This document shows, piece after piece, positions 1 to 64,000 of a DNA stretch of 64,000 bases. The stretch covers positions 8,828-72,827 of the IMG/VR virus record IMGVR_UViG_3300031938_000001; one strand, 5' to 3'. Position 1 is the stretch's first letter. The number at the start of each line of letters is the position of its first letter. The translations under genes were made by a program, and so were the position numbers. The notes below the pieces were generated by a model, which was given only the letters and a program-made list of their open reading frames with translations, made no database searches and had not been told where the DNA came from. The DNA comes from a virus. Its lineage: Duplodnaviria > Caudoviricetes.

Positions 1-1
1 G

Positions 2-190
2 CACGAGAACCCGCGCAAGCCCAAAGGCCCCCTCGAGGATGTGATCAAGGAGCTCTCCGACTGTGTGGGCGCGGCGCTGGGTGCCATCGAGCACCTGACC
101 GGCCACGAGGGGCGCTCGCTCGAGATCGTCGCGCAGCGCATCCGCGAAGTCTGCGAGCGTGTCGGCGTCCCCACCACGGACGGTGCGTGA
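2..190 (+). CDS. C-terminal fragment of a MazG-like nucleotide pyrophosphohydrolase (truncated by window start)
   Basis: Frame 2 reads HENPRKPKGPLEDVIKELSDCVGAALGAIEHL...DGA*. ENPRK followed by D-V-x-K-E-L-x-D resembles actinophage MazG-like proteins. Its stop overlaps the next start (GTGATG). Confidence 0.55.
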   Translation, partial: HENPRKPKGPLEDVIKELSDCVGAALGAIEHLTGHEGRSLEIVAQRIREVCERVGVPTTDGA

Positions 191-492
191 TGCAAGTCAT
201 CCACGTCTGCGGGTTCGGCACGAACGGCATCAAGGCATCCCTCGTTGAGGGGTCGCTGGCCGAGGTCGCCAACCGGACACTGGACGCGATCCGCAGCCAC
301 GGCCACGATGTGCGGGTCGCGACCGTCCGCGACCTCGACGGCTGGCTGAAGGAAGTCCACGCCACCGTCACCGTCGAGCCCGACCAGCCCATGTGGCACA
401 GGTTCATCACTCCGAGCGAGCCTTGGCCCATGGCGCCACCCGACAACAAGGAGAAGAAAGATGAGCCGAATCGTCATCCTCGAGGTGAGTGA
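187..492 (+). CDS. hypothetical protein
   Basis: 101-aa ORF, GC3-rich codons, start overlaps the upstream stop. Confidence 0.7.
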   Translation: MMQVIHVCGFGTNGIKASLVEGSLAEVANRTLDAIRSHGHDVRVATVRDLDGWLKEVHATVTVEPDQPMWHRFITPSEPWPMAPPDNKEKKDEPNRHPRGE

Positions 493-724
493 CGTGAACG
501 CCGAGGACAAGCTCGATGTGGCACTGATGACCCTCGACAAGGACTCGGTGCACAAGGTGTACTCGGCCCCGATTGGGACCATCAACAGCCGCCGCGACCA
601 CAAGCGCGAGGCGTTCCTCGAGTGGCTGCTGTCCATGGACGACCCGGACGACCATCAGGGCCTCGAGGAGCGCCGCACCGTCCGGCTGGACGAGATCATC
701 CGGCGCGCAAGGGCCGCCCGGTGA
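461..724 (+). CDS. hypothetical protein
   Basis: 87-aa ORF, purine-rich RBS (aaggagaagaaag) before ATG, TGA overlaps next GTG. Confidence 0.7.
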   Translation: MSRIVILEVSDVNAEDKLDVALMTLDKDSVHKVYSAPIGTINSRRDHKREAFLEWLLSMDDPDDHQGLEERRTVRLDEIIRRARAAR

Positions 725-972
725 GCGCCGCCTCCGCCTCGTTCGCCGCGCACGAGGCGATCCTCGCCGGAGAGTGGGACGGCTACCTCGACCGCATCGC
801 GATGGCGATCCGGCGCCGCCGCCGGATGTTCGACATGACCTCCCCGCCGCCCGAGCCCCTGCCTGCAGGTCAGGTGTGGGTGGCGATGAACGGGCCGGGG
901 CCGCCCCACTGGGAGCCGCGCGGCACGGGCGTCGTCATCGTCCTCGATGACAGCAGCCTTACCGATGGCTAG
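721..972 (+). CDS. hypothetical protein
   Basis: GTGA overlap with upstream stop; reads VSAASASFAAHEAILAGEWDGYLDRI... Confidence 0.6.
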   Translation: MSAASASFAAHEAILAGEWDGYLDRIAMAIRRRRRMFDMTSPPPEPLPAGQVWVAMNGPGPPHWEPRGTGVVIVLDDSSLTDG

Positions 973-1174
973 TCACCACAGGTCGTCGCCGCGTCCCTCC
1001 TCGATGGGGCGGCGTCCGGTCGTGACCGGAGACGAGCAGGACGTGCACACCGGCTGGCGTCACGTCTACAAGTACCTGCAGCGCAAGGGCGCTGTCGCAC
1101 GAGTCAAGAGATTCACCAACCGTCGCGAGCGTCGGCAGGCGCGCGCCATGATCAAGGAGCAGTTGGATGGCTAA
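965..1174 (+). CDS. small basic hypothetical protein
   Basis: ...GDEQDVHTGWRHVYKYLQRKG...RRERR; overlaps both neighbours by a few nt. Confidence 0.6.
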   Translation: MASHHRSSPRPSSMGRRPVVTGDEQDVHTGWRHVYKYLQRKGAVARVKRFTNRRERRQARAMIKEQLDG

Positions 1175-1355
1175 GAGGATCAACACCGCCCGGCAGGGCC
1201 GCCGCGCCCGCAAGCGCGCCATGGACACCGGCATCCGCAAGAAGACCCGCGAGATCAAGTCCACTGTGGACACCGCGAGGCAGCGGGGGCTCACGCACAA
1301 GATTGCCCAGCCGGAGGAGCGGCCCAGCCTCACCGATGAGATCTTCGGTGACTGA
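1167..1355 (+). CDS. small basic hypothetical protein
   Basis: 62-aa ORF with RBS aaggag; coupled to neighbours. Confidence 0.6.
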   Translation: MAKRINTARQGRRARKRAMDTGIRKKTREIKSTVDTARQRGLTHKIAQPEERPSLTDEIFGD

Positions 1356-1611
1356 CCACATCCACACCGCCCGGCCCGGCGAGCGCGAGTGCTTTGTCTG
1401 CAACGTGGACACGCTCGACGCCGCGCGAGCCGAACTGGGGCTGGCTCCCATGCACGAGCACGAGCCGGTGGAGCGTGAGTACGGACCCGACCAGAGTGTG
1501 ATCGAGTGCCGCAGGTGTGGCATCGAGTGGCCCTGCCCTGCAATCAAGGCGATCAACCGCAACGCGAAGATCGCTCGCGAGAGGCGTGCCTTGGAGCGCC
1601 AAAAGAGATAG
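1348..1611 (+). CDS. Cys/His-rich hypothetical protein (putative Zn-binding)
   Basis: GTG at 1348; CFVC and CRRC...WPC motifs. Confidence 0.6.
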   Translation: MTDHIHTARPGERECFVCNVDTLDAARAELGLAPMHEHEPVEREYGPDQSVIECRRCGIEWPCPAIKAINRNAKIARERRALERQKR

Positions 1612-1656
1612 CAGGCATGCTGGAGGGCGGCATACCCGTCGTGGCATGGTGACTCC

Positions 1657-1971
1657 ATGGCCGAGGGGTATGCCGCCATCGTGGAGAGCGCGCGCTGTGA
1701 TGCGTGCGGCTGCTCGTGGTTCCTCGTGCTCGGCGCCGAGGACGGTGACTACGCCGGGATGGGCTGCGTGCGAGTCAATGGCGCTGGCGTGGTCGTCGGC
1801 TACTCGGGCACGCTGGTGTGCGCCGATTGCGACGCGGTGATAAGTCTTCCGCAGTTGAGTGACATCCCCGACGAGCTGGGCGAGCTGGCGCTGGAATCGC
1901 TCTCATCTCCCGACGCACCCGCAGATCTCGTTCCGCCACGAAGAAAACTCACCGGTCCGGCGAAGGATTGA
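1657..1971 (+). CDS. Zn-ribbon-like hypothetical protein
   Basis: CDACGC and CADC motifs, 104 aa. Confidence 0.6.
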   Translation: MAEGYAAIVESARCDACGCSWFLVLGAEDGDYAGMGCVRVNGAGVVVGYSGTLVCADCDAVISLPQLSDIPDELGELALESLSSPDAPADLVPPRRKLTGPAKD

Positions 1972-2275
1972 CGTGCGCGCCGCTGAGCATCGAGATGAGG
2001 CGTATCGCCTCTATTCTCAGGGCAAGTCCTGTTGTGCGCAGATCCACGAGGCCATGTGGCGTGAGAAGAGTCGGAAGTGGGCTGGCTTTAACGCCGGCAA
2101 GCAATCCTTCCGTCGCCCCCTGCGACCCTTGCGCATCCTTGAATATCCTCTGCGCATCCTTGGGATTACTGGACCCGGCGTGCGGCCACTCATCTCATCT
2201 CTGTCGTTCGCCGATAGCAAACCCGCGCGTGTTGGTGTTGGCCCCGCCCCGTGGCCCCGAAGTACCGTCACTGGT

Positions 2276-2479
2276 ATGACTCGACGCCTGCACCAGACCA
2301 CGGACCGCCGCCGCATCGGCCCCAACGCCATGCTGGACGCGGAGTTCGACCGCCAGTTCAACAACGCTCGCCGTCTCGCCTACGGGTGGTTCATGTTCTG
2401 CGCCTGTGTGGCCGTGATCATGCTCGGCCTCGTCGTGTGGGCGGTCATCGAGATAGTCTCGTGGCTCACGAGCAAGTAG
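2276..2479 (+). CDS. small membrane protein
   Basis: C-terminal hydrophobic stretch AYGWFMFCACVAVIMLGLVVWAVIEIVSWL; the start could instead be the ATG of MLDAEF. Confidence 0.55.
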   Translation: MTRRLHQTTDRRRIGPNAMLDAEFDRQFNNARRLAYGWFMFCACVAVIMLGLVVWAVIEIVSWLTSK

Positions 2480-2598
2480 AGTCCCAGCGCTCCGACGAGC
2501 TCGCCGGGCTCGGGCTCGGCTTCGCTCTCGCCTTGGGGTTGTGGACCTTCCTCTGGAAGTGGAGGGTCGGCCAGTGGGTTCGGCGCAACCTCGGATGA
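2461..2598 (+). CDS. small membrane peptide
   Basis: GTG at 2461; LAGLGLGFALALGLWTFLW hydrophobic segment followed by a basic tail. Confidence 0.4.
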   Translation: MAHEQVESQRSDELAGLGLGFALALGLWTFLWKWRVGQWVRRNLG

Positions 2599-2606
2599 CA
2601 CCCCCC

Positions 2607-2681
2607 GCCCCCGTAGCCCAAATGGCAGAGGCGCCGGCTTCAAGTACCGGATAGTGAGGGTTCGAGTCCCTCCGTGGGGCA
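2607..2681 (+). tRNA. tRNA-Leu(CAA) with short variable arm
   Basis: Cloverleaf by eye: acceptor GCCCCCG/CG(T)GGGGC, D-arm GCC..GGC, anticodon stem CCGG/CCGG with loop TT-CAA-GT, T-arm GAGGG-TTCGAGT-CCCTC, discriminator A; no encoded CCA. Confidence 0.85.
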
Positions 2682-2703
2682 CAACGACGAAGGAGTACAT
2701 CCC

Positions 2704-3000
2704 GTGAAGAACCAGATTCGGCGGTTGCGCCAGCGCAACCCGCTGACCCGGTGGAATCGCAAGCAGAGGCTTGCCTCGCCGGGCCGCTACTACGGCGACG
2801 GCGGCACGATCCACCACACCGGCTACCTCGACGTGGAGGTCCACAAGGGCCGCGTCGTCTCGGTGTGGTTCCGCTGCCAGCCGCTCGCCTTCAAGGCGGT
2901 CGATGTCCACGATGAGCGCGCGGCCGAGATGGACCGCATGATGGCCGACGGCGCGGGCGCTGGCATCACTGGCGTGGAGGTGCACGATGGCCGAGCATGA
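2704..3000 (+). CDS. hypothetical protein
   Basis: RBS aaggag before GTG 2704; 98 aa. Confidence 0.7.
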   Translation: MKNQIRRLRQRNPLTRWNRKQRLASPGRYYGDGGTIHHTGYLDVEVHKGRVVSVWFRCQPLAFKAVDVHDERAAEMDRMMADGAGAGITGVEVHDGRA

Positions 3001-3214
3001 GCGCAGCGCCGACGAGGTGAACGAGGAGGCTCAGCGCCTTCTCGGCGTCGCCGGGCTCGCCACCGAAGGCTCGATGACTGAGGCCGGAGGCTCGCTGCAC
3101 GAGGTGTATCTCTCCTTCGTGGATGCGGGCTTCACCACCCGACAGGCCCTGTGGCTGGTCGGCACCATGGTGTCGCTCCACGGCCCCGGCCTTCCGCCCG
3201 AACCGGGAGACTGA
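2987..3214 (+). CDS. hypothetical protein
   Basis: 75 aa with RBS ggaggtg; ...LHEVYLSFVDAGFTTRQALWLV... Confidence 0.7.
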   Translation: MAEHERSADEVNEEAQRLLGVAGLATEGSMTEAGGSLHEVYLSFVDAGFTTRQALWLVGTMVSLHGPGLPPEPGD

Positions 3215-3215
3215 G

Positions 3216-3422
3216 ATGAAGACATTCCACCTGCAGCGCGACGTAGACGTGTCCGGCATCTCCGGCACCGGCATCGTGGCCGATGGGGTCGTGTTCCCCG
3301 ATGGGGCATGCGTGATCCGGTGGCGAGGCGAGCGGCAGTCCACTGTCGTATGGCCCTCAATCGAGGACGTGGAGGCGATCCACGGCCACGGCGGAGCCAC
3401 CCGGATCGTGTGGGCCGACTGA
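3216..3422 (+). CDS. hypothetical protein of a type recurrent in actinophages
   Basis: MKTFHLQRDVDVSGISGTGIVADGVVFPDG...WRG...IHGHGGATRIVW. Confidence 0.75.
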   Translation: MKTFHLQRDVDVSGISGTGIVADGVVFPDGACVIRWRGERQSTVVWPSIEDVEAIHGHGGATRIVWAD

Positions 3423-3553
3423 TGGGCTGCCCCTACGCCCCGCGCGGCTGGCGCTGCTCCCACGACGCGCCCCACGACGGCCCCTGCCCGCTGTGGCCGC
3501 GCTGGTGGAACATCGTGGCCCGCTGGCGCCACCGCGACAGCCTGAGCCGTTAG
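3422..3553 (+). CDS. small Cys/His peptide
   Basis: MGCPYAPRGWRCSHDAPHDGPC; start overlaps upstream stop (TGATG). Confidence 0.5.
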   Translation: MGCPYAPRGWRCSHDAPHDGPCPLWPRWWNIVARWRHRDSLSR

Positions 3554-3772
3554 ATGCGCCGGATCATCGCCCGCGCTCGCGAGCACCGCGAAAAGAGGAA
3601 CCGGATGACGCGGCGCTCGGTGCGTCAAGCACCTTGCCCACGCCACCCGGTTCCGGATATGGCGGTCGCCGACCTATCCGCCCACTGCATCGGCGCGCGC
3701 TGCTGGGTGAGTGAGCTCCTCCCCGACCACGCTCGACTCACTCTCGAGCGCCTTGAGGGTCTCGAGCCGTAG
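3554..3772 (+). CDS. hypothetical protein
   Basis: Abuts upstream stop; its 3' end overlaps the convergent ORF. Confidence 0.35.
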   Translation: MRRIIARAREHREKRNRMTRRSVRQAPCPRHPVPDMAVADLSAHCIGARCWVSELLPDHARLTLERLEGLEP

Positions 3773-3994
3773 GTCTTCCCACGGGTCGTATGGCACGAAG
3801 CGCTCCAACTTCGTGAGGTGGAAGCCCCCACACTGGTCGCAGTCGTAGTAGCGCCTCTCGCGCCGAGACCCACCGTGCCAGCGGTTCTCCTGCATCTTAC
3901 GGCTCTGGCGAAGCGCCGCCTCCGCATCTTCCTCGGTGCGGAAGCGGCGCTTTCCCGTTGCCTTGCAGGTGCTGTAGTTCGTACGTCGTCCCAT
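3674..3994 (-). CDS. Zn-finger-like hypothetical protein
   Basis: CKATGKRRF...YYDCDQCGGFHLT pattern, common in actinophage small proteins. Confidence 0.7.
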   Translation of the reverse strand: MGRRTNYSTCKATGKRRFRTEEDAEAALRQSRKMQENRWHGGSRRERRYYDCDQCGGFHLTKLERFVPYDPWEDLRLETLKALESESSVVGEELTHPAARADAVGG

Positions 3995-3999
3995 GGCCG

Positions 4000-5982
4000 T
4001 CAGTCCTCGTTGACGACGCGGTAGCGAGCGACCTTCTTCCCACCGTCGGTCTTCGAGATGACTTCCTCGATTTCACCGACCTCTTGCATCAACTTCAACA
4101 CCCGAGCGTAGTTCTCGAGTGCAATCTTCTTGCGCTTCAACAGGTTGCGCAGTTCGCGGCGGCTGATCGCGCGCTTGTGCCTCGTCTGGTAGTTCCGCAT
4201 CGCGCCGATGATGTACTGGTGCGCATCCTCCAGCGGCCCCATGCCGATGTCGCCGCCGAGCATCTTGTAGGAACGCCGCAGGTACTCCCACATGCTGATC
4301 GCGTCCGTGGCGGTCGCCGCGCTGACGTTGCGTTCACCCCGGTCGATGGCGAGCAGGAGCATGATCTTCTTGAGATGAAGGTCGGTACGAGTGAGGAGTG
4401 ACTCCTCCTCCTCGGCCCGGCTCGGCTCGAGGGTGCTGTGGAAGAACTCGTCCCACACCTTGAACGCCTCGTCGGTGAGCCCGATGCTGTCCACCGAGGA
4501 TGACCATGCGCGAATCTTGCGCAGCAGGTCCACACACTCGGTGATGTCGATCCTCCGGCGGCCGAACGACACCTTCACCTTGTCTCGTCCGCAAGCGAAG
4601 ATCCAGCGGTTCAGGAACCCGCTGTCGGCGTCGGACGCTACGAGCAGGTCGCGGACCGCCCTTGGCTGGGTGGACGTGACGCACGAGGCGAACGGCAGGT
4701 TGGCGATGGCGTGGCCCGCGCCGCGTGACTTCAACTCGACAATGCGCTCGCCGTCGAAGAACGACATGAGCGTCGGCTTCATCACCGACCCGGCCCGCGA
4801 GCCGCGCCCGGTCAGGGTCGCCAACTCATCGAATCGTACGAGCCCGCGCACGGGCGAGTGCCCGATCAACTTCTTGGGGTCTGTCGGGTCATAGATTGGC
4901 TTGCTGAAGGCATCGACTAGCGACTCGGCGCTGCCGGGGCTGGGCACGAGGTAGGTGCCGCTGCTGGCCGGGTCGTCCGGGTCGTACGGGAGCGCCTCGC
5001 GCAGCAGTTCCGTGAGCGCGCGCTGGGCTCGCGACTTGCCCTGACCCGACGGGCCAAAGAGGCAGATGAACAGGTTGGCGTTGACCGCCGGGCTGTCGGA
5101 GAGCACCGTGTCCCGCCCGACCGCGAGCCCGATGGCCTGCATCCCGAGCCAGAAGTAGAACTCGTCCGGCAGGTCATCTCCGCTGGTCGCCTCCATCCAG
5201 CGGCGCAGGAACGAGTCTGGCGGCGTGACGGCATACCAGTCAATAGTCGGATACTCGAGAAGTTCCTCGTCTTCGAAGTCATCGGGAACAGGGAAGTGGA
5301 GCACGGCCGCCGTGGGCTCGTCGTCACCCTTCGCGCCCTTCGCATCCGGCTTCGCATCGTGCTCGACGACGGGCTTCGGATCCTCGACGACGGCATCGTC
5401 GGTTACGTCCGACTCAATCTCGATGCGTTCGATGTACTCCTTGCCGCCGAGAGTCCGCTTGATGACGTAGCCGAGGTCCTCGGCGATCCGGCGCCGCAGG
5501 TCGGGGAAGTTCTTGCCGTCCTTGTAGCCGGGGACATCGAAGCCGTGGTGGTATGCCGCGATGTCGAACTTGTCGCCACCCTCGTTGCACGAGCCGCAGA
5601 ACCAAGTCTCCTTGTCGAGGTTGATCCATGCGCTCGGGTTCTTGTCGGGGTGCTCGGGCTTGGGGCAGGAGACCATGATTGACTCGCGCTTGCCGCGCGG
5701 GTTCGGCTCCATCTTTCCGCACCAGCGCCGGTACGCCTCGAGGATGTCGATTGAGTCAACGAGCCTGTCGATTTCGTCGTCGTCTTCGTTGTGCTCGTAG
5801 CCCGGCTCTACTTCGGGGATCAGGTCCGCGTCGTGCTCGACGGTCGCGACCGGGACCGGGGTGAGCGGCCGAACGGGCTTGACGTTGGCGTCTTCTCCGG
5901 GTGAATCCATCTCTACTGCGAGCGGCTTCTCGGCCCGCTCCGCCTGCAGCCTGCGCAGACGCTCTTGGAAGGATTCGCTCAC
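4000..5982 (-). CDS. CHC2-type Zn finger fused to a DUF3987-like P-loop NTPase (putative primase-associated helicase)
   Basis: CPKPEH...SAWIN...WFCGSC Zn finger; Walker A GPSGQGKS; RFDEL Walker B-like; GFLNRW; GTG at 5982 overlaps upstream TGA. Confidence 0.75.
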   Translation of the reverse strand: MSESFQERLRRLQAERAEKPLAVEMDSPGEDANVKPVRPLTPVPVATVEHDADLIPEVEPGYEHNEDDDEIDRLVDSIDILEAYRRWCGKMEPNPRGKRESIMVSCPKPEHPDKNPSAWINLDKETWFCGSCNEGGDKFDIAAYHHGFDVPGYKDGKNFPDLRRRIAEDLGYVIKRTLGGKEYIERIEIESDVTDDAVVEDPKPVVEHDAKPDAKGAKGDDEPTAAVLHFPVPDDFEDEELLEYPTIDWYAVTPPDSFLRRWMEATSGDDLPDEFYFWLGMQAIGLAVGRDTVLSDSPAVNANLFICLFGPSGQGKSRAQRALTELLREALPYDPDDPASSGTYLVPSPGSAESLVDAFSKPIYDPTDPKKLIGHSPVRGLVRFDELATLTGRGSRAGSVMKPTLMSFFDGERIVELKSRGAGHAIANLPFASCVTSTQPRAVRDLLVASDADSGFLNRWIFACGRDKVKVSFGRRRIDITECVDLLRKIRAWSSSVDSIGLTDEAFKVWDEFFHSTLEPSRAEEEESLLTRTDLHLKKIMLLLAIDRGERNVSAATATDAISMWEYLRRSYKMLGGDIGMGPLEDAHQYIIGAMRNYQTRHKRAISRRELRNLLKRKKIALENYARVLKLMQEVGEIEEVISKTDGGKKVARYRVVNED

Positions 5983-6206
5983 GCCGCAGCCTCCGCCATC
6001 TCGGCCTTGTGGGCGTTGTGCCAGCGCTTGCGGGCGCGATAGGTCGAGAGGTGTGGGCTCCGCTCGCCGCACGAGCACACCGCGTGCCCGTCGCCAGCCG
6101 CCGAGCCGACGGGGCTCAGCCGACTCCGGTAGAACACCAGACAGTCATCTCTCACGCACGTCGGGTGGGCGAATGCCGCCCCCGCGTCCTCCAGCAGGTG
6201 CTTCAT
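5979..6206 (-). CDS. small Zn-binding hypothetical protein
   Basis: GHAVCSCG...WHNAH motif; ATGA overlap with the primase stop. Confidence 0.7.
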   Translation of the reverse strand: MKHLLEDAGAAFAHPTCVRDDCLVFYRSRLSPVGSAAGDGHAVCSCGERSPHLSTYRARKRWHNAHKAEMAEAAA

Positions 6207-7129
6207 GCCCACGTCAGCCCTTCAGTCATGGACTCCATGGCGTCGGCCTCGGTCAGCGTGCCGAACGGGCCGTACTTGAGGAAGTAGCCGCGATTGCCGG
6301 ACTTGCGGTTGACCCCGAGGGGGAGCCGGATGAGGTTGCCGAGGTCCTTGCCGTCGAGCGCGTCCTGCTTCGGGAAGACCTCGATGCTGATGGGGTCGAA
6401 CGCTTCGCGCTGGTCGCGGAAGAAGATGTTCCCCCGGTGCGCCGCGTAGTGGTCGAAGGACTCCAGCACGAGCGACGCGGCCATGCGGATGTCGGCGGCG
6501 GGCTGCTCGCCGACGAGGCCGTAGACGTGCAGGCCCTTGTTGCCACTGTAAGAGATGGCGACGGGGATCTCGAGGAGCTCGTTCGCCTTCGCCGCCAGCG
6601 CGAACGCCGTCTCCTGCAGCAGGCTGGTCAGCGCGAGCGTGTCGGGGCTGGTGCCGATGCCGATCTCGTGCTCATGGGACATCTCCTCGCAGCGCGGCGG
6701 CTGGAAGTCGGTGTACCACCCCTTCATGCAGACGGTGCACCACTGCCACATGCGCTCGGGGTGCCACACGTCGCGGGCGCTGCCCTCGCGCTCGATCAAC
6801 GTCTCGTTGTCGCGCGGGTCGAGCACGGACCACTTGACCGGGCGCCGCTCGTTGTCGTGTGAGCGGAACTCCTTCTCGAGGTCGATGTCGAAGCAGAACA
6901 CCTTCGCGGTGTTGTCCTTCGAGAGCACGTAGTGGCCGAACGTCTGCTTGCCCTCGACGTGAGCCATGAGGTCACCCATGGTCCACGGAAGGCGCTCGCT
7001 GCTCGGCTCCTTGGGATTGACCACGACCGGCATGTACGCGCCGTGACGGGTCTGGATCGCCTTTACGTCTCGACGTGCGATGAACGTCTTTGCGATCTGT
7101 GCTGCTAGAGTGCCGGTGTCGGCCGACAA
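6203..7129 (-). CDS. archaeo-eukaryotic primase (AEP/PrimPol superfamily)
   Basis: Motif I FDID, motif II SGNKGLH, EVFPKQ and GNLIRLPLG; TTG start with RBS aggagg. Confidence 0.8.
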   Translation of the reverse strand: MSADTGTLAAQIAKTFIARRDVKAIQTRHGAYMPVVVNPKEPSSERLPWTMGDLMAHVEGKQTFGHYVLSKDNTAKVFCFDIDLEKEFRSHDNERRPVKWSVLDPRDNETLIEREGSARDVWHPERMWQWCTVCMKGWYTDFQPPRCEEMSHEHEIGIGTSPDTLALTSLLQETAFALAAKANELLEIPVAISYSGNKGLHVYGLVGEQPAADIRMAASLVLESFDHYAAHRGNIFFRDQREAFDPISIEVFPKQDALDGKDLGNLIRLPLGVNRKSGNRGYFLKYGPFGTLTEADAMESMTEGLTWA

Positions 7130-7512
7130 AGTATCCTCCTGCGGGGAACAGTGAGACCCACCCGAGATGCGTCCAACTATGCCGGTCGGGCGCTGCTATT
7201 GGGTGGGGCTGGCGGTTGCTGGGTGCCCGAATCCTAGCGGTGAAATAACAGCGCTGTCATTCGGGGGCGTACCCGCCCACGCTACCCCAATCCGCCCCGA
7301 CGATCCCGCATTGACCCGTGCATTCGACGTACGCGAGCCGTCACGATCAGTGCCTACAATGGAACGGCTGCGCCGGGTCCACTGAACCTGTCGTTTGCTG
7401 GGAGGCGGCCCTCCGATACCCCGTGCCGGGGGTGGGGGGCCGCCATTCTCTTTGAACCGCGTTCTGCGTTGATGCTACCTGCATAGGGCGAACGTCCTGT
7501 ACCGTCAGGCTC

Positions 7513-8862
7513 GTGAGCACCGAGGTTTGGTTCAGGAATCCGGACCTCTACATCCGAGAGATAGTAGAGGTTGGAGTCGAGCGCATTGCCATCGACCGGG
7601 GGTATGCCGTCAAGCGGCGCATCGACCCGGTGCGCTTCGCGACCCTCTACTACCCCAAGACCACCGACTTTCGCATCCTCATGGTGGGCGATCAAGGCAC
7701 CGCCGAGTATCGCCGTGGCGACGCCCTCGACAAGCCGACCGGCGTCTACCCCACGTGGGACTACACCGCCGAGGATCTCACCGTCCTCGAGGAGTTGATG
7801 GCGAAGCCGGTCGGCCACGACCCGGCCATCTGTGCCGACGACAGCGTGCCCCCCGACGAGCGCCCGGTACTCGGGCAGGAGCATCGGGTGGTTGTCATCC
7901 GCCTCCCCATCGCCTCGTCCGGTCCCGGCCGCCGGGTGCTGCACCAACTCAGCGACCTGCAGCGCGACTACCCCGACTGCATCTTGCACATCCACGGGCT
8001 CTACGGGTTCCGGCCGGCCTTCAGTAACGGGTTCGGCGCCGTGGACATCGAGGCGCGCACCACCGCCGCCAAGGGCAAGGTGATCCTGCCGAACGGCAAG
8101 GAACTCCGGCACGAGATGACCGCGAAGGTCCCCGACTGGGTGACCCTGCTCGGGATGTCGCCTGTCGATCTTGAGCAGCCGCGAAACAGGTGCATGTATA
8201 TCATCAGATCAGCCCTCTGGGCTGGCGAGAACTTCACGAAGGACCTCAAGTTTCGCGTCAAGGGTGGGGTCACGGTAGACCCCGACGCCGCTACCCCGAC
8301 CGCCGCGACGGTCGCCCACTATCGGTCCGGCACGTCCGTGGTCAAGCCCGGCGACAAGTTCGCGTGCGACTCATGCTCGCTGGCCGACACCTGCAAGTAC
8401 TACCGGGAAGGATCGGTGTGCACCGTGCCCGACGCCGAATCGAGCGAACTGGTCCGTATGTTCCGCACTCGCGACGCCGAGCGGATCATTGACGGACTCA
8501 ACTCCGTACTCGCCAAGCAGGCCGAGCGTCTCGAGCGTGGCGTCGAGGAGGAGGAGGAGTTCAATGAACTCTCCCCCGAGGTCACCAAGATCATCAACTC
8601 CCTGATGACCCACGGCGTGAAACTCGCCAAGCTGATCAACCCAGCCCTCAACGGCGGCCCCAAGGTGGGCGTGTTCGTCGCTGGAGGTCACGCTGCGGGG
8701 AGTACCAACCCCAAGGCGGCTATCGCTGGCGTGGTGGCCGAACTCGAGGCGCAGGGCATCCCCCGCGAGCGCATCACCGAGGAGATGATCATCCGCGTGC
8801 TGTCCGGCGGACCGAGCAAGGAGATCGTCGCCAGCGTGGCGACGGAGGTGCGCGCGGGATGA
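7513..8862 (+). CDS. 449-aa protein in the terminase small-subunit position: possible TGT-like N-terminal domain, Cys4 cluster, helical C-terminus
   Basis: Directly upstream of TerL with ATGA overlap; LHIHGL...FGAVD...GKVILPNG; CDSCSLADTC...C; acidic coiled-coil. Confidence 0.55.
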   Translation: MSTEVWFRNPDLYIREIVEVGVERIAIDRGYAVKRRIDPVRFATLYYPKTTDFRILMVGDQGTAEYRRGDALDKPTGVYPTWDYTAEDLTVLEELMAKPVGHDPAICADDSVPPDERPVLGQEHRVVVIRLPIASSGPGRRVLHQLSDLQRDYPDCILHIHGLYGFRPAFSNGFGAVDIEARTTAAKGKVILPNGKELRHEMTAKVPDWVTLLGMSPVDLEQPRNRCMYIIRSALWAGENFTKDLKFRVKGGVTVDPDAATPTAATVAHYRSGTSVVKPGDKFACDSCSLADTCKYYREGSVCTVPDAESSELVRMFRTRDAERIIDGLNSVLAKQAERLERGVEEEEEFNELSPEVTKIINSLMTHGVKLAKLINPALNGGPKVGVFVAGGHAAGSTNPKAAIAGVVAELEAQGIPRERITEEMIIRVLSGGPSKEIVASVATEVRAG

Positions 8863-10700
8863 GTGGCTTCGACCCGGTTCGGGCCGCCAAGGAACTCGCA
8901 TGGCTCAAGAAGAACCCCGAGTTCCGCGAGCGCCCCGCCTCCCTGTTGGAGTTCCTCGGCGAGGACTACCTCAACATCGAGTCGGGCGTGCGCGAGACAA
9001 TCAAGGAGATCCTCAGCGAGATCATCGGCCACGACGTGTCCGGCGAGCGGCTGACCGCGTATAGCAAGGCCCTGATCACGGGCGGCATCGGCATCGGCAA
9101 GACCACCATCGCCTCCATCGTGCTGCCGTACCTCTGCCACTGGGTGCTCTGCCTCAAGAGCCCACAGGAGTTCCTCGGCCTCCTCCCCGGCTCCCGCATC
9201 GCGTTCATGCAGATGTCCACCTCCGAGGAACAGGCCCGAGAGGTCGTCTTCGGAGACATCAAGGCTCGCATCAAGCACAGCCCTTGGTTCCGAGACAACG
9301 CGCAGATCGACCCCTCATTCAAGAACCAGATCAGGTTCGAGGGCGACATCTGGATCCTCCCCGGTGACAGCAGCGAGACGACCTTCGAGGGTTACAACAT
9401 CCTCGGAGGCATCGTCGACGAGATGGACAGCCACAAAGTCACCCCGAACCGCGACTACGCGCAGGCTGGCTACGAGACCATCCACGCCCGCATCACGTCC
9501 CGGTTCCAAGAGCGCGGCTTCGTCCTGCTGATCGGGCAGATGAAGAAGGCCGACGGCTTCGCGGCCCGCATGTTCGAGGAGTACCAAGCCGATCCCGAGG
9601 CGTACACCGCCCGGCTCACCATCTGGGAGTCTCTGGGCTGGCACCGCTTCCTGAACCCGGACGGCACGCGCGACTCGTTCTGGTATGACACCAAGCGCAA
9701 GTCATTCGTTCCGAAGGGTATCGCCGAAGAGCTCGAGACGGAGAACCTCATCGAGGTGCCGAACGTCTACCGGCGCGACTTCGAGAACAACCCCGAGAAG
9801 GCGCTGCGCGACCTCGCTGGCATCCCGCCGGCGGTCGGCGACCCGTTCATCGGCCTCACTCACAAGATCGAGGAGGCGCGCGACCGCTGGAAGGCGCGCA
9901 ACAGTGGGCTCACGACCCCGGTGGCCCTCGACGGCAAGTTCGAGAAGTGGTTCACCGCTCGCGACAGCCTCAAGCGGGTCATGCACATCGACATCGGCTA
10001 CTCCCCGCACGGCGACGCGGCCGGGCTCGCGATGGGGCATGTGCGCGAGGTGATGGACATCGACGGCGAGCGCAAGCCGTACATTGTCTTTGACATGGTG
10101 ATGCGCGTGAAGGCGCCGCCCGGTCGGGAGATCATGATTGGCGACCTCCGCCGGATCGTCTATCACCTGCGGGATGACCTCGGATTCCGGATCAAGAAGG
10201 TATCCCTCGACGGCTTCCAGTCCACCGACACCTTGCAGCAACTCCGCAAGCGCCGCTTCGAGACCGAGCTCGTCTCGGTGGACCGCTCGATGCTCCCGTA
10301 CAGCGACCTGCGAGACGCTCTCTACGAGAATCGCATCGAGTTCCCCGAGTACATGGTCTACATGAAGCACGGAGACATCAAGAAGGTCGAGATCGTCTAC
10401 AAGGAACTCAGCGAACTCGAAGACAAGGGCAACAAGATCGACCACCCGGCGCTGGGCAGCAAGGACGTGGCCGACGCCATGGCTGGCGTGACCTACACCC
10501 TCATGGGTGATCGCTCCTACCGGCGTACCGTTCGAGACATCTCCAGCGCCCCCAGTGCACTCTCCGCGACAGGCACAGATGGGCGAATGGGTCTCGGTGC
10601 TGGACCGAGGATGCCTGCTCTCGGTAACCTCCCGTCATTGGGCGCACCACCCCCTCCGCGCATGATGCCCGGCATCGGAGTCGTCCGTCCACCAAGTTGA
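8859..10700 (+). CDS. terL: terminase large subunit
   Basis: Walker A GGIGIGKT, Walker B IVDEMD, RNase H-like nuclease residues (HIDIG, DGFQS, DH..GSKDVADA). Confidence 0.9.
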   Translation: MSGFDPVRAAKELAWLKKNPEFRERPASLLEFLGEDYLNIESGVRETIKEILSEIIGHDVSGERLTAYSKALITGGIGIGKTTIASIVLPYLCHWVLCLKSPQEFLGLLPGSRIAFMQMSTSEEQAREVVFGDIKARIKHSPWFRDNAQIDPSFKNQIRFEGDIWILPGDSSETTFEGYNILGGIVDEMDSHKVTPNRDYAQAGYETIHARITSRFQERGFVLLIGQMKKADGFAARMFEEYQADPEAYTARLTIWESLGWHRFLNPDGTRDSFWYDTKRKSFVPKGIAEELETENLIEVPNVYRRDFENNPEKALRDLAGIPPAVGDPFIGLTHKIEEARDRWKARNSGLTTPVALDGKFEKWFTARDSLKRVMHIDIGYSPHGDAAGLAMGHVREVMDIDGERKPYIVFDMVMRVKAPPGREIMIGDLRRIVYHLRDDLGFRIKKVSLDGFQSTDTLQQLRKRRFETELVSVDRSMLPYSDLRDALYENRIEFPEYMVYMKHGDIKKVEIVYKELSELEDKGNKIDHPALGSKDVADAMAGVTYTLMGDRSYRRTVRDISSAPSALSATGTDGRMGLGAGPRMPALGNLPSLGAPPPPRMMPGIGVVRPPS

Positions 10701-10728
10701 CCAGAGGGTCGCAGCGTACGGAGGAATA

Positions 10729-12510
10729 GTGAGCGGTCTGCTCGATCATCGCGGGAACCCGATTTCGTCGGCCGACTTCCGCAAGGCTGCGCCCCCCAAG
10801 ACGGGTCCGGCGTTCGGCAACTGGGCTGGACGGGACCTCGCCACGCTGCAACTCCCCGGCGGCGGCCTCCTGCAGTTCGACCTGTCGCGGCTCACGCTCG
10901 CCGACTACCGATCCATGCGGGACCACTACCAGATCAACGCCTCGCTCACCGTGCTGCAGTTCATGCTGCACCGCATGGACTGGCGAATCGAGTGCAAGGA
11001 TCAGAGGATCGCCGACGCGATCACCGAGAACATCCAGCAGGTCTGGACTCGCATGGTCCGCGCGATGTCGCAGTCGTACTGGGCTGGCTACTCGCCCATC
11101 GCCCTCGAGTACGAGAACGACGATCACGCTCGAGACGGCAAGGGCATGCTCGTGGTCAGCAAGTTCAAGGACTTGGTGCCCGAGGAGTGCACGGTCAACT
11201 GGAAGACCGTCGAGGGCTATGCGCCCCCCGGCCACGTCCGACCCAAGTACAAGATCTACGACGGCATCCGCCAGCAGGGCGTCGGCTGGCCGATCCCCAC
11301 CGAGAACACGCTGTGGTATCCGCTGCTCATGGAGAATGGCGACTACAACGGCAAGAAACTCCTTCGCCCGGCCTTCTCGTCGTGGTACTTCTCGATCCTC
11401 ATGCACATGTTCGCGAACCGCTACTACGAGCGGTTCGGAGAGCCAGTCCCCATCGGCCGGGCGCCGTACGACGACGACGTGATCATCGACGGCAAGACCG
11501 TCAACGGTCGCGACGCGATGCTGTCGATCTTGCAGAGCCTGCGCTCGCGCGGCGTGGTGGTGCTCCCAGACGACCGCACCCAGACTGGCGACAACTCATC
11601 TGATTACTCGTACGACATCGAGTACCTCGAGTCGCAGATGCGCGGCGCGGACTTCGAGAAGTACATCACGAGGCTCGACGAGGAGATCACGCTCGGGTTG
11701 TTCACCCCGCTGCTGCTGCTGCGCGGGGCGTCCGGCGGCGGCTCCTACAACCTCGGCGTCCAGCAGATGCAGATGTACCTCTGGATGCTCAACGCGCTCG
11801 CTGGCGACATGAAGGAGTACATCGACTTCTACGTCATCGACCGCCTGAAGAACTTCAACTTCGGCCCGAACGCGCCACGCGCGACGTGGGAGTACCGCCA
11901 GATGGGCAAGGAGTCGGTCGAGACCGTGCGGGCCATGGTCACCGAACTGCTCCGCAAGGACAAGATCATGCCCGACCTGACCGAGCTCAGTGCCATCACT
12001 GGCATCTCGCTGGCCGACGCGACCTTGCTTAGCAAGGGCGACGACCCGGAGGGCTCGGACCCGTTCGCCGACCCCGAGAGCATCACCCCGCCTAGCGACG
12101 GCCCGCGCAACGGCAACACCTCGACCTCTGATGACCGGACCACGCGCACCCGCGACGACCGGAACCGGAACAAGCGCGGCCCCAAGGGCGTCGGCAGCCC
12201 GCGCGATACCCAGCGCGACATCGCGGCGCGCATCGCCGGGCAGGTCGAGAACGCCTTCAAGAAGGGCACGTTCGGCGACAAGCCCATCGTGCTCGGATAC
12301 CGCCGCGCGCTCGTGGAGGGCCTGCACGACGAGGGCATGGCCTACGACGACGCCGCGAGCGCCGTCGAGCGCCTGTACTCGCAGATGAACTGGTGGCTCG
12401 CCGACTCGACTAGCGTCGGCGCCGAGACGTACGGCTCTGCAGAGAGCTTCGTCGCTACCTTCAACTCCGCCTTCGAGGATGCCTGTTCGCGGGTGCTCGA
12501 TGGTCGCTGA
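10729..12510 (+). CDS. portal protein (DUF935/Mu gp29-like)
   Basis: Position after TerL; GxxLLRPAF..W, ERFGEP..IG and YDIEYLE motifs. Confidence 0.85.
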   Translation: MSGLLDHRGNPISSADFRKAAPPKTGPAFGNWAGRDLATLQLPGGGLLQFDLSRLTLADYRSMRDHYQINASLTVLQFMLHRMDWRIECKDQRIADAITENIQQVWTRMVRAMSQSYWAGYSPIALEYENDDHARDGKGMLVVSKFKDLVPEECTVNWKTVEGYAPPGHVRPKYKIYDGIRQQGVGWPIPTENTLWYPLLMENGDYNGKKLLRPAFSSWYFSILMHMFANRYYERFGEPVPIGRAPYDDDVIIDGKTVNGRDAMLSILQSLRSRGVVVLPDDRTQTGDNSSDYSYDIEYLESQMRGADFEKYITRLDEEITLGLFTPLLLLRGASGGGSYNLGVQQMQMYLWMLNALAGDMKEYIDFYVIDRLKNFNFGPNAPRATWEYRQMGKESVETVRAMVTELLRKDKIMPDLTELSAITGISLADATLLSKGDDPEGSDPFADPESITPPSDGPRNGNTSTSDDRTTRTRDDRNRNKRGPKGVGSPRDTQRDIAARIAGQVENAFKKGTFGDKPIVLGYRRALVEGLHDEGMAYDDAASAVERLYSQMNWWLADSTSVGAETYGSAESFVATFNSAFEDACSRVLDGR

Positions 12511-12769
12511 TCCACCGCCAACGCACGACCTGCGCTGCGTGTGCACGCGGCGCCCGCTGCTGGCGCGCTACGGCCGGGGCACTGACGGCGCGCTGTTCGT
12601 CCACCTCAAGGTCTTCAAGCAGAACCGCCTCTACGCCGAGGCCATCTTCACCAACGGAACCGTGATGCTCCACTGCCGAGAGTGCTTGCGGTGGAACCGC
12701 ATCGTCATCAGGCAGCCTTCGAGCGTTCGCATGAGGGAGGATTCCCTCCCCGACAGCATTCGCATCTAA
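12500..12769 (+). CDS. Com-like Zn-ribbon protein
   Basis: DLRCVCTRRPLLA...LHCRECLRWN resembles the Mu Com Zn-finger layout. Confidence 0.55.
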   Translation: MVADPPPTHDLRCVCTRRPLLARYGRGTDGALFVHLKVFKQNRLYAEAIFTNGTVMLHCRECLRWNRIVIRQPSSVRMREDSLPDSIRI

Positions 12770-12833
12770 CAATGCTTGCGAGCGTCCGAGGCAAATGAGT
12801 ATCGTCTCATCACAAGGAATCGCGAGGGAGAGC

Positions 12834-13994
12834 ATGACCACGAATCTTGGCCGGATGAAGACGGTAGCCGCCTTCTCCGCATCGAACGTGCTGGAGGGTC
12901 TCACGACCCGTACCGGCGCGTCCGGTTCGCTCATCATCGAGCGCATGCCCGTGTTCAAGTCCGGCACCTTCAAGGACTCCATGGGGACTCAGGCGACATG
13001 GGAGCCTGAGCACCTCGAGCAGATGGTGTTCAACTTCGGGATGCTCAAGGAGCGCGGCACCCTGCCGAACGTGCCGGTGCGCAATCAGCACCGCAGCCTG
13101 TTCGGCGGCGGTGGCGAGGTCATCGGCTACATCCTCGCGCTCCACCACGATCAGGAATCCGGTCGCCTGTTGGCCGACTTCGAGGTCACGGAGCCCGATG
13201 CGGCTGGGAAGATCCAGCGCGGCACGTTCCGCGCTCGGTCCGCCGAGATCGGGATGTACGAGACCAACGACGAGGCCCTCTACTGGCCGGTGTTCATGGG
13301 CTTCGCCTTCGTGGACATCCCCGCCGTCGAGGGCCTGTACAACAAGGCTCAGGCGGAGAGCCCGAGCGAGTTCATCATCATGACCGAGGAGGACGCCCCA
13401 GTGGCCGACGACAAGAACAAGGGCGACGACAAGGCCCCCGCCGCTCCGGCTGCTCCGGCCGCCGAGCCGCAGACCGAGCCCGCCACCCCGCCCGCCGAGC
13501 CCGCCGCCCCGGCTGCACCCGCCGCCGAGCCGCAGGAGCACGGCGCCCCGAGCGCTGGCGCGTTCCAATTCAAGGTCAAGGGTGCGCCCACCACCGACTT
13601 CGCCGCCGTCCAGCGTCACATTGACGCGCTGGAGACGGCGCAGGTCGAGCAGGTCCAGAACTCCCGCCGGGAGTACGTGACTGGCCTTGCTCGCGACCGC
13701 AAGATCACCCAGCCGCAGGTGGAGGGGCTCCAGTCCCTCGTCTCCACCATGACGGACGAGCAGTACGAGTCGTTCCGCACCGCCTACAGCGTTGCCCCGG
13801 CTCAGCCCCTGCTCGACGTGCACGCGGGTGGGGGCACGGAGGTCACTCCGAGTTCCGAGGAGAACGAGGAGGTCGCCACCCTTCGCGAGACCATCGCGAT
13901 GCACCAGCGGTCCGGCATTCCGCAGGAGCAGATCGAGAAGATGCCGAGTTTCATCCGCCTCAAGGCCCTCGAGGCCCAGAACCCGAAGGAGTAG
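12834..13994 (+). CDS. capsid maturation protease/scaffolding protein
   Basis: Mu-type protease-like N-terminus (H in NQHRS, RSAEIG), Pro/Ala-rich linker, helical C-terminus; RBS gagggag; in-frame upstream ATG at 12795 is an alternative start. Confidence 0.8.
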   Translation: MTTNLGRMKTVAAFSASNVLEGLTTRTGASGSLIIERMPVFKSGTFKDSMGTQATWEPEHLEQMVFNFGMLKERGTLPNVPVRNQHRSLFGGGGEVIGYILALHHDQESGRLLADFEVTEPDAAGKIQRGTFRARSAEIGMYETNDEALYWPVFMGFAFVDIPAVEGLYNKAQAESPSEFIIMTEEDAPVADDKNKGDDKAPAAPAAPAAEPQTEPATPPAEPAAPAAPAAEPQEHGAPSAGAFQFKVKGAPTTDFAAVQRHIDALETAQVEQVQNSRREYVTGLARDRKITQPQVEGLQSLVSTMTDEQYESFRTAYSVAPAQPLLDVHAGGGTEVTPSSEENEEVATLRETIAMHQRSGIPQEQIEKMPSFIRLKALEAQNPKE

Positions 13995-14000
13995 CCAGAG

Positions 14001-14450
14001 ATGGCTGATTTCGTCAAGGGTGGCGACCCGCGTACCCCGTTCGGCAAGAACACGTACCTGCGCTCGACGCAGGACGTGAAGTACGAGTCGTACACGGTCG
14101 CGAAGTCCACCGTCCCCACCGAGGTGATCGACGGGAGCAACCAGAAGGTTCTCCAGTCGGGCGAGGTTCTCGCCAAGATCACCTCGGGCGCCGATTCCGG
14201 AAAGGTCGGCCCCTTCCAGGCTGGCGCCGTCGATGGCCGCGCAGATGTCGCGAACATCGTCGGCCTCAACGACACCTTCCTCCCGTGGCAGCTCCTTGAG
14301 CGCGACGTGGAGGTCGGCGTTGCCTATGAGGCGACCGCAGTGCAGGGCTGGTGCTTCGAGCGCGACGCCGCCGGAGCCCGCGTGGCCCTGTCCAACACGA
14401 CCGCAGATGCGATGCGAGGCACCAAGGGCCTCGACATCCACTTCAAGTAA
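14001..14450 (+). CDS. head decoration/minor capsid protein
   Basis: Lies between scaffold and major capsid; GEVLAKITSG...GP pattern. Confidence 0.75.
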   Translation: MADFVKGGDPRTPFGKNTYLRSTQDVKYESYTVAKSTVPTEVIDGSNQKVLQSGEVLAKITSGADSGKVGPFQAGAVDGRADVANIVGLNDTFLPWQLLERDVEVGVAYEATAVQGWCFERDAAGARVALSNTTADAMRGTKGLDIHFK

Positions 14451-14465
14451 GGGGAACGCACTCAG

Positions 14466-15623
14466 ATGCCCACTGACCTTCCTCTGGACCGGCTGGTCCG
14501 CAAGGAAACCGCGCTCGGCGTGGTCCGGGAGATCGTTCCCCCGCAGAACCACATCGGCCTCGCCCAGATCGCTCCGTGGCTGAACGTTGCCACCGACGAC
14601 GTGATCTTCGACTACGCCAAGGGCCTCACCGACGGCCTCGCCCCCGCACGGGCCGAGGACGCCGAGAGCGAACTGGCGCAGAAGGACGACACGTTCGTCG
14701 GGCAGGGCCGCGCGAGCGTGATCGACTGGTCCCTCAAGGACCACTACACCGCGAGCGACGTGTCCCGCTACCGCGAGGCGCTCCTGATCGCCGAGCAGAC
14801 GCGCGACACGCTCTCGCTGCCGCTCACCGTCACCTCGATGACCGAGGGCTTCCTCGGTCGCGTGGCGCGAGACACCTCGCGTCGCCGCCGGAAGTTGGAC
14901 AACCGGCTCGAGTGGCTGATCATGACGGCCATCTCGACGGGTGCCATCGCCTACAACGACGGCAAGATCTCGTTCTCGGTGGACTTCGGTCGGCCGGTCT
15001 CTCAGCAGGCCGGGAACGCCGCGAACGACCTCGCCGGGGCGGGTGTCACCGACGGTGCCATCGACTTCAGCGGCACCACGCACGACCCCATCGGGTTCAT
15101 CCTCGGGGTGCAGGAGTTCATGTACGACACCTACGGTGTCCGCATCACTCGCGCGCTCGCCTCGCGGAAGTTCCTCAACAGCCTGTGGAAGTCGGACAAG
15201 TTCCGGCCGATCACCGGCTTCACCGACGCGAGCGCGGACCCCCGCTACCTCGTGCCGGGCTGGGGTCCGAACGCGGCCATCGCCGCCGTCGAGAACGCGA
15301 CCGGGCTCAAGTTCACCGAGTACGACTCGGTGTACCGCACCCGGCCGATGGGCTCGAACGTCGTCACCAACAACCGCTTCCTCCCGGAGGACCGCGTGGT
15401 CTTCCTGCCGGACGAGGCGGACGTGAACGAGTTCGACGACACCGAGATCGGCTTCGCCAAGACGCTGACCTCGCCGCACCCCATGGGGAACTGGCAGCCC
15501 AGTTTCTACGAGTGGGAGCGGGAGACCACCGACCCGTGGGGCCGCGACGTGGGCACGGGCGTGAAGGCGTTCCCGGTGTTCCCGCACATGGACCTCACCT
15601 ACGCGGTGAACGTCCTGCTCTGA
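14466..15623 (+). CDS. major capsid protein (lambda gpE-like family)
   Basis: 385 aa, synteny, strong GC3 bias, C-terminal DPWG...KAFPVF. Confidence 0.85.
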   Translation: MPTDLPLDRLVRKETALGVVREIVPPQNHIGLAQIAPWLNVATDDVIFDYAKGLTDGLAPARAEDAESELAQKDDTFVGQGRASVIDWSLKDHYTASDVSRYREALLIAEQTRDTLSLPLTVTSMTEGFLGRVARDTSRRRRKLDNRLEWLIMTAISTGAIAYNDGKISFSVDFGRPVSQQAGNAANDLAGAGVTDGAIDFSGTTHDPIGFILGVQEFMYDTYGVRITRALASRKFLNSLWKSDKFRPITGFTDASADPRYLVPGWGPNAAIAAVENATGLKFTEYDSVYRTRPMGSNVVTNNRFLPEDRVVFLPDEADVNEFDDTEIGFAKTLTSPHPMGNWQPSFYEWERETTDPWGRDVGTGVKAFPVFPHMDLTYAVNVLL

Positions 15624-15633
15624 CGAGCACCAT

Positions 15634-15674
15634 GACGCGCCCCCGGTCCGGCCTCCGCTGGCCGGGGGCGCGTC
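15634..15674 (+). terminator. hairpin after the major capsid gene
   Basis: GACGCGCCCCCGG / CCGGGGGCGCGTC perfect 13-bp stem; weak U tail. Confidence 0.6.
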
Positions 15675-15711
15675 GCTTCACCCGCCACTGAGTCCCGAGG
15701 AGGACAAGCAC

Positions 15712-15888
15712 ATGGCACGCAACTCGGACGGTTCCGTCACTCTGAAGACCACCGGCAAGACCGCCTCGTCTCCGAAGGGTTCCGGCGCCGCGCGCCGCGC
15801 CCCGCTGGCACAGGCTCCGGCCGCGTCCGGCCCCATGGTTACGAAGGAGCCCGGCCGCACGGTCGTCGGCAAGAGCGCCGCCAACTGA
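15712..15888 (+). CDS. 58-aa basic peptide (not in the ORF track)
   Basis: RBS gaggagg; MARNSDGSVTLKTTGKTASSPKG...KSAAN*. Confidence 0.65.
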   Translation: MARNSDGSVTLKTTGKTASSPKGSGAARRAPLAQAPAASGPMVTKEPGRTVVGKSAAN

Positions 15889-15890
15889 TC

Positions 15891-15934
15891 TTCGGCGGGC
15901 CGAGGGCGTGGTGCAGCGTCTTCGGCTCGCCGAA
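15891..15934 (+). terminator. RNA hairpin with G-U pairs
   Basis: TTCGGCGGGCCGAGGGCG / CGTCTTCGGCTCGCCGAA gives 18 bp only if three G-U wobbles are allowed. Confidence 0.55.
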
Positions 15935-15975
15935 TCCCACTGTCACCACAGCAAGTCCGAAGGAGATCGAAGCAG

Positions 15976-16323
15976 ATGGCTGAGAACCACGAAGGCCGCG
16001 TCATGGCCGTGGAGGGCAACGACCTCTCCGGCTACATCGGCGTGAGCCCGGAGTACATGACCTACGCCAACGAGACCGAGGCGCCCCTGCAGCCCAAGGA
16101 CGCCGAGGTGTCCGATGCGGTCGAGCAGGTCGTCGCCGACGAGGAGGCGAAGGCCAAGGCCGCCGATGCCGCCGCCGATGCCGCCGAGGCCGCCGATGCC
16201 GCCGCCAAGGAGGCCGAGGAGCAGAGGGCCGCCGAGGAAGCCGCTGCCAAGGAGGCCGCCGAGAAGCAGGCCGCCGAGGCCGAGGCCGCCAAGAAGTCCG
16301 ACGGCAAGACCGCCAAGCAGTAA
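15976..16323 (+). CDS. Ala/Glu/Lys-rich virion-region protein
   Basis: RBS aaggag; low-complexity helical C-terminus. Confidence 0.75.
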   Translation: MAENHEGRVMAVEGNDLSGYIGVSPEYMTYANETEAPLQPKDAEVSDAVEQVVADEEAKAKAADAAADAAEAADAAAKEAEEQRAAEEAAAKEAAEKQAAEAEAAKKSDGKTAKQ

Positions 16324-16345
16324 GCAGTAGAGGAGACCACTCACC

Positions 16346-16861
16346 GTGGCTGACAGCACGTACAGCGTCCCGGCAGACATGCTGCTCGGGGACCTGCCTG
16401 TGGCCGTTTCGGTCAACAAGCAGAAGTACGTCAACGACGCTGCGGACGAGGTGGACTCCATTATCGGGGTCCGCTACGCAACCCCCTTGGACGTGAGCGA
16501 CACGGGAACCATCCCCCGCTACGCTCGACTGTTCATCAAGCGCGTGGCGAACAACCTCGCCACCGGCCGCCTCATTCTTGCAGTTGCGGCCGGTGGCGAG
16601 GACAACCAGATCCACGCCTACGGGTGGAGTCTGATTCAAACTTCCCTCGACGCTCTCAAGCAGATCGCCGACGGCACGTACGACATCGTTGGGGCGGATC
16701 CTGCCGACCCCGACGCCACGACCCGCGTCACCGGCCCGGCTATCGCTGGAGGGGACGCGACAAGCGGCGTGGACGCTTTCTACGGGCTCGTCAGCGTCTA
16801 CCAGCCCCCCGGCCCGGTCCCGCTGCTCGTAGGCCCGCGCTGGGAACCGGGTGGTCGCTGA
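16346..16861 (+). CDS. head-to-tail adaptor (Mu gp36-like)
   Basis: Synteny; EVDSIIGVRY..PL and ALKQIADG motifs. Confidence 0.7.
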   Translation: MADSTYSVPADMLLGDLPVAVSVNKQKYVNDAADEVDSIIGVRYATPLDVSDTGTIPRYARLFIKRVANNLATGRLILAVAAGGEDNQIHAYGWSLIQTSLDALKQIADGTYDIVGADPADPDATTRVTGPAIAGGDATSGVDAFYGLVSVYQPPGPVPLLVGPRWEPGGR

Positions 16862-17430
16862 TGCTCGGGCTCCACATGGACATCCTTGTCGATGATCACG
16901 AGGTGCAGCGCGCCATCGCGGCGCTCGAGGAGACGCTGCAGGGCCAGCACCTCTTGATGTTCCACCAGTCGGCCACCGAGCCGCTGCTCCGCCGCCGAGC
17001 TCGTGAGCGTTTCTCATCTGAGGGTGATGCTGCGGTCGGCGGGCACTGGGAGCCCCTCAAGGAGTCCACCGAGGACATCCGGCGTCACGCCGGGTTCCCC
17101 TCCAGTCACCCGATCAACAAGCGCACCGGAGACCTCGAGGGACTCATCACTCGAGGCCGCAACGAGTTCACGGCCGGTGGCGACTGGGCTGCGTTCTTCC
17201 TCCCCGGCCGGCAAGGCAGCAAGAAGCAGAAGGCTGCGCTCGCGACCGCCCAGAAGGGCGCCCCGGTCGGCCACTACATGCCGAAGGGCTGGCGCAAGAA
17301 CAACGGCACCAAGCCCTCGCCCAGCGCTACCCCGCCCCGCCCGGTGATCGGACTCGACGAGGTGGACATGGCCCACACCATGAGCGCGCTCCAGATATGG
17401 ATCGCCTCTGAAGTCGGAAAGGCGATGTAG
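16861..17430 (+). CDS. virion morphogenesis/neck protein
   Basis: RERFSSEG...WEPLKEST...IN.RTG.L...RP.IGL pattern. Confidence 0.65.
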   Translation: MLGLHMDILVDDHEVQRAIAALEETLQGQHLLMFHQSATEPLLRRRARERFSSEGDAAVGGHWEPLKESTEDIRRHAGFPSSHPINKRTGDLEGLITRGRNEFTAGGDWAAFFLPGRQGSKKQKAALATAQKGAPVGHYMPKGWRKNNGTKPSPSATPPRPVIGLDEVDMAHTMSALQIWIASEVGKAM

Positions 17431-17930
17431 TGGCAACACCCTTTCCGAACAACGTCACCGAGGTGTTGCAGACCCGCCTTGGGTTTATCGACATCCTGAC
17501 GAAGATCAATGCCACCGACGACAACCCCGATGGGGTGCCCGCCGTTTTCACGCGCCCGCTGCGGCCCAGTGACCCGGCGGTGTGCGTCGGCGTGTTCTCC
17601 CTCGACTGGGCGCCGGATGAACTAGAGATCGGCGCCAGTGAGCCGTCGCTCTCGACTTACATCTACGCGATCCAGTCGTTCGTGAAGCACACCGACGAGC
17701 AGGAGGGCAATCTCCTGCATGGCCTTCTCGCCAAGACCGTTCGCGCAATGCTGTACCGAGATGCTGACACCCGTGTAGCCTTGGGATCACTCAGTGAGAC
17801 ATCGCTGGGTATCACGGAGCGAGCACAGAGGTGGGGCGTGCGCCAGCAGCGTTTCGCCAACAACGAGGTGGACGGGCAGTTCCTGTTCCTCAGCACTACC
17901 GACTTCTGGCTTCAGACCGAGAGCGTTTAG
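17430..17930 (+). CDS. putative tail terminator
   Basis: Synteny before the tail tube; 166 aa. Confidence 0.55.
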   Translation: MATPFPNNVTEVLQTRLGFIDILTKINATDDNPDGVPAVFTRPLRPSDPAVCVGVFSLDWAPDELEIGASEPSLSTYIYAIQSFVKHTDEQEGNLLHGLLAKTVRAMLYRDADTRVALGSLSETSLGITERAQRWGVRQQRFANNEVDGQFLFLSTTDFWLQTESV

Positions 17931-17947
17931 AAAGGACACACGCCGAC

Positions 17948-18247
17948 ATGGCTGTCACCAACGAGGATGTCGAGGCCGCCAAGGAGCGTGTCGCTCGACT
18001 CCGTGAGCAGGTTGCACAGGAGAACGCGAAGCGCGTCGAGCGCGAGAACGGCCTCCAGAACGAGATCGACCTCAAGCGCCTCGAGCGCGAGGAGGCCGAC
18101 CTCGAAGCGCAACTCGCTGTCGCCAAGGACCGCAACAAGGCCGCCACCGTCAAGGAGGCGTCCCCGCTCCCCTCGGTGAGCGAGGCCGCCAAGACGGCAC
18201 AGGCCGACGCCAAGGTCGTCACCGACGCCGCCGCCAGCGGCAAGTAA
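17948..18247 (+). CDS. coiled-coil hypothetical protein
   Basis: RBS aaagga; ATG 17948; heptad-rich. Confidence 0.7.
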   Translation: MAVTNEDVEAAKERVARLREQVAQENAKRVERENGLQNEIDLKRLEREEADLEAQLAVAKDRNKAATVKEASPLPSVSEAAKTAQADAKVVTDAAASGK

Positions 18248-18264
18248 GAAGGGAACCGTAACCC

Positions 18265-19281
18265 ATGGGATTCACGTCTCAGGCGGGCTACCTGCTCGCT
18301 CGCTCGTACGCTGGCGGTGATGTCTTTCCGGTCGATATGGACACGGCAGGCGTCGGCTTCCGCCTCCGGTCCGGCACGCTCGGGCCGTCCCGCGAACTGC
18401 TCATCCCTGACGCCGAGATCGGTGGCAACCGCGACATCGCGGACGCCTACCTCGGCGCCGTCTCGTGGGCGGGCGACCTCGAGTTCTACGCTCGCCTCGG
18501 CCAGATCGCGACGTGGCTGAAGGCCGCGCTCGGCGACGCTGCCGCGCCGGTCACCGCGACCGGGGTCACCACCCACACGATCACCCCGACCGAGGGTGCG
18601 ATGCCGTGGCTCGCCATCGAGGAGATGGTCGGCAACGGCTTCGAGAAGTTCCGCTACACCGACGTGGTGTGCAACACCCTCCACCTCGAGGCCGAGGCCA
18701 ACGGCTACCTGATGGGCACCGTCGGCCTCATCGCTCGCAAGCAGGTGGCGGGCGTCGCCGGAGTCGCGGACCCCACCTCGCTGGTGGACACCTCCCCGAT
18801 GGTGGTCGGCACCAACATCACCGTCACCTACAACGGTGTCACGCTGCCCGCGAAGTCGTTCAACCTCGACGTGAACAACAACTTCGAGGACGACGACTTC
18901 CGGCTCGGGTCGTTCTACCTCGGCGATCTCACCGCGAAGCGGCGCGAGGTCACCGCCGGGTTCACGATCCGCCCGCAGGACAGCGCGCTGTGGCGGCAGG
19001 CCGTCTACGGCACCGCCGCCGCGACCTCTCCGGGTGGCCTCACCACGAAGCAGGCTCTGGTGATCAACTGCCAGACCTACGAGGACATCCCCGGCGGCAC
19101 GCCGCTCACGAAGTACTCGCTGGACATCACGATCCCGATGGCGGCCTTCCAGCCGTTCGAGGTCTCGCCCTCCGGTGACGACATCATCGAGCACGACGTG
19201 ACCCTGCAGGCGCTGCGGCCGGACCCGGCCACCTCGCTGATCACGGCCGTCCTCAAGACGGACGCGGACACCATCGCCTGA
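18265..19281 (+). CDS. major tail (tube) protein
   Basis: 338 aa, precedes the chaperone and tape measure genes, beta-rich. Confidence 0.8.
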   Translation: MGFTSQAGYLLARSYAGGDVFPVDMDTAGVGFRLRSGTLGPSRELLIPDAEIGGNRDIADAYLGAVSWAGDLEFYARLGQIATWLKAALGDAAAPVTATGVTTHTITPTEGAMPWLAIEEMVGNGFEKFRYTDVVCNTLHLEAEANGYLMGTVGLIARKQVAGVAGVADPTSLVDTSPMVVGTNITVTYNGVTLPAKSFNLDVNNNFEDDDFRLGSFYLGDLTAKRREVTAGFTIRPQDSALWRQAVYGTAAATSPGGLTTKQALVINCQTYEDIPGGTPLTKYSLDITIPMAAFQPFEVSPSGDDIIEHDVTLQALRPDPATSLITAVLKTDADTIA

Positions 19282-19301
19282 CGCGCGTCAGCAATGCTGG
19301 T

Positions 19302-19343
19302 CCTCGGGCCTGCGAGTGGGATAACCTGCTCGCAGGCCCGAGG
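19302..19343 (+). terminator. intrinsic terminator after the tail tube gene
   Basis: CCTCGGGCCTGCGAG / CTCGCAGGCCCGAGG 15-bp stem followed by TGTTTCT. Confidence 0.7.
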
Positions 19344-19403
19344 TGTTTCTCAAGGCCGAACCGACAACACCGTTCCCACGAAGACCACAGGAGGGTCACA
19401 GGG

Positions 19404-19943
19404 ATGAGCATTTCCCCAGAGGCTGTTGCCTCAGCAGAGTCCGCAATGCGCGAGGCTGGCGTTCCCACCCACGAGCGGGTGGCCGACGACTACTTCGGGT
19501 TTGAGGAGACGCACCGCGTCGCCCTCCCCGATGGCGTCTCGTTCATCGAGCACAAGACCCTCACCGAGGGTCAGCGGCGGAACTACCTCAACGGCATGAA
19601 CCGCGATGTCGTCATCCAGCGCGCGACGGGCGACGCCCGCATGCGGATGGCCCCCGGCGACGAGCGCTACAGCCTCCTCAAGACCGCCATCTCCGGATGG
19701 AACCTGCAGCGCAAGGGCGGCAAGGGCGACCTCGAGCCGGTGCAGTTCACGCCGGGCAACCTCGAGAAGTTCCTGCAGTCCGCGCCGCCCAAGATCATCG
19801 ACCTCATCGACAAGGAGGTCCGCAAGGTCAACGCATGGTTGATCGAGGACATGTCGGTCGAGGACATCGAGCGCGAGATCCAGACCCTGACCGAGCTCCG
19901 CGACAAGAAGCAGGAGGAGGAGGCGGGAAACGCCTCTTCGTAG
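19404..19943 (+). CDS. tail assembly chaperone (gpG-like)
   Basis: Position; GWNL motif; slippery heptamer near the 3' end. Confidence 0.8.
   Translation: MSISPEAVASAESAMREAGVPTHERVADDYFGFEETHRVALPDGVSFIEHKTLTEGQRRNYLNGMNRDVVIQRATGDARMRMAPGDERYSLLKTAISGWNLQRKGGKGDLEPVQFTPGNLEKFLQSAPPKIIDLIDKEVRKVNAWLIEDMSVEDIEREIQTLTELRDKKQEEEAGNASS
19925..19931 (+). other. -1 programmed frameshift site G GGA AAC
   Basis: In-frame X XXY YYZ heptamer; the -1 frame stays open to 20212. Confidence 0.8.
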
Positions 19944-20212
19944 AGAAGGTCCAACACTGGCTCCGAGGGGAACCAGTCGAGAACCTTCCGGAGAGCGTGA
20001 GGCTTTTCGCATTGTGCGAGGCGATGCGGTGGGCAGCGCTTCCCGTGGCCGGCGGCCTCTACGACCAGCGACCTGAACTCCTCGACGAGTGGCAGATCAT
20101 CTTCACTGAACGACACGCCTACGAGGCGAAGAAGGCAGCGGAGGACAAGAGAAAGAGCAGCCAAGGGGCACAGCGGAGGCCCACGAGCCGAGGGGCTTCC
20201 CGAGCAAGATGA
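19925..20212 (+). CDS. frameshifted C-terminal part of the tail assembly chaperone (gpGT-like)
   Basis: -1 frame KRLFVEKVQHWLRGE...LPVAGGLYDQRPELL; stop overlaps the tape measure ATG. Confidence 0.8.
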   Translation, partial: GKRLFVEKVQHWLRGEPVENLPESVRLFALCEAMRWAALPVAGGLYDQRPELLDEWQIIFTERHAYEAKKAAEDKRKSSQGAQRRPTSRGASRAR

Positions 20213-23200
20213 ACTCTGTGATGCGGATTCAGGTCCGTGTGATCAACGGAGCATCTCCTGAGATCAAGCAGATCCAGGCTGCGCTGACTCAACTCGCTCG
20301 TAGCACGGCCGCCGCGCAGGCGATGATGTCCAAGCAGGCATCCTCCAGCGCGGCGGCCATGTCTACGCTCACCGGCAAGACCGCTGCGGCTGCGGCGGCC
20401 CAGCGCTCGTTCGCTCGGCATCTCTCGCTGAGCAACCTCGAGAAGTACGGCAAGAACCTCCAGTGGACCGGTCGGCAGATTGAGTTCAACTTCACGCTGC
20501 CGCTGGCGATAGCCGGAGCCGCCGCCTTCAAGTGGGCGATGGACAATCAGCGGGCCTTCACTCAGGTCCGCAAGGTCTATGGCGACACCTCCGCATCTCA
20601 GCAGTTCTGGATGCGGCAGGGAATGACTGCCAATCAGGCACAGGCGCAGACGACTGCCGTCTTCAATGCCGAACTGCAGGCTCTCGAGCGCACCTTCCAA
20701 GCGCTCTCCAACGCCTATGGCGTGAACCTCGCCGAGGTCAACCAGATCGCTGGCGAATGGGCCGCCGCCGGAGCATCCGGGCGGGCGCTCGCCGAGAGCG
20801 TCAAGTTGACCATGGAAGCCATGATCCTCGGCGACATGGACGCCGCCAAGGCAACCGAGTCGCTGATCGCGATTCAGGCACAGTACGGTGCCGACACCAA
20901 GCAGTTGATCGACATCCTTGGTGCGCTCAACGCCGTGGAGAACCAGACCGGCGCGACCATGAGCGGCCTCATCGACGCCTTCGCCCGGTCCGCTGGCGCC
21001 GCGCGCACGGCCGGGGTGGACTACCGCCACCTCGCGGCCATGATCGCCGCGCTGACGCCCGCGTCCGGCTCGGCGACCAACGCCGGTAACGCGCTCAAGA
21101 CCATCCTGTCGCGCATCCTCGCGCCCACCAAGGATGCCTCCGACCTCATGAACAAGTTGGGGCTCAACACCAAGAGCGCCGCATGGGCCTCGAAGAACGG
21201 CACCGAGCGCCTCACGGATCTCGCGAAGGCGTTCTCGCACCTCACCGCTCAGCAGAAGGCCAACGTCAGCGCCTATGTGGCGAGCCGCTATCAGGTCAAC
21301 CGCTTCGACGTGCTCATGCGCGAACTCATCTCGTCGAACGGCTACTACGCCAAGGCCCTCGACGCGACCTCCTCCAAGGAGAAGATCGCGGCGCAGTATC
21401 AGCGAGAGCTCTCGACGGTCCTTCAGTCGAACCCGAAGCGGTACGACATCCTGAAGAACACCATCAAGAACATGATGACGGATGCCATCATCCCGTTCAT
21501 CCCCGCGATCCTCGCGATCATGCAGAGCATCATCGGCCTCGGCAAGGCGTTCGGGAACCTCGACCCGCGTCTGCAGAAGGTGCTCGTCGGCGCGCTCGTG
21601 GGCGTCGCCGTGTTCGGCACCCTGACCCGAATCCTCGGCGCCTCGATCCTGCTGTTCACCCGCCTCGCGGCCACGCTCGGCTTCGTCGCCCGCATGGCGA
21701 CCGGGCTGGTCACCTTCAAGTGGCTCGGCGCCCTGTTCGCCGACTTCGGCAAGATCACCAACCGGGTGTTCGGAGCCGGTGGCGCCACGAAGGTGCTGGT
21801 CGGGTTCGTCAGGACGGTCGAGTGGGTCGCCCTGATGTCGCTCAAGAACTTCAACTTCATGGTGACCGGCGTTCTCATGGGCCTGCAGGGGCTCACGAAG
21901 GGCATCGTCGCCACCGTCCGCGCGTGGCCGCTGATCATGGCCGGACTGCGGACCATCCCCGCCACCATCGCGGTCGTCTTTGGCACCATCGTCCCGATCA
22001 TCACGGCGGCGCTGGGTCGAGCACTCCTCGTCACGCAGTTCTTCTTCATGTACCAGATCCCCGCCGCCATCGCGCGGGCCGGGGCTGCCGTGTCGGCCGC
22101 CGCCACCCGGTTCGTCATGGTGCCGCTGTCCATCGCCTTCATGCGCGGGTTCTCGTTCATCCTGAAGGACCTCACCTTCATCATGTTCTCGACGATCCCT
22201 GCGGTGATCGTCCGTGGACTGGTGGCGGCGCAGGTCGCGGCGATGAGGGCGATGGCAGTCATGGCGGCTGCGTGGCGCACTGCCGTCGCTGCGCTGGCCG
22301 CCGCGTGGACCATGTTCCCCATCGTTGCCGGGGCGGCCATGGCGGCCACCGTGCGCGTCGTGCGGCTCGGCATGGCGACGATCACCCTGTTCATGTCCGG
22401 CGGTGGCCTCCTGCGCGTCTGGAAGGTCCTGTGGGGCGCGCTGGCGCTCATTGCCTCCGGTGGCATCAAGGCTCTCGCCCGCATGGCGATCCGAGCCGTC
22501 CCGATCCTGTTCGGCCCGTGGGGCATCGCCGCCGCTGCGGCCGTCGCGATCTTCTTCGCATTCCGCGACCAGATCATGAGTGCGCTGCGGAGCGCGATCA
22601 ACGGCATGGGGAGCCTCCCGGCCGCCATCGCCTCGATCTTCCGTGGCGTGATCCGAGTGATCGCCAAGGCCATCGAGATCATCCGAGACCTGCTCTCCTA
22701 CCTCAACCCCTTCCAGCGCCACAGCCCCTCGCTAGTGGACAACGTGAAGGCTGGCGTCGCAGTCATCGCGGCCGAGTACGCGAAGTTGCGCAGCATCGGC
22801 TCAATCTTCTCGGGCTCGGTCAAGGCTCTGAACGACTTCGGCAAGGCGACCGCTCGGGCGCAGGCCGCCATCGACGCGGCCAAGAACGCCGAGCAGCGCG
22901 CCAGTGTCGTCGCTGCGGCTGGGGCTGGCGCGGGCCGGGCCTACGACGCCGTGGTGGCGTCGATGAAGCAGGTCAAGACTGCCATGGCCGCAGTGACCGT
23001 CGAGTACTCCCGCCAGCAGGGAGTCGTGTCCGGCCTCGCCGTGCAGTTGAGTGCGGCCAACGCGGAGCTCGACAAGCAGCAGAACCTTCTCAAGGGCCTG
23101 CAGTCGGTCGCCGATGACTACCAGCAGCAACTGCAGGACGCTCAGGACGCTCTCAGCGCCTACGCCAACGCCCCGCTCAAGGGCGAGAAGGCGATGAACC

Positions 23201-25857
23201 AAGCGATCCTCGACAACACCGTCGCGCAGAAGCGCCTGCAACTGCAGATGATGGGCATCGAGGATGTCACCGGGCCGATTGACGATGTGCGCAACCGCCT
23301 CGCCATGATGCAGGGTGAGATCGAGACGCTCCGTGGCACGCAGGCCGACCTGCGCTCGGCCGGTGGCGGCTCGGAGATCCTCGGCGTCTACGACGACCAG
23401 ATCAAGGCGATCCAGAAGCAGCAGGGTGCCGTCACCGATCAGGTCAAGCAGTATGACGCGCTCTCGAGTCAACTCGACGACCTCGACCGCAAGGCTCAGC
23501 GCCTCGACCTCGAGAAGTACCTGAACTTCGACAGCGTGCACGACCAGATCGAACTCACCATCGACAGCACCAAGGAGTTGACCTCCTCCGAGATCCTCGC
23601 TGGGATCGCGAAGCAGGGCGCCGAGGTCAACCGGCTGCAGGCGGCCTACAACGACGCGGCGGCGGCCGTGGATCGCCAGCAGCGCGCCGTGGATGCCGCG
23701 CAGGCGAAGGCCGACCTGATCCAAGCGGCGTACGACAAGGAGAAGGCGTCGCTCGACGCGCTCGGCGACGCCTACGACGCGCTCTCGTCCCAGTATGACG
23801 AGATGGAGCGCTCGCTCGCCTCGTTCGCACAGACCGCCGACTCTGCGATGCAGAAGATGAAGGCGGCCAAGGGCGCGGCGGCTGGCGGCGGCTCGTCGCC
23901 CGCGCTCGATGCATTCAACGCTGGCGGCGCTGGCGACTTCGCAGACGCCGGGCTGGGCGGCGGGCTGCCGGTCCGCTCCGACTGGTCCTCGCAGGTCGGC
24001 GACATCAACGCGCTGACCGACCAGATCATGAAGGACGCCCAGAAGTCGTTCTCCGACCTCGACCCGTTCAAGGGCCTCAAGGACGGGTGGAACAAGGCGT
24101 GGGCATGGGTCGAGACCAACGTCGGGCCGACGGCCAAGCGCGTGTGGGGCTCGATCAAGACCGCGTTCACCTCCGAGGGCGGCATCTTCGATACGGTCAA
24201 GGCGTCCGCTAAGACCGCGTGGGACGCCATCAAGAAGGGCGCATCGACGGTCGGCGGCTGGCTCAAGTCGTTCTGGAACCTCATCGGCCCGAGCGTCGTG
24301 AAGATCTGGGAGGCCATTCAGGACTTCGGGCGTCGCCTCGTCGAGGACCTCGGCCCGAAGTTGGGCGAACTGTTCGGCACCCTCAAGCCGCTGTTCGACT
24401 CGCTGTGGCCCGCCATCAAGCTGCTCGCCGGGATCATCGGCGGCGCACTCCTTCTCGCCATCAGCGTCATCGCCTCCGTCATTGCCAACGTTCTCGGCCC
24501 CGTCTTCAACATGATCGTGGACGTGATCGGCGGCGTCATCGACATGTTCTCCGGCCTCATCACGTTCCTCACGGGCGTGTTCACCGGGGACTTCGGGATG
24601 ATGTGGGAAGGCATCAAGGGCATCCTGCAGGGTGCTTGGGATGCCATCTGGGGCATCATCAACGGGGCCGGGCAGATCATCTGGGGCCTCGTGAAGGGCA
24701 TTGTCGAGGGCATCTGGAACTTCTTCGTGTGGCTCTACGACGTGCTGGTCGGCCACAGCGTGATCCCCGACCTCATGAACGCCATCGTCGGGTGGTTCAA
24801 CTGGATCATGACTCCGATTCAGGCGGTCCTCGATTGGCTGGGCGCCGCGTGGGGCTGGGTCAAGGACAAGTGGAACGCGGGCTGGGAGGCCGTCAAGGCA
24901 TGGTTCGACGGTGCGTGGACTGGCCTCAAGGGCAAGTTCAACGATGCACTCAACTGGGTCAAGGACATCTTCGGCGGCGCCATCGACAAGGTGAAGGCCG
25001 CGTGGAACACCTCGTGGTCGGCCATCACCGGGGTCGTCTCGACCGGCTGGACCAACACCAAGGCCAAGTTGAGCGACGCATGGACGTGGGTCACCGGCAC
25101 CTTCAAGAACCTGTTCAACAGCCCGAAGGATACCTTCAGCACCGTCTGGGCGTCGATCAAGAACGTCATCAGCGACAACTGGAACAAGTACATCAAGCCC
25201 GTCCTCGACGCCTTCCAGAAGGCTGGCGGCAAGGTCAAGGATGCGTTCTCCGGGGCGACCAAGAGCATCGCGGACGTGTGGGGTGGTATCAAGCGCACGG
25301 TCGGCGACGCCATCGACTGGGTTATGGGCAAGATCGACGGCGCGAAGCGCGCGATCTCCGACATCAAGTCGAGCGCCTCCAGCATCGGCAGCGGCATCTT
25401 CGGTGGCTTCAACTGGAACTTCGGGTTTGCCAAGGGCGGCCAGTTGCCCGAGACGCGAGTCGGCTCCGGCTTCGTCACCAGCAGCGCGCGAGCCATCGTC
25501 GGCGAGGGCAGCAGCCAGTGGTCCGAGTTCGTGATCCCCACCGACCCGCGCTACCGCAAGCGCGCGTGGGACCTGTGGGCCGACCTCACCAGTCAACTCG
25601 GCTTCGGCGGCCTGCTCGCGACGGCCATGGCGCAGGTGCAGGCGGTTCGCCACGGCGGCATCCCGATGTTCGAGAGCGGCGGCGTCCTCAACGCCAATGC
25701 GACGGCGATGCGTGCCCAGCGTCGCGGCGAGTCGGTAGCATACGGAAACGGAGACCGTCGGGAGTTCCACTTCTACGGTGACCTTTCCTTCCCGAACATC
25801 ACCAGCGGTGAGGACGCGGAGGAGTTCATCAAGAACCTCGAGAGTCTGGCAGGGTAA
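20209..25857 (+). CDS. tape measure protein
   Basis: 1882 aa, Ala-rich helical, TP901-like N-terminal core, W-periodic repeats, C-terminal FAKGG...IVGEG..E.VIP. Confidence 0.95.
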   Translation: MNSVMRIQVRVINGASPEIKQIQAALTQLARSTAAAQAMMSKQASSSAAAMSTLTGKTAAAAAAQRSFARHLSLSNLEKYGKNLQWTGRQIEFNFTLPLAIAGAAAFKWAMDNQRAFTQVRKVYGDTSASQQFWMRQGMTANQAQAQTTAVFNAELQALERTFQALSNAYGVNLAEVNQIAGEWAAAGASGRALAESVKLTMEAMILGDMDAAKATESLIAIQAQYGADTKQLIDILGALNAVENQTGATMSGLIDAFARSAGAARTAGVDYRHLAAMIAALTPASGSATNAGNALKTILSRILAPTKDASDLMNKLGLNTKSAAWASKNGTERLTDLAKAFSHLTAQQKANVSAYVASRYQVNRFDVLMRELISSNGYYAKALDATSSKEKIAAQYQRELSTVLQSNPKRYDILKNTIKNMMTDAIIPFIPAILAIMQSIIGLGKAFGNLDPRLQKVLVGALVGVAVFGTLTRILGASILLFTRLAATLGFVARMATGLVTFKWLGALFADFGKITNRVFGAGGATKVLVGFVRTVEWVALMSLKNFNFMVTGVLMGLQGLTKGIVATVRAWPLIMAGLRTIPATIAVVFGTIVPIITAALGRALLVTQFFFMYQIPAAIARAGAAVSAAATRFVMVPLSIAFMRGFSFILKDLTFIMFSTIPAVIVRGLVAAQVAAMRAMAVMAAAWRTAVAALAAAWTMFPIVAGAAMAATVRVVRLGMATITLFMSGGGLLRVWKVLWGALALIASGGIKALARMAIRAVPILFGPWGIAAAAAVAIFFAFRDQIMSALRSAINGMGSLPAAIASIFRGVIRVIAKAIEIIRDLLSYLNPFQRHSPSLVDNVKAGVAVIAAEYAKLRSIGSIFSGSVKALNDFGKATARAQAAIDAAKNAEQRASVVAAAGAGAGRAYDAVVASMKQVKTAMAAVTVEYSRQQGVVSGLAVQLSAANAELDKQQNLLKGLQSVADDYQQQLQDAQDALSAYANAPLKGEKAMNQAILDNTVAQKRLQLQMMGIEDVTGPIDDVRNRLAMMQGEIETLRGTQADLRSAGGGSEILGVYDDQIKAIQKQQGAVTDQVKQYDALSSQLDDLDRKAQRLDLEKYLNFDSVHDQIELTIDSTKELTSSEILAGIAKQGAEVNRLQAAYNDAAAAVDRQQRAVDAAQAKADLIQAAYDKEKASLDALGDAYDALSSQYDEMERSLASFAQTADSAMQKMKAAKGAAAGGGSSPALDAFNAGGAGDFADAGLGGGLPVRSDWSSQVGDINALTDQIMKDAQKSFSDLDPFKGLKDGWNKAWAWVETNVGPTAKRVWGSIKTAFTSEGGIFDTVKASAKTAWDAIKKGASTVGGWLKSFWNLIGPSVVKIWEAIQDFGRRLVEDLGPKLGELFGTLKPLFDSLWPAIKLLAGIIGGALLLAISVIASVIANVLGPVFNMIVDVIGGVIDMFSGLITFLTGVFTGDFGMMWEGIKGILQGAWDAIWGIINGAGQIIWGLVKGIVEGIWNFFVWLYDVLVGHSVIPDLMNAIVGWFNWIMTPIQAVLDWLGAAWGWVKDKWNAGWEAVKAWFDGAWTGLKGKFNDALNWVKDIFGGAIDKVKAAWNTSWSAITGVVSTGWTNTKAKLSDAWTWVTGTFKNLFNSPKDTFSTVWASIKNVISDNWNKYIKPVLDAFQKAGGKVKDAFSGATKSIADVWGGIKRTVGDAIDWVMGKIDGAKRAISDIKSSASSIGSGIFGGFNWNFGFAKGGQLPETRVGSGFVTSSARAIVGEGSSQWSEFVIPTDPRYRKRAWDLWADLTSQLGFGGLLATAMAQVQAVRHGGIPMFESGGVLNANATAMRAQRRGESVAYGNGDRREFHFYGDLSFPNITSGEDAEEFIKNLESLAG

Positions 25858-25860
25858 CAG

Positions 25861-26262
25861 ATGAGTACCAAGATCAACTACGACGGCCTCGCGACGATCG
25901 TCGAGCGCGCGGTCGGCGTGCGCCCCGGCGCCGAGGAACTGGCGCGGCTCGTGAATGAGTACGACTGGAATGCCGACCGCGCCGAGGTGCGCGCCCGGTT
26001 CGACTTCGAGCCGTGGGATCACGGCGACATCAACGGGGTCACCCCCGAGGAGGCCGGGATCGAGATCGCCGGCGAGGCGTACTGGATCCTGGTTGACGGC
26101 GAGAAGCAGGTCTTCCAGCCTCACCCTCCGGACTTCGCAAACGACACCATCATCGAGCCGAACGAGATCGAGGGCTACGCGACGGCTCAGATCGACGCCA
26201 TGGTCGAGCCCATCATCCAGTCGCGCTTCGTGGAGTCTCTGATCGCTAGGTATCGGGCATGA
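25861..26262 (+). CDS. hypothetical tail-region protein
   Basis: 133 aa, acidic, between tape measure and minor tail genes. Confidence 0.7.
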   Translation: MSTKINYDGLATIVERAVGVRPGAEELARLVNEYDWNADRAEVRARFDFEPWDHGDINGVTPEEAGIEIAGEAYWILVDGEKQVFQPHPPDFANDTIIEPNEIEGYATAQIDAMVEPIIQSRFVESLIARYRA

Positions 26263-28970
26263 GTTGGTCCACCGGGGCCTCCAACCCCATCACCCTCGAC
26301 AACACCAACGCCGACACCCCGGCCAACACCCGCAATGGCGCGGTGACCACGGCCGCGTGCGGGGATGGCGTCTCGAAGGCGTGGTACTTCTTCGTCAACG
26401 ACACCAGCGGGGCCGGTGGCGAGGGGTGGAGCACCCTCGACCCGAAGTACTTTTACCTCTACGACGCCACGGCGAACACGTGGACGGCCAAGACGACCTA
26501 CCCCAACTACCACTTTGGGCCGCCCTCGTTCGTCTACTGCAGCGGCAAGGTCTACTCCATCGGCGGCACGGACTTCGTGAGTTTCAGCACCGTCCCGGCG
26601 TACGAGTGTGCCGTGTATGACCCTGTGGCGAACACGTGGACGGCCAAGGCCGCGATCCCGGCTGGCGCCAGTTTCGTGCGCGCCTACTGCAGCGTCGGCA
26701 CGGACATCTACATGCTCGACTCGGCGGCGGCCCTGTGGAAGTACTCGACCACCGGCAACACGTGGTCGCAGGTCTCGACGCTGCCGTCAGCCATCACGAG
26801 CGACTCGAACTGGGCCTTCAATCTCTCTGAGAAGATGATCACGTACAGCGGAAAGTTGTACCTGTTCCTCAAGGATGGAAAGGTCTGGGAGTTCAACCCG
26901 ACGGGCTCCGTGTGGACGGAGAAGCAGACGGCAAGCAGCGTCTACAGCAACTACTCCGGCTGGGATCGGTTCTACGCTATCTCCGGAACGGCATACGCGG
27001 TCCAGATCGGCGCCCCGTCCTCCTTCTACCAGAGTTCGTCCTACAGTACGTACTGGGCCTACGACATGGCGAACAACCTGCGCGCCGACTCCACCGACTT
27101 CGTGATTACGGCCGCGACCGCGATGCAGGCCATCTGGGATGCAATCACGGCAGCAGGCAAGATTGCCGCAGCGGTGAACATCGGCGCCGAGATTGGCACG
27201 AAGGTCGCATTCTTCCACGCCATCCTCTCTGCCGACAAGACGACCGTGCTCGGCGACACCTACATCTTCGACTCCACGATCACCACACCGACGACCGTCA
27301 CCCCGGCGGCCGGAGCGACGATCAACACCGACATTCCAGTCGTTGCGGCGAGCGCCGTCCAGAACGGCGCCGACAAGAAGACGACTCAGTGGCAACTCGC
27401 CACCGATGCGGCGTTCACGCAGAACGTTCGACTCATCACCGACCGCGAACAGGTCAACCAGTTCGGCACCCTCTACTGGGCTGACAAGTACGTCTCCGCT
27501 GGCGCCGTGAACGAGCAGGTCTCCGACTCCGAGGACACCACCTTCGCCGAGGAGCTCTATCAGGGGACGTGGTACATCCGGGCGCGCTCGGGCATCCGCC
27601 CCCGCTGGTCGGCGTGGACTGCCGCGACGACCTTCACGGTCACCCACCCCCCGGCAGCCTCCCCGACCGCGCCCATCGGCGACACCACGCTGGACTTCGG
27701 CGCCTCGGGCGCCGTCACCCTCCAGTGGGACTTCACCGACACCTCGCCGCGCGACGTGCAGACGGCCTACCAGATCGTCGTGGAGCGCAACACCGACGGC
27801 ACGGTCCTGCTCGACACCGGCAAGGTCGCCAGCCAGACCACCCGGCAGCGCGCGTGGAACCTTCCCTCCGCCAACAGGGACGAGATCATCCGCTGGAAGA
27901 TCCGGGCGTGGGACTCCGACGACATCGCGGGCGCCTACTCCTCGTACGCGCTGTTCCGCATGTCAGACAAGCCGACCGTCACCATCACGGCGCCCGCTGA
28001 CGGCGCTGCGCTCTCGGTGGGCGACCCGACCGTCACGTGGACGTTCGCGGCCTCCGCTGGGCGCACACAAGCCTCCTACCGCGTTCGGTTCTACGCGGTC
28101 CCCGGTGGGGCGCTCGTGCACGACAGCGGCGCTCTGGCGGGCTCCACGGGCTCGTACACGCCTTCCTCGCAGGTGCTCGACGTGGGCTCCTACACCGTCA
28201 CCGTCGATTCCACCGACAGTCGGGGGCTCACTGGGACGGACAGCAATGCGTTCTCGACCTCGTACAACGCGCCCAACTCCCCGATCTTCACCGTGGACTC
28301 GAGTGCGTATGCCGACTCGGGCTACATCGCGCTCCACTGGAATGACTCAGTGAGGGATGACTCCTTCTACTCCTACCGGGTCTACCGCCGAGAGCTCGGC
28401 CAGTCCGACGCCGACTGGAAGATGATCGCCGAGTTCACCACCCCGGCTGGCGCCTACGACTACAACGACTACTCGGCTGGCTCGGGCGTCACCTACGAGT
28501 ACGTCGTCGTGCAGGCGGCATACCGCTTCTCGTCGGTGATCGAGTCTTCGAAGGTGATCCCCGGCACGCTCACCGCCGTCGGCACCACCGACCAGTACTG
28601 GCTGGTGCACCCCACCGACTCGAGCCTCAACGTCCTTCTCCGCAGCGTCAAGACGGAATCGTTCAAGGACGAGTACGAGTCGGAGGTCATGCAGGTCATC
28701 GGCCGGGGCCGCCACACGGATCGTGGCACCCGCTGGGGCTACTCCGGTTCGCTGACCGCCTCGATTCGGACGCTGCCGGACGGCACCACCGCTCGCGAGC
28801 AGCGCCTCCGCCTCGAGATGATCGCGGCCGACGGCTCCGAGGTCGCCTACCGCAACCCCTTCGGGGACGTGTGGACGGTCCAGATCTCCGATCCCGAGTT
28901 CGGCCGGGTCGCTGGCGTGGGAACGTCCGAGTTCCTCGACGTGTCGTTCACCTATCAGGAGGTGATGTGA
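26259..28970 (+). CDS. minor tail protein: Kelch-like repeats, Ig/FN3-like domains, distal-tail-like C-terminus
   Basis: Repeated YD..ANTWT.K motifs; WYIRAR, WKIRAWD and YRVYRR FN3-like strands; NPFG near the C-terminus. Confidence 0.75.
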   Translation: MSWSTGASNPITLDNTNADTPANTRNGAVTTAACGDGVSKAWYFFVNDTSGAGGEGWSTLDPKYFYLYDATANTWTAKTTYPNYHFGPPSFVYCSGKVYSIGGTDFVSFSTVPAYECAVYDPVANTWTAKAAIPAGASFVRAYCSVGTDIYMLDSAAALWKYSTTGNTWSQVSTLPSAITSDSNWAFNLSEKMITYSGKLYLFLKDGKVWEFNPTGSVWTEKQTASSVYSNYSGWDRFYAISGTAYAVQIGAPSSFYQSSSYSTYWAYDMANNLRADSTDFVITAATAMQAIWDAITAAGKIAAAVNIGAEIGTKVAFFHAILSADKTTVLGDTYIFDSTITTPTTVTPAAGATINTDIPVVAASAVQNGADKKTTQWQLATDAAFTQNVRLITDREQVNQFGTLYWADKYVSAGAVNEQVSDSEDTTFAEELYQGTWYIRARSGIRPRWSAWTAATTFTVTHPPAASPTAPIGDTTLDFGASGAVTLQWDFTDTSPRDVQTAYQIVVERNTDGTVLLDTGKVASQTTRQRAWNLPSANRDEIIRWKIRAWDSDDIAGAYSSYALFRMSDKPTVTITAPADGAALSVGDPTVTWTFAASAGRTQASYRVRFYAVPGGALVHDSGALAGSTGSYTPSSQVLDVGSYTVTVDSTDSRGLTGTDSNAFSTSYNAPNSPIFTVDSSAYADSGYIALHWNDSVRDDSFYSYRVYRRELGQSDADWKMIAEFTTPAGAYDYNDYSAGSGVTYEYVVVQAAYRFSSVIESSKVIPGTLTAVGTTDQYWLVHPTDSSLNVLLRSVKTESFKDEYESEVMQVIGRGRHTDRGTRWGYSGSLTASIRTLPDGTTAREQRLRLEMIAADGSEVAYRNPFGDVWTVQISDPEFGRVAGVGTSEFLDVSFTYQEVM

Positions 28971-28971
28971 G

Positions 28972-31341
28972 GTGGCAATGCCGCCCGCAGCGGTCGTTGA
29001 CGCCTTCCTCGCCCCCACGACCGCGCACACCCGCCGCGTGGACATCTACGAGGCCGATGGCGTCACCCCGTGGATGCTCAGCGCCCCGACGACTGACGGT
29101 TCGGTCTCGGTGGACTACAGCCGCGACGAGCGCCGGTCGGTTGACCTCACCTTCGACAACTCGGACGGCTCGCTGATCTACGACACCAGTGGGTTCTGGT
29201 ATGACAAGATCATCAAGGTCTTCCGGGGGTGCAAGTACATCGACCCGAATCCGGTAGCCTCCTCGACTGTTCGCCAGAACCTCGTCCCCAACCCGGCGTT
29301 CCGTGCCACCTCGACCACGGTGGAGGTGCGGCGGAACCTGTGCACCAACCCCTCCTTTGGGGCGGGTGCGACGACCGGGTGGGTCAACTATGTCGGCGTC
29401 GGCACTCTCGCGGCCGAGGCGGGCGCGGCATACTCGGGCTCATATGGACTCACGGCTACTGCGGATGGTACGAATGCCGTCCCTCGCATCGCTCAGTCCT
29501 ATGCGGCTGCAGTGGCTCCCGGCGACTCCATCACGCTCACCGCTCGCGCTCGTCTGGTGGCTGGCTCCGGATGGCAGCCAACCGCAGCGCCTTACTTTAT
29601 TCTCCGTGGCGCCAATAATGCGGGGGGCGAATGGGCCATCCCGTACAACCCGACCACGCTCGTCCCTGACGCGGACGGCTGGTATCTCGTCTCCATGACT
29701 GCGGTTGCTGGTTCAGACTCCAATGGAAACCTGACCATCAACCTCGGATTCAGCAACGGAGGCGTTAACCCTCCAGCGACCGCCAAGTTCCAAGTTGACG
29801 AGGTGCTAGTCGAGAAGGGGGCGGGCTCGCTCGCGTACTTCGACGGCGCCACCCCGGCCGCCGAGGGCCTTACCTACGCATGGACGGGTGCGGCGAACGC
29901 GAGCGCCAGCACGGCAAGCGGCGTCAAGGCAACGGGCTACGCGAACAACGACCCCACCTACTTCCGCCCGTGGACGCTGCCCGACCCCGAGGGCGGCGGC
30001 AACATCCTGCGCATCCTCTCGGCGCCGACCAACCCGAGCCCGACCGCGCCATACCTGTCCATATCGCCTCGCGTCCCGGCCGCGCCCGATCAGACGGTGA
30101 CGTTCTCGTTCGAGGCGAGGGGATATGGCGTGACGCCGGGCCGCCAGTTCCGAGTCACGCTCTACCCGGTGGACTCTGGCGGGAACCTGCTGAGCGGCGA
30201 CGCCATTGCGATCATCGTCAATGAGCCGCTGACCGAGGAGTGGACGAGGTACTCGGGCTCGATCACACTCCCGGCCACCACGGCGACGATGACGCCTTAC
30301 ATGTACCCGACCGGGGCGACCGCATGGAAGAACGGCATCGACGGCATCGACTTGCGACGATTCATGATCGAGGACGGGCTGGCCGCTGGCATCTACTTCG
30401 ACGGCTCGACCACGGACACCCCGACGCAGGTGCGCTCGTGGGACGGCGCCGCCGACGCGAGCACGTCCACGGAGACCTCGACCTTCTACGTCTCGAACCC
30501 GACCGACGCCTTCTGGGAGACGCAGATCGGTGAGTTCATGATCGACCGGATCACCGAGCCCAACTTCCCGAACATCATCAAGGTGTCCGGCCGGGACTAC
30601 ACCAAGAAGATGCTGCTGTCGAAGTTCACTGCGGCGACCGGCTTCAATGAGGGCCAGTCCGTGGATGCGGTGATCAACACCCTCGCGTCCAACGCCGGGA
30701 TCGACGCCCAGAAGCGGCTCATCCCGGTGACCGGCAAGTTCCTCGGACGCGACTTCATCTTCGACGCCGGGACCTCCCGCTGGGAGGCGTGCAAGCAGAT
30801 CGCCGACGCCTACGGCTACGAGCTCTTCTTTGACGCCTACGGCAACCTCGTCATGCGCGAGTACATCGACCCCACCTTCGGGCCGCTGTCCTACACGTTC
30901 ACGACCGGCTCGCTCGGCAACATGGTGAGTTACGAGAAGACTGTCAATGACAGCCGCCTCTACAATCACATCTTGGTTACCGGCGAGGCGTCCGACATCC
31001 TCTCGGTGAGCGCAGAGTCGCGCAACGACAACCCCTCGAGTCCGACCAACATCACGCTGATCGGCGACCGGCTCTACACCTACTCCTCGTCGTTCATCAC
31101 CACCACCCAGCAGGCGCAGGACGTGGCCGACTCCTTCCTCGCGATCCATGCGCTGCAGGAGTACGAACTCAACCTGTCGGCGCTGATGCTGCCGTGGCTG
31201 GAGGTCGGAGAGATCGTCGCCTTCGAGGACCCGAAGGCGAGCGCCATCCAGCCGGATCGGTTCCTGCTGTCCACGCTGACCTACCCGCTCGCCCTCGGCG
31301 CCATGAGTGCTGTCGGCAAGCGCGTCACGATTGTAGGCTGA
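28972..31341 (+). CDS. minor tail protein (hub-like) with inserted carbohydrate-binding-like modules
   Basis: SVSVD..RDERRS N-terminus; RxNLxxNPxF and YFDG repeats; conserved C-terminal hub-like region. Confidence 0.75.
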   Translation: MAMPPAAVVDAFLAPTTAHTRRVDIYEADGVTPWMLSAPTTDGSVSVDYSRDERRSVDLTFDNSDGSLIYDTSGFWYDKIIKVFRGCKYIDPNPVASSTVRQNLVPNPAFRATSTTVEVRRNLCTNPSFGAGATTGWVNYVGVGTLAAEAGAAYSGSYGLTATADGTNAVPRIAQSYAAAVAPGDSITLTARARLVAGSGWQPTAAPYFILRGANNAGGEWAIPYNPTTLVPDADGWYLVSMTAVAGSDSNGNLTINLGFSNGGVNPPATAKFQVDEVLVEKGAGSLAYFDGATPAAEGLTYAWTGAANASASTASGVKATGYANNDPTYFRPWTLPDPEGGGNILRILSAPTNPSPTAPYLSISPRVPAAPDQTVTFSFEARGYGVTPGRQFRVTLYPVDSGGNLLSGDAIAIIVNEPLTEEWTRYSGSITLPATTATMTPYMYPTGATAWKNGIDGIDLRRFMIEDGLAAGIYFDGSTTDTPTQVRSWDGAADASTSTETSTFYVSNPTDAFWETQIGEFMIDRITEPNFPNIIKVSGRDYTKKMLLSKFTAATGFNEGQSVDAVINTLASNAGIDAQKRLIPVTGKFLGRDFIFDAGTSRWEACKQIADAYGYELFFDAYGNLVMREYIDPTFGPLSYTFTTGSLGNMVSYEKTVNDSRLYNHILVTGEASDILSVSAESRNDNPSSPTNITLIGDRLYTYSSSFITTTQQAQDVADSFLAIHALQEYELNLSALMLPWLEVGEIVAFEDPKASAIQPDRFLLSTLTYPLALGAMSAVGKRVTIVG

Positions 31342-31346
31342 GACTC

Positions 31347-32753
31347 ATGGGTGGATTCGGCGAGTACCCGATCTCGATGAAGATGCGGGACATCATCGAC
31401 CGCATCGCGACCTCTGCCATCGACCGCGAGCGCCCGCGCTACAAGTACGCCACGGTCCAGAGTATCGACCGGCCCAACTACAAGTGCACCGTCCGCTTCC
31501 CCGGCGAGTCCACCGACATCACCGTCTCCATGGGCGGCGTGCAGCCCAGCGCGGTCGGCCAGCGGGTTCGGGTGGCCGGGCTCGGCGGTGACTACTTCGT
31601 CGATGACGTGATGGGCAAGCCCTACCTCACTCTCGCCGGCGCCGCCTCGGATGGCGACATCTCCTCTGGAGGGGCGATCACCTCGGTCGGCCCCATCTCT
31701 ACCGACGACGCCATCTCTGCCGATGGTGCCGTCGCGTCCGGTGGCCTAGCGTCGGGCGCGGCCGGGCTGCGGGCGGCCAACGGCAAGGTCTGGTTCGCCA
31801 CCCCGGCTGGCGATGGCACGAACAACGACCTCATCCGCTACGACGAGACCACCAACCGCTACCACTTCATCGCAGATCAGGCGACCTCTGACGGAAACGC
31901 CAACGCAGATGTGCAGGTGTCCGCCCTGCTGGCCGACACCCTCAAGATGGGGCCGAACGGCTACAACAGGCACTTCATCCGCAACCTGCAGCACATGATC
32001 ACGGGCGGTGGCATCCTCACCTCGAACGCCACGAGCGTCGCGTGGTCCTTCCGCTTCATCGCCATCTCCATCGCTCGCGGCGCGGACTCGGCGGCCAATG
32101 GATACTTCGAGATTCAGATGCCTCCGGACGGCACGGTCATCCCCGGCCTCGGCTCGACCCCCAGTGTCACCGTGGCGGGCGGCGCGATCCCCTTCGGCTC
32201 TTGGAACATGCTGTGGTACAAGTTGCCCCTCGGAGGCACGAGCACCTCCCTGCCGGGGAACTTCTTCGTTACCAACTACACGGCCGGTGGTAACTTCACG
32301 CCGACCGACGACATGATCCCCATCGTGGCCCAGAATCTCGACGGCGCCTCCCACCGCTGGCGCTGGTGCACTGGGGCGACCACCGACTACTGGCACGCGC
32401 CGACGCTACTCAACAGTTGGATCAACTACGGTTCCGGCTGGGACACGGCTGCCTACAAGAAAGAGAACGGCATCGTGTACCTCAAGGGGCTGATCAAGTT
32501 CGGCTCCCCGGTGACTGCGAACATGTTCATCCTCCCAGCCGGATACCGCCCCATCGGGGACAACATCTTCACCGGCATCACCAACACCAACACCACGGGT
32601 GGCGCGTCTGCGGGTACGGCGCACACGCACGGCCTCGCCTCCACCGGGGTTCGGATCGACATTCTCAGCACTGGCGAGGTCCTCTGCAACACCCCCAGTG
32701 CGGCGGCGGGATTCATCAGTCTCGCAGGCATTTCCTTCCCCGCCGGAGGCTGA
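31347..32753 (+). CDS. tail tip/receptor-binding protein
   Basis: ATG 31347; OB-fold-like N-terminus; C-terminal LLNSW.NYG...KENGIVYLKGLI...LP.GYRP. Confidence 0.7.
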   Translation: MGGFGEYPISMKMRDIIDRIATSAIDRERPRYKYATVQSIDRPNYKCTVRFPGESTDITVSMGGVQPSAVGQRVRVAGLGGDYFVDDVMGKPYLTLAGAASDGDISSGGAITSVGPISTDDAISADGAVASGGLASGAAGLRAANGKVWFATPAGDGTNNDLIRYDETTNRYHFIADQATSDGNANADVQVSALLADTLKMGPNGYNRHFIRNLQHMITGGGILTSNATSVAWSFRFIAISIARGADSAANGYFEIQMPPDGTVIPGLGSTPSVTVAGGAIPFGSWNMLWYKLPLGGTSTSLPGNFFVTNYTAGGNFTPTDDMIPIVAQNLDGASHRWRWCTGATTDYWHAPTLLNSWINYGSGWDTAAYKKENGIVYLKGLIKFGSPVTANMFILPAGYRPIGDNIFTGITNTNTTGGASAGTAHTHGLASTGVRIDILSTGEVLCNTPSAAAGFISLAGISFPAGG

Positions 32754-32844
32754 TTCTCGAGCGGTGTTAGACCCGCAATGCCTCGAGGCGATATCGTGAG
32801 CACATCTGCTGATCCCAGCATGCCCGTACCCACGGAGGACAGGA

Positions 32845-33210
32845 ATGGACTTCTTCGACCCGACAAACGTGGCCCGACTCATCGGCCTCGTCGTCCCGCT
32901 GCTCGTCGCACTCGTCTCCAAGAAGGTCGCCGATGGCGGCGTGAAGGGCTGGCTCAACGTCGCCCTGTCCGCGCTCGCTGCGGTGATCGCCACCCTCATC
33001 GGCGCCGATGGCGGCTGGGCGTGGATGGCCTTCTTGAACGCATGGATCAATGCCTTCATCGTCGGCATCGCGGCCTACTACGGCGTCTACAAGCCCAACG
33101 GCCTCACCCAGTCGGTCACGAGGAACACCGCAAACTTCGGTGTCGTGTCCCTGCTCGGGTATCGCGGTAGCAAGCGGCCCGAGGTCGAGGTGAAGGCGCC
33201 AGCGGCATGA
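32845..33210 (+). CDS. holin
   Basis: 121 aa with about three hydrophobic segments, upstream of the endolysin; RBS ggagga. Confidence 0.75.
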   Translation: MDFFDPTNVARLIGLVVPLLVALVSKKVADGGVKGWLNVALSALAAVIATLIGADGGWAWMAFLNAWINAFIVGIAAYYGVYKPNGLTQSVTRNTANFGVVSLLGYRGSKRPEVEVKAPAA

Positions 33211-33353
33211 CCGAGCTCCCCACGGTGGTCCCCTCGGACGCCGATGAAGGCTGGACGCCTCCCGGCTACACCCCCGGCCCAGACGACCCCGGCCCTGTGC
33301 AGGACGTGCACAGTGAGCACGAGGACGACGTGACCGAGGGAGACGAGTCGTGA
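33207..33353 (+). CDS. 48-aa acidic peptide (not in the ORF track)
   Basis: ATGA overlap with the holin stop and GTGA overlap with the endolysin start; MTELPTVVPSDADEG...EGDES*. Confidence 0.5.
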   Translation: MTELPTVVPSDADEGWTPPGYTPGPDDPGPVQDVHSEHEDDVTEGDES

Positions 33354-34315
33354 GCACCTCTGTCTGGCTGCGCGACGCCATCGCCAAGCCGTCCTCCAAC
33401 GACGGCGGCTCGATGATCGGTGGCGCGGCCTACCTCACGTGGCACACCTTCGAGGCCGACCCGATGAGGTTGAGCGCCCGTGCTGGCGCCGACATCCTCA
33501 TCCGGCAGGGCACCGAAGTGCACTTCGTCGTCAACCCCATCTCGGGCGAGATCGTGCAGATCCTCCCGGTCAACCGCGCTGGTCGCGGTCTGGTCAATGC
33601 CCCCGGTGGCGTCCAGACGAACCGCGCTGGCACCGTGAACATCCAAGTCGAGGTCATCGCCTACGCTCGCGACCCCTTCACCGCCAAGTGGAGCGCCGCA
33701 GGGCGAGCCGCCATCGGGCGGATCAGGGCGTTCGCCGCGCTGCATGGAGTTGCAGTCGGAACGTGGCCCGCCGGAGCCCCACTGGGTGCCGGAGCTCGCT
33801 ACAACCGCATCGCACCCGCCTCATCTGGTGAATACACCCACCAGAACTGGCTCGAGAACTGGCACTGGGACGCCGGAGCCATCTCGGTCATCGAGATGAA
33901 CGCGACCACGGGAGGCGCGGCGCCCAAGCCTGCGCCCGCCCCGGCGCCGAGCAAGCCCAAGCCCACGAGCAAGCCCAAGGCCGTTCCCGGTCCCGGCTAC
34001 GCCTTCCCGCTGCCGAGCGGCTACTACTTCGGCCCCGCCTCCGGTGGCCCGAAGTCGGTGTCCGGCATCTACGCGCGGTCCTTCAAGGGTCGCCCCGACG
34101 ACTGGTGGCTGCGGGAGTTCGCAAACCAGTTGGCGCGGCGCGGCTGGTCGGTCGGGCGCGGCAAGCGCTACCTCGGGCGGTATGGCAACGACGGCAAGTA
34201 CGGTTCCGAGTACACCGAACTCATCGAGGCATTCCAGCGTGATCAGGACCTCGGCGACGACGGCCTGCTCGGGCCTGCCACGTGGAATGCCGCCTTCAAG
34301 AACCCGGTCACGTAA
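33350..34315 (+). CDS. endolysin: N-acetylmuramoyl-L-alanine amidase with a C-terminal peptidoglycan-binding domain
   Basis: WHTFE, QVEVI and H...ENWHWDAG Zn-amidase motifs; PK/PA linker; FQRDQDLGDDGLLGPATW. Confidence 0.85.
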   Translation: MSTSVWLRDAIAKPSSNDGGSMIGGAAYLTWHTFEADPMRLSARAGADILIRQGTEVHFVVNPISGEIVQILPVNRAGRGLVNAPGGVQTNRAGTVNIQVEVIAYARDPFTAKWSAAGRAAIGRIRAFAALHGVAVGTWPAGAPLGAGARYNRIAPASSGEYTHQNWLENWHWDAGAISVIEMNATTGGAAPKPAPAPAPSKPKPTSKPKAVPGPGYAFPLPSGYYFGPASGGPKSVSGIYARSFKGRPDDWWLREFANQLARRGWSVGRGKRYLGRYGNDGKYGSEYTELIEAFQRDQDLGDDGLLGPATWNAAFKNPVT

Positions 34316-34330
34316 CGCCAAAGGCATACT

Positions 34331-34762
34331 GTGACCGAGCGCCCACTGCCATACGCGACAGACGAGAAGCGCTGGGGCGTTCTCTACAGGTGTTCCTTCG
34401 GGACCATCGGTGCGAGCGCGCTCTACGCAGTCCTCTACCTCGTGCGCCCCGAACAGGTCGAGCGAAGCCTGCTCGGGGCGCTGGCGACCCATCAAGCATG
34501 GGCCGGTGTGCAGTTGGCGCTTTCGCTAGGGCTGCTGCTCGCGCAGCGGCATGGTGGCCCGTGGTTGCGGATGGCTCACGCCATCGGCCTCGGTGTGCAG
34601 ACGTTCTACGCTCTCATGTGGCTTGCGTCCGGGCTGATTGACCGCTCCGGGCTGTTCGTGGCAGTGGGAGTGGGGTCGATTGCACTCATGCATTGGGCGA
34701 TGTCCAGCGTTCGCTGGCCGCTCAAGAACACACACAAAGGACGCGGGCGTGGGCGGAAGTAA
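34331..34762 (+). CDS. multi-pass membrane protein (lysis accessory)
   Basis: About four hydrophobic segments; basic C-terminus. Confidence 0.65.
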   Translation: MTERPLPYATDEKRWGVLYRCSFGTIGASALYAVLYLVRPEQVERSLLGALATHQAWAGVQLALSLGLLLAQRHGGPWLRMAHAIGLGVQTFYALMWLASGLIDRSGLFVAVGVGSIALMHWAMSSVRWPLKNTHKGRGRGRK

Positions 34763-35006
34763 CGGGGTCGTTCTCGCCGCCGTCATTACGGCGATCTTCT
34801 CGGGCGTTATCGGGGTGGTCACCGCATTGCCGACGGTTGTCAAGACCATCAGGGAGATCAAGCGGGGCGACACGGAGGACTACCGCGAAGCGGTGACCTT
34901 GCGAGCGCTCATCCGGAGGCTGTACTCATGGATGAATGGTCGCGCCGTGTGGGATGATCTGCCTGACGAGATTCGTGAGTCGATAGAGCGAGAGGCTCTG
35001 AAATGA
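34749..35006 (+). CDS. single-pass membrane protein
   Basis: GTG 34749; VVLAAVITAIFSGVIGVV then a charged helix. Confidence 0.6.
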   Translation: MGGSNGVVLAAVITAIFSGVIGVVTALPTVVKTIREIKRGDTEDYREAVTLRALIRRLYSWMNGRAVWDDLPDEIRESIEREALK

Positions 35007-35752
35007 CAAGGGAAATCGTGAAGCGGGAGCGGAAGGTCACGGTGGGTTTCATCGTGGTCGTCCTGTCGTTGATCGCGCTGGGGGGGCTGGCCTTGTTTCT
35101 CTACGACCAGAACCAGATGCAGGACCGAGCGATCCACTCCCTCCAGACGGAGAGCGTCAAGAAGGGCGATGCCATCGACGCCCTCTCCAACGACAGCAAG
35201 AAACTTCGGGACAAGTTGGCGAAGGAGGGGGTGAACCCGAACACCATCGCGCCACCCCCCGAGAAGCGCACCAACGAGGTGCCTGAGCCGACTGTCGTCA
35301 ACAACACGATCATCCAGCGGCCGACGTACGCACAGGTACAGTCAGCCGTGGAGAGCGTGATGAAGTCGAACCCTGACCTCACGCAGTCGCAGATCGTGTC
35401 GGCGGTGGGCGCCTACCTCAAGGCTAATCCGCCGCCCGCTGGCCCTGCTGGAAAGAACGGCGCCAACGGCAAGGACGGCACGAACGGTGTCGATGGCGCC
35501 AGCGGGCCGCCCGGTCCCTCGCCGACGCAGGAGCAGGTGGACGCCGCCGTGGTCGCGTACTGCGACAGCCACGACGGGTGCGCAGGTCCACCGGGGCCGA
35601 CTGGACAGCCCGGCGCCGACGGCACGGACGCAGTTCCCTTCTCGTTCATCTTCACCATTCCCGAGGATCCGCCCCTCAAGCCAGCGCGCACCTACAAGTG
35701 CACCATCTCTGCGCCGGACACCAATGCGGAGTGCGTCCTGCAGAATCAGTGA
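35003..35752 (+). CDS. membrane-anchored collagen-like protein
   Basis: N-terminal TM segment, coiled-coil, G-X-Y repeats (GPAGKNGANGKDGTNG; GPPGPTGQPGADG), paired Cys. Confidence 0.8.
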   Translation: MTREIVKRERKVTVGFIVVVLSLIALGGLALFLYDQNQMQDRAIHSLQTESVKKGDAIDALSNDSKKLRDKLAKEGVNPNTIAPPPEKRTNEVPEPTVVNNTIIQRPTYAQVQSAVESVMKSNPDLTQSQIVSAVGAYLKANPPPAGPAGKNGANGKDGTNGVDGASGPPGPSPTQEQVDAAVVAYCDSHDGCAGPPGPTGQPGADGTDAVPFSFIFTIPEDPPLKPARTYKCTISAPDTNAECVLQNQ

Positions 35753-35781
35753 GTTTCCCCGACCGCTACCGGGGATGGGCC

Positions 35782-35821
35782 ACGGCCCCAGCACTCAATC
35801 TCACGAGAGTGCTGGGGCCGT
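35782..35821. terminator. hairpin between the convergent late and early arms
   Basis: ACGGCCCCAGCACTC / GAGTGCTGGGGCCGT perfect 15-bp stem. Confidence 0.75.
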
Positions 35822-35920
35822 TGGTGTTGAGTAGAGATGGAATGGCTCGCTTCGTTTGTTGCCGGCGAATCACTGGGCTCCCACTGGCTCAGACTGGAGT
35901 CCCAGACTTGGGCCAGTGAA

Positions 35921-36148
35921 CTAGGTGACGCTGATGGCTTCCGGCTCCACGACCGTCGCGGCGGCGGCCTTGTACGCCATGCCCGACTCGTAGGAGCGCA
36001 CCGTCTCGCGGATGTAGTCGGCGATCCGAGCCTTGGTGAACGCAGCCTTGGTGACGCCGCTGTTCGGGTCGTAGTCGAAGGTGTTGGTGAACGCCTCCAC
36101 GACGCGCGGACCTGCGTCGTCGGGGTAGGTGAAGGTGAGCGTCGCCAC
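35921..36148 (-). CDS. hypothetical protein
   Basis: 75 aa, GC3-rich. Confidence 0.65.
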   Translation of the reverse strand: MATLTFTYPDDAGPRVVEAFTNTFDYDPNSGVTKAAFTKARIADYIRETVRSYESGMAYKAAAATVVEPEAISVT

Positions 36149-36333
36149 TAGAACTTCCTCGTCTTGTGTTGGGGGGAGGGCGACTTGGAGATGTCGGCCT
36201 GCTGGCTGCCGGTGACCGGGAACCCTTCGTGGCCGCAGTTCACGCAGCGGGGCGGGTTGCCGCCGGGCGTGATGACCTTCTTGGGGATCTCATTCACGTA
36301 GCCGCAGGTCATGCACCTGATCTTCTTCGCCAC
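36148..36333 (-). CDS. small Zn-ribbon protein
   Basis: CMTCG...CVNCG. Confidence 0.65.
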   Translation of the reverse strand: MAKKIRCMTCGYVNEIPKKVITPGGNPPRCVNCGHEGFPVTGSQQADISKSPSPQHKTRKF

Positions 36334-37338
36334 TCAGATCAACTCCTTGAGGATAGCCTCCGCGAGCAATGGAGGGATAGCGTTGCCGACCTGCTCGAAC
36401 TGCTTGGTCCGCGACCCCATCCAACGGTAGTCGCGCGGGAACGACTGCAACACCCCCGCCTGCTCGACGGTGATGGGCACCGACCCCGGCGCATTCTGGC
36501 GCGGCCCGTCGCCCGCCTTGCGGTAGCCCGGCCCGGCCATGATGTCGGGGCGGAACGAGCCGACAACCGTGGTCGCAGGGCGCCGGAACACCCACTCGGG
36601 CACCTCCTCGGGAACAGGCGTCACGGCCCACGAGCGGGCCTTCTCGCCGAGCGTGCGAGCGGGGCGGTCGGTGGTGAAGGTGGCCGAGCGGCTGTGCGGC
36701 CCGTCGCCGCCGTCACCCCGGCTGTCCAGCACCGTGTGGGTGCCCCGCCAGCCGAGCGCCTCACCCATGGTGATCCGAGGTCGCAGGGAGGAGCCGAACA
36801 GGTCATCCATCTCGTGATTGTCCCCGTGGGTGGGCTGCGGCGGGTTAAAGTCCTTCAGGCTCGCCATCAGGATCGCGCGCTCACGCTGCTGGGGGACTCC
36901 GTACTCAGATGCGTCGAGCACTCCGGTCCATACCTTGTAGCCCATATCGCGCAGCAGGTCGGCGAAATACTTCCAGATGATGATGACCTTGGGCACCTGC
37001 TCGAGGGCGATGGATTCGGGCCGGATGAGCTCGGCCCAGCGCATCGGCTGGTAGACCAACTGACCACGGACGCCATCGAGGTACAACTTCTTGCCTGCGT
37101 CCGAGAAGTCCTGACAGGGCGGTGATGAGATGTGCAGGCGGACCCGGCCCCGCAAATGGGAGGGGTCGTAGGCGGCCACGTCGCAGCGGACTGTATGATG
37201 CCCGTTCGCCGCGCGGGTCGCGCACGCCGCCTTGTCCTTCTCGAACCCCACGACACGCTTCATCCCGAGTCGGGTGGCGGCCACGTCCCAGCCGCCGGGG
37301 CCTGCGAAGGTGTCAACGTCAATGCGGTCGTCGTCCAC
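36334..37338 (-). CDS. DNA (cytosine-5)-methyltransferase
   Basis: Motif I DTFAGPGG, motif IV SPPCQDFS, motif VI EQV, motif VIII QQRER, motif X QVGNAIPP. Confidence 0.92.
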   Translation of the reverse strand: MDDDRIDVDTFAGPGGWDVAATRLGMKRVVGFEKDKAACATRAANGHHTVRCDVAAYDPSHLRGRVRLHISSPPCQDFSDAGKKLYLDGVRGQLVYQPMRWAELIRPESIALEQVPKVIIIWKYFADLLRDMGYKVWTGVLDASEYGVPQQRERAILMASLKDFNPPQPTHGDNHEMDDLFGSSLRPRITMGEALGWRGTHTVLDSRGDGGDGPHSRSATFTTDRPARTLGEKARSWAVTPVPEEVPEWVFRRPATTVVGSFRPDIMAGPGYRKAGDGPRQNAPGSVPITVEQAGVLQSFPRDYRWMGSRTKQFEQVGNAIPPLLAEAILKELI

Positions 37339-37346
37339 GCAGGTTC

Positions 37347-37855
37347 CTATCGGTAGAGGTATGCCGGAGGCGGGTCGGGGTGCTTGATGTACTCGTCAGG
37401 GATGATCCCGAGTTCGTCGAACATCTCGCCCATGCTCTTTGCCATCCTCTTTGTGGCGTGACCCACTCCGAACATGGCGGTCGTCGCCCGGCTGAACATC
37501 GTCGGGTCGAGCGCTCGCGAGATGGAGGCTGGCCTGACGTGAGGCTCGAGGACGCCCAGCAGCGGGGTGATGGTTGGCGGGGAGAGCACGCCGCTCAACC
37601 GAACCGTGCCGCCCACCCGCGTGTAGGTGTAGATGCCATCCGGCGTCACGCTGTAGTGCGGAGCGACCGTGGCGCCACACAGGGCGCCGCTGACGGCTTC
37701 GGGGGGCTCGGGTGAGCCCTCGGCGGCTACGGGGCCGCAAATCGCCGCTGAGCGCTTGTGGGTGGTGCAGTAGTCGCCATCCAAGATGGTGCACTTGGCT
37801 GTCCGCTCGAACCACGTTGCGTCGCCGAACCGCCGCCGCTTCATCGGTACTCCCA
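37347..37855 (-). CDS. hypothetical protein
   Basis: Start estimated at ATG of MKRRRFG, within the ORF-track entry 37347..37916. Confidence 0.45.
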
Positions 37856-38467
37856 AGCACCGGGGCCAGTGATGTCGCCTTCGTACTGGAGGATTCCCAA
37901 GGCGCAGGGTCCGCAAAGGAAGAAGTCCAGATAGGCATTCTCATGGGTGGGATGTGCAGCGTGTATCTCGTGGATGTTGGTCGTGAGGTCGCGCCCGCGA
38001 TACCACCACTCGGTATCCGTGTGTCCGAATGCATCCGCCTCGCAGTCGCGCGGGTTGTGACTCAACCCAATGGCGGGGAACTCGGGCGCCGGGCTATCCC
38101 TCTTGGCATGGACTCTCGGCCCGAGCGTCGCGCCGAGAGTCCAACGGGTGCGCTGGTAGATGTGCCATCGGAAGTGGTTCATCTTCTCGTCGGAGTACTC
38201 CCTCGCCTTCAAAAAGGCGCGCAGAGGACTCTTGCCCTGCACGCTTGTGCCGTCGAAGAACCTCGCGGAGTAGGTCCTCTCGAAGCCCTCCGTCCTAATC
38301 ACCTCGACGACCCCCTCGGCCCACCGATCCGGCACGTTGGGGACCTCGAACTCGCGAGGGGTTACAGGGTCGGAGTCAGTGAGGCCGATGAAGCCGCCGG
38401 ACATGGCATCCATGTCGTATCGGCTGCCGGACGCGCTGGACATGCGTGGGGTGAAATCTTTCCCCAT
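37841..38467 (-). CDS. hypothetical protein
   Basis: 208-aa ORF in the operon direction. Confidence 0.6.
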   Translation of the reverse strand: MGKDFTPRMSSASGSRYDMDAMSGGFIGLTDSDPVTPREFEVPNVPDRWAEGVVEVIRTEGFERTYSARFFDGTSVQGKSPLRAFLKAREYSDEKMNHFRWHIYQRTRWTLGATLGPRVHAKRDSPAPEFPAIGLSHNPRDCEADAFGHTDTEWWYRGRDLTTNIHEIHAAHPTHENAYLDFFLCGPCALGILQYEGDITGPGAWEYR

Positions 38468-38469
38468 GG

Positions 38470-39624
38470 CTAGTCGATGGGGTTCTTGGCAACTACCTTC
38501 ACCGACGGGTTGCCGGTCTTGTAGCCGACCAGTGCCTTGATGCGGTCCTCGGTGTCGGTGTCGAACACCTCGGACTTGAGCATCTTGTCCACGCTGGTCA
38601 TGGTGACGCCACCGTACTTCGCCATGAGGTCCGGGCCGATGATGGCCGCGAGCGAGTGCGGGTCGGTCACGGTGCGGGTGCGCCGGGCGCCGATGTTCAC
38701 CACGAACTCGTCATCCTCGTAGGTGTCCACGTCGTCGGCCTCGGCGGAGGCGAGGATGAACGAGTCGAGCTCTTCCATCACCTTCGCGAGCGCCTTTGAG
38801 CGCTGCTCCACCTCGGCGCGCTTCTTGGCCGCCAGCATTGGGTCGGCCAGCGACAGCACGCCACCGGCTTCGACGTGCTCGGTCAGCGCCTTGCAGACCT
38901 GCTTGCGGATGCACCACTGGCAGTCGGGATTGATCTTCTCCGGCACGTCATCCTCTGGCGTGGCGATGATCTTCTCGGCGGCTGCCTTGATGTAGCGCCA
39001 CGTCGCGAGGTTCTCCTCGCGGGTGAACACGATCCCCACCGGGTCGTAGCGCAGCAGGTCGAACGTCACCCACACGCGCGGGGCGTCGGGGTACTTGATC
39101 TGCGCCGCCACGGCATACGCACGAGCCTGAATGCGGTCCCGCAGCCCATCGGGCGCCAGCCGGGCGCGGATGCTCTTGTAGTCCACGACCTCGATTGAGC
39201 CATCCTCGTGCCGGTCGAGCCGGTCGAAGATGTAGTTGAAGATGATCTCACCAGCCGTGGTCTTGATGGCGAAGTTTTCCTTCGTCTCCAACTGGATGAT
39301 GTCGCGCTCGGCGAGGTCGGCGGAGCGCAAGAACCAGTTCTCCATCATCCGCAGCCCGTCGTGGCGAAGGTCGTCGCGCGACGTGCCGAACATCTCCGTG
39401 AAGGCGTTGTTGAAGATGGTGAGCAGGAGTTCGAGGCTGGGCGTGTCTGCCTTGTCGATGTAGACGCGCTGGACGTACTCCTGCAACGCGGTGTGACAGG
39501 TGGTGCCGAGGTCGGCCGCCCACCCGGACGGCATGGGGGTCTTGTGAAGCGTCTCGGCGGCATACCGCGCTGGGCAGGACTCCCACACCTGCAGGGCGGT
39601 GGCGGATAGTGACTTGGGGATCAC
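38470..39624 (-). CDS. Cas4/RecB-like PD-(D/E)XK exonuclease with Fe-S cysteines
   Basis: SLSATAL...CPARY, DRLD...VVDYKS, QxxxY-like QARAY, CQWCIRKQVC; GTG at 39624. Confidence 0.85.
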   Translation of the reverse strand: MIPKSLSATALQVWESCPARYAAETLHKTPMPSGWAADLGTTCHTALQEYVQRVYIDKADTPSLELLLTIFNNAFTEMFGTSRDDLRHDGLRMMENWFLRSADLAERDIIQLETKENFAIKTTAGEIIFNYIFDRLDRHEDGSIEVVDYKSIRARLAPDGLRDRIQARAYAVAAQIKYPDAPRVWVTFDLLRYDPVGIVFTREENLATWRYIKAAAEKIIATPEDDVPEKINPDCQWCIRKQVCKALTEHVEAGGVLSLADPMLAAKKRAEVEQRSKALAKVMEELDSFILASAEADDVDTYEDDEFVVNIGARRTRTVTDPHSLAAIIGPDLMAKYGGVTMTSVDKMLKSEVFDTDTEDRIKALVGYKTGNPSVKVVAKNPID

Positions 39625-39662
39625 GTCGGGTCCAATCGGGTCGGGTCGTTCGGGGTTGGAGC

Positions 39663-39968
39663 CTATGCGGCGGGTCCGACATCGCTGGGCTGCTGCTGCC
39701 CGTCGATGGGGACTCGTCTCTTGCGGGGGACAATGCCGCCCCCCCACATGCCGTACTCACTGTCGGTGCGCTCTTGGTAGGAGCGGCACTCAAAGATTAC
39801 GGGGCATGTGGCGCAGACATTCCGGCCGGGCTTGTGCGACTGGCCGCGCTCAGGAAAGAACCACTCGGGATCGACTCCCGGCTTCCTGCACTCGGCCAGT
39901 CGCTGCCACGTGTCGTCCGATTCGAGAAAGAGGAATCGGGCGTGCGGAGCGTCTACGCCGGGGGAACT
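39663..39968 (-). CDS. whiB: WhiB-family transcription factor domain with no canonical start (not in the ORF track); predicted -1 frameshift extension of the upstream ORF
   Basis: Translated by hand: ...DTWQRLAECRKPGVDPEWFFPERGQSHKPGRNVCATCPVIFECRSYQERTDSEYGMWGGGIVPRKRR...*; four Cys (C-x24-C-x2-C-x5-C) plus GMWGG. Confidence 0.9.
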   Translation of the reverse strand, partial: SSPGVDAPHARFLFLESDDTWQRLAECRKPGVDPEWFFPERGQSHKPGRNVCATCPVIFECRSYQERTDSEYGMWGGGIVPRKRRVPIDGQQQPSDVGPAA

Positions 39969-40279
39969 TTTCCCGAGCGTCCGGTGGGCGCCGCCTCGGA
40001 GGATGCAGCCTCGGCCTTGTCGCCCAGCCCGAGCGGGAGCACCATCTGGCCGGGGACCTGCTCGTCGTCGTCGGCCGGGGTGGTGATGCCCGCCTCGGGA
40101 TTCTCCGTCAACGACGCCTCTGCGATGCTCTCGACGGTGGCGAGGTCAGCCGGCGAGGGCTCTGCCATCTCGAACAGGGCGTCAGGGTTGGTGGGTCGGG
40201 GGCTGAAGTCGGTGACGCCGTGGGGAACGACGTTGCCGTCGAAGAAGGTGACGGGGTGAACCGTCCGAACTTCGGTCAT
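39953..40279 (-). CDS. 108-aa acidic, probably disordered protein (N-terminal partner of the WhiB frame)
   Basis: RBS-like gaaagg before ATG; ends ...GRSGKVPPA*. Confidence 0.75.
   Translation of the reverse strand: MTEVRTVHPVTFFDGNVVPHGVTDFSPRPTNPDALFEMAEPSPADLATVESIAEASLTENPEAGITTPADDDEQVPGQMVLPLGLGDKAEAASSEAAPTGRSGKVPPA
39968..39974 (-). other. candidate -1 frameshift heptamer G GGA AAA
   Basis: In frame at codons 103-104 of ORF 39953..40279; the -1 frame is the WhiB frame. Confidence 0.7.
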
Positions 40280-40342
40280 GTGAACTATGCCTTTCGGTTA
40301 GAGGTGCCGCTCAGGCCGATCATAGCCTCGAGTTGGTCTTAA

Positions 40343-41047
40343 TCAAACGAACAGGGTATCCATCTCCAGCCGGTTTCGGCTGTGTCGAACATGGTCGGCG
40401 TCCAACTCGATGCCGATAGAGTTGAGGCCCAACTGCTGAGCCGCCTTGGAGGAACTGCCAGACCCGCTGAACGGGTCCACGACGAGATCGCCGGGGTTGG
40501 TGCTGATCTTGAGGAGCTCTTCGAGGAGCGGGACGGGCTTCTCAGTCGGGTGGATGATCTTCGAAGGGGGAACCTTCTCGTAGTTGAGCACTCCCGAGCG
40601 CCGGTATGGCACCTTGCGCAGGCCCTTCTTGGCGTAGAGGATCAACTCGTGGCCGCAGCCCCAGTTGGAGTCGATGTCCCCGGTGCCGGGCTCCATCTTG
40701 TTCCAGATGAGCATCATCTTGTACTTGAACCCATGCCGGGACAGCGAGCGCACGGCGTCGATCCAGTCGCCCACGATGTCCCAGCGGGTGAACACGTACA
40801 GTTCCGCCTCGTCAGCGCACTTGGGCAGCACCACGTCCATCACGTCTTGGAACAGCCCGAGCGCCCCGGTGAGGTCGAGGTCGTTCGCCACGTCCTTGAC
40901 CCAGCGCAGACCCTCGGGGGTGGTCGCGTGCCGCGAGCGGTAGTTGACCCCGTACGGCGGGTCGGTCAGGACGCACTTGATCTCACCCTCGATGTTGTGG
41001 CCCAACTCGAGGCTGTCTCCGTGCCAGATTTCGTTGGTCGTCATCAT
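40343..41047 (-). CDS. DNA amino-methyltransferase (N6-A/N4-C, beta-type motif order)
   Basis: TDPPYG precedes HPTEKP and VVDPFSGSGS. Confidence 0.92.
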   Translation of the reverse strand: MMTTNEIWHGDSLELGHNIEGEIKCVLTDPPYGVNYRSRHATTPEGLRWVKDVANDLDLTGALGLFQDVMDVVLPKCADEAELYVFTRWDIVGDWIDAVRSLSRHGFKYKMMLIWNKMEPGTGDIDSNWGCGHELILYAKKGLRKVPYRRSGVLNYEKVPPSKIIHPTEKPVPLLEELLKISTNPGDLVVDPFSGSGSSSKAAQQLGLNSIGIELDADHVRHSRNRLEMDTLFV

Positions 41048-41376
41048 CTTCCTCCGAGGGTCGGATAGTCGGCAAAGTCGGGCGGAGAGCACTCATGACT
41101 GTGTATCTCGGAACACTCGGGGCACACGAAGGTCATGCTCGGCTTCGCACCCACGAGGGTGATGCTGGCAGGCATGATCTCGAGGTGAAGGGTCGCCCAG
41201 CCCGTTGCCTCGATACTGAGGTTCAGGGCGTGGATGTTGTGGACGATCTCGCCATTGGAGTCATACACGCGAGTGCCGTGCGTGGTGCCGTCGGTGAACA
41301 CCCGCCAGTCGCCACGGGCGTTGGCGGTGTCCATGGACGACTCGGGGGCGTCGGGGATCGGGTCGGCGATGTCCAT
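41044..41376 (-). CDS. hypothetical protein with a C-terminal Zn knuckle
   Basis: ATG overlaps the upstream stop (TGATG); CPEC...H.HEC. Confidence 0.65.
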   Translation of the reverse strand: MDIADPIPDAPESSMDTANARGDWRVFTDGTTHGTRVYDSNGEIVHNIHALNLSIEATGWATLHLEIMPASITLVGAKPSMTFVCPECSEIHSHECSPPDFADYPTLGGR

Positions 41377-41888
41377 CAGAAAAGCCCCTCCGTTCGAGTG
41401 AAGAACGGCTCGTCGCTGGTCTCCGGGGTCGGGTCGAGCAGCCCGGCAAGGTCGATCACCGGGGGCGCCCCAGCGGGCCGGATCGTGATGGCGATCATCG
41501 GCTCCACGTCCCGCCCCTGCTCCATGATCCACGACTCGACGTGGGCCACGTCGCGGTCATTGGCGAACAGGCTGCCCTGCAGCGCATCCTCCAGCGCCTT
41601 CTGGAGGTTGGTCGCGTCGGCGTGGTGCTTGCGAGCGCGCACCTCGTCGTCGGTGGTGTAGTCGGGCAACTGCCTCCAGAAGTAGAACCGGAGGTCGATG
41701 CGGCCTTCATACTTCCCGTTGATCGGTTCAGAGACAAGCTCCTTGACCGCCTGCTGGTAGGCGCGGAGTGCCTCGTTCTTGTAGACCATCGGGAAGGGCT
41801 TGCCGCCCCGCCGACCAACCGAGACGTTGGGTGCCGTCCAAGGTTCGGGGTTGATCGGCAGGGCGAGCGTGGTCACGTCGTGGTTCAT
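41376..41888 (-). CDS. rusA: RusA-like Holliday junction resolvase
   Basis: DATNLQKALEDAL...NDRDV matches the RusA DxDNxxK...D...DD pattern. Confidence 0.8.
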   Translation of the reverse strand: MNHDVTTLALPINPEPWTAPNVSVGRRGGKPFPMVYKNEALRAYQQAVKELVSEPINGKYEGRIDLRFYFWRQLPDYTTDDEVRARKHHADATNLQKALEDALQGSLFANDRDVAHVESWIMEQGRDVEPMIAITIRPAGAPPVIDLAGLLDPTPETSDEPFFTRTEGLF

Positions 41889-42271
41889 GCCGCTGCCGCC
41901 TCTGCGGCGTTGAGCAGCCCGAGCATCTCGACGTGGGTCATGCGGGCGAGCACGTCGGCGTCGTCCGGCTCGTTGGGGTAGACAAGGTAAACGTCCAAGT
42001 CGAGCGCGATGGCGATCCGCAACTCGAGCCGGGCGCCACGCGACTGCTCCCACTCGGGGAGCAGCGCGATACTCGTGCACTTGACCAACTGCTTGATGCC
42101 TTCGCGCATGTAGTAGTCCCACGCGAGGGTGGTGTCGCCGCCGTTGTCGGCAGGGTTCTCTACGAGCCACCCCATGCCGAGAAGCCGCGCGGCGGTGAGG
42201 TTGAAGAGGGGGAAATTGAACTCCGGCCGCCCGGTCATCGGGCCAGCCACGTAGACGATGCCGGGGATCAC
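41885..42271 (-). CDS. DUF4406 (nucleoside deoxyribosyltransferase-like) protein
   Basis: VYVAGPMTG..EFNFPLF...ENPA...W..YMR...LLPEWEQSRGARLE. Confidence 0.85.
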   Translation of the reverse strand: MIPGIVYVAGPMTGRPEFNFPLFNLTAARLLGMGWLVENPADNGGDTTLAWDYYMREGIKQLVKCTSIALLPEWEQSRGARLELRIAIALDLDVYLVYPNEPDDADVLARMTHVEMLGLLNAAEAAAA

Positions 42272-42329
42272 TTCTTCGCCTCCCTGCAAGGGCAGTTCTC
42301 GCCAGAGCACTTGTCGATCCTCACGTCGC

Positions 42330-43499
42330 TCACTCCGCCACCGGACCCACGTCGGTCTTGCGACGGGGCATGAGCCACGACTCGAACCCGAGCCCGTCCC
42401 ACACCTTCACCGGCACGCCGTTGCGGTCGGTGCGGTAGCCGAGGCTCACGGTGTCGGTGCGCGGCTGGTCGAGGCAGTCGGTGATGGTGGTCGGCGTGAA
42501 GTGGATGACGAACTCCTCGGGGGCGCCCTCCTCCTCGATGGCGGGGTGGGCAACCGTCTCGGTGGAGATGTCCACCTCGTCGGTCATGGTGCCCACCGAG
42601 GGGACGGTCATCTCGAGGTAGATCGTGTCGGGCGTGAAGGTGCACGTCACGATGGGGTAGCGCTCGCCCTTGGCGATGAGCCCGGTCATGCGGGTGAGCG
42701 CCTCGCGGAGCCGGATGCGCGGGGCGGTGACGACCCGGTTGAAGATCGTCGCGTCCATGATCTTCTCGATGTTGGGGTAGCCCATGTCGTAGATGATGGC
42801 CCTCATCTGCGTGTACTCGTCCGGCATGATGAGGACGTAGTTCGGGTTGGCCCCGAGGCGCACGTCCTCGACGCTCTTGAGGATCGGGCCGAGGGTGTCC
42901 ATCGGCACGGTCACGGGGGCTTCCAGCGCCGCGTCGCACGGGGTCCGCACGAGCCGGTACTTGTCGGTGGCGAAGATGTGCGTGCCGGTGAGGTGGATGC
43001 CGCTGAACGGCACGGCATCCTTGTCGCAGGCCCACGCCGCCTGTGCCACGCGAGCCGGGAAGTCCTTCACGTCGTGCAGGGCGTCCGGGTCGAACGGCTC
43101 CCACCGCTTGTAGGAGTCGGCCTTCATGACATTGATCGACGCCTTGGCCTTGCCGCTGCGGAGCATGATGTTGCCACCGTGGTCCTCGCGGGTGATCGTG
43201 ACGGTCTTGCCGCTGCCGATGGGCATCCCGGCGCAGAACCCAGCAAAGATGCTCGACGGCAGGCGCCAGTCGAAGTCCTCGTCGCTGTGGATCTCGAGCG
43301 GCTGAACCCACTCGAGGTAGTCCACCTCGAGGTTGGTCGCCTTGATGGTGATCTGGCGGCCCGGCTCGGCGAACGGGCGACCCTCGATGAGGATGCCCGC
43401 CGCCTTGTCGAACGCCATGCCCTTGCTCGGGGCAACGCGAGCCGCCTTGCCGACCGCCGACGCGAGGCCGGCTGTCTCGAACGTGACTGAGATGGTCAT
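42330..43499 (-). CDS. dnaN: DNA polymerase III beta sliding clamp
   Basis: 389 aa; ATNLE, ATDKYRL, GYPN and C-terminal LMPRR motifs. Confidence 0.85.
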   Translation of the reverse strand: MTISVTFETAGLASAVGKAARVAPSKGMAFDKAAGILIEGRPFAEPGRQITIKATNLEVDYLEWVQPLEIHSDEDFDWRLPSSIFAGFCAGMPIGSGKTVTITREDHGGNIMLRSGKAKASINVMKADSYKRWEPFDPDALHDVKDFPARVAQAAWACDKDAVPFSGIHLTGTHIFATDKYRLVRTPCDAALEAPVTVPMDTLGPILKSVEDVRLGANPNYVLIMPDEYTQMRAIIYDMGYPNIEKIMDATIFNRVVTAPRIRLREALTRMTGLIAKGERYPIVTCTFTPDTIYLEMTVPSVGTMTDEVDISTETVAHPAIEEEGAPEEFVIHFTPTTITDCLDQPRTDTVSLGYRTDRNGVPVKVWDGLGFESWLMPRRKTDVGPVAE

Positions 43500-43514
43500 G
43501 TGTTTCCTGTCGGG

Positions 43515-44102
43515 TCAGTGCTTGATGAAGTGCTTGCGGTAGTGCGCCAACTCGTCCAACGACTCGCGCAGGTCGGGGATGGCGCGGTGCTTCTCGTACT
43601 TGAGGGGCGCCTTGTCGAACGCCTTCTTGTTCCACCGCCGACAGAGCTCCTTGACGGTGCTCACGTTGACCTCGCGGTAGTGGAACCTGTCGTGCAGGTC
43701 AGGCATGTGGGCGGCCAGCCACGAGCGGTCGAAGGTGACGCTTGACCCGCACATCGGGGGTCGCGCGCTGCCGAGCGTCCTGCCCCACCAGTCCAGCAGG
43801 TGAGCCTGCGCGTCGCCGAGGTCGGGCAGGCGCCCCATGGCGGCGGCGTCGATCTGCTCGACCCACAGGCCCGAGCGGTCGTGCATGTCTCGCACGTACG
43901 GGTCGGACTCGGCGCGCACGGCCATGATGGTGTTCACGCCGCCGATACCGACCAGCGTGGAGGTCCACGCCAGCGGGTTGAGGCGGGCGTCGGTGACCAT
44001 GAGCCCAACCTCCATGAGGTACTCGCGGCTGGGGTCGAGGCCGGTCGTCTCCACGTCCACCCACGTCATCGCGTCGGGGTCGGTGATGAGGTGGTCACCC
44101 AT
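43515..44102 (-). CDS. orn: oligoribonuclease-like DEDDh exonuclease
   Basis: WVDVETTGLDP, MHDRSGL, CGSSVTFDR, HYREVNVST, HRA..D...S..EL..Y. Confidence 0.85.
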   Translation of the reverse strand: MGDHLITDPDAMTWVDVETTGLDPSREYLMEVGLMVTDARLNPLAWTSTLVGIGGVNTIMAVRAESDPYVRDMHDRSGLWVEQIDAAAMGRLPDLGDAQAHLLDWWGRTLGSARPPMCGSSVTFDRSWLAAHMPDLHDRFHYREVNVSTVKELCRRWNKKAFDKAPLKYEKHRAIPDLRESLDELAHYRKHFIKH

Positions 44103-44367
44103 GGGAACCCACCGTCATCGGCACGATGGTGGCGGCGACCTGAACGGTGCCCTCGAGCGTTGCCATCTCGATGAACGCGGCGAGGTCCGACTTCACGGCC
44201 TCCTGCTCGGACTTGCGCATCTCCTTGTCCGTCGCGCCGTCCGGATACATCCCCTCGCGGATGTCGAAGGAGGCGGTTGCCACGAGCACGACCGACATCT
44301 TACGGTAAGGCTCGGCGATGGCAAGGATGCGAGTGCTTTCCCGTTCTGGTGAGGCGTCGATGGACAT
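44095..44367 (-). CDS. hypothetical protein
   Basis: 90 aa, GC3-rich. Confidence 0.65.
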   Translation of the reverse strand: MSIDASPERESTRILAIAEPYRKMSVVLVATASFDIREGMYPDGATDKEMRKSEQEAVKSDLAAFIEMATLEGTVQVAATIVPMTVGSHG

Positions 44368-44398
44368 AGGGGTGCGGCCCTGCTTTCTGTATTAGCGA

Positions 44399-44451
44399 TT
44401 GCTGGGGAGTGTTGTGCCGGTGGTGCTGCGTACTACAGGGGTCTTACTCGG
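44399..44451 (-). promoter_or_regulatory. variant copy of a repeated upstream element
   Basis: Plus strand TTGCTGGGGAGTGTTGTGCCGG and AGGGGTCTTACTCGG; related to 58785..58827 and 60839..60857. Confidence 0.5.
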
Positions 44452-44467
44452 TACTGCGGATGGTGCC

Positions 44468-44689
44468 TTATCCGTGCCGCTGCTTGGCGAACCGCATAAC
44501 CTCCGACTTGCGGATGCGCCATGAGCGGTTGATCTTTACGGCGCTGATCTTGCCGGTCTCAATCCAGTCACGCACCGTCTCCGGCTTCACGTCGAAGAGG
44601 GCTGCTACGCGGGTCGTGGACAGGAGCGGGTCGATGTCAGCGACGTGGTTCTCGGTCATGGCCGTCGTCACGATGAGATCACGCCCCAC
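44468..44689 (-). CDS. excisionase-like/MerR-type helix-turn-helix protein
   Basis: LLSTTRVAALFDVKPETVRDWIETGKI.A.K...WRIR.SEV. Confidence 0.85.
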   Translation of the reverse strand: MGRDLIVTTAMTENHVADIDPLLSTTRVAALFDVKPETVRDWIETGKISAVKINRSWRIRKSEVMRFAKQRHG

Positions 44690-44868
44690 ACGAAGTGCAC
44701 GAACAGCGCGAGCAGTCCGAACACCACGGTGAGAGCGACGATGATGGCGACCGTCCCGATGACTCGGGTCATGAGGTCGGGCTTCACTGAGGGCCTGACC
44801 TCGTTGATTTCGCGCACCTGTGAGGACCAGTCCTCGCGGGCGTTGGGGTTGCGCGGCGGGTTTGACAT
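44668..44868 (-). CDS. small membrane protein
   Basis: C-terminal hydrophobic helix. Confidence 0.6.
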   Translation of the reverse strand: MSNPPRNPNAREDWSSQVREINEVRPSVKPDLMTRVIGTVAIIVALTVVFGLLALFVHFVWGVISS

Positions 44869-44877
44869 TTCTGCCTT

Positions 44878-46359
44878 TCAGTCTTCGTCTCGGAGAGCCG
44901 TATACAACTTACGGCGGAAGTTTCCATCCTCAACAACGTCATTGAAGATACGGCGCTTGCGCTTGAGGATCTGCTCGACGCGGTGCTCGACCGTGCCCTC
45001 GCAGATATACTCCCGGTATTGCACCGGCTGAGTCTTGTCCGCTCCGATCCGGTGGATGCGGTCCTCGGACTGCTCGTTCAACTTGGGGACGAACAACTTG
45101 TCCACTATGAGCATGTGGCGGGCCGCCGTCATGGTGAGGCCGACGCCAGCGACCTGATGCATGGCGACCATCACGGCGGGGCCGGGGTGGTCGGTCCACG
45201 CAGTCACAATCGGCTTGCGGCGTTCCTTGGGCACGTCACCGTGCAGCGACCAGTATGGCGCCAGCCCGCCGGGGCGGTGGTTCTCGATGCGCTCCTCGAT
45301 GGCGTGCAGGACGCCACGGAACTGCGTGAACACCACGACCTTCTGGCCGCTGTCGATCAGTTCCTCGAGGTCGTCCATCACGCGGTCCAACTTGTAGGAC
45401 TTGTCTGCGTAGCCCTCGATGGTCGCCGTCGTCCCGCAGATCTGCTTGAGACGGAGGAACATGGTGAGCGCGTTCTGGATGTCCTCGCCAGTCGCCTCTA
45501 CCGGGTCAGGGAGGTAGAGCTCTTCCTTCACCGCGTCGTAGAGGCTCTGCTGCTCGGGGTGCAGCGGCACCTTGATGACGATGTGCTGCTTGTCGGGCAG
45601 GTCGAGCACGTCGGCCTTGAGGCGCCGGATCATCAACCTGTTGAGGCGCTCGGTGAGTTCCTTCTCATTCTTGACGCCGACGATCTGCTTGTCCTTGAAC
45701 CCGCCGAAGACGCAGTAGCGGTTCTGGAAGACGTAGTAGTTGGGGTACTCCTCGGGCTTGACCCGGTGCAGCAGCGACCATAACTCGTTGACGTGGTTGA
45801 GCATCGGCGAGCCGGTCAGCGGGAGGTGGCGCTTCGCTAGAATCTTGTGGCACGCCTTGGTCCGCTTCGACCGAGGGTTCTTCATGAGGTGGGCCTCGTC
45901 GTAGATCGCCACGTCGAACTCGAGGGCGTTGAAGTCGTTGACGTACTTGTCCACCTGCTCGTAGTTGACCACGAGGATCTTCGGGTCGTCCCAACGAGTG
46001 AACTCCTCGAGTTGGGACGCCCGGCCGGCCGGGGTGTGGTCGCGCCACTGGCCTTCGTCGTTGAGGTACTGGCCGAGCACCATCACGTTGCGGAACAGCG
46101 TGTGCTCCATGATCTCGTCATACCAGTTGCCCTTGAGCGTGGCCGGTGCGACGACCAGCAGGCGGCTCGCCCACTTCGCCTCCACGTCCACGGCGAACAC
46201 GGTCAGGGCCTCGACTGACTTGCCGAGCCCCATCTCGTCGGCGATGATCGCCGATCCCATGCGGGCGACTTCGCGCACGCCATCGACCTGATGGGGGTAG
46301 TAGTTGAGCGTGTCGGGAATCCACGTCAGGGACTTGCGCGCTGCTGGGGCAATGGTCAT
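44878..46359 (-). CDS. SNF2-family helicase/ATPase
   Basis: ADEMGLGKS, YDEAH..KN, LTGSP..N...ELW, RRLK.DV, VVFTQF, EDRIHRIG; ATG 46359. Confidence 0.92.
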   Translation of the reverse strand: MTIAPAARKSLTWIPDTLNYYPHQVDGVREVARMGSAIIADEMGLGKSVEALTVFAVDVEAKWASRLLVVAPATLKGNWYDEIMEHTLFRNVMVLGQYLNDEGQWRDHTPAGRASQLEEFTRWDDPKILVVNYEQVDKYVNDFNALEFDVAIYDEAHLMKNPRSKRTKACHKILAKRHLPLTGSPMLNHVNELWSLLHRVKPEEYPNYYVFQNRYCVFGGFKDKQIVGVKNEKELTERLNRLMIRRLKADVLDLPDKQHIVIKVPLHPEQQSLYDAVKEELYLPDPVEATGEDIQNALTMFLRLKQICGTTATIEGYADKSYKLDRVMDDLEELIDSGQKVVVFTQFRGVLHAIEERIENHRPGGLAPYWSLHGDVPKERRKPIVTAWTDHPGPAVMVAMHQVAGVGLTMTAARHMLIVDKLFVPKLNEQSEDRIHRIGADKTQPVQYREYICEGTVEHRVEQILKRKRRIFNDVVEDGNFRRKLYTALRDED

Positions 46360-46565
46360 GAGCGCGTCACCGCCGTCTTTTCGACCTTGGCGGCGATGTC
46401 GAACGGCGGGGCTTCCATCCCCGCTTCGAGGAACAGCATCTTGGCCTCCTCGTACTTGGAGGCCGCCGAGGTGCGGATGGTCTCCGCTTGACGCTCGCGC
46501 TCTGTCGCCTCGGCGAGCGAACCCATGGCGCTCGCCATCAGCGAGTATGCCTTCTGGAGAGACAT
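46356..46565 (-). CDS. small helical hypothetical protein
   Basis: MSLQKAYSLM...; ATGA overlap with the helicase start. Confidence 0.6.
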   Translation of the reverse strand: MSLQKAYSLMASAMGSLAEATERERQAETIRTSAASKYEEAKMLFLEAGMEAPPFDIAAKVEKTAVTRS

Positions 46566-46633
46566 TTGGTGCTCCGTTGTGTTTGCCGGTGTCGGGCCGG
46601 GTTTGGCGGGGTTTACGTCGGTAACGTAGCACA

Positions 46634-46664
46634 GCCGGGGCGGGGTTTGGCACCCCGCCCCGGC
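46634..46664 (-). terminator. hairpin in an intergenic region
   Basis: GCCGGGGCGGGG / CCCCGCCCCGGC 12-bp stem. Confidence 0.55.
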
Positions 46665-46782
46665 GTGTCGCATGAATGTTGTTACAGCCGTGTGATTTGT
46701 CCGAATCGAACGGGCGTTCGATCGGGTCCGTCGGGCTTTGGCCTCGAGCGCATCCGGGCCATGGACATGATTCCGACTCTAC

Positions 46783-46956
46783 TCAGGTTTCGAGTTCGGT
46801 GTCCTCGATCTCGCCCAGCCAAGACAGAACCGGATCATGGGTGACCCCATGGAGGCGCTCGTACGCCTCGTTGCTCAGCCCGGTCGCGTCGGACGGGTCA
46901 ATGTTCTCGTTGTCGTCAGGATCGCCGACCTCCACGCGGATGATCAGTGTCGCCAT
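46783..46956 (-). CDS. 57-aa acidic peptide (not in the ORF track)
   Basis: MATLIIRVEVGDPDDNENID...ELET*; RBS ggaggtg. Confidence 0.6.
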   Translation of the reverse strand: MATLIIRVEVGDPDDNENIDPSDATGLSNEAYERLHGVTHDPVLSWLGEIEDTELET

Positions 46957-47284
46957 GCTCGTTCACCTCCCTCCCGAGGTTGAAGGTATATCCGTTGCCG
47001 TCCCACTCGGTCGTGACCGGCAGGAGCGTTGAGCCGCGACCGCACTCGTCGCTGGCCTCGATGTAGAGGTTGATGTTGCACTCGCCCATATCGGAGAGCA
47101 ATCGCTCACTCGGCGAACAGGCGCACTCCTCCACGCAGGCGGGATTCGCGCACACCATGTGGCAGTCGGAATGAGGCGGAGCTTGACAGATGAACCTCAC
47201 GCGCGGCGGATCGTAGGCGCGGTCACCGAGGCCGAAGTCGATCTCGACAAAGTGATACTCGTCGGTGCGGTCAGGATCGGCCAT
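46916..47284 (-). CDS. Cys-rich hypothetical protein
   Basis: ATG 47284; CQ...CH..C...C..EC.C. Confidence 0.6.
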   Translation of the reverse strand: MADPDRTDEYHFVEIDFGLGDRAYDPPRVRFICQAPPHSDCHMVCANPACVEECACSPSERLLSDMGECNINLYIEASDECGRGSTLLPVTTEWDGNGYTFNLGREVNEHGDTDHPRGGRRS

Positions 47285-47711
47285 GGACTGCCTCCATTGC
47301 TTCCACCCACCGGGTGACGGTGGCATCGGTCAGGGTCCACGTGTGCCGAGCGAGCCGGGAGATGATCTTCTCGGCGAACGTCCCGGCATACGCATCGGCG
47401 GCGTCGTCGCCAGCCACGACGACGAGGATGGCTCGCGCCAGTAGCAGCGTGCCGCCCTCGCCGGGGGTCCACTCGTACGTCGTGGTCCACTCGTCCTCGC
47501 CCAGCCCGAGCGGGATGGACTCGCCGCCCGGAATCTCGCGCAGCACAATCGTCTCGCCGGGCTCGGCGCCGAGGCGTATGCCCCAAAACTGAGGCTCGGC
47601 GACTTCCTCAAGGCGCTTCTCGTACATCGCACGCGCCTCCTCGGGCTCGGCGAACGGGGCTACGACCCCGGTGTCGTAGAACCACTTCGGCGCGTCAGGC
47701 ACGGGACTCAC
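47271..47711 (-). CDS. hypothetical protein
   Basis: 146 aa in the operon direction. Confidence 0.65.
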   Translation of the reverse strand: MSPVPDAPKWFYDTGVVAPFAEPEEARAMYEKRLEEVAEPQFWGIRLGAEPGETIVLREIPGGESIPLGLGEDEWTTTYEWTPGEGGTLLLARAILVVVAGDDAADAYAGTFAEKIISRLARHTWTLTDATVTRWVEAMEAVHGRS

Positions 47712-47910
47712 CCATGCGAGCCAGCCGAGTCAGTTGCGCGGCCAGTAGCCCGGCCTCGTCCATCGAGAGCGCGCCACGGTGCACCGCATACACGGTGTCG
47801 CCCACGCGCACGGCGATGGACGAGGCCGCAATCTCGGCATCTACCTCGAGCGGCTTGCCGCTGATCGCATTCTCCACCGTCATGCCGATGCGGGCCGTCT
47901 CATTCACCAT
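47695..47910 (-). CDS. hypothetical protein
   Basis: ATG of MVNETARIG at 47910. Confidence 0.55.
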   Translation of the reverse strand: MVNETARIGMTVENAISGKPLEVDAEIAASSIAVRVGDTVYAVHRGALSMDEAGLLAAQLTRLARMGESRA

Positions 47911-48136
47911 GAGGGTTGTCCCACACGAGTTTGATGATGTCCTCGACAGTCGCCGCGTCGTCCTCGTCTCCGCGAATGCAGGACTCGCAGATAAATGCAT
48001 CAGGGACCGGGCCGCCGCCGGAGAGGCCAGCATAGAAGGCGCGATTGATGCGCAGTCCGAGCGTCTCGAGGTCGTTGTCGATCTCGACGTTGCCACAGAG
48101 GTTGCAGACAAGGGCCTTGACCCTCTTGGTCGCCAT
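47900..48136 (-). CDS. Zn-binding hypothetical protein
   Basis: CNLC...CESC. Confidence 0.65.
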   Translation of the reverse strand: MATKRVKALVCNLCGNVEIDNDLETLGLRINRAFYAGLSGGGPVPDAFICESCIRGDEDDAATVEDIIKLVWDNPHGE

Positions 48137-48144
48137 CTCTGAGC

Positions 48145-48816
48145 TCACCCCTGTCCGGCGCGAGCGAAGCACCCCGAGCACACCTCGGGGCCACGCAGCA
48201 TCCGGTCCTCGAGGTTCGGGTAGGTCACTCCGCAGGGGCCGTTGCTGCCGACGATGCCGAGGCAGCGCACCCGCCCCTCGTAGTTGCCGTCCTCCAAGGG
48301 CTCGACGTGATACTCGACCATGCGCTCGATGCGCGTGCCGATGGAGTCCTCGCCGGGGCCAGCGAACGGGTTGGGGTAGGTCTGATCGAACTCCACCACG
48401 TCGCCGCTGCTCGCCGCGAGCCGGTCGTGCGCGGGCCGCGCGGGGCCGCTGCCGTCCGCAGCGGGCGGGGAGGCGTCGTTGGCCGGGTCGGGCTCGCTCG
48501 GGCGCCCGGCGGGGCTGGAATCGCCGTCAGCGAGCAGGCTTGCCTCCTCGTCGTGGTTGCGGTTGCACGCGAGGCACTGGCCGGTGTCGGCGGAGTGCTT
48601 GGCGGCGAGGATGCCGCAGAAGTACGAGGCCATGGCGGGGTCGCCAGCGGCAGCGCGCAGCAGGGCCGCGAGCGCTTCTCGCTGGTCGTCGTTGAGGTCG
48701 TCGATGAGTCGGTAGACCGAGTGCGACGCGGCGGAGTGCTCCATCCGGTGCCGCTCGATCTGCTCGCGCACCTCCGGCGGAAGGTCGTCAGGCGTGAAAA
48801 ACATGAACTCAGACAT
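48145..48816 (-). CDS. hypothetical protein with Cys motifs
   Basis: CLACNRNH; VRCLG...C...CSGC; RBS aggag. Confidence 0.7.
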   Translation of the reverse strand: MSEFMFFTPDDLPPEVREQIERHRMEHSAASHSVYRLIDDLNDDQREALAALLRAAAGDPAMASYFCGILAAKHSADTGQCLACNRNHDEEASLLADGDSSPAGRPSEPDPANDASPPAADGSGPARPAHDRLAASSGDVVEFDQTYPNPFAGPGEDSIGTRIERMVEYHVEPLEDGNYEGRVRCLGIVGSNGPCGVTYPNLEDRMLRGPEVCSGCFARAGQG

Positions 48817-48862
48817 TGGCGTGCCGTCTCCTGTGTCAGGGTTGTGCGGGTCAATAGAGATA

Positions 48863-48910
48863 CAACACCCCCGGTCGCCTCCCCCTCAAGAGGTGTGACC
48901 GGGGGTGTTG
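48863..48910 (-). terminator. hairpin with a U-rich tail downstream of the SSB-like gene
   Basis: CAACACCCCCGGTC / GACCGGGGGTGTTG; the minus strand continues TATCTCTATT. Confidence 0.6.
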
Positions 48911-48965
48911 CCTGTGGGGTGACGGGGGGCGCGTGAACAAGGCAGAACACTACCCCCCGCCACCG

Positions 48966-49793
48966 TCAGAAGGGCGGCTCGTCGTCGGCCGCGTACGAAG
49001 GCGCTTCCGTCGGGGTGGCACCGCCGTCGCCCTTGCGGGGCTCCGTGGGCTCCTCGGTGGACCGCTGAGACTGCAGGAACTCCCTGATCTGCCGGTAGTT
49101 CTGCGCGTACTCAGGGTAGTCCACCTCCTCGGTCGCTGCCTTCTTCTGGAAGATCGGCGTCGCATAGTCCACCGATCCCCGCTTCTCGGCGCGGAGGCTG
49201 ATCTCCGTGACCGCCGTGTAGAGCGGCTGGCGAGCGCGGGCGAACCCGCTGGTGTACGCCTTGGACGCCTTGATGCCGGACCGCTGCAGGGTCAGGATGG
49301 CGGGCATCCAGTTGTCCTCACCCGCGTTGAGCATGAGCGGGTAGGTGTGCTGCTCACTGCACCACGGCGTGCTGCCCTTGGGGTTGGTGCCCCACTCCTT
49401 GAGCGCACACGAGTTACACGCGAGCGAGGGGTGCTCGGCGTCCGCCGCCGCGTCCTCGGCAGCCCGGCGGTCGAAGCCGGACTCCTTCCACGGGAACTCC
49501 TTGACGAACGGGAGCCCGTTGTGGAAGTCGAGCGAGCGGCACAGCGGGCCGTCGCCGTCCTCGACCTCGGGCGCCCACAGGATGCGCTGCTTGACGAGGC
49601 CGAGCAGGATCACAGTGATCTTGCCGTGGCGCTCGCCGGTGAGGTTGTCCTCGAACTCCGCATCCTTGCCGACGATGCGGAGGCGCGGCATTACGAGGTC
49701 GGATGCCTCAAAGTCTTCGAGGCCCTCGATGCCGCTGTCGCTGCTGGTCGCCACGGCCGTCGATGCGGCTTCATGGCGTGCGATTTCACTCAC
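48966..49793 (-). CDS. putative single-stranded DNA-binding/annealing protein
   Basis: Acidic C-terminal tail ending DDEPPF; Cys motif CRS...CNSC...WC; GTG 49793. Confidence 0.55.
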   Translation of the reverse strand: MSEIARHEAASTAVATSSDSGIEGLEDFEASDLVMPRLRIVGKDAEFEDNLTGERHGKITVILLGLVKQRILWAPEVEDGDGPLCRSLDFHNGLPFVKEFPWKESGFDRRAAEDAAADAEHPSLACNSCALKEWGTNPKGSTPWCSEQHTYPLMLNAGEDNWMPAILTLQRSGIKASKAYTSGFARARQPLYTAVTEISLRAEKRGSVDYATPIFQKKAATEEVDYPEYAQNYRQIREFLQSQRSTEEPTEPRKGDGGATPTEAPSYAADDEPPF

Positions 49794-49843
49794 GTGAACC
49801 ACTTTCTCTTGGGGTTGTGTTGTGTCGTTGGCCAGTGAACGGG

Positions 49844-50302
49844 TTACTTCGACGCCTTCACTGCGGCATAGAAGTGGAGCAACCCGCCGAGTTCCTCCAG
49901 TCGCGCAGCCTCCACGCGCGCCGTGAGGCGCGCAACGTCGGCGTCACGCTCGGCCTGCTCGTGCTTGCCCGCCGCCTCGTCGCGTTGTGCCCGTAGGTCA
50001 CGCAGCGCCTCGTCGGTGTGCAGCACCACCTTGATGTGTTTCTCGAAGGCAGCCATGCTCATCTCCGAGTTGGCTGCCCGCTCGTCGGAAGTGAGCTCTA
50101 TCTCACGATCAGCGATCAGTGAGTCGAACTTCTTCCGGTTCGCGTTCGCCACCCCGGCGTCGTCCCGAGCGGTGGTGTACGCGACCACGGCCGCCTTGGC
50201 GGCTTCGTAGGCGCGGTCCACCCCGAGGGCACCCTCGGCATACGCGCGAGCGCGTGCCTCGGGGTTCGCGGGCTTGCTGGCTTCGGTCGGCACGGTGATC
50301 AC
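49844..50302 (-). CDS. coiled-coil hypothetical protein
   Basis: Ala/Glu/Arg-rich helices. Confidence 0.65.
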   Translation of the reverse strand: MITVPTEASKPANPEARARAYAEGALGVDRAYEAAKAAVVAYTTARDDAGVANANRKKFDSLIADREIELTSDERAANSEMSMAAFEKHIKVVLHTDEALRDLRAQRDEAAGKHEQAERDADVARLTARVEAARLEELGGLLHFYAAVKASK

Positions 50303-50387
50303 CCTAGCGGGTGGGTGCGACGGTCGGGGCGGGTTGACGCGCCGTGGATGGGGATTCCCATCGCCGATTTGCTATCGGCCATTGCAC

Positions 50388-50720
50388 TCACGCCTTCAAC
50401 CATCCTCGCTCGTGATATCGGATTCTTTTGAACTTCATCCAGCGAATGAGTTCAGCTTCCTCGACGCGCCAATCGGGCTTTTCTCCGAGTGGTGCGATGT
50501 TCAGCGCGAGCAGTCTGTCTTTCCTGCGCGCGCCGAGGGTTCGTTGGTCGAAGTGGATGTACTTCACACGCATGGCTCGGAGTTCGAGATCGAGAATGCT
50601 GGCGATCTGGTCCAGCGTGTAGAGAAACGGTCGGGCTGGGAGGCCGACCGACTCGGGTCGCGGGGCGCCCAATGAAAGCCTCCTGTCGGGGAAAGTGATG
50701 TGGGGCGGGTTCCCGACCAT
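50388..50720 (-). CDS. putative helix-turn-helix DNA-binding protein
   Basis: FLYTLDQIASILDL...WRVEEAELIRW, an excisionase-like layout. Confidence 0.55.
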   Translation of the reverse strand: MVGNPPHITFPDRRLSLGAPRPESVGLPARPFLYTLDQIASILDLELRAMRVKYIHFDQRTLGARRKDRLLALNIAPLGEKPDWRVEEAELIRWMKFKRIRYHERGWLKA

Positions 50721-50815
50721 AGGAACCCGCCCCACCATGCCGAACCGACCCGACAGTCTGCGGCTACCGCTTAGGCTACACCACACCCATCGGTCGGTCG
50801 AGCATCGTCAGCGGC

Positions 50816-51889
50816 TCAGGCGCTCGCCTTCGCCTCGGCCTTGGCCGCCTTGCGAGCCGCGCTGGCCTCCGCCTTGAGAGCGGAGAGGCCCTTCTCCCGG
50901 CCGGCGTCGGTGTAGTCACCGAACGCCTTCGGCTTGGGGGAGAGGGTGGCGAAGCCGATGCCCTCCCAGCGGTCGAGGACGGCCGAGACGGCGCCGGTCG
51001 AGGGAGCCTTCTCCGCGCCACGCCGCTGCTGGACCTCCTTGGCGATCCGGTGCGGCGTGAGGCTCTCGCCCTCGGCGAGGGTGATCTTGCCGGTCACAAA
51101 GTCGTCCGTGACGGCCTTGACCTCGGGCTCGAGGTCGGTGCGCGCGGCGCGCTCCCGCTTCGGCTTGTCCTCGGCCACGGCCTCCGCGACCGGCTCGGTG
51201 CTGGCAGCCTCGGCGCGAGCGGCCTCGGCCTGTTCGTCGGCCTCGCGCTCGGTGTCGGTGCGCGCGTCGGCCACCGCTTCCTCGGCGGGGACCTCGACGG
51301 CCACCGATGCCACGCCCTCGGGCTTGTCGTACTCGAAGTCCTCGGTGGGCTCGGCCACCGCGACCTCCTCGTGCTGCGTGTCGCTCACTTCGACCTCCAT
51401 GTTTGGGACGCTTCCCGGCTTGGGAAGACCATCAGTAACGTTACTCGACAAGAGCACGTCACGCAAGGATGGTCCGAATCTTTTTCCAGTCGAGCGCTCC
51501 CACCCGGTGCCGAACACGTCGTCGAGGTACTCGCGGTGACACTCGCAGGTGCAAGGGATCTGGTCGTTATACTTCGCCTCCTTGCGGGTGCCGGGAGAGA
51601 AGAACCACACCTTGCATCGGGTGTGCGCCTCCAGTGGGGTGGTTTGCATGCACCACCCACTGATGGTGCGGGTCGGCTCGAGGCGCGGCCCGTCATACGC
51701 TGGCAAGGTGATGCGCTCGGGCGCCCGAAGTCGAGGTGGGGCAATGTCGCGCGCCGGGCTCGGCGATGTCGGTGCCGTGTGCTCCGCCGGGCCGCCGGAT
51801 GTCAGCGACATGGGTTCCGTCTCGACTCCGAGCGCAGCGGCGAACAGGTCTTCGACCTCGGCGTTCTTGTTGGTGATGATCCCGGTCAC
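50816..51889 (-). CDS. hypothetical protein: Cys-containing N-terminus, acidic linker, winged-HTH-like C-terminus
   Basis: CTCECH; LTPHRIAKE...STGAVSAVLDRW; possible internal GTG start at 51388 with RBS ggagg. Confidence 0.6.
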   Translation of the reverse strand: MTGIITNKNAEVEDLFAAALGVETEPMSLTSGGPAEHTAPTSPSPARDIAPPRLRAPERITLPAYDGPRLEPTRTISGWCMQTTPLEAHTRCKVWFFSPGTRKEAKYNDQIPCTCECHREYLDDVFGTGWERSTGKRFGPSLRDVLLSSNVTDGLPKPGSVPNMEVEVSDTQHEEVAVAEPTEDFEYDKPEGVASVAVEVPAEEAVADARTDTEREADEQAEAARAEAASTEPVAEAVAEDKPKRERAARTDLEPEVKAVTDDFVTGKITLAEGESLTPHRIAKEVQQRRGAEKAPSTGAVSAVLDRWEGIGFATLSPKPKAFGDYTDAGREKGLSALKAEASAARKAAKAEAKASA

Positions 51890-52518
51890 GGAAGAACGAC
51901 CCCCTTCTCCTTGTCGTACATCTCGATGGCGCGACGGATGCCGAAGCAGCACCACAGGAAATGCGGGGTGTAGTCACTGAAGTCCCACTCCCACGTGTCG
52001 TAGAACTCGACCGTCTTGGGTGCGCCAAGGGGGTGCTCGAGGTCCATGTAGACGTGACTGAACTCGGAGACGAGCGTGTGCGCCTCGTTGTTCGAGTAGA
52101 CTTGATCGTCTAGGAGCTCAGACTTCACGGCCTTCACGAAGCCCTCTCGTGCGACCTCTGGCAGGCCCTCGAGAACGTCGTCTGCGTGCTCCTTGACGAG
52201 GCGCTTGAACTTCTCCTCCGAGAACTCTTTCGTCTGTCCAGCGACGCACTTCTCGGCCCAATAGCCGGGATTGATATCCCTCCCCGAGCGGAAGAACTCG
52301 AACATGTCCTCGAGTCGAGAGAACACGAACGAGCCCATGTCTCCGTTGATCACGAGGCGGCCCGGCCACGACAGCACTTCATACCAGTAGAATGAAGTGC
52401 CGGGCTTCTTGATGAGAAGGTATCGGTAGATCTCATGGTCGTGCTTGATCATCAAGATGTGCTCGGCGGTGTCCTTGGTGAAGCGCTCCGCCTCCTTGGG
52501 GTAGCTCTTACTCTCCAC
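51886..52518 (-). CDS. hypothetical protein of a type recurrent in phages
   Basis: YRYL..KKPGTSFYWYE..SWPG.L.I.GDMG..VFSRL.DMF.FFR. Confidence 0.75.
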   Translation of the reverse strand: MESKSYPKEAERFTKDTAEHILMIKHDHEIYRYLLIKKPGTSFYWYEVLSWPGRLVINGDMGSFVFSRLEDMFEFFRSGRDINPGYWAEKCVAGQTKEFSEEKFKRLVKEHADDVLEGLPEVAREGFVKAVKSELLDDQVYSNNEAHTLVSEFSHVYMDLEHPLGAPKTVEFYDTWEWDFSDYTPHFLWCCFGIRRAIEMYDKEKGVVLP

Positions 52519-52945
52519 TGTGCTTCTCCTTAAGGTGATTGTTCAGGTGCCGAAGTGCTCGGTTCCAGTCCCACGAGAGGATGTTCCACCCGCAGGGGCA
52601 CAGCCCGTGCCATTTCCAAGGCGTTCGACCCTCGTTCGCGTAGCGCAAGAACAGTCGGGGCCTTGCCGGTGCGCCCGCGACGGCTGCCGCGAGGACCATG
52701 CGCCATCCGGTGAGCGAGCGCGGCCCGAAGTGGCCCAGCCAAGTGCGCTCGGCCCCCTCCTCCTCGCCGCGAGCGTGCCGCTGGAGGGCATAGTGGACGA
52801 CCATCGTGTCGTTGCTATCCCGAGGAAAGCCGACATCCCGAAGAAAGCCAATACGCTCGGCCATCTTCAGGCCCGACTCTAGGTTGATCGGATCGACGTT
52901 GACACCCGGCGTCAGGCGCCTGCCATCCCACGTCCTCGCCGTCAT
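52508..52945 (-). CDS. hypothetical protein with a C-terminal C2H2-like motif
   Basis: CPCG...H...H. Confidence 0.55.
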   Translation of the reverse strand: MTARTWDGRRLTPGVNVDPINLESGLKMAERIGFLRDVGFPRDSNDTMVVHYALQRHARGEEEGAERTWLGHFGPRSLTGWRMVLAAAVAGAPARPRLFLRYANEGRTPWKWHGLCPCGWNILSWDWNRALRHLNNHLKEKHSGE

Positions 52946-53691
52946 GACTCCTCCTTGACGTACTCAAAGGGCTTGACGTTTCGGACGGCGCCGCGCGGCA
53001 CCAGCACCTCAGACTCGCCACGTCGGGACAGGTAGCCGATGGCCGCCGACTTATCCACCTCGCCGGACACCAGTGGGTCGCTGGCGTTGAAGCGGTGGGC
53101 AAAGAAGTGAGCGATCTTCGGGTCGAGCGACCATGAGTAGCCGCCGTCCTCGATGTCACCTCGGTAGAGCGTGAGCACGTCGGGCAGCGCGGCGAACTCC
53201 TCGATCTCGCGTTCGGACGCGAGCACCAGTCCATCGGCGTCGGCCAGCATGGCGTCCCACTCGGCGACGTGCTGCTCAAGGTTCTCGCTGTCCACCCACA
53301 CGTCAGCGGCTAGGTCGCGCACGGACTGCGCGTGCTGGCTCAACGGGATGGGGTCGCCACCCTCGTCGTCATAGCGGCCGACGATGTACTCAATGAGCGC
53401 CCACGTCCGATATGGACGTTCGTGCAGGAACACCGCCCTGTGCCAGTCGCCCTCGCGAATGGCCTCCTCGAGATGGGCCTTCTTCTGCCTGTAGCCCTCG
53501 TTGGAGCGCCCCGGCAGCATGAGTGGGATCTCGTAGATCAGAGGGTGGCGCAGCATCTTGCCGAACGTCGCGCTCTCCTCGACGTACCCCTCCAATTCGG
53601 GGAGCAGTGGCTCCTTGGACCACTTCTCCATCTGCTCCATGAAGGCCATGGGGTCCTTCAGGTCGCCTGTTGCATCGCTTCTTGTAGCCAT
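52942..53691 (-). CDS. putative ADP-ribosyltransferase-fold protein (R-S-E type)
   Basis: TLYRG...YSWSLD..IA.FFA...GESEVLV; ATG 53691 with RBS ggagga. Confidence 0.55.
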   Translation of the reverse strand: MATRSDATGDLKDPMAFMEQMEKWSKEPLLPELEGYVEESATFGKMLRHPLIYEIPLMLPGRSNEGYRQKKAHLEEAIREGDWHRAVFLHERPYRTWALIEYIVGRYDDEGGDPIPLSQHAQSVRDLAADVWVDSENLEQHVAEWDAMLADADGLVLASEREIEEFAALPDVLTLYRGDIEDGGYSWSLDPKIAHFFAHRFNASDPLVSGEVDKSAAIGYLSRRGESEVLVPRGAVRNVKPFEYVKEES

Positions 53692-54200
53692 CGTTCCTCC
53701 GATTCGGGGCTCCATCTGCGTACCTGTGGGTGGTTGCGCCAACGGATGTTGACGTAGATCTCATCTTCTCGACTATCCCAATAGGAGTTGTGACTTCCCT
53801 CTATCTCGATGTCGATGGGCACCGAGCCAGCCAATACCTCGGCATCGAATCCCTGGATGTCCTTATACTTCGGATCCTCGTTCTTGAGCAGGTTCATGCC
53901 ACAGGCCGAGCACTCGATCTTGATCTCACCGAAGTCCACGCACAACTCCCAGAGATGCTGCGGGCACGCCTTCTCCCTTTCGAGTTGGGCTAGGCGCCGT
54001 TCCTCCTTGAGGCGCTCGCGCTTCTTATAGTCGTAGTCCTTGCAGGCGGATACGAACTTGATCAAGATGGCATCCTCGCGCCTGCGCCAGAAGTCCTCCT
54101 CCATGACCTCGGAGGCGACCTCGTAGCAGCGAGAACGGTCACGCCAGTCGATGACGTTCTCGTCCTCGCTGCTACGAATGGGCCAGTCGTGGACCCTCAT
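53658..54200 (-). CDS. hypothetical protein
   Basis: 180 aa, charged, CPQH...CSAC; visibly more A/T-rich than neighbours. Confidence 0.6.
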   Translation of the reverse strand: MRVHDWPIRSSEDENVIDWRDRSRCYEVASEVMEEDFWRRREDAILIKFVSACKDYDYKKRERLKEERRLAQLEREKACPQHLWELCVDFGEIKIECSACGMNLLKNEDPKYKDIQGFDAEVLAGSVPIDIEIEGSHNSYWDSREDEIYVNIRWRNHPQVRRWSPESEERWLQEAMQQAT

Positions 54201-54445
54201 GCGCCCGGCACCCCGCTACGGCGGAGTTGGGCGATGTAGTTCTTCGCGGCGTGCCCACTGCGGGGCGGCGTGCACGCGGTGAACACCTTCTGGCCGCCCG
54301 GCCCGAACCATCCCAACTTGCCGTTGCCGGTTATGAAGATGGCCCAACCCTCGGCACGCGCGGCTTTGGCGATCTTCCGCCATTGCCTCGGGATGCTGTT
54401 GAGGCCAACCTCGTTGCGGCCCTCGGGCAGCAGGGAGACTCGCAA
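54197..54445 (-). CDS. HicA-like small protein
   Basis: ARAEGWAIFITGNGKLGWFGPGG...TACTP...KNYIAQLRRSG; start uncertain. Confidence 0.55.
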   Translation of the reverse strand: MRVSLLPEGRNEVGLNSIPRQWRKIAKAARAEGWAIFITGNGKLGWFGPGGQKVFTACTPPRSGHAAKNYIAQLRRSGVPGA

Positions 54446-54465
54446 CTCGCGAGACTTCTGTCGGC

Positions 54466-55023
54466 TCAGTGAACGATGGTGACCTCGAGAGCTGGCCTTG
54501 GGTTGCGAATGACCCTCGTCTCCAGCAGGGCTGCTCGGTTCACTTGGTTGACCGCCGTCCGCATCCTCGCGCGAACCTTCGCAATGTCCTTCTGGTCGGA
54601 CGGCAGGTGAAAATACGTGGTCCCAGAGGCGCCGGCGACCTTGGTCGCCGCGTCCTTGGTGAGTTCAGGCAGGTCTCCCTCGGGGATGACCGGCTCGGGC
54701 ATGCTGGGAAGCGGCTGATCCTGCGGGGGCGGGCTCGCCTTCACCCTCGGGAGCGAGTGCCGGACGCCCCGCGCGGCAGCCACCGCAGCGCGCACAGCCT
54801 TCTCGTCGTCCTCGGTGAGGGTGTTCGACACGTCATACCAGATGACGATCTCGCCGTCGAACGACTCGACGGTCACGATGTCGTCGTAGTACTTGATGCC
54901 GCGAGCCTCGAGGTCTTTGTTCACGAAGGTGAGAGCCTTCGTCAACTCCGTCATGTTGCTGGGGCTCGGGAGAATGACTTGTTTCTTGATCACGGTCACC
55001 ACCCGGTGTGTGTATGTAGCCAC
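54466..55023 (-). CDS. hypothetical protein
   Basis: GTG with RBS aaggag; 185 aa. Confidence 0.7.
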   Translation of the reverse strand: MATYTHRVVTVIKKQVILPSPSNMTELTKALTFVNKDLEARGIKYYDDIVTVESFDGEIVIWYDVSNTLTEDDEKAVRAAVAAARGVRHSLPRVKASPPPQDQPLPSMPEPVIPEGDLPELTKDAATKVAGASGTTYFHLPSDQKDIAKVRARMRTAVNQVNRAALLETRVIRNPRPALEVTIVH

Positions 55024-55050
55024 TGGACTATCTCCTTGTTGTGTGTCGGG

Positions 55051-55887
55051 TCAGGCAATGTCGGCGGCGTCGCGCATATCGCGCTCGGCCACCCCGGTGT
55101 AGATCTCGGTCGTTCTACTGGTCGCGTGACCGAGAAGGTCTTGCACCGCTCGGAGATTCTTGCTCTTGGCGTATGCCGCCGTTCCGAACGTCGCTCGCAG
55201 GTCATGGCTCGAGACGTGCCGGGCGAGGCCAGCGCGTTTCGCCAGCCTCGTGATCACGTCGCGAGCGGTGCGGTCGGCCAGCGGGACGAGGTGGGCACGG
55301 TGGGCGAGGACGGCCTCGGCCACAGCGTCACCGATGTACCGCCACGCGGTCGCACTGATCGGCACCACGCGGCGACGGTCACCCTTGCCGCGCACGACGA
55401 GGGTCATATCGCGGGTGTCCACGTCGGCGACCCGCACGGCTATCGCCTCGTGCACGCGCAGCCCGCACAGCCCACACAGGGCCACGAGGGCGCGGTGCTG
55501 GGCGCCGTGGGCAGCCTCGACCATCCGGATCACCCCCTCGGCACCCTCGGGCATCGGGTGGGGCACCGGGCGCGCGGCCGATGGCGCCCGGTAGTCGAGC
55601 AGAACCTCGGGCATGCCAGCGAACCCTGCGAACGAGCGCAGCGCGGTCCTACGGCGCTGAGTTGTCTTGGCTCCCCACACCCTCCGGTGCAGGTTCAGCC
55701 ATGCCTGAGCGCACGTCTCGAACTCCACCATCGGGACCTCCGTCGCCGGGGCCATCCACGCTAGGAACAGGCGCAGGTCGCTCGCGTAGCAGCGCACTGT
55801 GTGGACGCTTGCCCCCCTCCCGGTCAACCACGAGCGGTGCCGCTCGATAGACTCGTGGGTCAGAATCGTCTCCCGCGTCGTAGGCAT
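55051..55887 (-). CDS. XerC/D-like tyrosine recombinase
   Basis: CGLRVHEA (R), VRGKGDRRR (K), SSHDLRATF (HxxR), LLGHA...TTEIYT (H, Y); RBS aaggagg; 278 aa with no arm-binding N-terminal domain. Confidence 0.93.
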   Translation of the reverse strand: MPTTRETILTHESIERHRSWLTGRGASVHTVRCYASDLRLFLAWMAPATEVPMVEFETCAQAWLNLHRRVWGAKTTQRRRTALRSFAGFAGMPEVLLDYRAPSAARPVPHPMPEGAEGVIRMVEAAHGAQHRALVALCGLCGLRVHEAIAVRVADVDTRDMTLVVRGKGDRRRVVPISATAWRYIGDAVAEAVLAHRAHLVPLADRTARDVITRLAKRAGLARHVSSHDLRATFGTAAYAKSKNLRAVQDLLGHATSRTTEIYTGVAERDMRDAADIA

Positions 55888-56122
55888 CTTTGGCCTCCTT
55901 GTCGTACTGGATACAGAGTGGACGTGCTTCCTCGAAGGCGGAGTCGATCACCGATTTCACGGCCTCGAGCTCTTCCTCCGTCATGTGCGTGAGCATGAGG
56001 TACTGCGGCTTCTGCATGCGAGGGAATCGGAACGAGAGAGTCACGCACTCTCGTCCGTCCTCCTCCTTCTCGGCTGGATACCTACTCTTGATCGCCTCGA
56101 TGCCCGCCGTCTTGACGATCAT
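55649..56122 (-). CDS. hypothetical protein overlapping the recombinase 5' end by 239 nt
   Basis: MIVKTAGIEAIK...LTHMTEEEL; the frame stays open deep into the recombinase. Confidence 0.6.
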   Translation of the reverse strand: MIVKTAGIEAIKSRYPAEKEEDGRECVTLSFRFPRMQKPQYLMLTHMTEEELEAVKSVIDSAFEEARPLCIQYDKEAKDAYDAGDDSDPRVYRAAPLVVDREGGKRPHSALLRERPAPVPSVDGPGDGGPDGGVRDVRSGMAEPAPEGVGSQDNSAP

Positions 56123-56174
56123 CTTGGTCGAGTCCGAGTAGCGGCCTCGGGACGGGGCGCTGCCCCGGTAGCGG

Positions 56175-56426
56175 CTAACCACGAGGAGCAATCTTCGTGT
56201 CGGCGTAGCCGGGGGCGGCGTTGCGGATCGGCTGCGTCCACGCAGGGTCGTTGGCCCGGCACTCCGAGCAGATCCATGCGACCGTCCGTGACTTGATTGT
56301 CTTGACCGGGCGCAGGGTCGTGAACGTCACCCGCTTCGCCAGCAGGTCGTTGCGCTCCCGCTCGCGCTTGCACACCGAGCAGACATATCTGATGTCTCGA
56401 TTGCTTGGCGCCTTCTCTGTCTCCAT
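56175..56426 (-). CDS. Zn-binding hypothetical protein
   Basis: CSVC...CSEC; RBS aggag. Confidence 0.65.
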   Translation of the reverse strand: METEKAPSNRDIRYVCSVCKRERERNDLLAKRVTFTTLRPVKTIKSRTVAWICSECRANDPAWTQPIRNAAPGYADTKIAPRG

Positions 56427-56436
56427 GAGGGTTCTC

Positions 56437-57054
56437 CTAGATGTCTGGAATGTCGTCGTCGAAGTTGGCATAAGGCGCACAGGTTGTGCACATGCCGGTG
56501 GTGAGGATTGAGTACGTGTCCATCAGGTCGAGCGCGGTTGACTCCGGCTCCCTCGGCACGCCCGACTTGAAGCGGTTGCCCACGTGGATGCGCGCCGTGC
56601 AGGGTCCGACCGTCTCGTAGGCGTGCGCGAGGTAGTCGAACAGGATCAGCCGGATGGCGTTGCGCCCTTCACCGCGAGCGATCACCCCAAGGTGGGCGAC
56701 CGTGGGCGACGTGGGCGGACTCGGCGGCTCGGTCAGCAGTGGCAGCGCCACCTCGTGCATGCCAGCGGTGTGCAGCCCTTCTACGAGCACCGACGCCCAC
56801 ACGTTCTCCGTGGGGCGCAGCGGCACCGTCACATAGGTGGGCTCGGTGATGGCGTCGATCTGCTTGGAGTCGGCGCCGCTGGTGATGAGGCGCTTCATGT
56901 GAGGGCACCACACGCACTTGTCGCCCTTGAGGGGGTTTATCTTGTGCCGGCTGCAAATGAGTCGGTGCACGTCGGTGTCGTCAGAGACGGTGGCTCGGGA
57001 CTCCACGGTGCCGGGGTCGGCGGCCATTACGTCGCCGATCATCAAAGTAGCCAT
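56437..57054 (-). CDS. hypothetical protein
   Basis: ATG 57054 with RBS gaggagg; Cys pairs. Confidence 0.6.
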   Translation of the reverse strand: MATLMIGDVMAADPGTVESRATVSDDTDVHRLICSRHKINPLKGDKCVWCPHMKRLITSGADSKQIDAITEPTYVTVPLRPTENVWASVLVEGLHTAGMHEVALPLLTEPPSPPTSPTVAHLGVIARGEGRNAIRLILFDYLAHAYETVGPCTARIHVGNRFKSGVPREPESTALDLMDTYSILTTGMCTTCAPYANFDDDIPDI

Positions 57055-57428
57055 CGAACCTCCTCGGGGCTCATTCCAAAGACGCGAGCCTGCTCGCGCA
57101 GCCAGTCGAAGTCTCGACCGATACGTCTTATGCGGTTGGGGTGTCGGTGCCCGAGCCACGTGATGAAGTCGGCGCGATCTCGGGGTGTGCTGGTGGACGG
57201 GTGGGCTTTCTCGAGCTTGTTGCGATGCTCGCGGTAGTACTCACCTGACGCAATGAGGAAGGAGTCAACCTCCTCATCTTCGAGCGGGTGTGGGTCGCGC
57301 CGGGAGTACCGCTTCGGAAGTTTGACCTTCTGCAGCGGCTTCGGCGCCTCGCGCTGGCGCTCCGTCTCCCGCTCGATGTATGACTCGAGCCGGTCGGCGG
57401 TGCGGTTCAGCACGTCAGTCAGACCCAT
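57042..57428 (-). CDS. hypothetical protein
   Basis: 128 aa, coupled to neighbours. Confidence 0.65.
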   Translation of the reverse strand: MGLTDVLNRTADRLESYIERETERQREAPKPLQKVKLPKRYSRRDPHPLEDEEVDSFLIASGEYYREHRNKLEKAHPSTSTPRDRADFITWLGHRHPNRIRRIGRDFDWLREQARVFGMSPEEVRWLL

Positions 57429-57678
57429 GGATCAACTCCATGCGCTTCTCGTGGTCGGCGTCGATGCGCTCTATGTCGGCCTTCACGATGGCTTCCGAGT
57501 AGTCGGGGTACTCGTCGTTGGGGTACTCGCGATTGAGTTCCATCGACGCCTCGGCGGTGTCCACGAGGTACTGCACCCGGCCGTCGTCATACACCGCGAC
57601 GACCACCGGCAGCCCGAGCAGGTACTTGCGGCTCGGCACGTCACGCGAGTCGTGCTTCCTACGAGGCGCTCCCCTCAT
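57415..57678 (-). CDS. hypothetical protein
   Basis: 87 aa, acidic C-terminus. Confidence 0.55.
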   Translation of the reverse strand: MRGAPRRKHDSRDVPSRKYLLGLPVVVAVYDDGRVQYLVDTAEASMELNREYPNDEYPDYSEAIVKADIERIDADHEKRMELIHGSD

Positions 57679-57967
57679 CGAGGGTCACCCCCTCGGGGTC
57701 GGCGCCGGGGGCGGCGACCGCTCCGGTCTCGGAGTGCACCCACGTGGGGCCTTCGCCGCCGGGCACCCTCTTGACCCACCATTTGCAGACGGCGCAGTGC
57801 TGCTCGGCGTCGGAGGCTGGATCCTCGGGGCGGGCCTTGTGCACGACGGGATTCATGGCCGCCTCGCGAGCGATCATGGCCTTCTTGCGCGACACCGGCT
57901 GCCCGCAGTCGCAAGGGTTGTGGTGGCAGATCATGCACGGTTCTTGTGGGACTATCTTGTCGGCCAT
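57659..57967 (-). CDS. Cys-rich hypothetical protein
   Basis: CMICHHNPCDC; CAVC; ATG 57967. Confidence 0.65.
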   Translation of the reverse strand: MADKIVPQEPCMICHHNPCDCGQPVSRKKAMIAREAAMNPVVHKARPEDPASDAEQHCAVCKWWVKRVPGGEGPTWVHSETGAVAAPGADPEGVTLDEGSAS

Positions 57968-57993
57968 GGTCGGGTCTTTCTGTCGGGTCGGAG

Positions 57994-58036
57994 GCGCGGC
58001 CGGGGGTCGGTGAACGGGGCGACCCCCGACCGCGCT
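57994..58036 (-). terminator. hairpin downstream of the surface-protein gene
   Basis: GCGCGG-CGGGGGTCG / CGACCCCCG-CCGCGC. Confidence 0.5.
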
Positions 58037-58100
58037 AGGGCCATTGTGCCAGCGCGTAGCGGCGATGTGCAACACCGCTCGCGCTATCGGCATCGGTCTG

Positions 58101-58760
58101 TCAGTGGCGACGCATTCTCGAGGCCGAGTAGGTGGCGGCGAGCCCACCGACGGCCAAGATGGCGATGATGAGAAGGATCATGCCGAGAGGGATGCCGGTG
58201 TAGGCCAGCACCTTGCCCTCGCCAGTGATCTCGGTTGCCTCGTTGCCGGGCATCGTCTGAGTCACGGTCGTGTCGGGCTCGTGGACAGTCACAACCTGCT
58301 GGCCGCCGGGCACCTGAACCGTGCGCGTCTCGACTGGAAGGGTCACCGTGTTGGTGACCGGCTCGGGCGTCACCGTCTCGGTGACGGTCGTCGGCGGCTC
58401 GGTCACGGTCGAGGTCACGGTGGGACCGGGCACGTTCTCGGTGACGGTCGCGGTCGGGCCGGTGACGGTCGAGGTCACGGTCGGTCCCGGCACGGTCACC
58501 TCGACGGTGGTGGCACAGGCGGCACGGATGGCGTCGGCGTCACCGTCACGCCCCTCGATCTTGTCTCCGGGGTGCTGCGTGTGGTCGTTCGCCCCCTCGC
58601 CATCGGCGCCGCTGGCGCTCACCTCGAGCAGGGCGGTCGGGTTGCTCTCGCTGCCGGTGGCGTGGCACACGAGTACCTTGTCGGCGCTGGCGAGCGCGAC
58701 CGTCGGGACGGCGACCAAGGAGGCGCTGGCGAGCATGCCAGCGACGATGATCTTCTTCAT
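58101..58760 (-). CDS. secreted cell-wall-anchored protein with a LAXTG sorting signal
   Basis: Sec signal MKKIIVAGMLASASLVAVPTVALA; CHATGSESNP domain; Thr/Pro/Val stalk; LAYTG followed by a hydrophobic helix and RMRRH tail. Confidence 0.85.
   Translation of the reverse strand: MKKIIVAGMLASASLVAVPTVALASADKVLVCHATGSESNPTALLEVSASGADGEGANDHTQHPGDKIEGRDGDADAIRAACATTVEVTVPGPTVTSTVTGPTATVTENVPGPTVTSTVTEPPTTVTETVTPEPVTNTVTLPVETRTVQVPGGQQVVTVHEPDTTVTQTMPGNEATEITGEGKVLAYTGIPLGMILLIIAILAVGGLAATYSASRMRRH
58381..58500 (-). repeat. two imperfect 60-bp tandem units encoding the T/P/V stalk
   Basis: 58381-58440 and 58441-58500 align (e.g. ACGGTCGAGGTCACGGT in both). Confidence 0.75.
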
Positions 58761-58784
58761 GGCTGATCCTTCTGTCGGTTATAC

Positions 58785-58827
58785 TTTGCTGGGAGTGTGC
58801 CGGTTTTACACGAGGGGTTCTACTCGG
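58785..58827 (-). promoter_or_regulatory. repeated upstream element
   Basis: TTTGCTGGGAGTGTGCCGG identical to 60839..60857, plus AGGGGTTCTACTCGG similar to 44437..44451. Confidence 0.6.
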
Positions 58828-59293
58828 AGAGATCCGTACCGACGTTCTCGCGCGTGTTGTCGTCGGTGCGGTCGGTGGCGAGCGAGTCTCGAATGGCCTT
58901 GTCCATGATCGAGTCGTCGCCTCGGTGGGTGGTGAGCGCATGCAACGGCACCTCGACGGTGGCGTCGCGGTCGGTGTTCTCGCCCTTCTTGGCACCCTTG
59001 GGCTTGGGCCATGTGGGGTCGGCGAGGAAGCCGAACTCGTCGGCGTCGGCGAGGCGCTTGTCCCCGCGAGGCGGGTAGATGCCTCGGGCGACGGGCGTGG
59101 TTGTGTCCTTCGCGCCGCTGCGAATGTCGAAGAGGCCGGGGTTGGCCCGACCTGCGATCCACTTCACGGCGGCGACGTAGTTGTAGAAGAACCCCACCCA
59201 CTGGCCGCGGTTGTTGTAGACGTTCACCAAGGCTGGCGTCGAGGCCGTCTCGGACTCCTCCGTCTCGACGGTCGTGTCCTTCTCGTCGCTCAT
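58820..59293 (-). CDS. hypothetical protein
   Basis: 157 aa, ATGA-coupled. Confidence 0.7.
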   Translation of the reverse strand: MSDEKDTTVETEESETASTPALVNVYNNRGQWVGFFYNYVAAVKWIAGRANPGLFDIRSGAKDTTTPVARGIYPPRGDKRLADADEFGFLADPTWPKPKGAKKGENTDRDATVEVPLHALTTHRGDDSIMDKAIRDSLATDRTDDNTRENVGTDLSE

Positions 59294-59496
59294 GCCTTTG
59301 CCTTCACATTCGCCTCGGTCACGCAGCCGTCGCAGGTCGCGCTGGCCGGGGCCTCGATGGAGGTGGCCTCGACGCCCAACTCCCGCAGCGCGTCGAGCGT
59401 GGCGGGCTGGTGCTCTGCGCAGAGGACCGATGTCTGCTGCTCGACGCCGAGGATGAACTGGAAGATGCGTATGTCCAGCAGGTTGTCCATGGTCAT
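59290..59496 (-). CDS. small hypothetical protein
   Basis: ATG 59496 overlaps the upstream TGA; CAEH...CDGC. Confidence 0.6.
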   Translation of the reverse strand: MTMDNLLDIRIFQFILGVEQQTSVLCAEHQPATLDALRELGVEATSIEAPASATCDGCVTEANVKAKA

Positions 59497-59807
59497 GCCC
59501 TTTCCCATTTGTCGTGGCCCACGATCAAACCGAGTCGTGCGCCGTTGTCCCACGTCACGTGGAGCGTGAGGTTGTCGTCGATGAAGGAGACGGTGCCCAA
59601 CGTGCCGGGCGGGACGTTCTCGTTGTCGTCCACCACGGCGGGACCGAAGTCCACTGCTCGCACGCGGTCGCCGACCTTGATGTGGCTGGCCGCGTACTTG
59701 GCACGGACCATGGCCTCGGTCTTGCCGTGGAAGTAACCCTTGTCCGTGGAGGCTCGCCAGTTGTCCTGCGAGAGCTCGGTGACAGTGATGAACCTGTTCT
59801 CACTCAC
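59493..59807 (-). CDS. DUF4314-like SH3-fold protein
   Basis: KVGDRVR...PPGTLGTV..IDD...LHV.WDNG..LGLI.G.D. Confidence 0.8.
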   Translation of the reverse strand: MSENRFITVTELSQDNWRASTDKGYFHGKTEAMVRAKYAASHIKVGDRVRAVDFGPAVVDDNENVPPGTLGTVSFIDDNLTLHVTWDNGARLGLIVGHDKWERA

Positions 59808-60040
59808 TGCGGCATTCCCTCCTCGAGTCGTGCGATCTGCGAGATGCCAGCCTCGAGGATCGCGATGGTGTCCGGCACCGAGGCCGGGTCGTCGTGGTCG
59901 GCGATGCGGAGGTGAGCCTCGCGCATGGTCAGGGCCTCGACTTGGTTGATGCGGTTCCGGCGCGTGAGGTTGTAGATGTCTCGACGGCCGTCGGCGCGAT
60001 TGCTCTTGGGCTTGACCTTCGCCTTCGCTTTTGCCGCCAT
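59804..60040 (-). CDS. small basic hypothetical protein
   Basis: MAAKAKAKVKPK...; TGATG coupling. Confidence 0.65.
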   Translation of the reverse strand: MAAKAKAKVKPKSNRADGRRDIYNLTRRNRINQVEALTMREAHLRIADHDDPASVPDTIAILEAGISQIARLEEGMPQ

Positions 60041-60810
60041 CACTTGCCGGCCTTCTTGGGGGCCGCCTTCTTCTTGGCCGAGGTCATCTTGGTGGCGCGC
60101 TTCGGCTTCTCGATGGTGCCGAAGATGGGCTCTTGTCCGAGGGCGACCAGCAGGGCGTCGATGGCCGCAGCGCCGCTGATCTCCACCTTCGGCATCATCA
60201 TCTTGTCGCGCGGGGTGGCGTTGTAGGCGTGCGTCTGCCACTGGTTGCGCCCGGCGTGGCGGACGAGCAGGAGCGGAGTCACGGACGTGTGGACCGGAGG
60301 CTTCGGGTCTCCATACGAGGCGGGGACGGGCGCCGAGGGCAGGCCACTGGCACGCATCACCGAGTCGAGCTTGGCAGACATCTCCTTCGCCTCCTTCTCT
60401 GCGTCGGCGGTGAGGTAGCGACCGAGGATGCGCTCGGCGTGCAGCGAGACGTACTCACTCCACAGGCCGGGGATGTCCTGCGGCTTGACGACCATCTCGA
60501 GCGAGCGGCCGTCGGCCTTGCGCTTGCCGTCGCGGTCCCAGTCGTACTGGGTGACCTTGACTCCACCCTTCACGACGTACCGGATTCCGGAGTTGCTCCG
60601 GAGGCGCTGCGAGGCATCGCAGTTGGCCCAAGGGTCGAAGCCATCGACCTTGCCGGCCGCAGGATCGCCCTTGGTCACCTTGAAGGTTGTCTTGCCGTCA
60701 ACGGTGTGGTTGAAGGAGTAGTGACCGCCCTCCACAACATCGCCGGTCACCACGAGTTTGCCGTCACAGGTGGCGTACTCGGTGTTCGGCTTGAGGTCCT
60801 TGATGCGCAT
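60040..60810 (-). CDS. hypothetical protein
   Basis: 256 aa, Lys-rich C-terminus. Confidence 0.75.
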   Translation of the reverse strand: MRIKDLKPNTEYATCDGKLVVTGDVVEGGHYSFNHTVDGKTTFKVTKGDPAAGKVDGFDPWANCDASQRLRSNSGIRYVVKGGVKVTQYDWDRDGKRKADGRSLEMVVKPQDIPGLWSEYVSLHAERILGRYLTADAEKEAKEMSAKLDSVMRASGLPSAPVPASYGDPKPPVHTSVTPLLLVRHAGRNQWQTHAYNATPRDKMMMPKVEISGAAAIDALLVALGQEPIFGTIEKPKRATKMTSAKKKAAPKKAGK

Positions 60811-60838
60811 GATTCTGTTCTCGCTCTCTGTTCTGTGG

Positions 60839-60857
60839 TTTGCTGGGAGTGTGCCGG
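60839..60857 (-). promoter_or_regulatory. repeated upstream element
   Basis: Exact 19-bp copy of 58785..58803, about 30 nt upstream of an ATG. Confidence 0.6.
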
Positions 60858-60909
60858 GGTGCCCCGGCTGGACGATCTCTCGCCCAGCCGGGGCGTTGTG
60901 CTGCGAGGA

Positions 60910-61155
60910 TCAGGAAGCCTTGCGGGCCTTCACCTCTTGGATCGACTTGATCTCCGAGAGGACAATCCCCTTCGGTTCGACCGGACCACCGTCGGCCTTG
61001 ACGTGCAGGACGACGGCCTTGTCCGTGACGACGGCGATCTTGCCGCGCGTCGTCGTGGTGTCCTTCTCCACGATCTCGACGTGACGATCCTTGTACGCCT
61101 CGATGGTGGAGTGTGCGGGGTTCTTGACCACCGGCTTGTCAACGCCCTTCGGCAT
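60910..61155 (-). CDS. small basic hypothetical protein
   Basis: 81 aa; RBS gaaagg. Confidence 0.7.
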   Translation of the reverse strand: MPKGVDKPVVKNPAHSTIEAYKDRHVEIVEKDTTTTRGKIAVVTDKAVVLHVKADGGPVEPKGIVLSEIKSIQEVKARKAS

Positions 61156-61197
61156 GAGCGGGCCTTTCTGTTCGGGTTCGGGTCGGTCTTACTGTCT

Positions 61198-61404
61198 CCG
61201 TGCCGAGCACGGACGGCGCACCGTAGAGGCTCGAGGGCCGCTACGGTGCCCCGACATCGCTCGGGGTGTCGGTGGTGCCGGGGGGGTGGGGTGTCGGTGG
61301 TCGGCGCGCTGCCCCGCTGGCGCCCGCTGGCGGGTCGCTGGCACCCGCTGGCGGGTCGGGGGTATCCGTACACCCCCCGACCCGTTGCGCCCGTTAGCGG
61401 GCGC
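61198..61404. repeat. non-coding block of hairpins and direct repeats
   Basis: Five inverted repeats; GGGGTGTCGGTGGT twice; CCCGCTGGCG three times. Confidence 0.65.
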
Positions 61405-61426
61405 CTATCGGCATCTGACCTCGGCG

Positions 61427-63982
61427 TCACCCCACCAACCGTGTCTCGAGGAACTTCACGACGTTGGGCACGTCCTCGATGGAGTCGAGCCGCACCGTTG
61501 GGATGCCGTACTTCGACTCGGGTTCGATGTTGTTCACACCGACGGCCACGAGGACGTAGCCCTTGCGGTCGATCACCTTCATCTCGTCGTACAGCACCGA
61601 CAGTTCCTCGTGGTAGTTCTCGGCAGGCATCGCGCCGTCGGTGTAGTACATGATCACCTTGTCCGTGACCACCTGCCGGTCACACACCTTGCGGTAGAAC
61701 TCCAGCGTGTGCCCATCGAGGTTGGCTGCCGAGGCGTAGAGGTCGCGCAGGAGGTTGCGCTGCGTGTTTGTCCAAGGGTCCTCGGGTGACTTCACGGTGT
61801 AGATATGAAGGTCGTAGGTGCCAGCGTTCGAGGGTCCGCCTGTGTGGGCGTACACCGCGAACTTCACCCCGGTGCGATGGAGGAGCTCTGCCTGTGCGAG
61901 CGCGGCCGACTTGATGCGTTGCACCCTGCTGCCGCCGGTCGAGCCGGAGATGTCCAGCCCGATCACGACGAAGTAGTCCTTCTTGCCGGGCAGGCTCGGC
62001 TTGTAGAACAGTCGTTCGTCTCCGGTCGCGGCGCGGCGCCCGAGGGTGCGACTGTTGATCCGGCCAGCCTTGAGGTTGCGTTCCTTCTTGCGCTTGTGGT
62101 TGTCCGCGAAGGCCAGCCGCATGCGCAGCAGGGACGGGCCGAGGATCGACTCCCCGGCCTCCTCCATGCCGGTGTGGGCGCTCTCGCCGTGCGACCATGC
62201 GTTGTACGGACCAAAGGGACTTCCGTCGCCGTTCTTCGCGATCTGCACGCCGAACAGTCCGTGGCTCGGGCGGTCGAAGTGCTCACCCTGCACGATGGCG
62301 CGGTCGATCTCGGCGGTGTCGCGCTCGGGGTCGATGTCCTCGGTCTTGCCGGCCTCTTCGTCGGGCATGCCGGGGGGTGAGTCGCTCGGGAAGTACCCAC
62401 TGTTGTCGTGGCCGAGGAACTTCTCGATGTCGGTCAGCGCCTCGTCCGGCTCGCCGTCGGCCTCGAAGTCGTCGGTGTCACCCTCGGCATCACCCTCCTC
62501 GCCCTCCATGCCAGCGCCCGCACCGGAGCCAAGGCCACCGGCCTCGCCGGAACCTTCGGCGTCGTCGCCCTGCTCGCCTGTGCCAGCGCTGTCGTCGGAG
62601 TCGAAGTCGTCGTCGCCCTCCTCGCCACCGGATGCGTCGTCGGCATCCTCGCCACCGTCACCCATGGGCGCGTCCTCGTCGTCGCCATCGGTGGGCGAAT
62701 CTCCATGCGCGTCGTCATTCTCGGGCTCGCCAACGTCGGCCGTGCCATCACCGGGCGCCTCGTCCTCGTCCTCGTCGTCGGCATCTGCGCTCGGGTCGGA
62801 CGCGCCAGCGCCGGACCCTTCGCCGTCGGCCTCGTCACCCTCCTCGGTGCCGTCCTCGTCGCCGTCGTCGGGCGCCGAGCCGGATGCCTCGCTGTCGCCG
62901 TCGGCCTCCTCGTCGTCGTCGCCGGACGATGATCCCGTCGAGTCCTCGTCGGGCGCCTCGTCGGTGTCGCCGCTACCGCCGCTAGAGTCGCTGTCGCTCG
63001 AGTCGTCCTTGTCGTCGCTGTCGCCCGTCTCGCCACGGTCCTTCTTCTCGAAGACGGGCTCGGGGGCGTCGTCCTCGGGGTCCTCATCGGAGACGAGGAA
63101 CCCATGGGCGCGGGCTGCCTCGAGCACGCCGAACGCCATCTCGTACACACCGCGAGCCGAGCGCACAGTGGCCGCGTGCCGCAGTGCCAGACGCATGTCC
63201 TCGCTGTCGAGCGCCTCGGCCACCTTCTCGTCGAGCAGGCCACCACCATACGGGTAGCCGCACAACTTGAGCAGCACGCCGACGATCAACTGTGAGTTGA
63301 GCGGCCGGTCACGCCAGAACCACACCGACCCATCCATCTCGGTGACGCCCTGCTCGAGGACCTTGAGGTAGCGGGAGGTGAACGCTGCCCGAGTGCCGGG
63401 GCGCGCAGTCTGCAGCGCCGCGTTGACTCGCCAGTCCTCCATGCCGTTGATGAGCATCGGGAAGTATGGACTGATGAACTGTGCCATGCCCATGTACGAG
63501 AGCCCGGTGGGCGACACCGCCTCGATGTGGGCGACTCCCGCCTCGACGCGCCGCTTGATCTTGCCGGCTCGAGTGCTGCTGTCGCTCGGGTCACCTGCAG
63601 CGCTCAGCGCTCGCATAAGGAGGTCGCGCTTGTCTGCGTCGGGCACCGGGGCGAAGGTGTCGAAGGCGATGTGAGCGATCTCGTGGTAGAGGCCGGTCAT
63701 GATCTCCTCGTGGCGCATGCACGCCGGGCAGATCGGCCCGTACACATCCCTCTTCTCGCAGATGGTGCGCTGGTGTTCGATGTCGTCACCGAGTTCGATC
63801 GGTGGGCGAAGGTAGATGACCTTGCCGTCGGTGTGAGGCGACCCGGCGGAGAGCTGGACTCGCACCGTGTCGTCCCGAGTGATCATCTTGGCAAAGCCGG
63901 TGAGGCCGGGCACCATGCGCCGGAACCTCTCGACGGCCAGCCGGGCGCGGATCACTCGAGGGTCGTCGGCCTCGGCGGACAC
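61427..63982 (-). CDS. HEXXH-containing protein with an acidic linker and C-terminal VWA (CobT-like) domain
   Basis: YHEIAH; MEDWRVN; about 200-aa Asp/Glu/Gly/Ser linker; MIDAS IGLDISGST, NLDG, YTDG; frame is still open at the window end, so the start may lie outside. Confidence 0.85.
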   Translation of the reverse strand: MSAEADDPRVIRARLAVERFRRMVPGLTGFAKMITRDDTVRVQLSAGSPHTDGKVIYLRPPIELGDDIEHQRTICEKRDVYGPICPACMRHEEIMTGLYHEIAHIAFDTFAPVPDADKRDLLMRALSAAGDPSDSSTRAGKIKRRVEAGVAHIEAVSPTGLSYMGMAQFISPYFPMLINGMEDWRVNAALQTARPGTRAAFTSRYLKVLEQGVTEMDGSVWFWRDRPLNSQLIVGVLLKLCGYPYGGGLLDEKVAEALDSEDMRLALRHAATVRSARGVYEMAFGVLEAARAHGFLVSDEDPEDDAPEPVFEKKDRGETGDSDDKDDSSDSDSSGGSGDTDEAPDEDSTGSSSGDDDEEADGDSEASGSAPDDGDEDGTEEGDEADGEGSGAGASDPSADADDEDEDEAPGDGTADVGEPENDDAHGDSPTDGDDEDAPMGDGGEDADDASGGEEGDDDFDSDDSAGTGEQGDDAEGSGEAGGLGSGAGAGMEGEEGDAEGDTDDFEADGEPDEALTDIEKFLGHDNSGYFPSDSPPGMPDEEAGKTEDIDPERDTAEIDRAIVQGEHFDRPSHGLFGVQIAKNGDGSPFGPYNAWSHGESAHTGMEEAGESILGPSLLRMRLAFADNHKRKKERNLKAGRINSRTLGRRAATGDERLFYKPSLPGKKDYFVVIGLDISGSTGGSRVQRIKSAALAQAELLHRTGVKFAVYAHTGGPSNAGTYDLHIYTVKSPEDPWTNTQRNLLRDLYASAANLDGHTLEFYRKVCDRQVVTDKVIMYYTDGAMPAENYHEELSVLYDEMKVIDRKGYVLVAVGVNNIEPESKYGIPTVRLDSIEDVPNVVKFLETRLVG

Positions 63983-64000
63983 GCGGAGGCTGCGAGCGAG

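Follow-up and report, generated by a model that had tools for sequence, protein, structure and literature searches.

A WhiB domain without a start codon in an uncultivated soil phage is probably expressed by programmed -1 ribosomal frameshifting

We found that a phage reading frame for a WhiB-like transcription regulator has no start codon of its own, and that ribosomes very probably enter it by programmed -1 frameshifting near the end of the short gene that overlaps it. Judged from its sequence and from that of its relatives, the locus would be one recoded gene giving two proteins. The DNA that was analyzed (64,000 nt, called the window here) belongs to a single 72.8-kb contig with 65.6% G+C that was assembled from a soil metagenome, and the phage is uncultivated. 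The proposed site is an in-phase heptamer of the X XXY YYZ type, it leads into an open -1 extension that lacks a start codon, and it is conserved beyond what coding needs. We did not find a stimulatory element at the site.

In the mechanism that we propose, translation would start at the ATG of the upstream gene (ORF108; Table 1). The majority of ribosomes would read GGA AAA GTT CCC CCG GCG and terminate at TAG, producing an acidic protein of 108 aa that ends in GKVPPA. In a fraction of ribosomes, the tRNA-Gly and tRNA-Lys paired with G GGA AAA would slip by -1 and re-pair on GGG AAA. These ribosomes would continue with AGT TCC CCC GGC GTA.. and produce a protein of 205 aa (p205), in which a complete WhiB-like [4Fe-4S] regulator domain follows the 104 N-terminal residues shared with the short product (p108). 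Having a common N-terminal module, the two products would be expected to bind the same partner, so that p108 might modulate the action of p205 or compete with it. As the original prediction had it, the two might be made at a fixed ratio, with the short one as a form deficient in DNA binding.

Table 1. Positions of the recoded gene and of neighboring or comparable features in the window
Feature	Position	Strand	Remarks
ORF108, zero-frame gene	39953..40279	-	ATG 40279 to TAG 39955-39953, 108 aa
Zero-frame stop TAG	39953..39955	-	Four codons 3' of the heptamer; TAG or TGA at this position throughout the clade
Slippery heptamer G GGA AAA (X XXY YYZ)	39968..39974	-	In the ORF108 frame, 12 nt 5' of the ORF108 stop
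-1 frame continuation	39663..39967	-	SSPGVDAPHARFLFLESDDTW.., then WhiB domain, then TAG 39665-39663
Whole recoded gene, predicted p108 + p205	39663..40279	-	Inferred from layout and relatives
Cas4-family PD-(D/E)XK exonuclease, downstream	38470..39624	-	GTG 39624; synteny anchor for finding relatives
N6/N4 DNA methylase, upstream	40343..41050	-	Synteny partner in nearly all relatives
G GGA AAC heptamer, tail assembly chaperone pair	19925..19931	+	9 nt 5' of the stop; context only

Organization of the locus

The WhiB locus lies between the methylase and the Cas4 exonuclease, in the replication/recombination arm of the genome and away from the tail-chaperone position. The true G/GT tail chaperone pair is found at about 19.4-20.2 kb of the window. 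As the original prediction had stated, a GGGAAAC sequence occurs there at 19925; it is in frame in a tail-chaperone-like ORF that has a long -1 extension.

The 108-aa ORF that had been predicted from 40279 to 39953 is indeed bounded by ATG 40279 and TAG 39955-39953. The acidic protein that it encodes is conserved in an N-terminal segment (PVTFFDG..TDFSPR) and at its C-terminus, GKVPPA, directly before the TAG; it also contains a helix at about residues 43-59 and a QMVLPL motif. The longer predicted product consists of 104 residues from the zero frame and 101 residues from the -1 frame, so that the predicted lengths of 108 and approximately 205 aa are both correct. AlphaFold2 models of the two parts were of low confidence (pLDDT 61 for ORF108 and 56 for the WhiB part) and too uncertain for fold searches.

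A complete WhiB domain without a start codon

We found that the WhiB domain in the -1 frame is complete. The frame matches Pfam PF02467 with 53 bits (cut-off 23.6; E 5e-14) over residues 80-144 of the stop-to-stop frame, and the WhiB part matches PHROG 472 (E 8.8e-16). If numbering starts at the heptamer, residues 21-87 match residues 17-80 of a Streptomyces WhiB of known structure (PDB 8dy9_H; E 1.4e-12). The four cysteines are spaced as C-x24-C-x2-C-x5-C and are followed by GMWGG and then by a PRKRR patch, all of which the original prediction had reported on the minus strand. By analogy with the solved Wbl proteins, the WhiB part would be expected to bind a [4Fe-4S] cluster and region 4 of sigma-A.

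No stop interrupts the WhiB frame between 40145 and 39666. The in-frame stop upstream of it had been placed at about 40193; it is in fact the TGA at 40148-40146. We found no ATG, GTG or TTG from this TGA to beyond the fourth cysteine, in agreement with the earlier claim that no start precedes the cysteines. The first such codon in the stop-to-stop frame is ATG 39749, which encodes the Met of GMWGG and lies 3' of all four cysteines. The junction made by the putative frameshift falls about where a free-standing WhiB would begin.

We also considered a near-cognate start at the CTG just before the first cysteine (39899). This CTG is not conserved in the relatives, in which the corresponding residues are DDAEC (lineage L020) or KYAAC (L026), and it is therefore an unlikely start. 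Initiation there would also remove a conserved Trp.

The coding signal changes frame at a rare heptamer

The 3' end of ORF108 reads ..TCG GGA AAA GTT CCC CCG GCG TAG. It contains, at 39974-39968, the in-frame G GGA AAA that had been predicted, and the -1 frame relative to ORF108 is the WhiB frame. GGGAAAA occurs only once in the 64-kb window when both strands are counted. In this genome, AAA accounts for 4% of Lys codons and GGA for 11% of Gly codons, and the probability that a Gly-Lys pair is written GGA AAA under this codon usage is about 0.004.

The G+C content of third codon positions (GC3) indicates that the coding frame changes at or very near the heptamer, since the signal switches frame there. 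On the 5' side of the heptamer, the ORF108 and WhiB frames have GC3 values of 0.87 and 0.51, respectively. On the 3' side, the WhiB frame has 0.78 and the two others have 0.67 and 0.53. A run of five C's (CCC CCG) 3' of the heptamer was considered as a second slip site and rejected because relatives lack the run, having CCT CCG or CCA CCG instead.

Heptamer, register and missing start are conserved in related phages

We found that the arrangement is shared by a clade of nine uncultivated lineages (the window, L019, L020/21, L022, L023/24, L026, L027, L028 and L036), whose Cas4 proteins are 50-72% identical. The relatives were found with an ORF108 search, which yielded L019 (an ENA contig with a 96-aa homologue), and with searches using the Cas4-family exonuclease. 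All nine have the same layout: a methylase, an acidic ORF of about 90-160 aa, a start-less WhiB in the -1 frame, and Cas4. A canonical in-frame heptamer lies exactly 12 nt 5' of the zero-frame stop in 9/9 lineages, although these lineages are related and such counts therefore exaggerate how many independent events there were. Eight of the nine have G GGA AAA. In L023 the heptamer is C CCA AAA, a change from Gly to Pro at the slip site that retains the X XXA AAA pattern. Comparison of relatives had been proposed as the test of the original prediction. Its outcome favors that prediction, since the eight further lineages keep the heptamer, the -1 register and the lack of a start.

The upstream ORFs of the clade end in [G/P]KVPPA. 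The four codons 3' of the heptamer vary synonymously between lineages (GTT, GTA, GTC or GCA; CCC, CCT, CCA, CCG or GCC; GCG, GCC or GCT), and the stop is TAG or TGA. The tail KVPPA is kept as protein through synonymous changes, a sign that the short product may itself be functional. Selection on the protein could likewise account in part for the conserved residues G and K; this would leave the rare codons unexplained. Because AAA and GGA are so seldom used for Lys and Gly in this genome, coding for protein does not explain the invariant GGA AAA. That these rare codons are kept while their neighbors vary shows selection on the heptamer at the nucleotide level.

The -1 frame is closed three codons 5' of the heptamer in L023 and seven codons 5' of it in L019, which confines entry into the -1 frame to the few codons that contain the heptamer. 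From the heptamer onward, the -1 products align with one another (GKSSPGV.., then A.F...W..LAAC, then the WhiB domain) and are 41-70% identical across lineages. The N-terminal A.F...W segment, all four cysteines and the G[MIF]W[GA]G turn are conserved, and no stops interrupt the frame. Some relatives could also start the WhiB part independently: in L026 a GTG overlaps the zero-frame TGA, and in L022 the conserved Trp is preceded by a GTG at a distance of nine codons.

When 1.84 billion representative proteins were compared with a profile built from the upstream ORFs, 12 homologues of 87-152 aa were identified. None of these 12 is an in-frame fusion to WhiB; such fusions had been named as evidence that would count against frameshifting. 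Further homologues of the upstream ORF end in SGKVPPA, KGKVPPA or APKVPPA, the last of which would predict a C CCA AAA site. Several other searches gave no relatives. Among 50,697 phage records there was no nucleotide match to the locus, near or distant, and tblastn of ORF108 against phages gave no match. Scans of IMG/VR found generic WhiBs only with the WhiB part, and nothing with ORF108 or with the exact 24-nt site. A scan of JGI metagenomes with the ORF108 alignment was also negative.

A more distant group of phages has a different candidate slip site

We found that tblastn with the exonuclease matches 117 phage records from Gordonia, Rhodococcus and Tsukamurella. We sampled 20 of these genomes, representing about 13 genus-level lineages (Diabla, BirksAndSocks, Monty, Eggsie, BenoitCattle, BigShaq, Neoevie, Demosthenes, Austin, GTE7, TIN2, TIN4, ReqiDocB7, Reynauld, Kampe, GMA3, Gmala1, Perlina, Jumbo and Trogglehumper). 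In 20/20, a -1 shift from the upstream ORF leads into the WhiB frame, and C CCT TTA (C CCU UUA in the mRNA) or C CCA AAA is present in phase. Four of them (Kampe, GMA3, Gmala1 and Jumbo) have a -1 frame whose open stretch starts at the heptamer or no more than one codon 5' of it. After the slip site, the -1 frame of this clade encodes a conserved four-cysteine linker (C.G[IV]C ... C.CGEG), whose Cys and Gly codons change synonymously between lineages. Substitutions in the overlap between Monty and Woes mildly favor the -1 frame (e.g., 11 versus 6 synonymous of 24), a result on which we do not lean.

An unbiased sample of loci was also taken from IMG/VR by means of Cas4 alone. Of 13 loci with a WhiB domain upstream, 12 have an in-frame C CCT TTA or C CCA AAA and the layout of an ORF with WhiB in its -1 frame, and two of these 12 (L041 and L046) are of the short type found in the window. 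The two lineages without a heptamer carry a start codon instead (L025, a GTG overlapping TGA; L048, a TTG). This complementarity of heptamer and start codon is what two alternative routes of expression would produce.

The upstream ORFs of the window clade and the Gordonia clade share only a short N-terminal motif (PV.F.G...DF.P), with a weak hhalign match (E 5.5e-4, probability 30%). Orthology of the two kinds of locus is indicated mainly by synteny, together with this weak motif. The window has AAC CCT GAC where the ancestral slip site would lie, and it lacks the cysteine linker; the proposed site has therefore been relocated to the border of the WhiB domain. That the slip site moved while the two-product layout was kept argues that selection maintains the pair of products and not the WhiB domain alone.

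A conserved stimulatory element was not found

A stem (GGCGT/ACGCC) had been proposed 3' of the heptamer, with a speculative pseudoknot. The stem does appear in the minimum-energy fold; its stability is like that of shuffled sequence (z -0.6), and neither stem nor pseudoknot is conserved in the relatives. Folds of single sequences from the clade have z of about -1.5 to +0.9, with the exception of L026 and L020, and are mostly no better than shuffles. RNAalifold applied to eight lineages of the window clade found no consensus structure downstream of the heptamer; it predicted three pairs only, which involve the heptamer itself. We found no consensus structure in the distant clade either, and no consistent Shine-Dalgarno-like element upstream of the heptamer in the contexts examined. 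A stimulator is common for -1 frameshift sites and not obligatory. As no conserved one was found, the efficiency of frameshifting may be low, or it may depend on an element that we did not recognize.

Alternative explanations

The WhiB part might be translated alone, by initiation or by termination-reinitiation at a non-canonical codon overlapping the ORF108 stop (GUA here), which would give a coupled but unfused product. Such coupling has its classic arrangement in L025 and L026, in which GTG overlaps the TGA of the upstream ORF (GTGA), and it is conceivable in L027 and L028, in which the overlapping codon is CTG. However, in 5/8 tabulated lineages this codon is GTA or TTA, and in L036 it is also GTA, as follows from a TAG stop; neither is a known initiator. 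There is no Shine-Dalgarno sequence ahead of the overlapping codon. Moreover, independent initiation leaves unexplained why a rare GGA AAA or CCA AAA, together with the matching preceding base, lies 12 nt upstream in every lineage. We consider independent initiation quite unlikely in the window. Transcriptional slippage by RNA polymerase in the A run of the heptamer would yield the same protein as ribosomal frameshifting. The run here is four A's, whereas the known cases of transcriptional slippage require about 7-9 identical bases in a row. The C CCU UUA of the distant relatives has no such run and fits tandem tRNA slippage, and in every lineage the pattern is phased as X XXY YYZ with respect to the zero frame. 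Slippage of the polymerase is accordingly very improbable.

Two further explanations would deny that two frames are used at all. The missing start could mean that the WhiB frame is a decaying, non-functional remnant, but nothing else about it points that way: the domain is intact, its cysteines, turn and N-terminal segment are conserved at the identity given above without stops, and GC3 in its frame is coding-like. We give decay scarcely any weight. An error of one base in the A4 or C5 run could have split a single 205-aa ORF, a concern raised with the original prediction and a fair one for homopolymer runs at the junction of a metagenome assembly. However, contigs from another soil sample (from low-depth soil DNA runs) are identical over 39890-40040, across both runs and with no indel. 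The two-frame layout also recurs in eight other diverged assemblies from different samples and pipelines (ENA, Logan, JGI and IMG/VR), and no single-ORF homologue was found among the representative proteins. The chance of such an artefact is close to nil. Based on these comparisons, programmed -1 ribosomal frameshifting at the heptamer is the reading that we favor.

A possible role for the two products

If the frameshift sets the ratio of two proteins with a common partner-binding module, p205 might tether WhiB to the sliding clamp or to another hub of phage or host, and p108 might compete with it. This is a rather doubtful proposal, prompted by a candidate clamp motif (QL.L.L) that reads QMVLPL in the window and QLALDL, QLVLDL or QLELPL in relatives. 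The phage also encodes its own beta-clamp homologue, 2 kb upstream (42333-43499 in the window). Were tethering to the clamp to occur, phage transcription would be coupled to replication, in the spirit of T4 late transcription, and the rate of slippage could be tuned by the supply of tRNA for the rare codon (AAA here, UUA in the Gordonia phages).

Implications for the annotation of phage WhiB genes

To our knowledge, programmed frameshifts in tailed phages have in practice been sought in tail-chaperone genes only, and neither annotation pipelines nor curators search for one at the position of the WhiB locus. A full-text literature search on WhiB with ribosomal frameshifting found no report for either type of site. 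In the GenBank records of the distant relatives that we checked (up to 2025), the WhiB part is annotated as a 33-residue stub, as an internally started fragment, or not at all, and none has a joined CDS for a WhiB frameshift. The family phrog_11832 (33 positions) appears to have been built from such stubs. The word frameshift is absent from a 2021 survey of actinophage WhiB genes (PMC8612146).

If our interpretation is correct, these genomes would contain a second conserved recoding event, one that controls a transcription regulator. WhiB genes would then be mis-annotated in well over a hundred deposited actinophage genomes, and surveys of phage WhiBs that are based on annotated proteins would under-count and truncate this group. 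The cultivable Gordonia phages would be a tractable system in which to study the effect of the fused N-terminal module on Wbl function.

Comparison with known systems

The site resembles that of the G/GT tail chaperones of lambda and the actinophages. In both, an in-frame X XXY YYZ lies a few codons before the stop of the short ORF, and two products that share their N-terminus, one short and one long, are predicted or made. The tail-chaperone pair of the same phage also uses GGGAAAN close to its stop (G GGA AAC, 9 nt). Unlike G/GT, the WhiB locus is in the replication/recombination arm, and the extension is a transcription-regulator domain and not a domain that binds the tape measure.

In IS3-family elements (IS911, IS150), a -1 shift between OrfA and OrfAB adds a second functional domain to a small N-terminal protein, and the short form shares its N-terminal binding module with the long form and modulates it. 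The IS3 sites differ in usually being A AAA AAG with downstream structure and often an upstream Shine-Dalgarno sequence; such stimulators are not seen in the window, and the proteins are unrelated. As in E. coli dnaX (tau and gamma), one gene would give two products in a set ratio by a -1 slip on Lys codons. In contrast to the window, the shifted frame of dnaX ends almost at once and gives the shorter product, whereas the shifted frame here adds a whole domain, and the dnaX stimulators (a Shine-Dalgarno sequence and a hairpin) are not seen at the window site.

Free-standing WhiBs (the WhiB of mycobacteriophage TM4, and host WhiB1, WhiB7 and Streptomyces WhiB) have the same four cysteines, G[VIM]WGG and basic C-terminal patch as the window protein. 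They differ from it in having their own start, about 5-20 residues before the conserved Trp; the WhiB of the window has no start and a predicted acidic extension of 104 residues.

The closest parallel is the apparently orthologous locus of the Gordonia, Rhodococcus and Tsukamurella phages (Monty, Woes, GTE7, TIN2, ReqiDocB7, Orchid and others), whose putative shift has the same direction. The order there is a methylase or RusA, an acidic ORF with a PV.F.G..DF.P N-terminus, a start-less WhiB in the -1 frame, and Cas4. In the Gordonia type, the slip site is 58-91 codons before the first cysteine of WhiB and is followed by the four-cysteine linker, and the zero frame continues for another 130-240 nt. 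The slip site of the window clade, by contrast, borders the WhiB domain and is 12 nt from the stop; there is no linker, and the whole acidic protein would be included in the fusion. The window site, next to the stop and lacking the four-cysteine linker, is a distinct variant of this arrangement.

Conservation of the zero-frame C-terminus

We found that the C-terminus of ORF108, the acidic zero-frame ORF that ends just 3' of the proposed slip site, was conserved across the window clade. The residues V-P-P-A and the following stop were kept at the amino-acid level in the window and in L019-L036, despite synonymous codon changes. The overlapping -1 residues differed (SSPGV, STSGL, SPSGL, SSTGL and SSAGV). 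Judged from these alignments, what matters would be either the tail of the short product or the Pro-Pro-Ala-stop context.

Features in the window and in L001, a relative from the distant clade
Feature	Location	Strand	Remarks
V-P-P-A + stop, zero-frame C-terminus	window 39956-39967	-	equivalent place in L019-L036
G GGA AAC, tail assembly chaperone frameshift site	window 19925-19931	+	9 nt before stop of ~180-aa ORF
Four-cysteine module, C.G[IV]C ... C.CGEG	L001:2405-2570		extra; -1 frame, between slip site and WhiB domain
C CCT TTA site	L001:2405-2411		UUA as A-site codon (C CCU UUA)
QMVLPL in ORF108	window 40031-40048	-	within motif conserved across window clade
Clamp homologue	window 42333-43499		PHROG 947, E 1.4e-51

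Other frameshift sites and WhiB fusions

At the tail assembly chaperone site, the -1 frame adds an extension of ~95 aa that ends just 5' of the tape measure gene. L026, a member of the window clade, combines the heptamer G GGA AAA with a GTG that overlaps the TGA of the zero frame (L026:1460-1480). Based on this arrangement, L026 may produce both fused and free WhiB.

In L025, a relative without the heptamer, a WhiB domain and a Cas4-family exonuclease are encoded in one frame with no intervening stop (P0033, 474 aa, L025:1801-3225). The same in-frame fusion was found in P0069, P0109 and P0112. Their fusion in some relatives ties WhiB functionally to the neighboring exonuclease gene.

Features of the distant clade

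The four-cysteine module was conserved at homologous places in L007-L018, L032-L035 and L037-L051 and is missing from the window clade. The extra cysteines could provide a second metal site. UUA is the rarest Leu codon in the high-G+C genomes of the C CCT TTA phages and, in the window genome, makes up 0.4% of the codons for Leu. In Streptomyces, UUA is read by a bldA-type tRNA. A hungry-codon effect of UUA on slippage at C CCU UUA is conceivable.

Comparison with known families and motifs

The match between the WhiB part and phrog_11832 (33 positions, unknown function) was confined to residues 54-77, and this family seems to have been built from truncated stubs of 33 aa that appear in annotations of Gordonia phages. 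In the same phages, the acidic ORF upstream of WhiB is phrog_6890, whose PHROG label, 'endonuclease', is without visible basis.

At the position of QMVLPL, ORF108 homologues have QMTLPL, QLELPL, QLALDL or QLVLDL. The zero-frame tail of Monty, Woes and the TIN phages contains QPSLF, 3' of their heptamer. QMVLPL resembles the hexameric beta-clamp-binding consensus QLxLxL and is a candidate clamp-binding motif.
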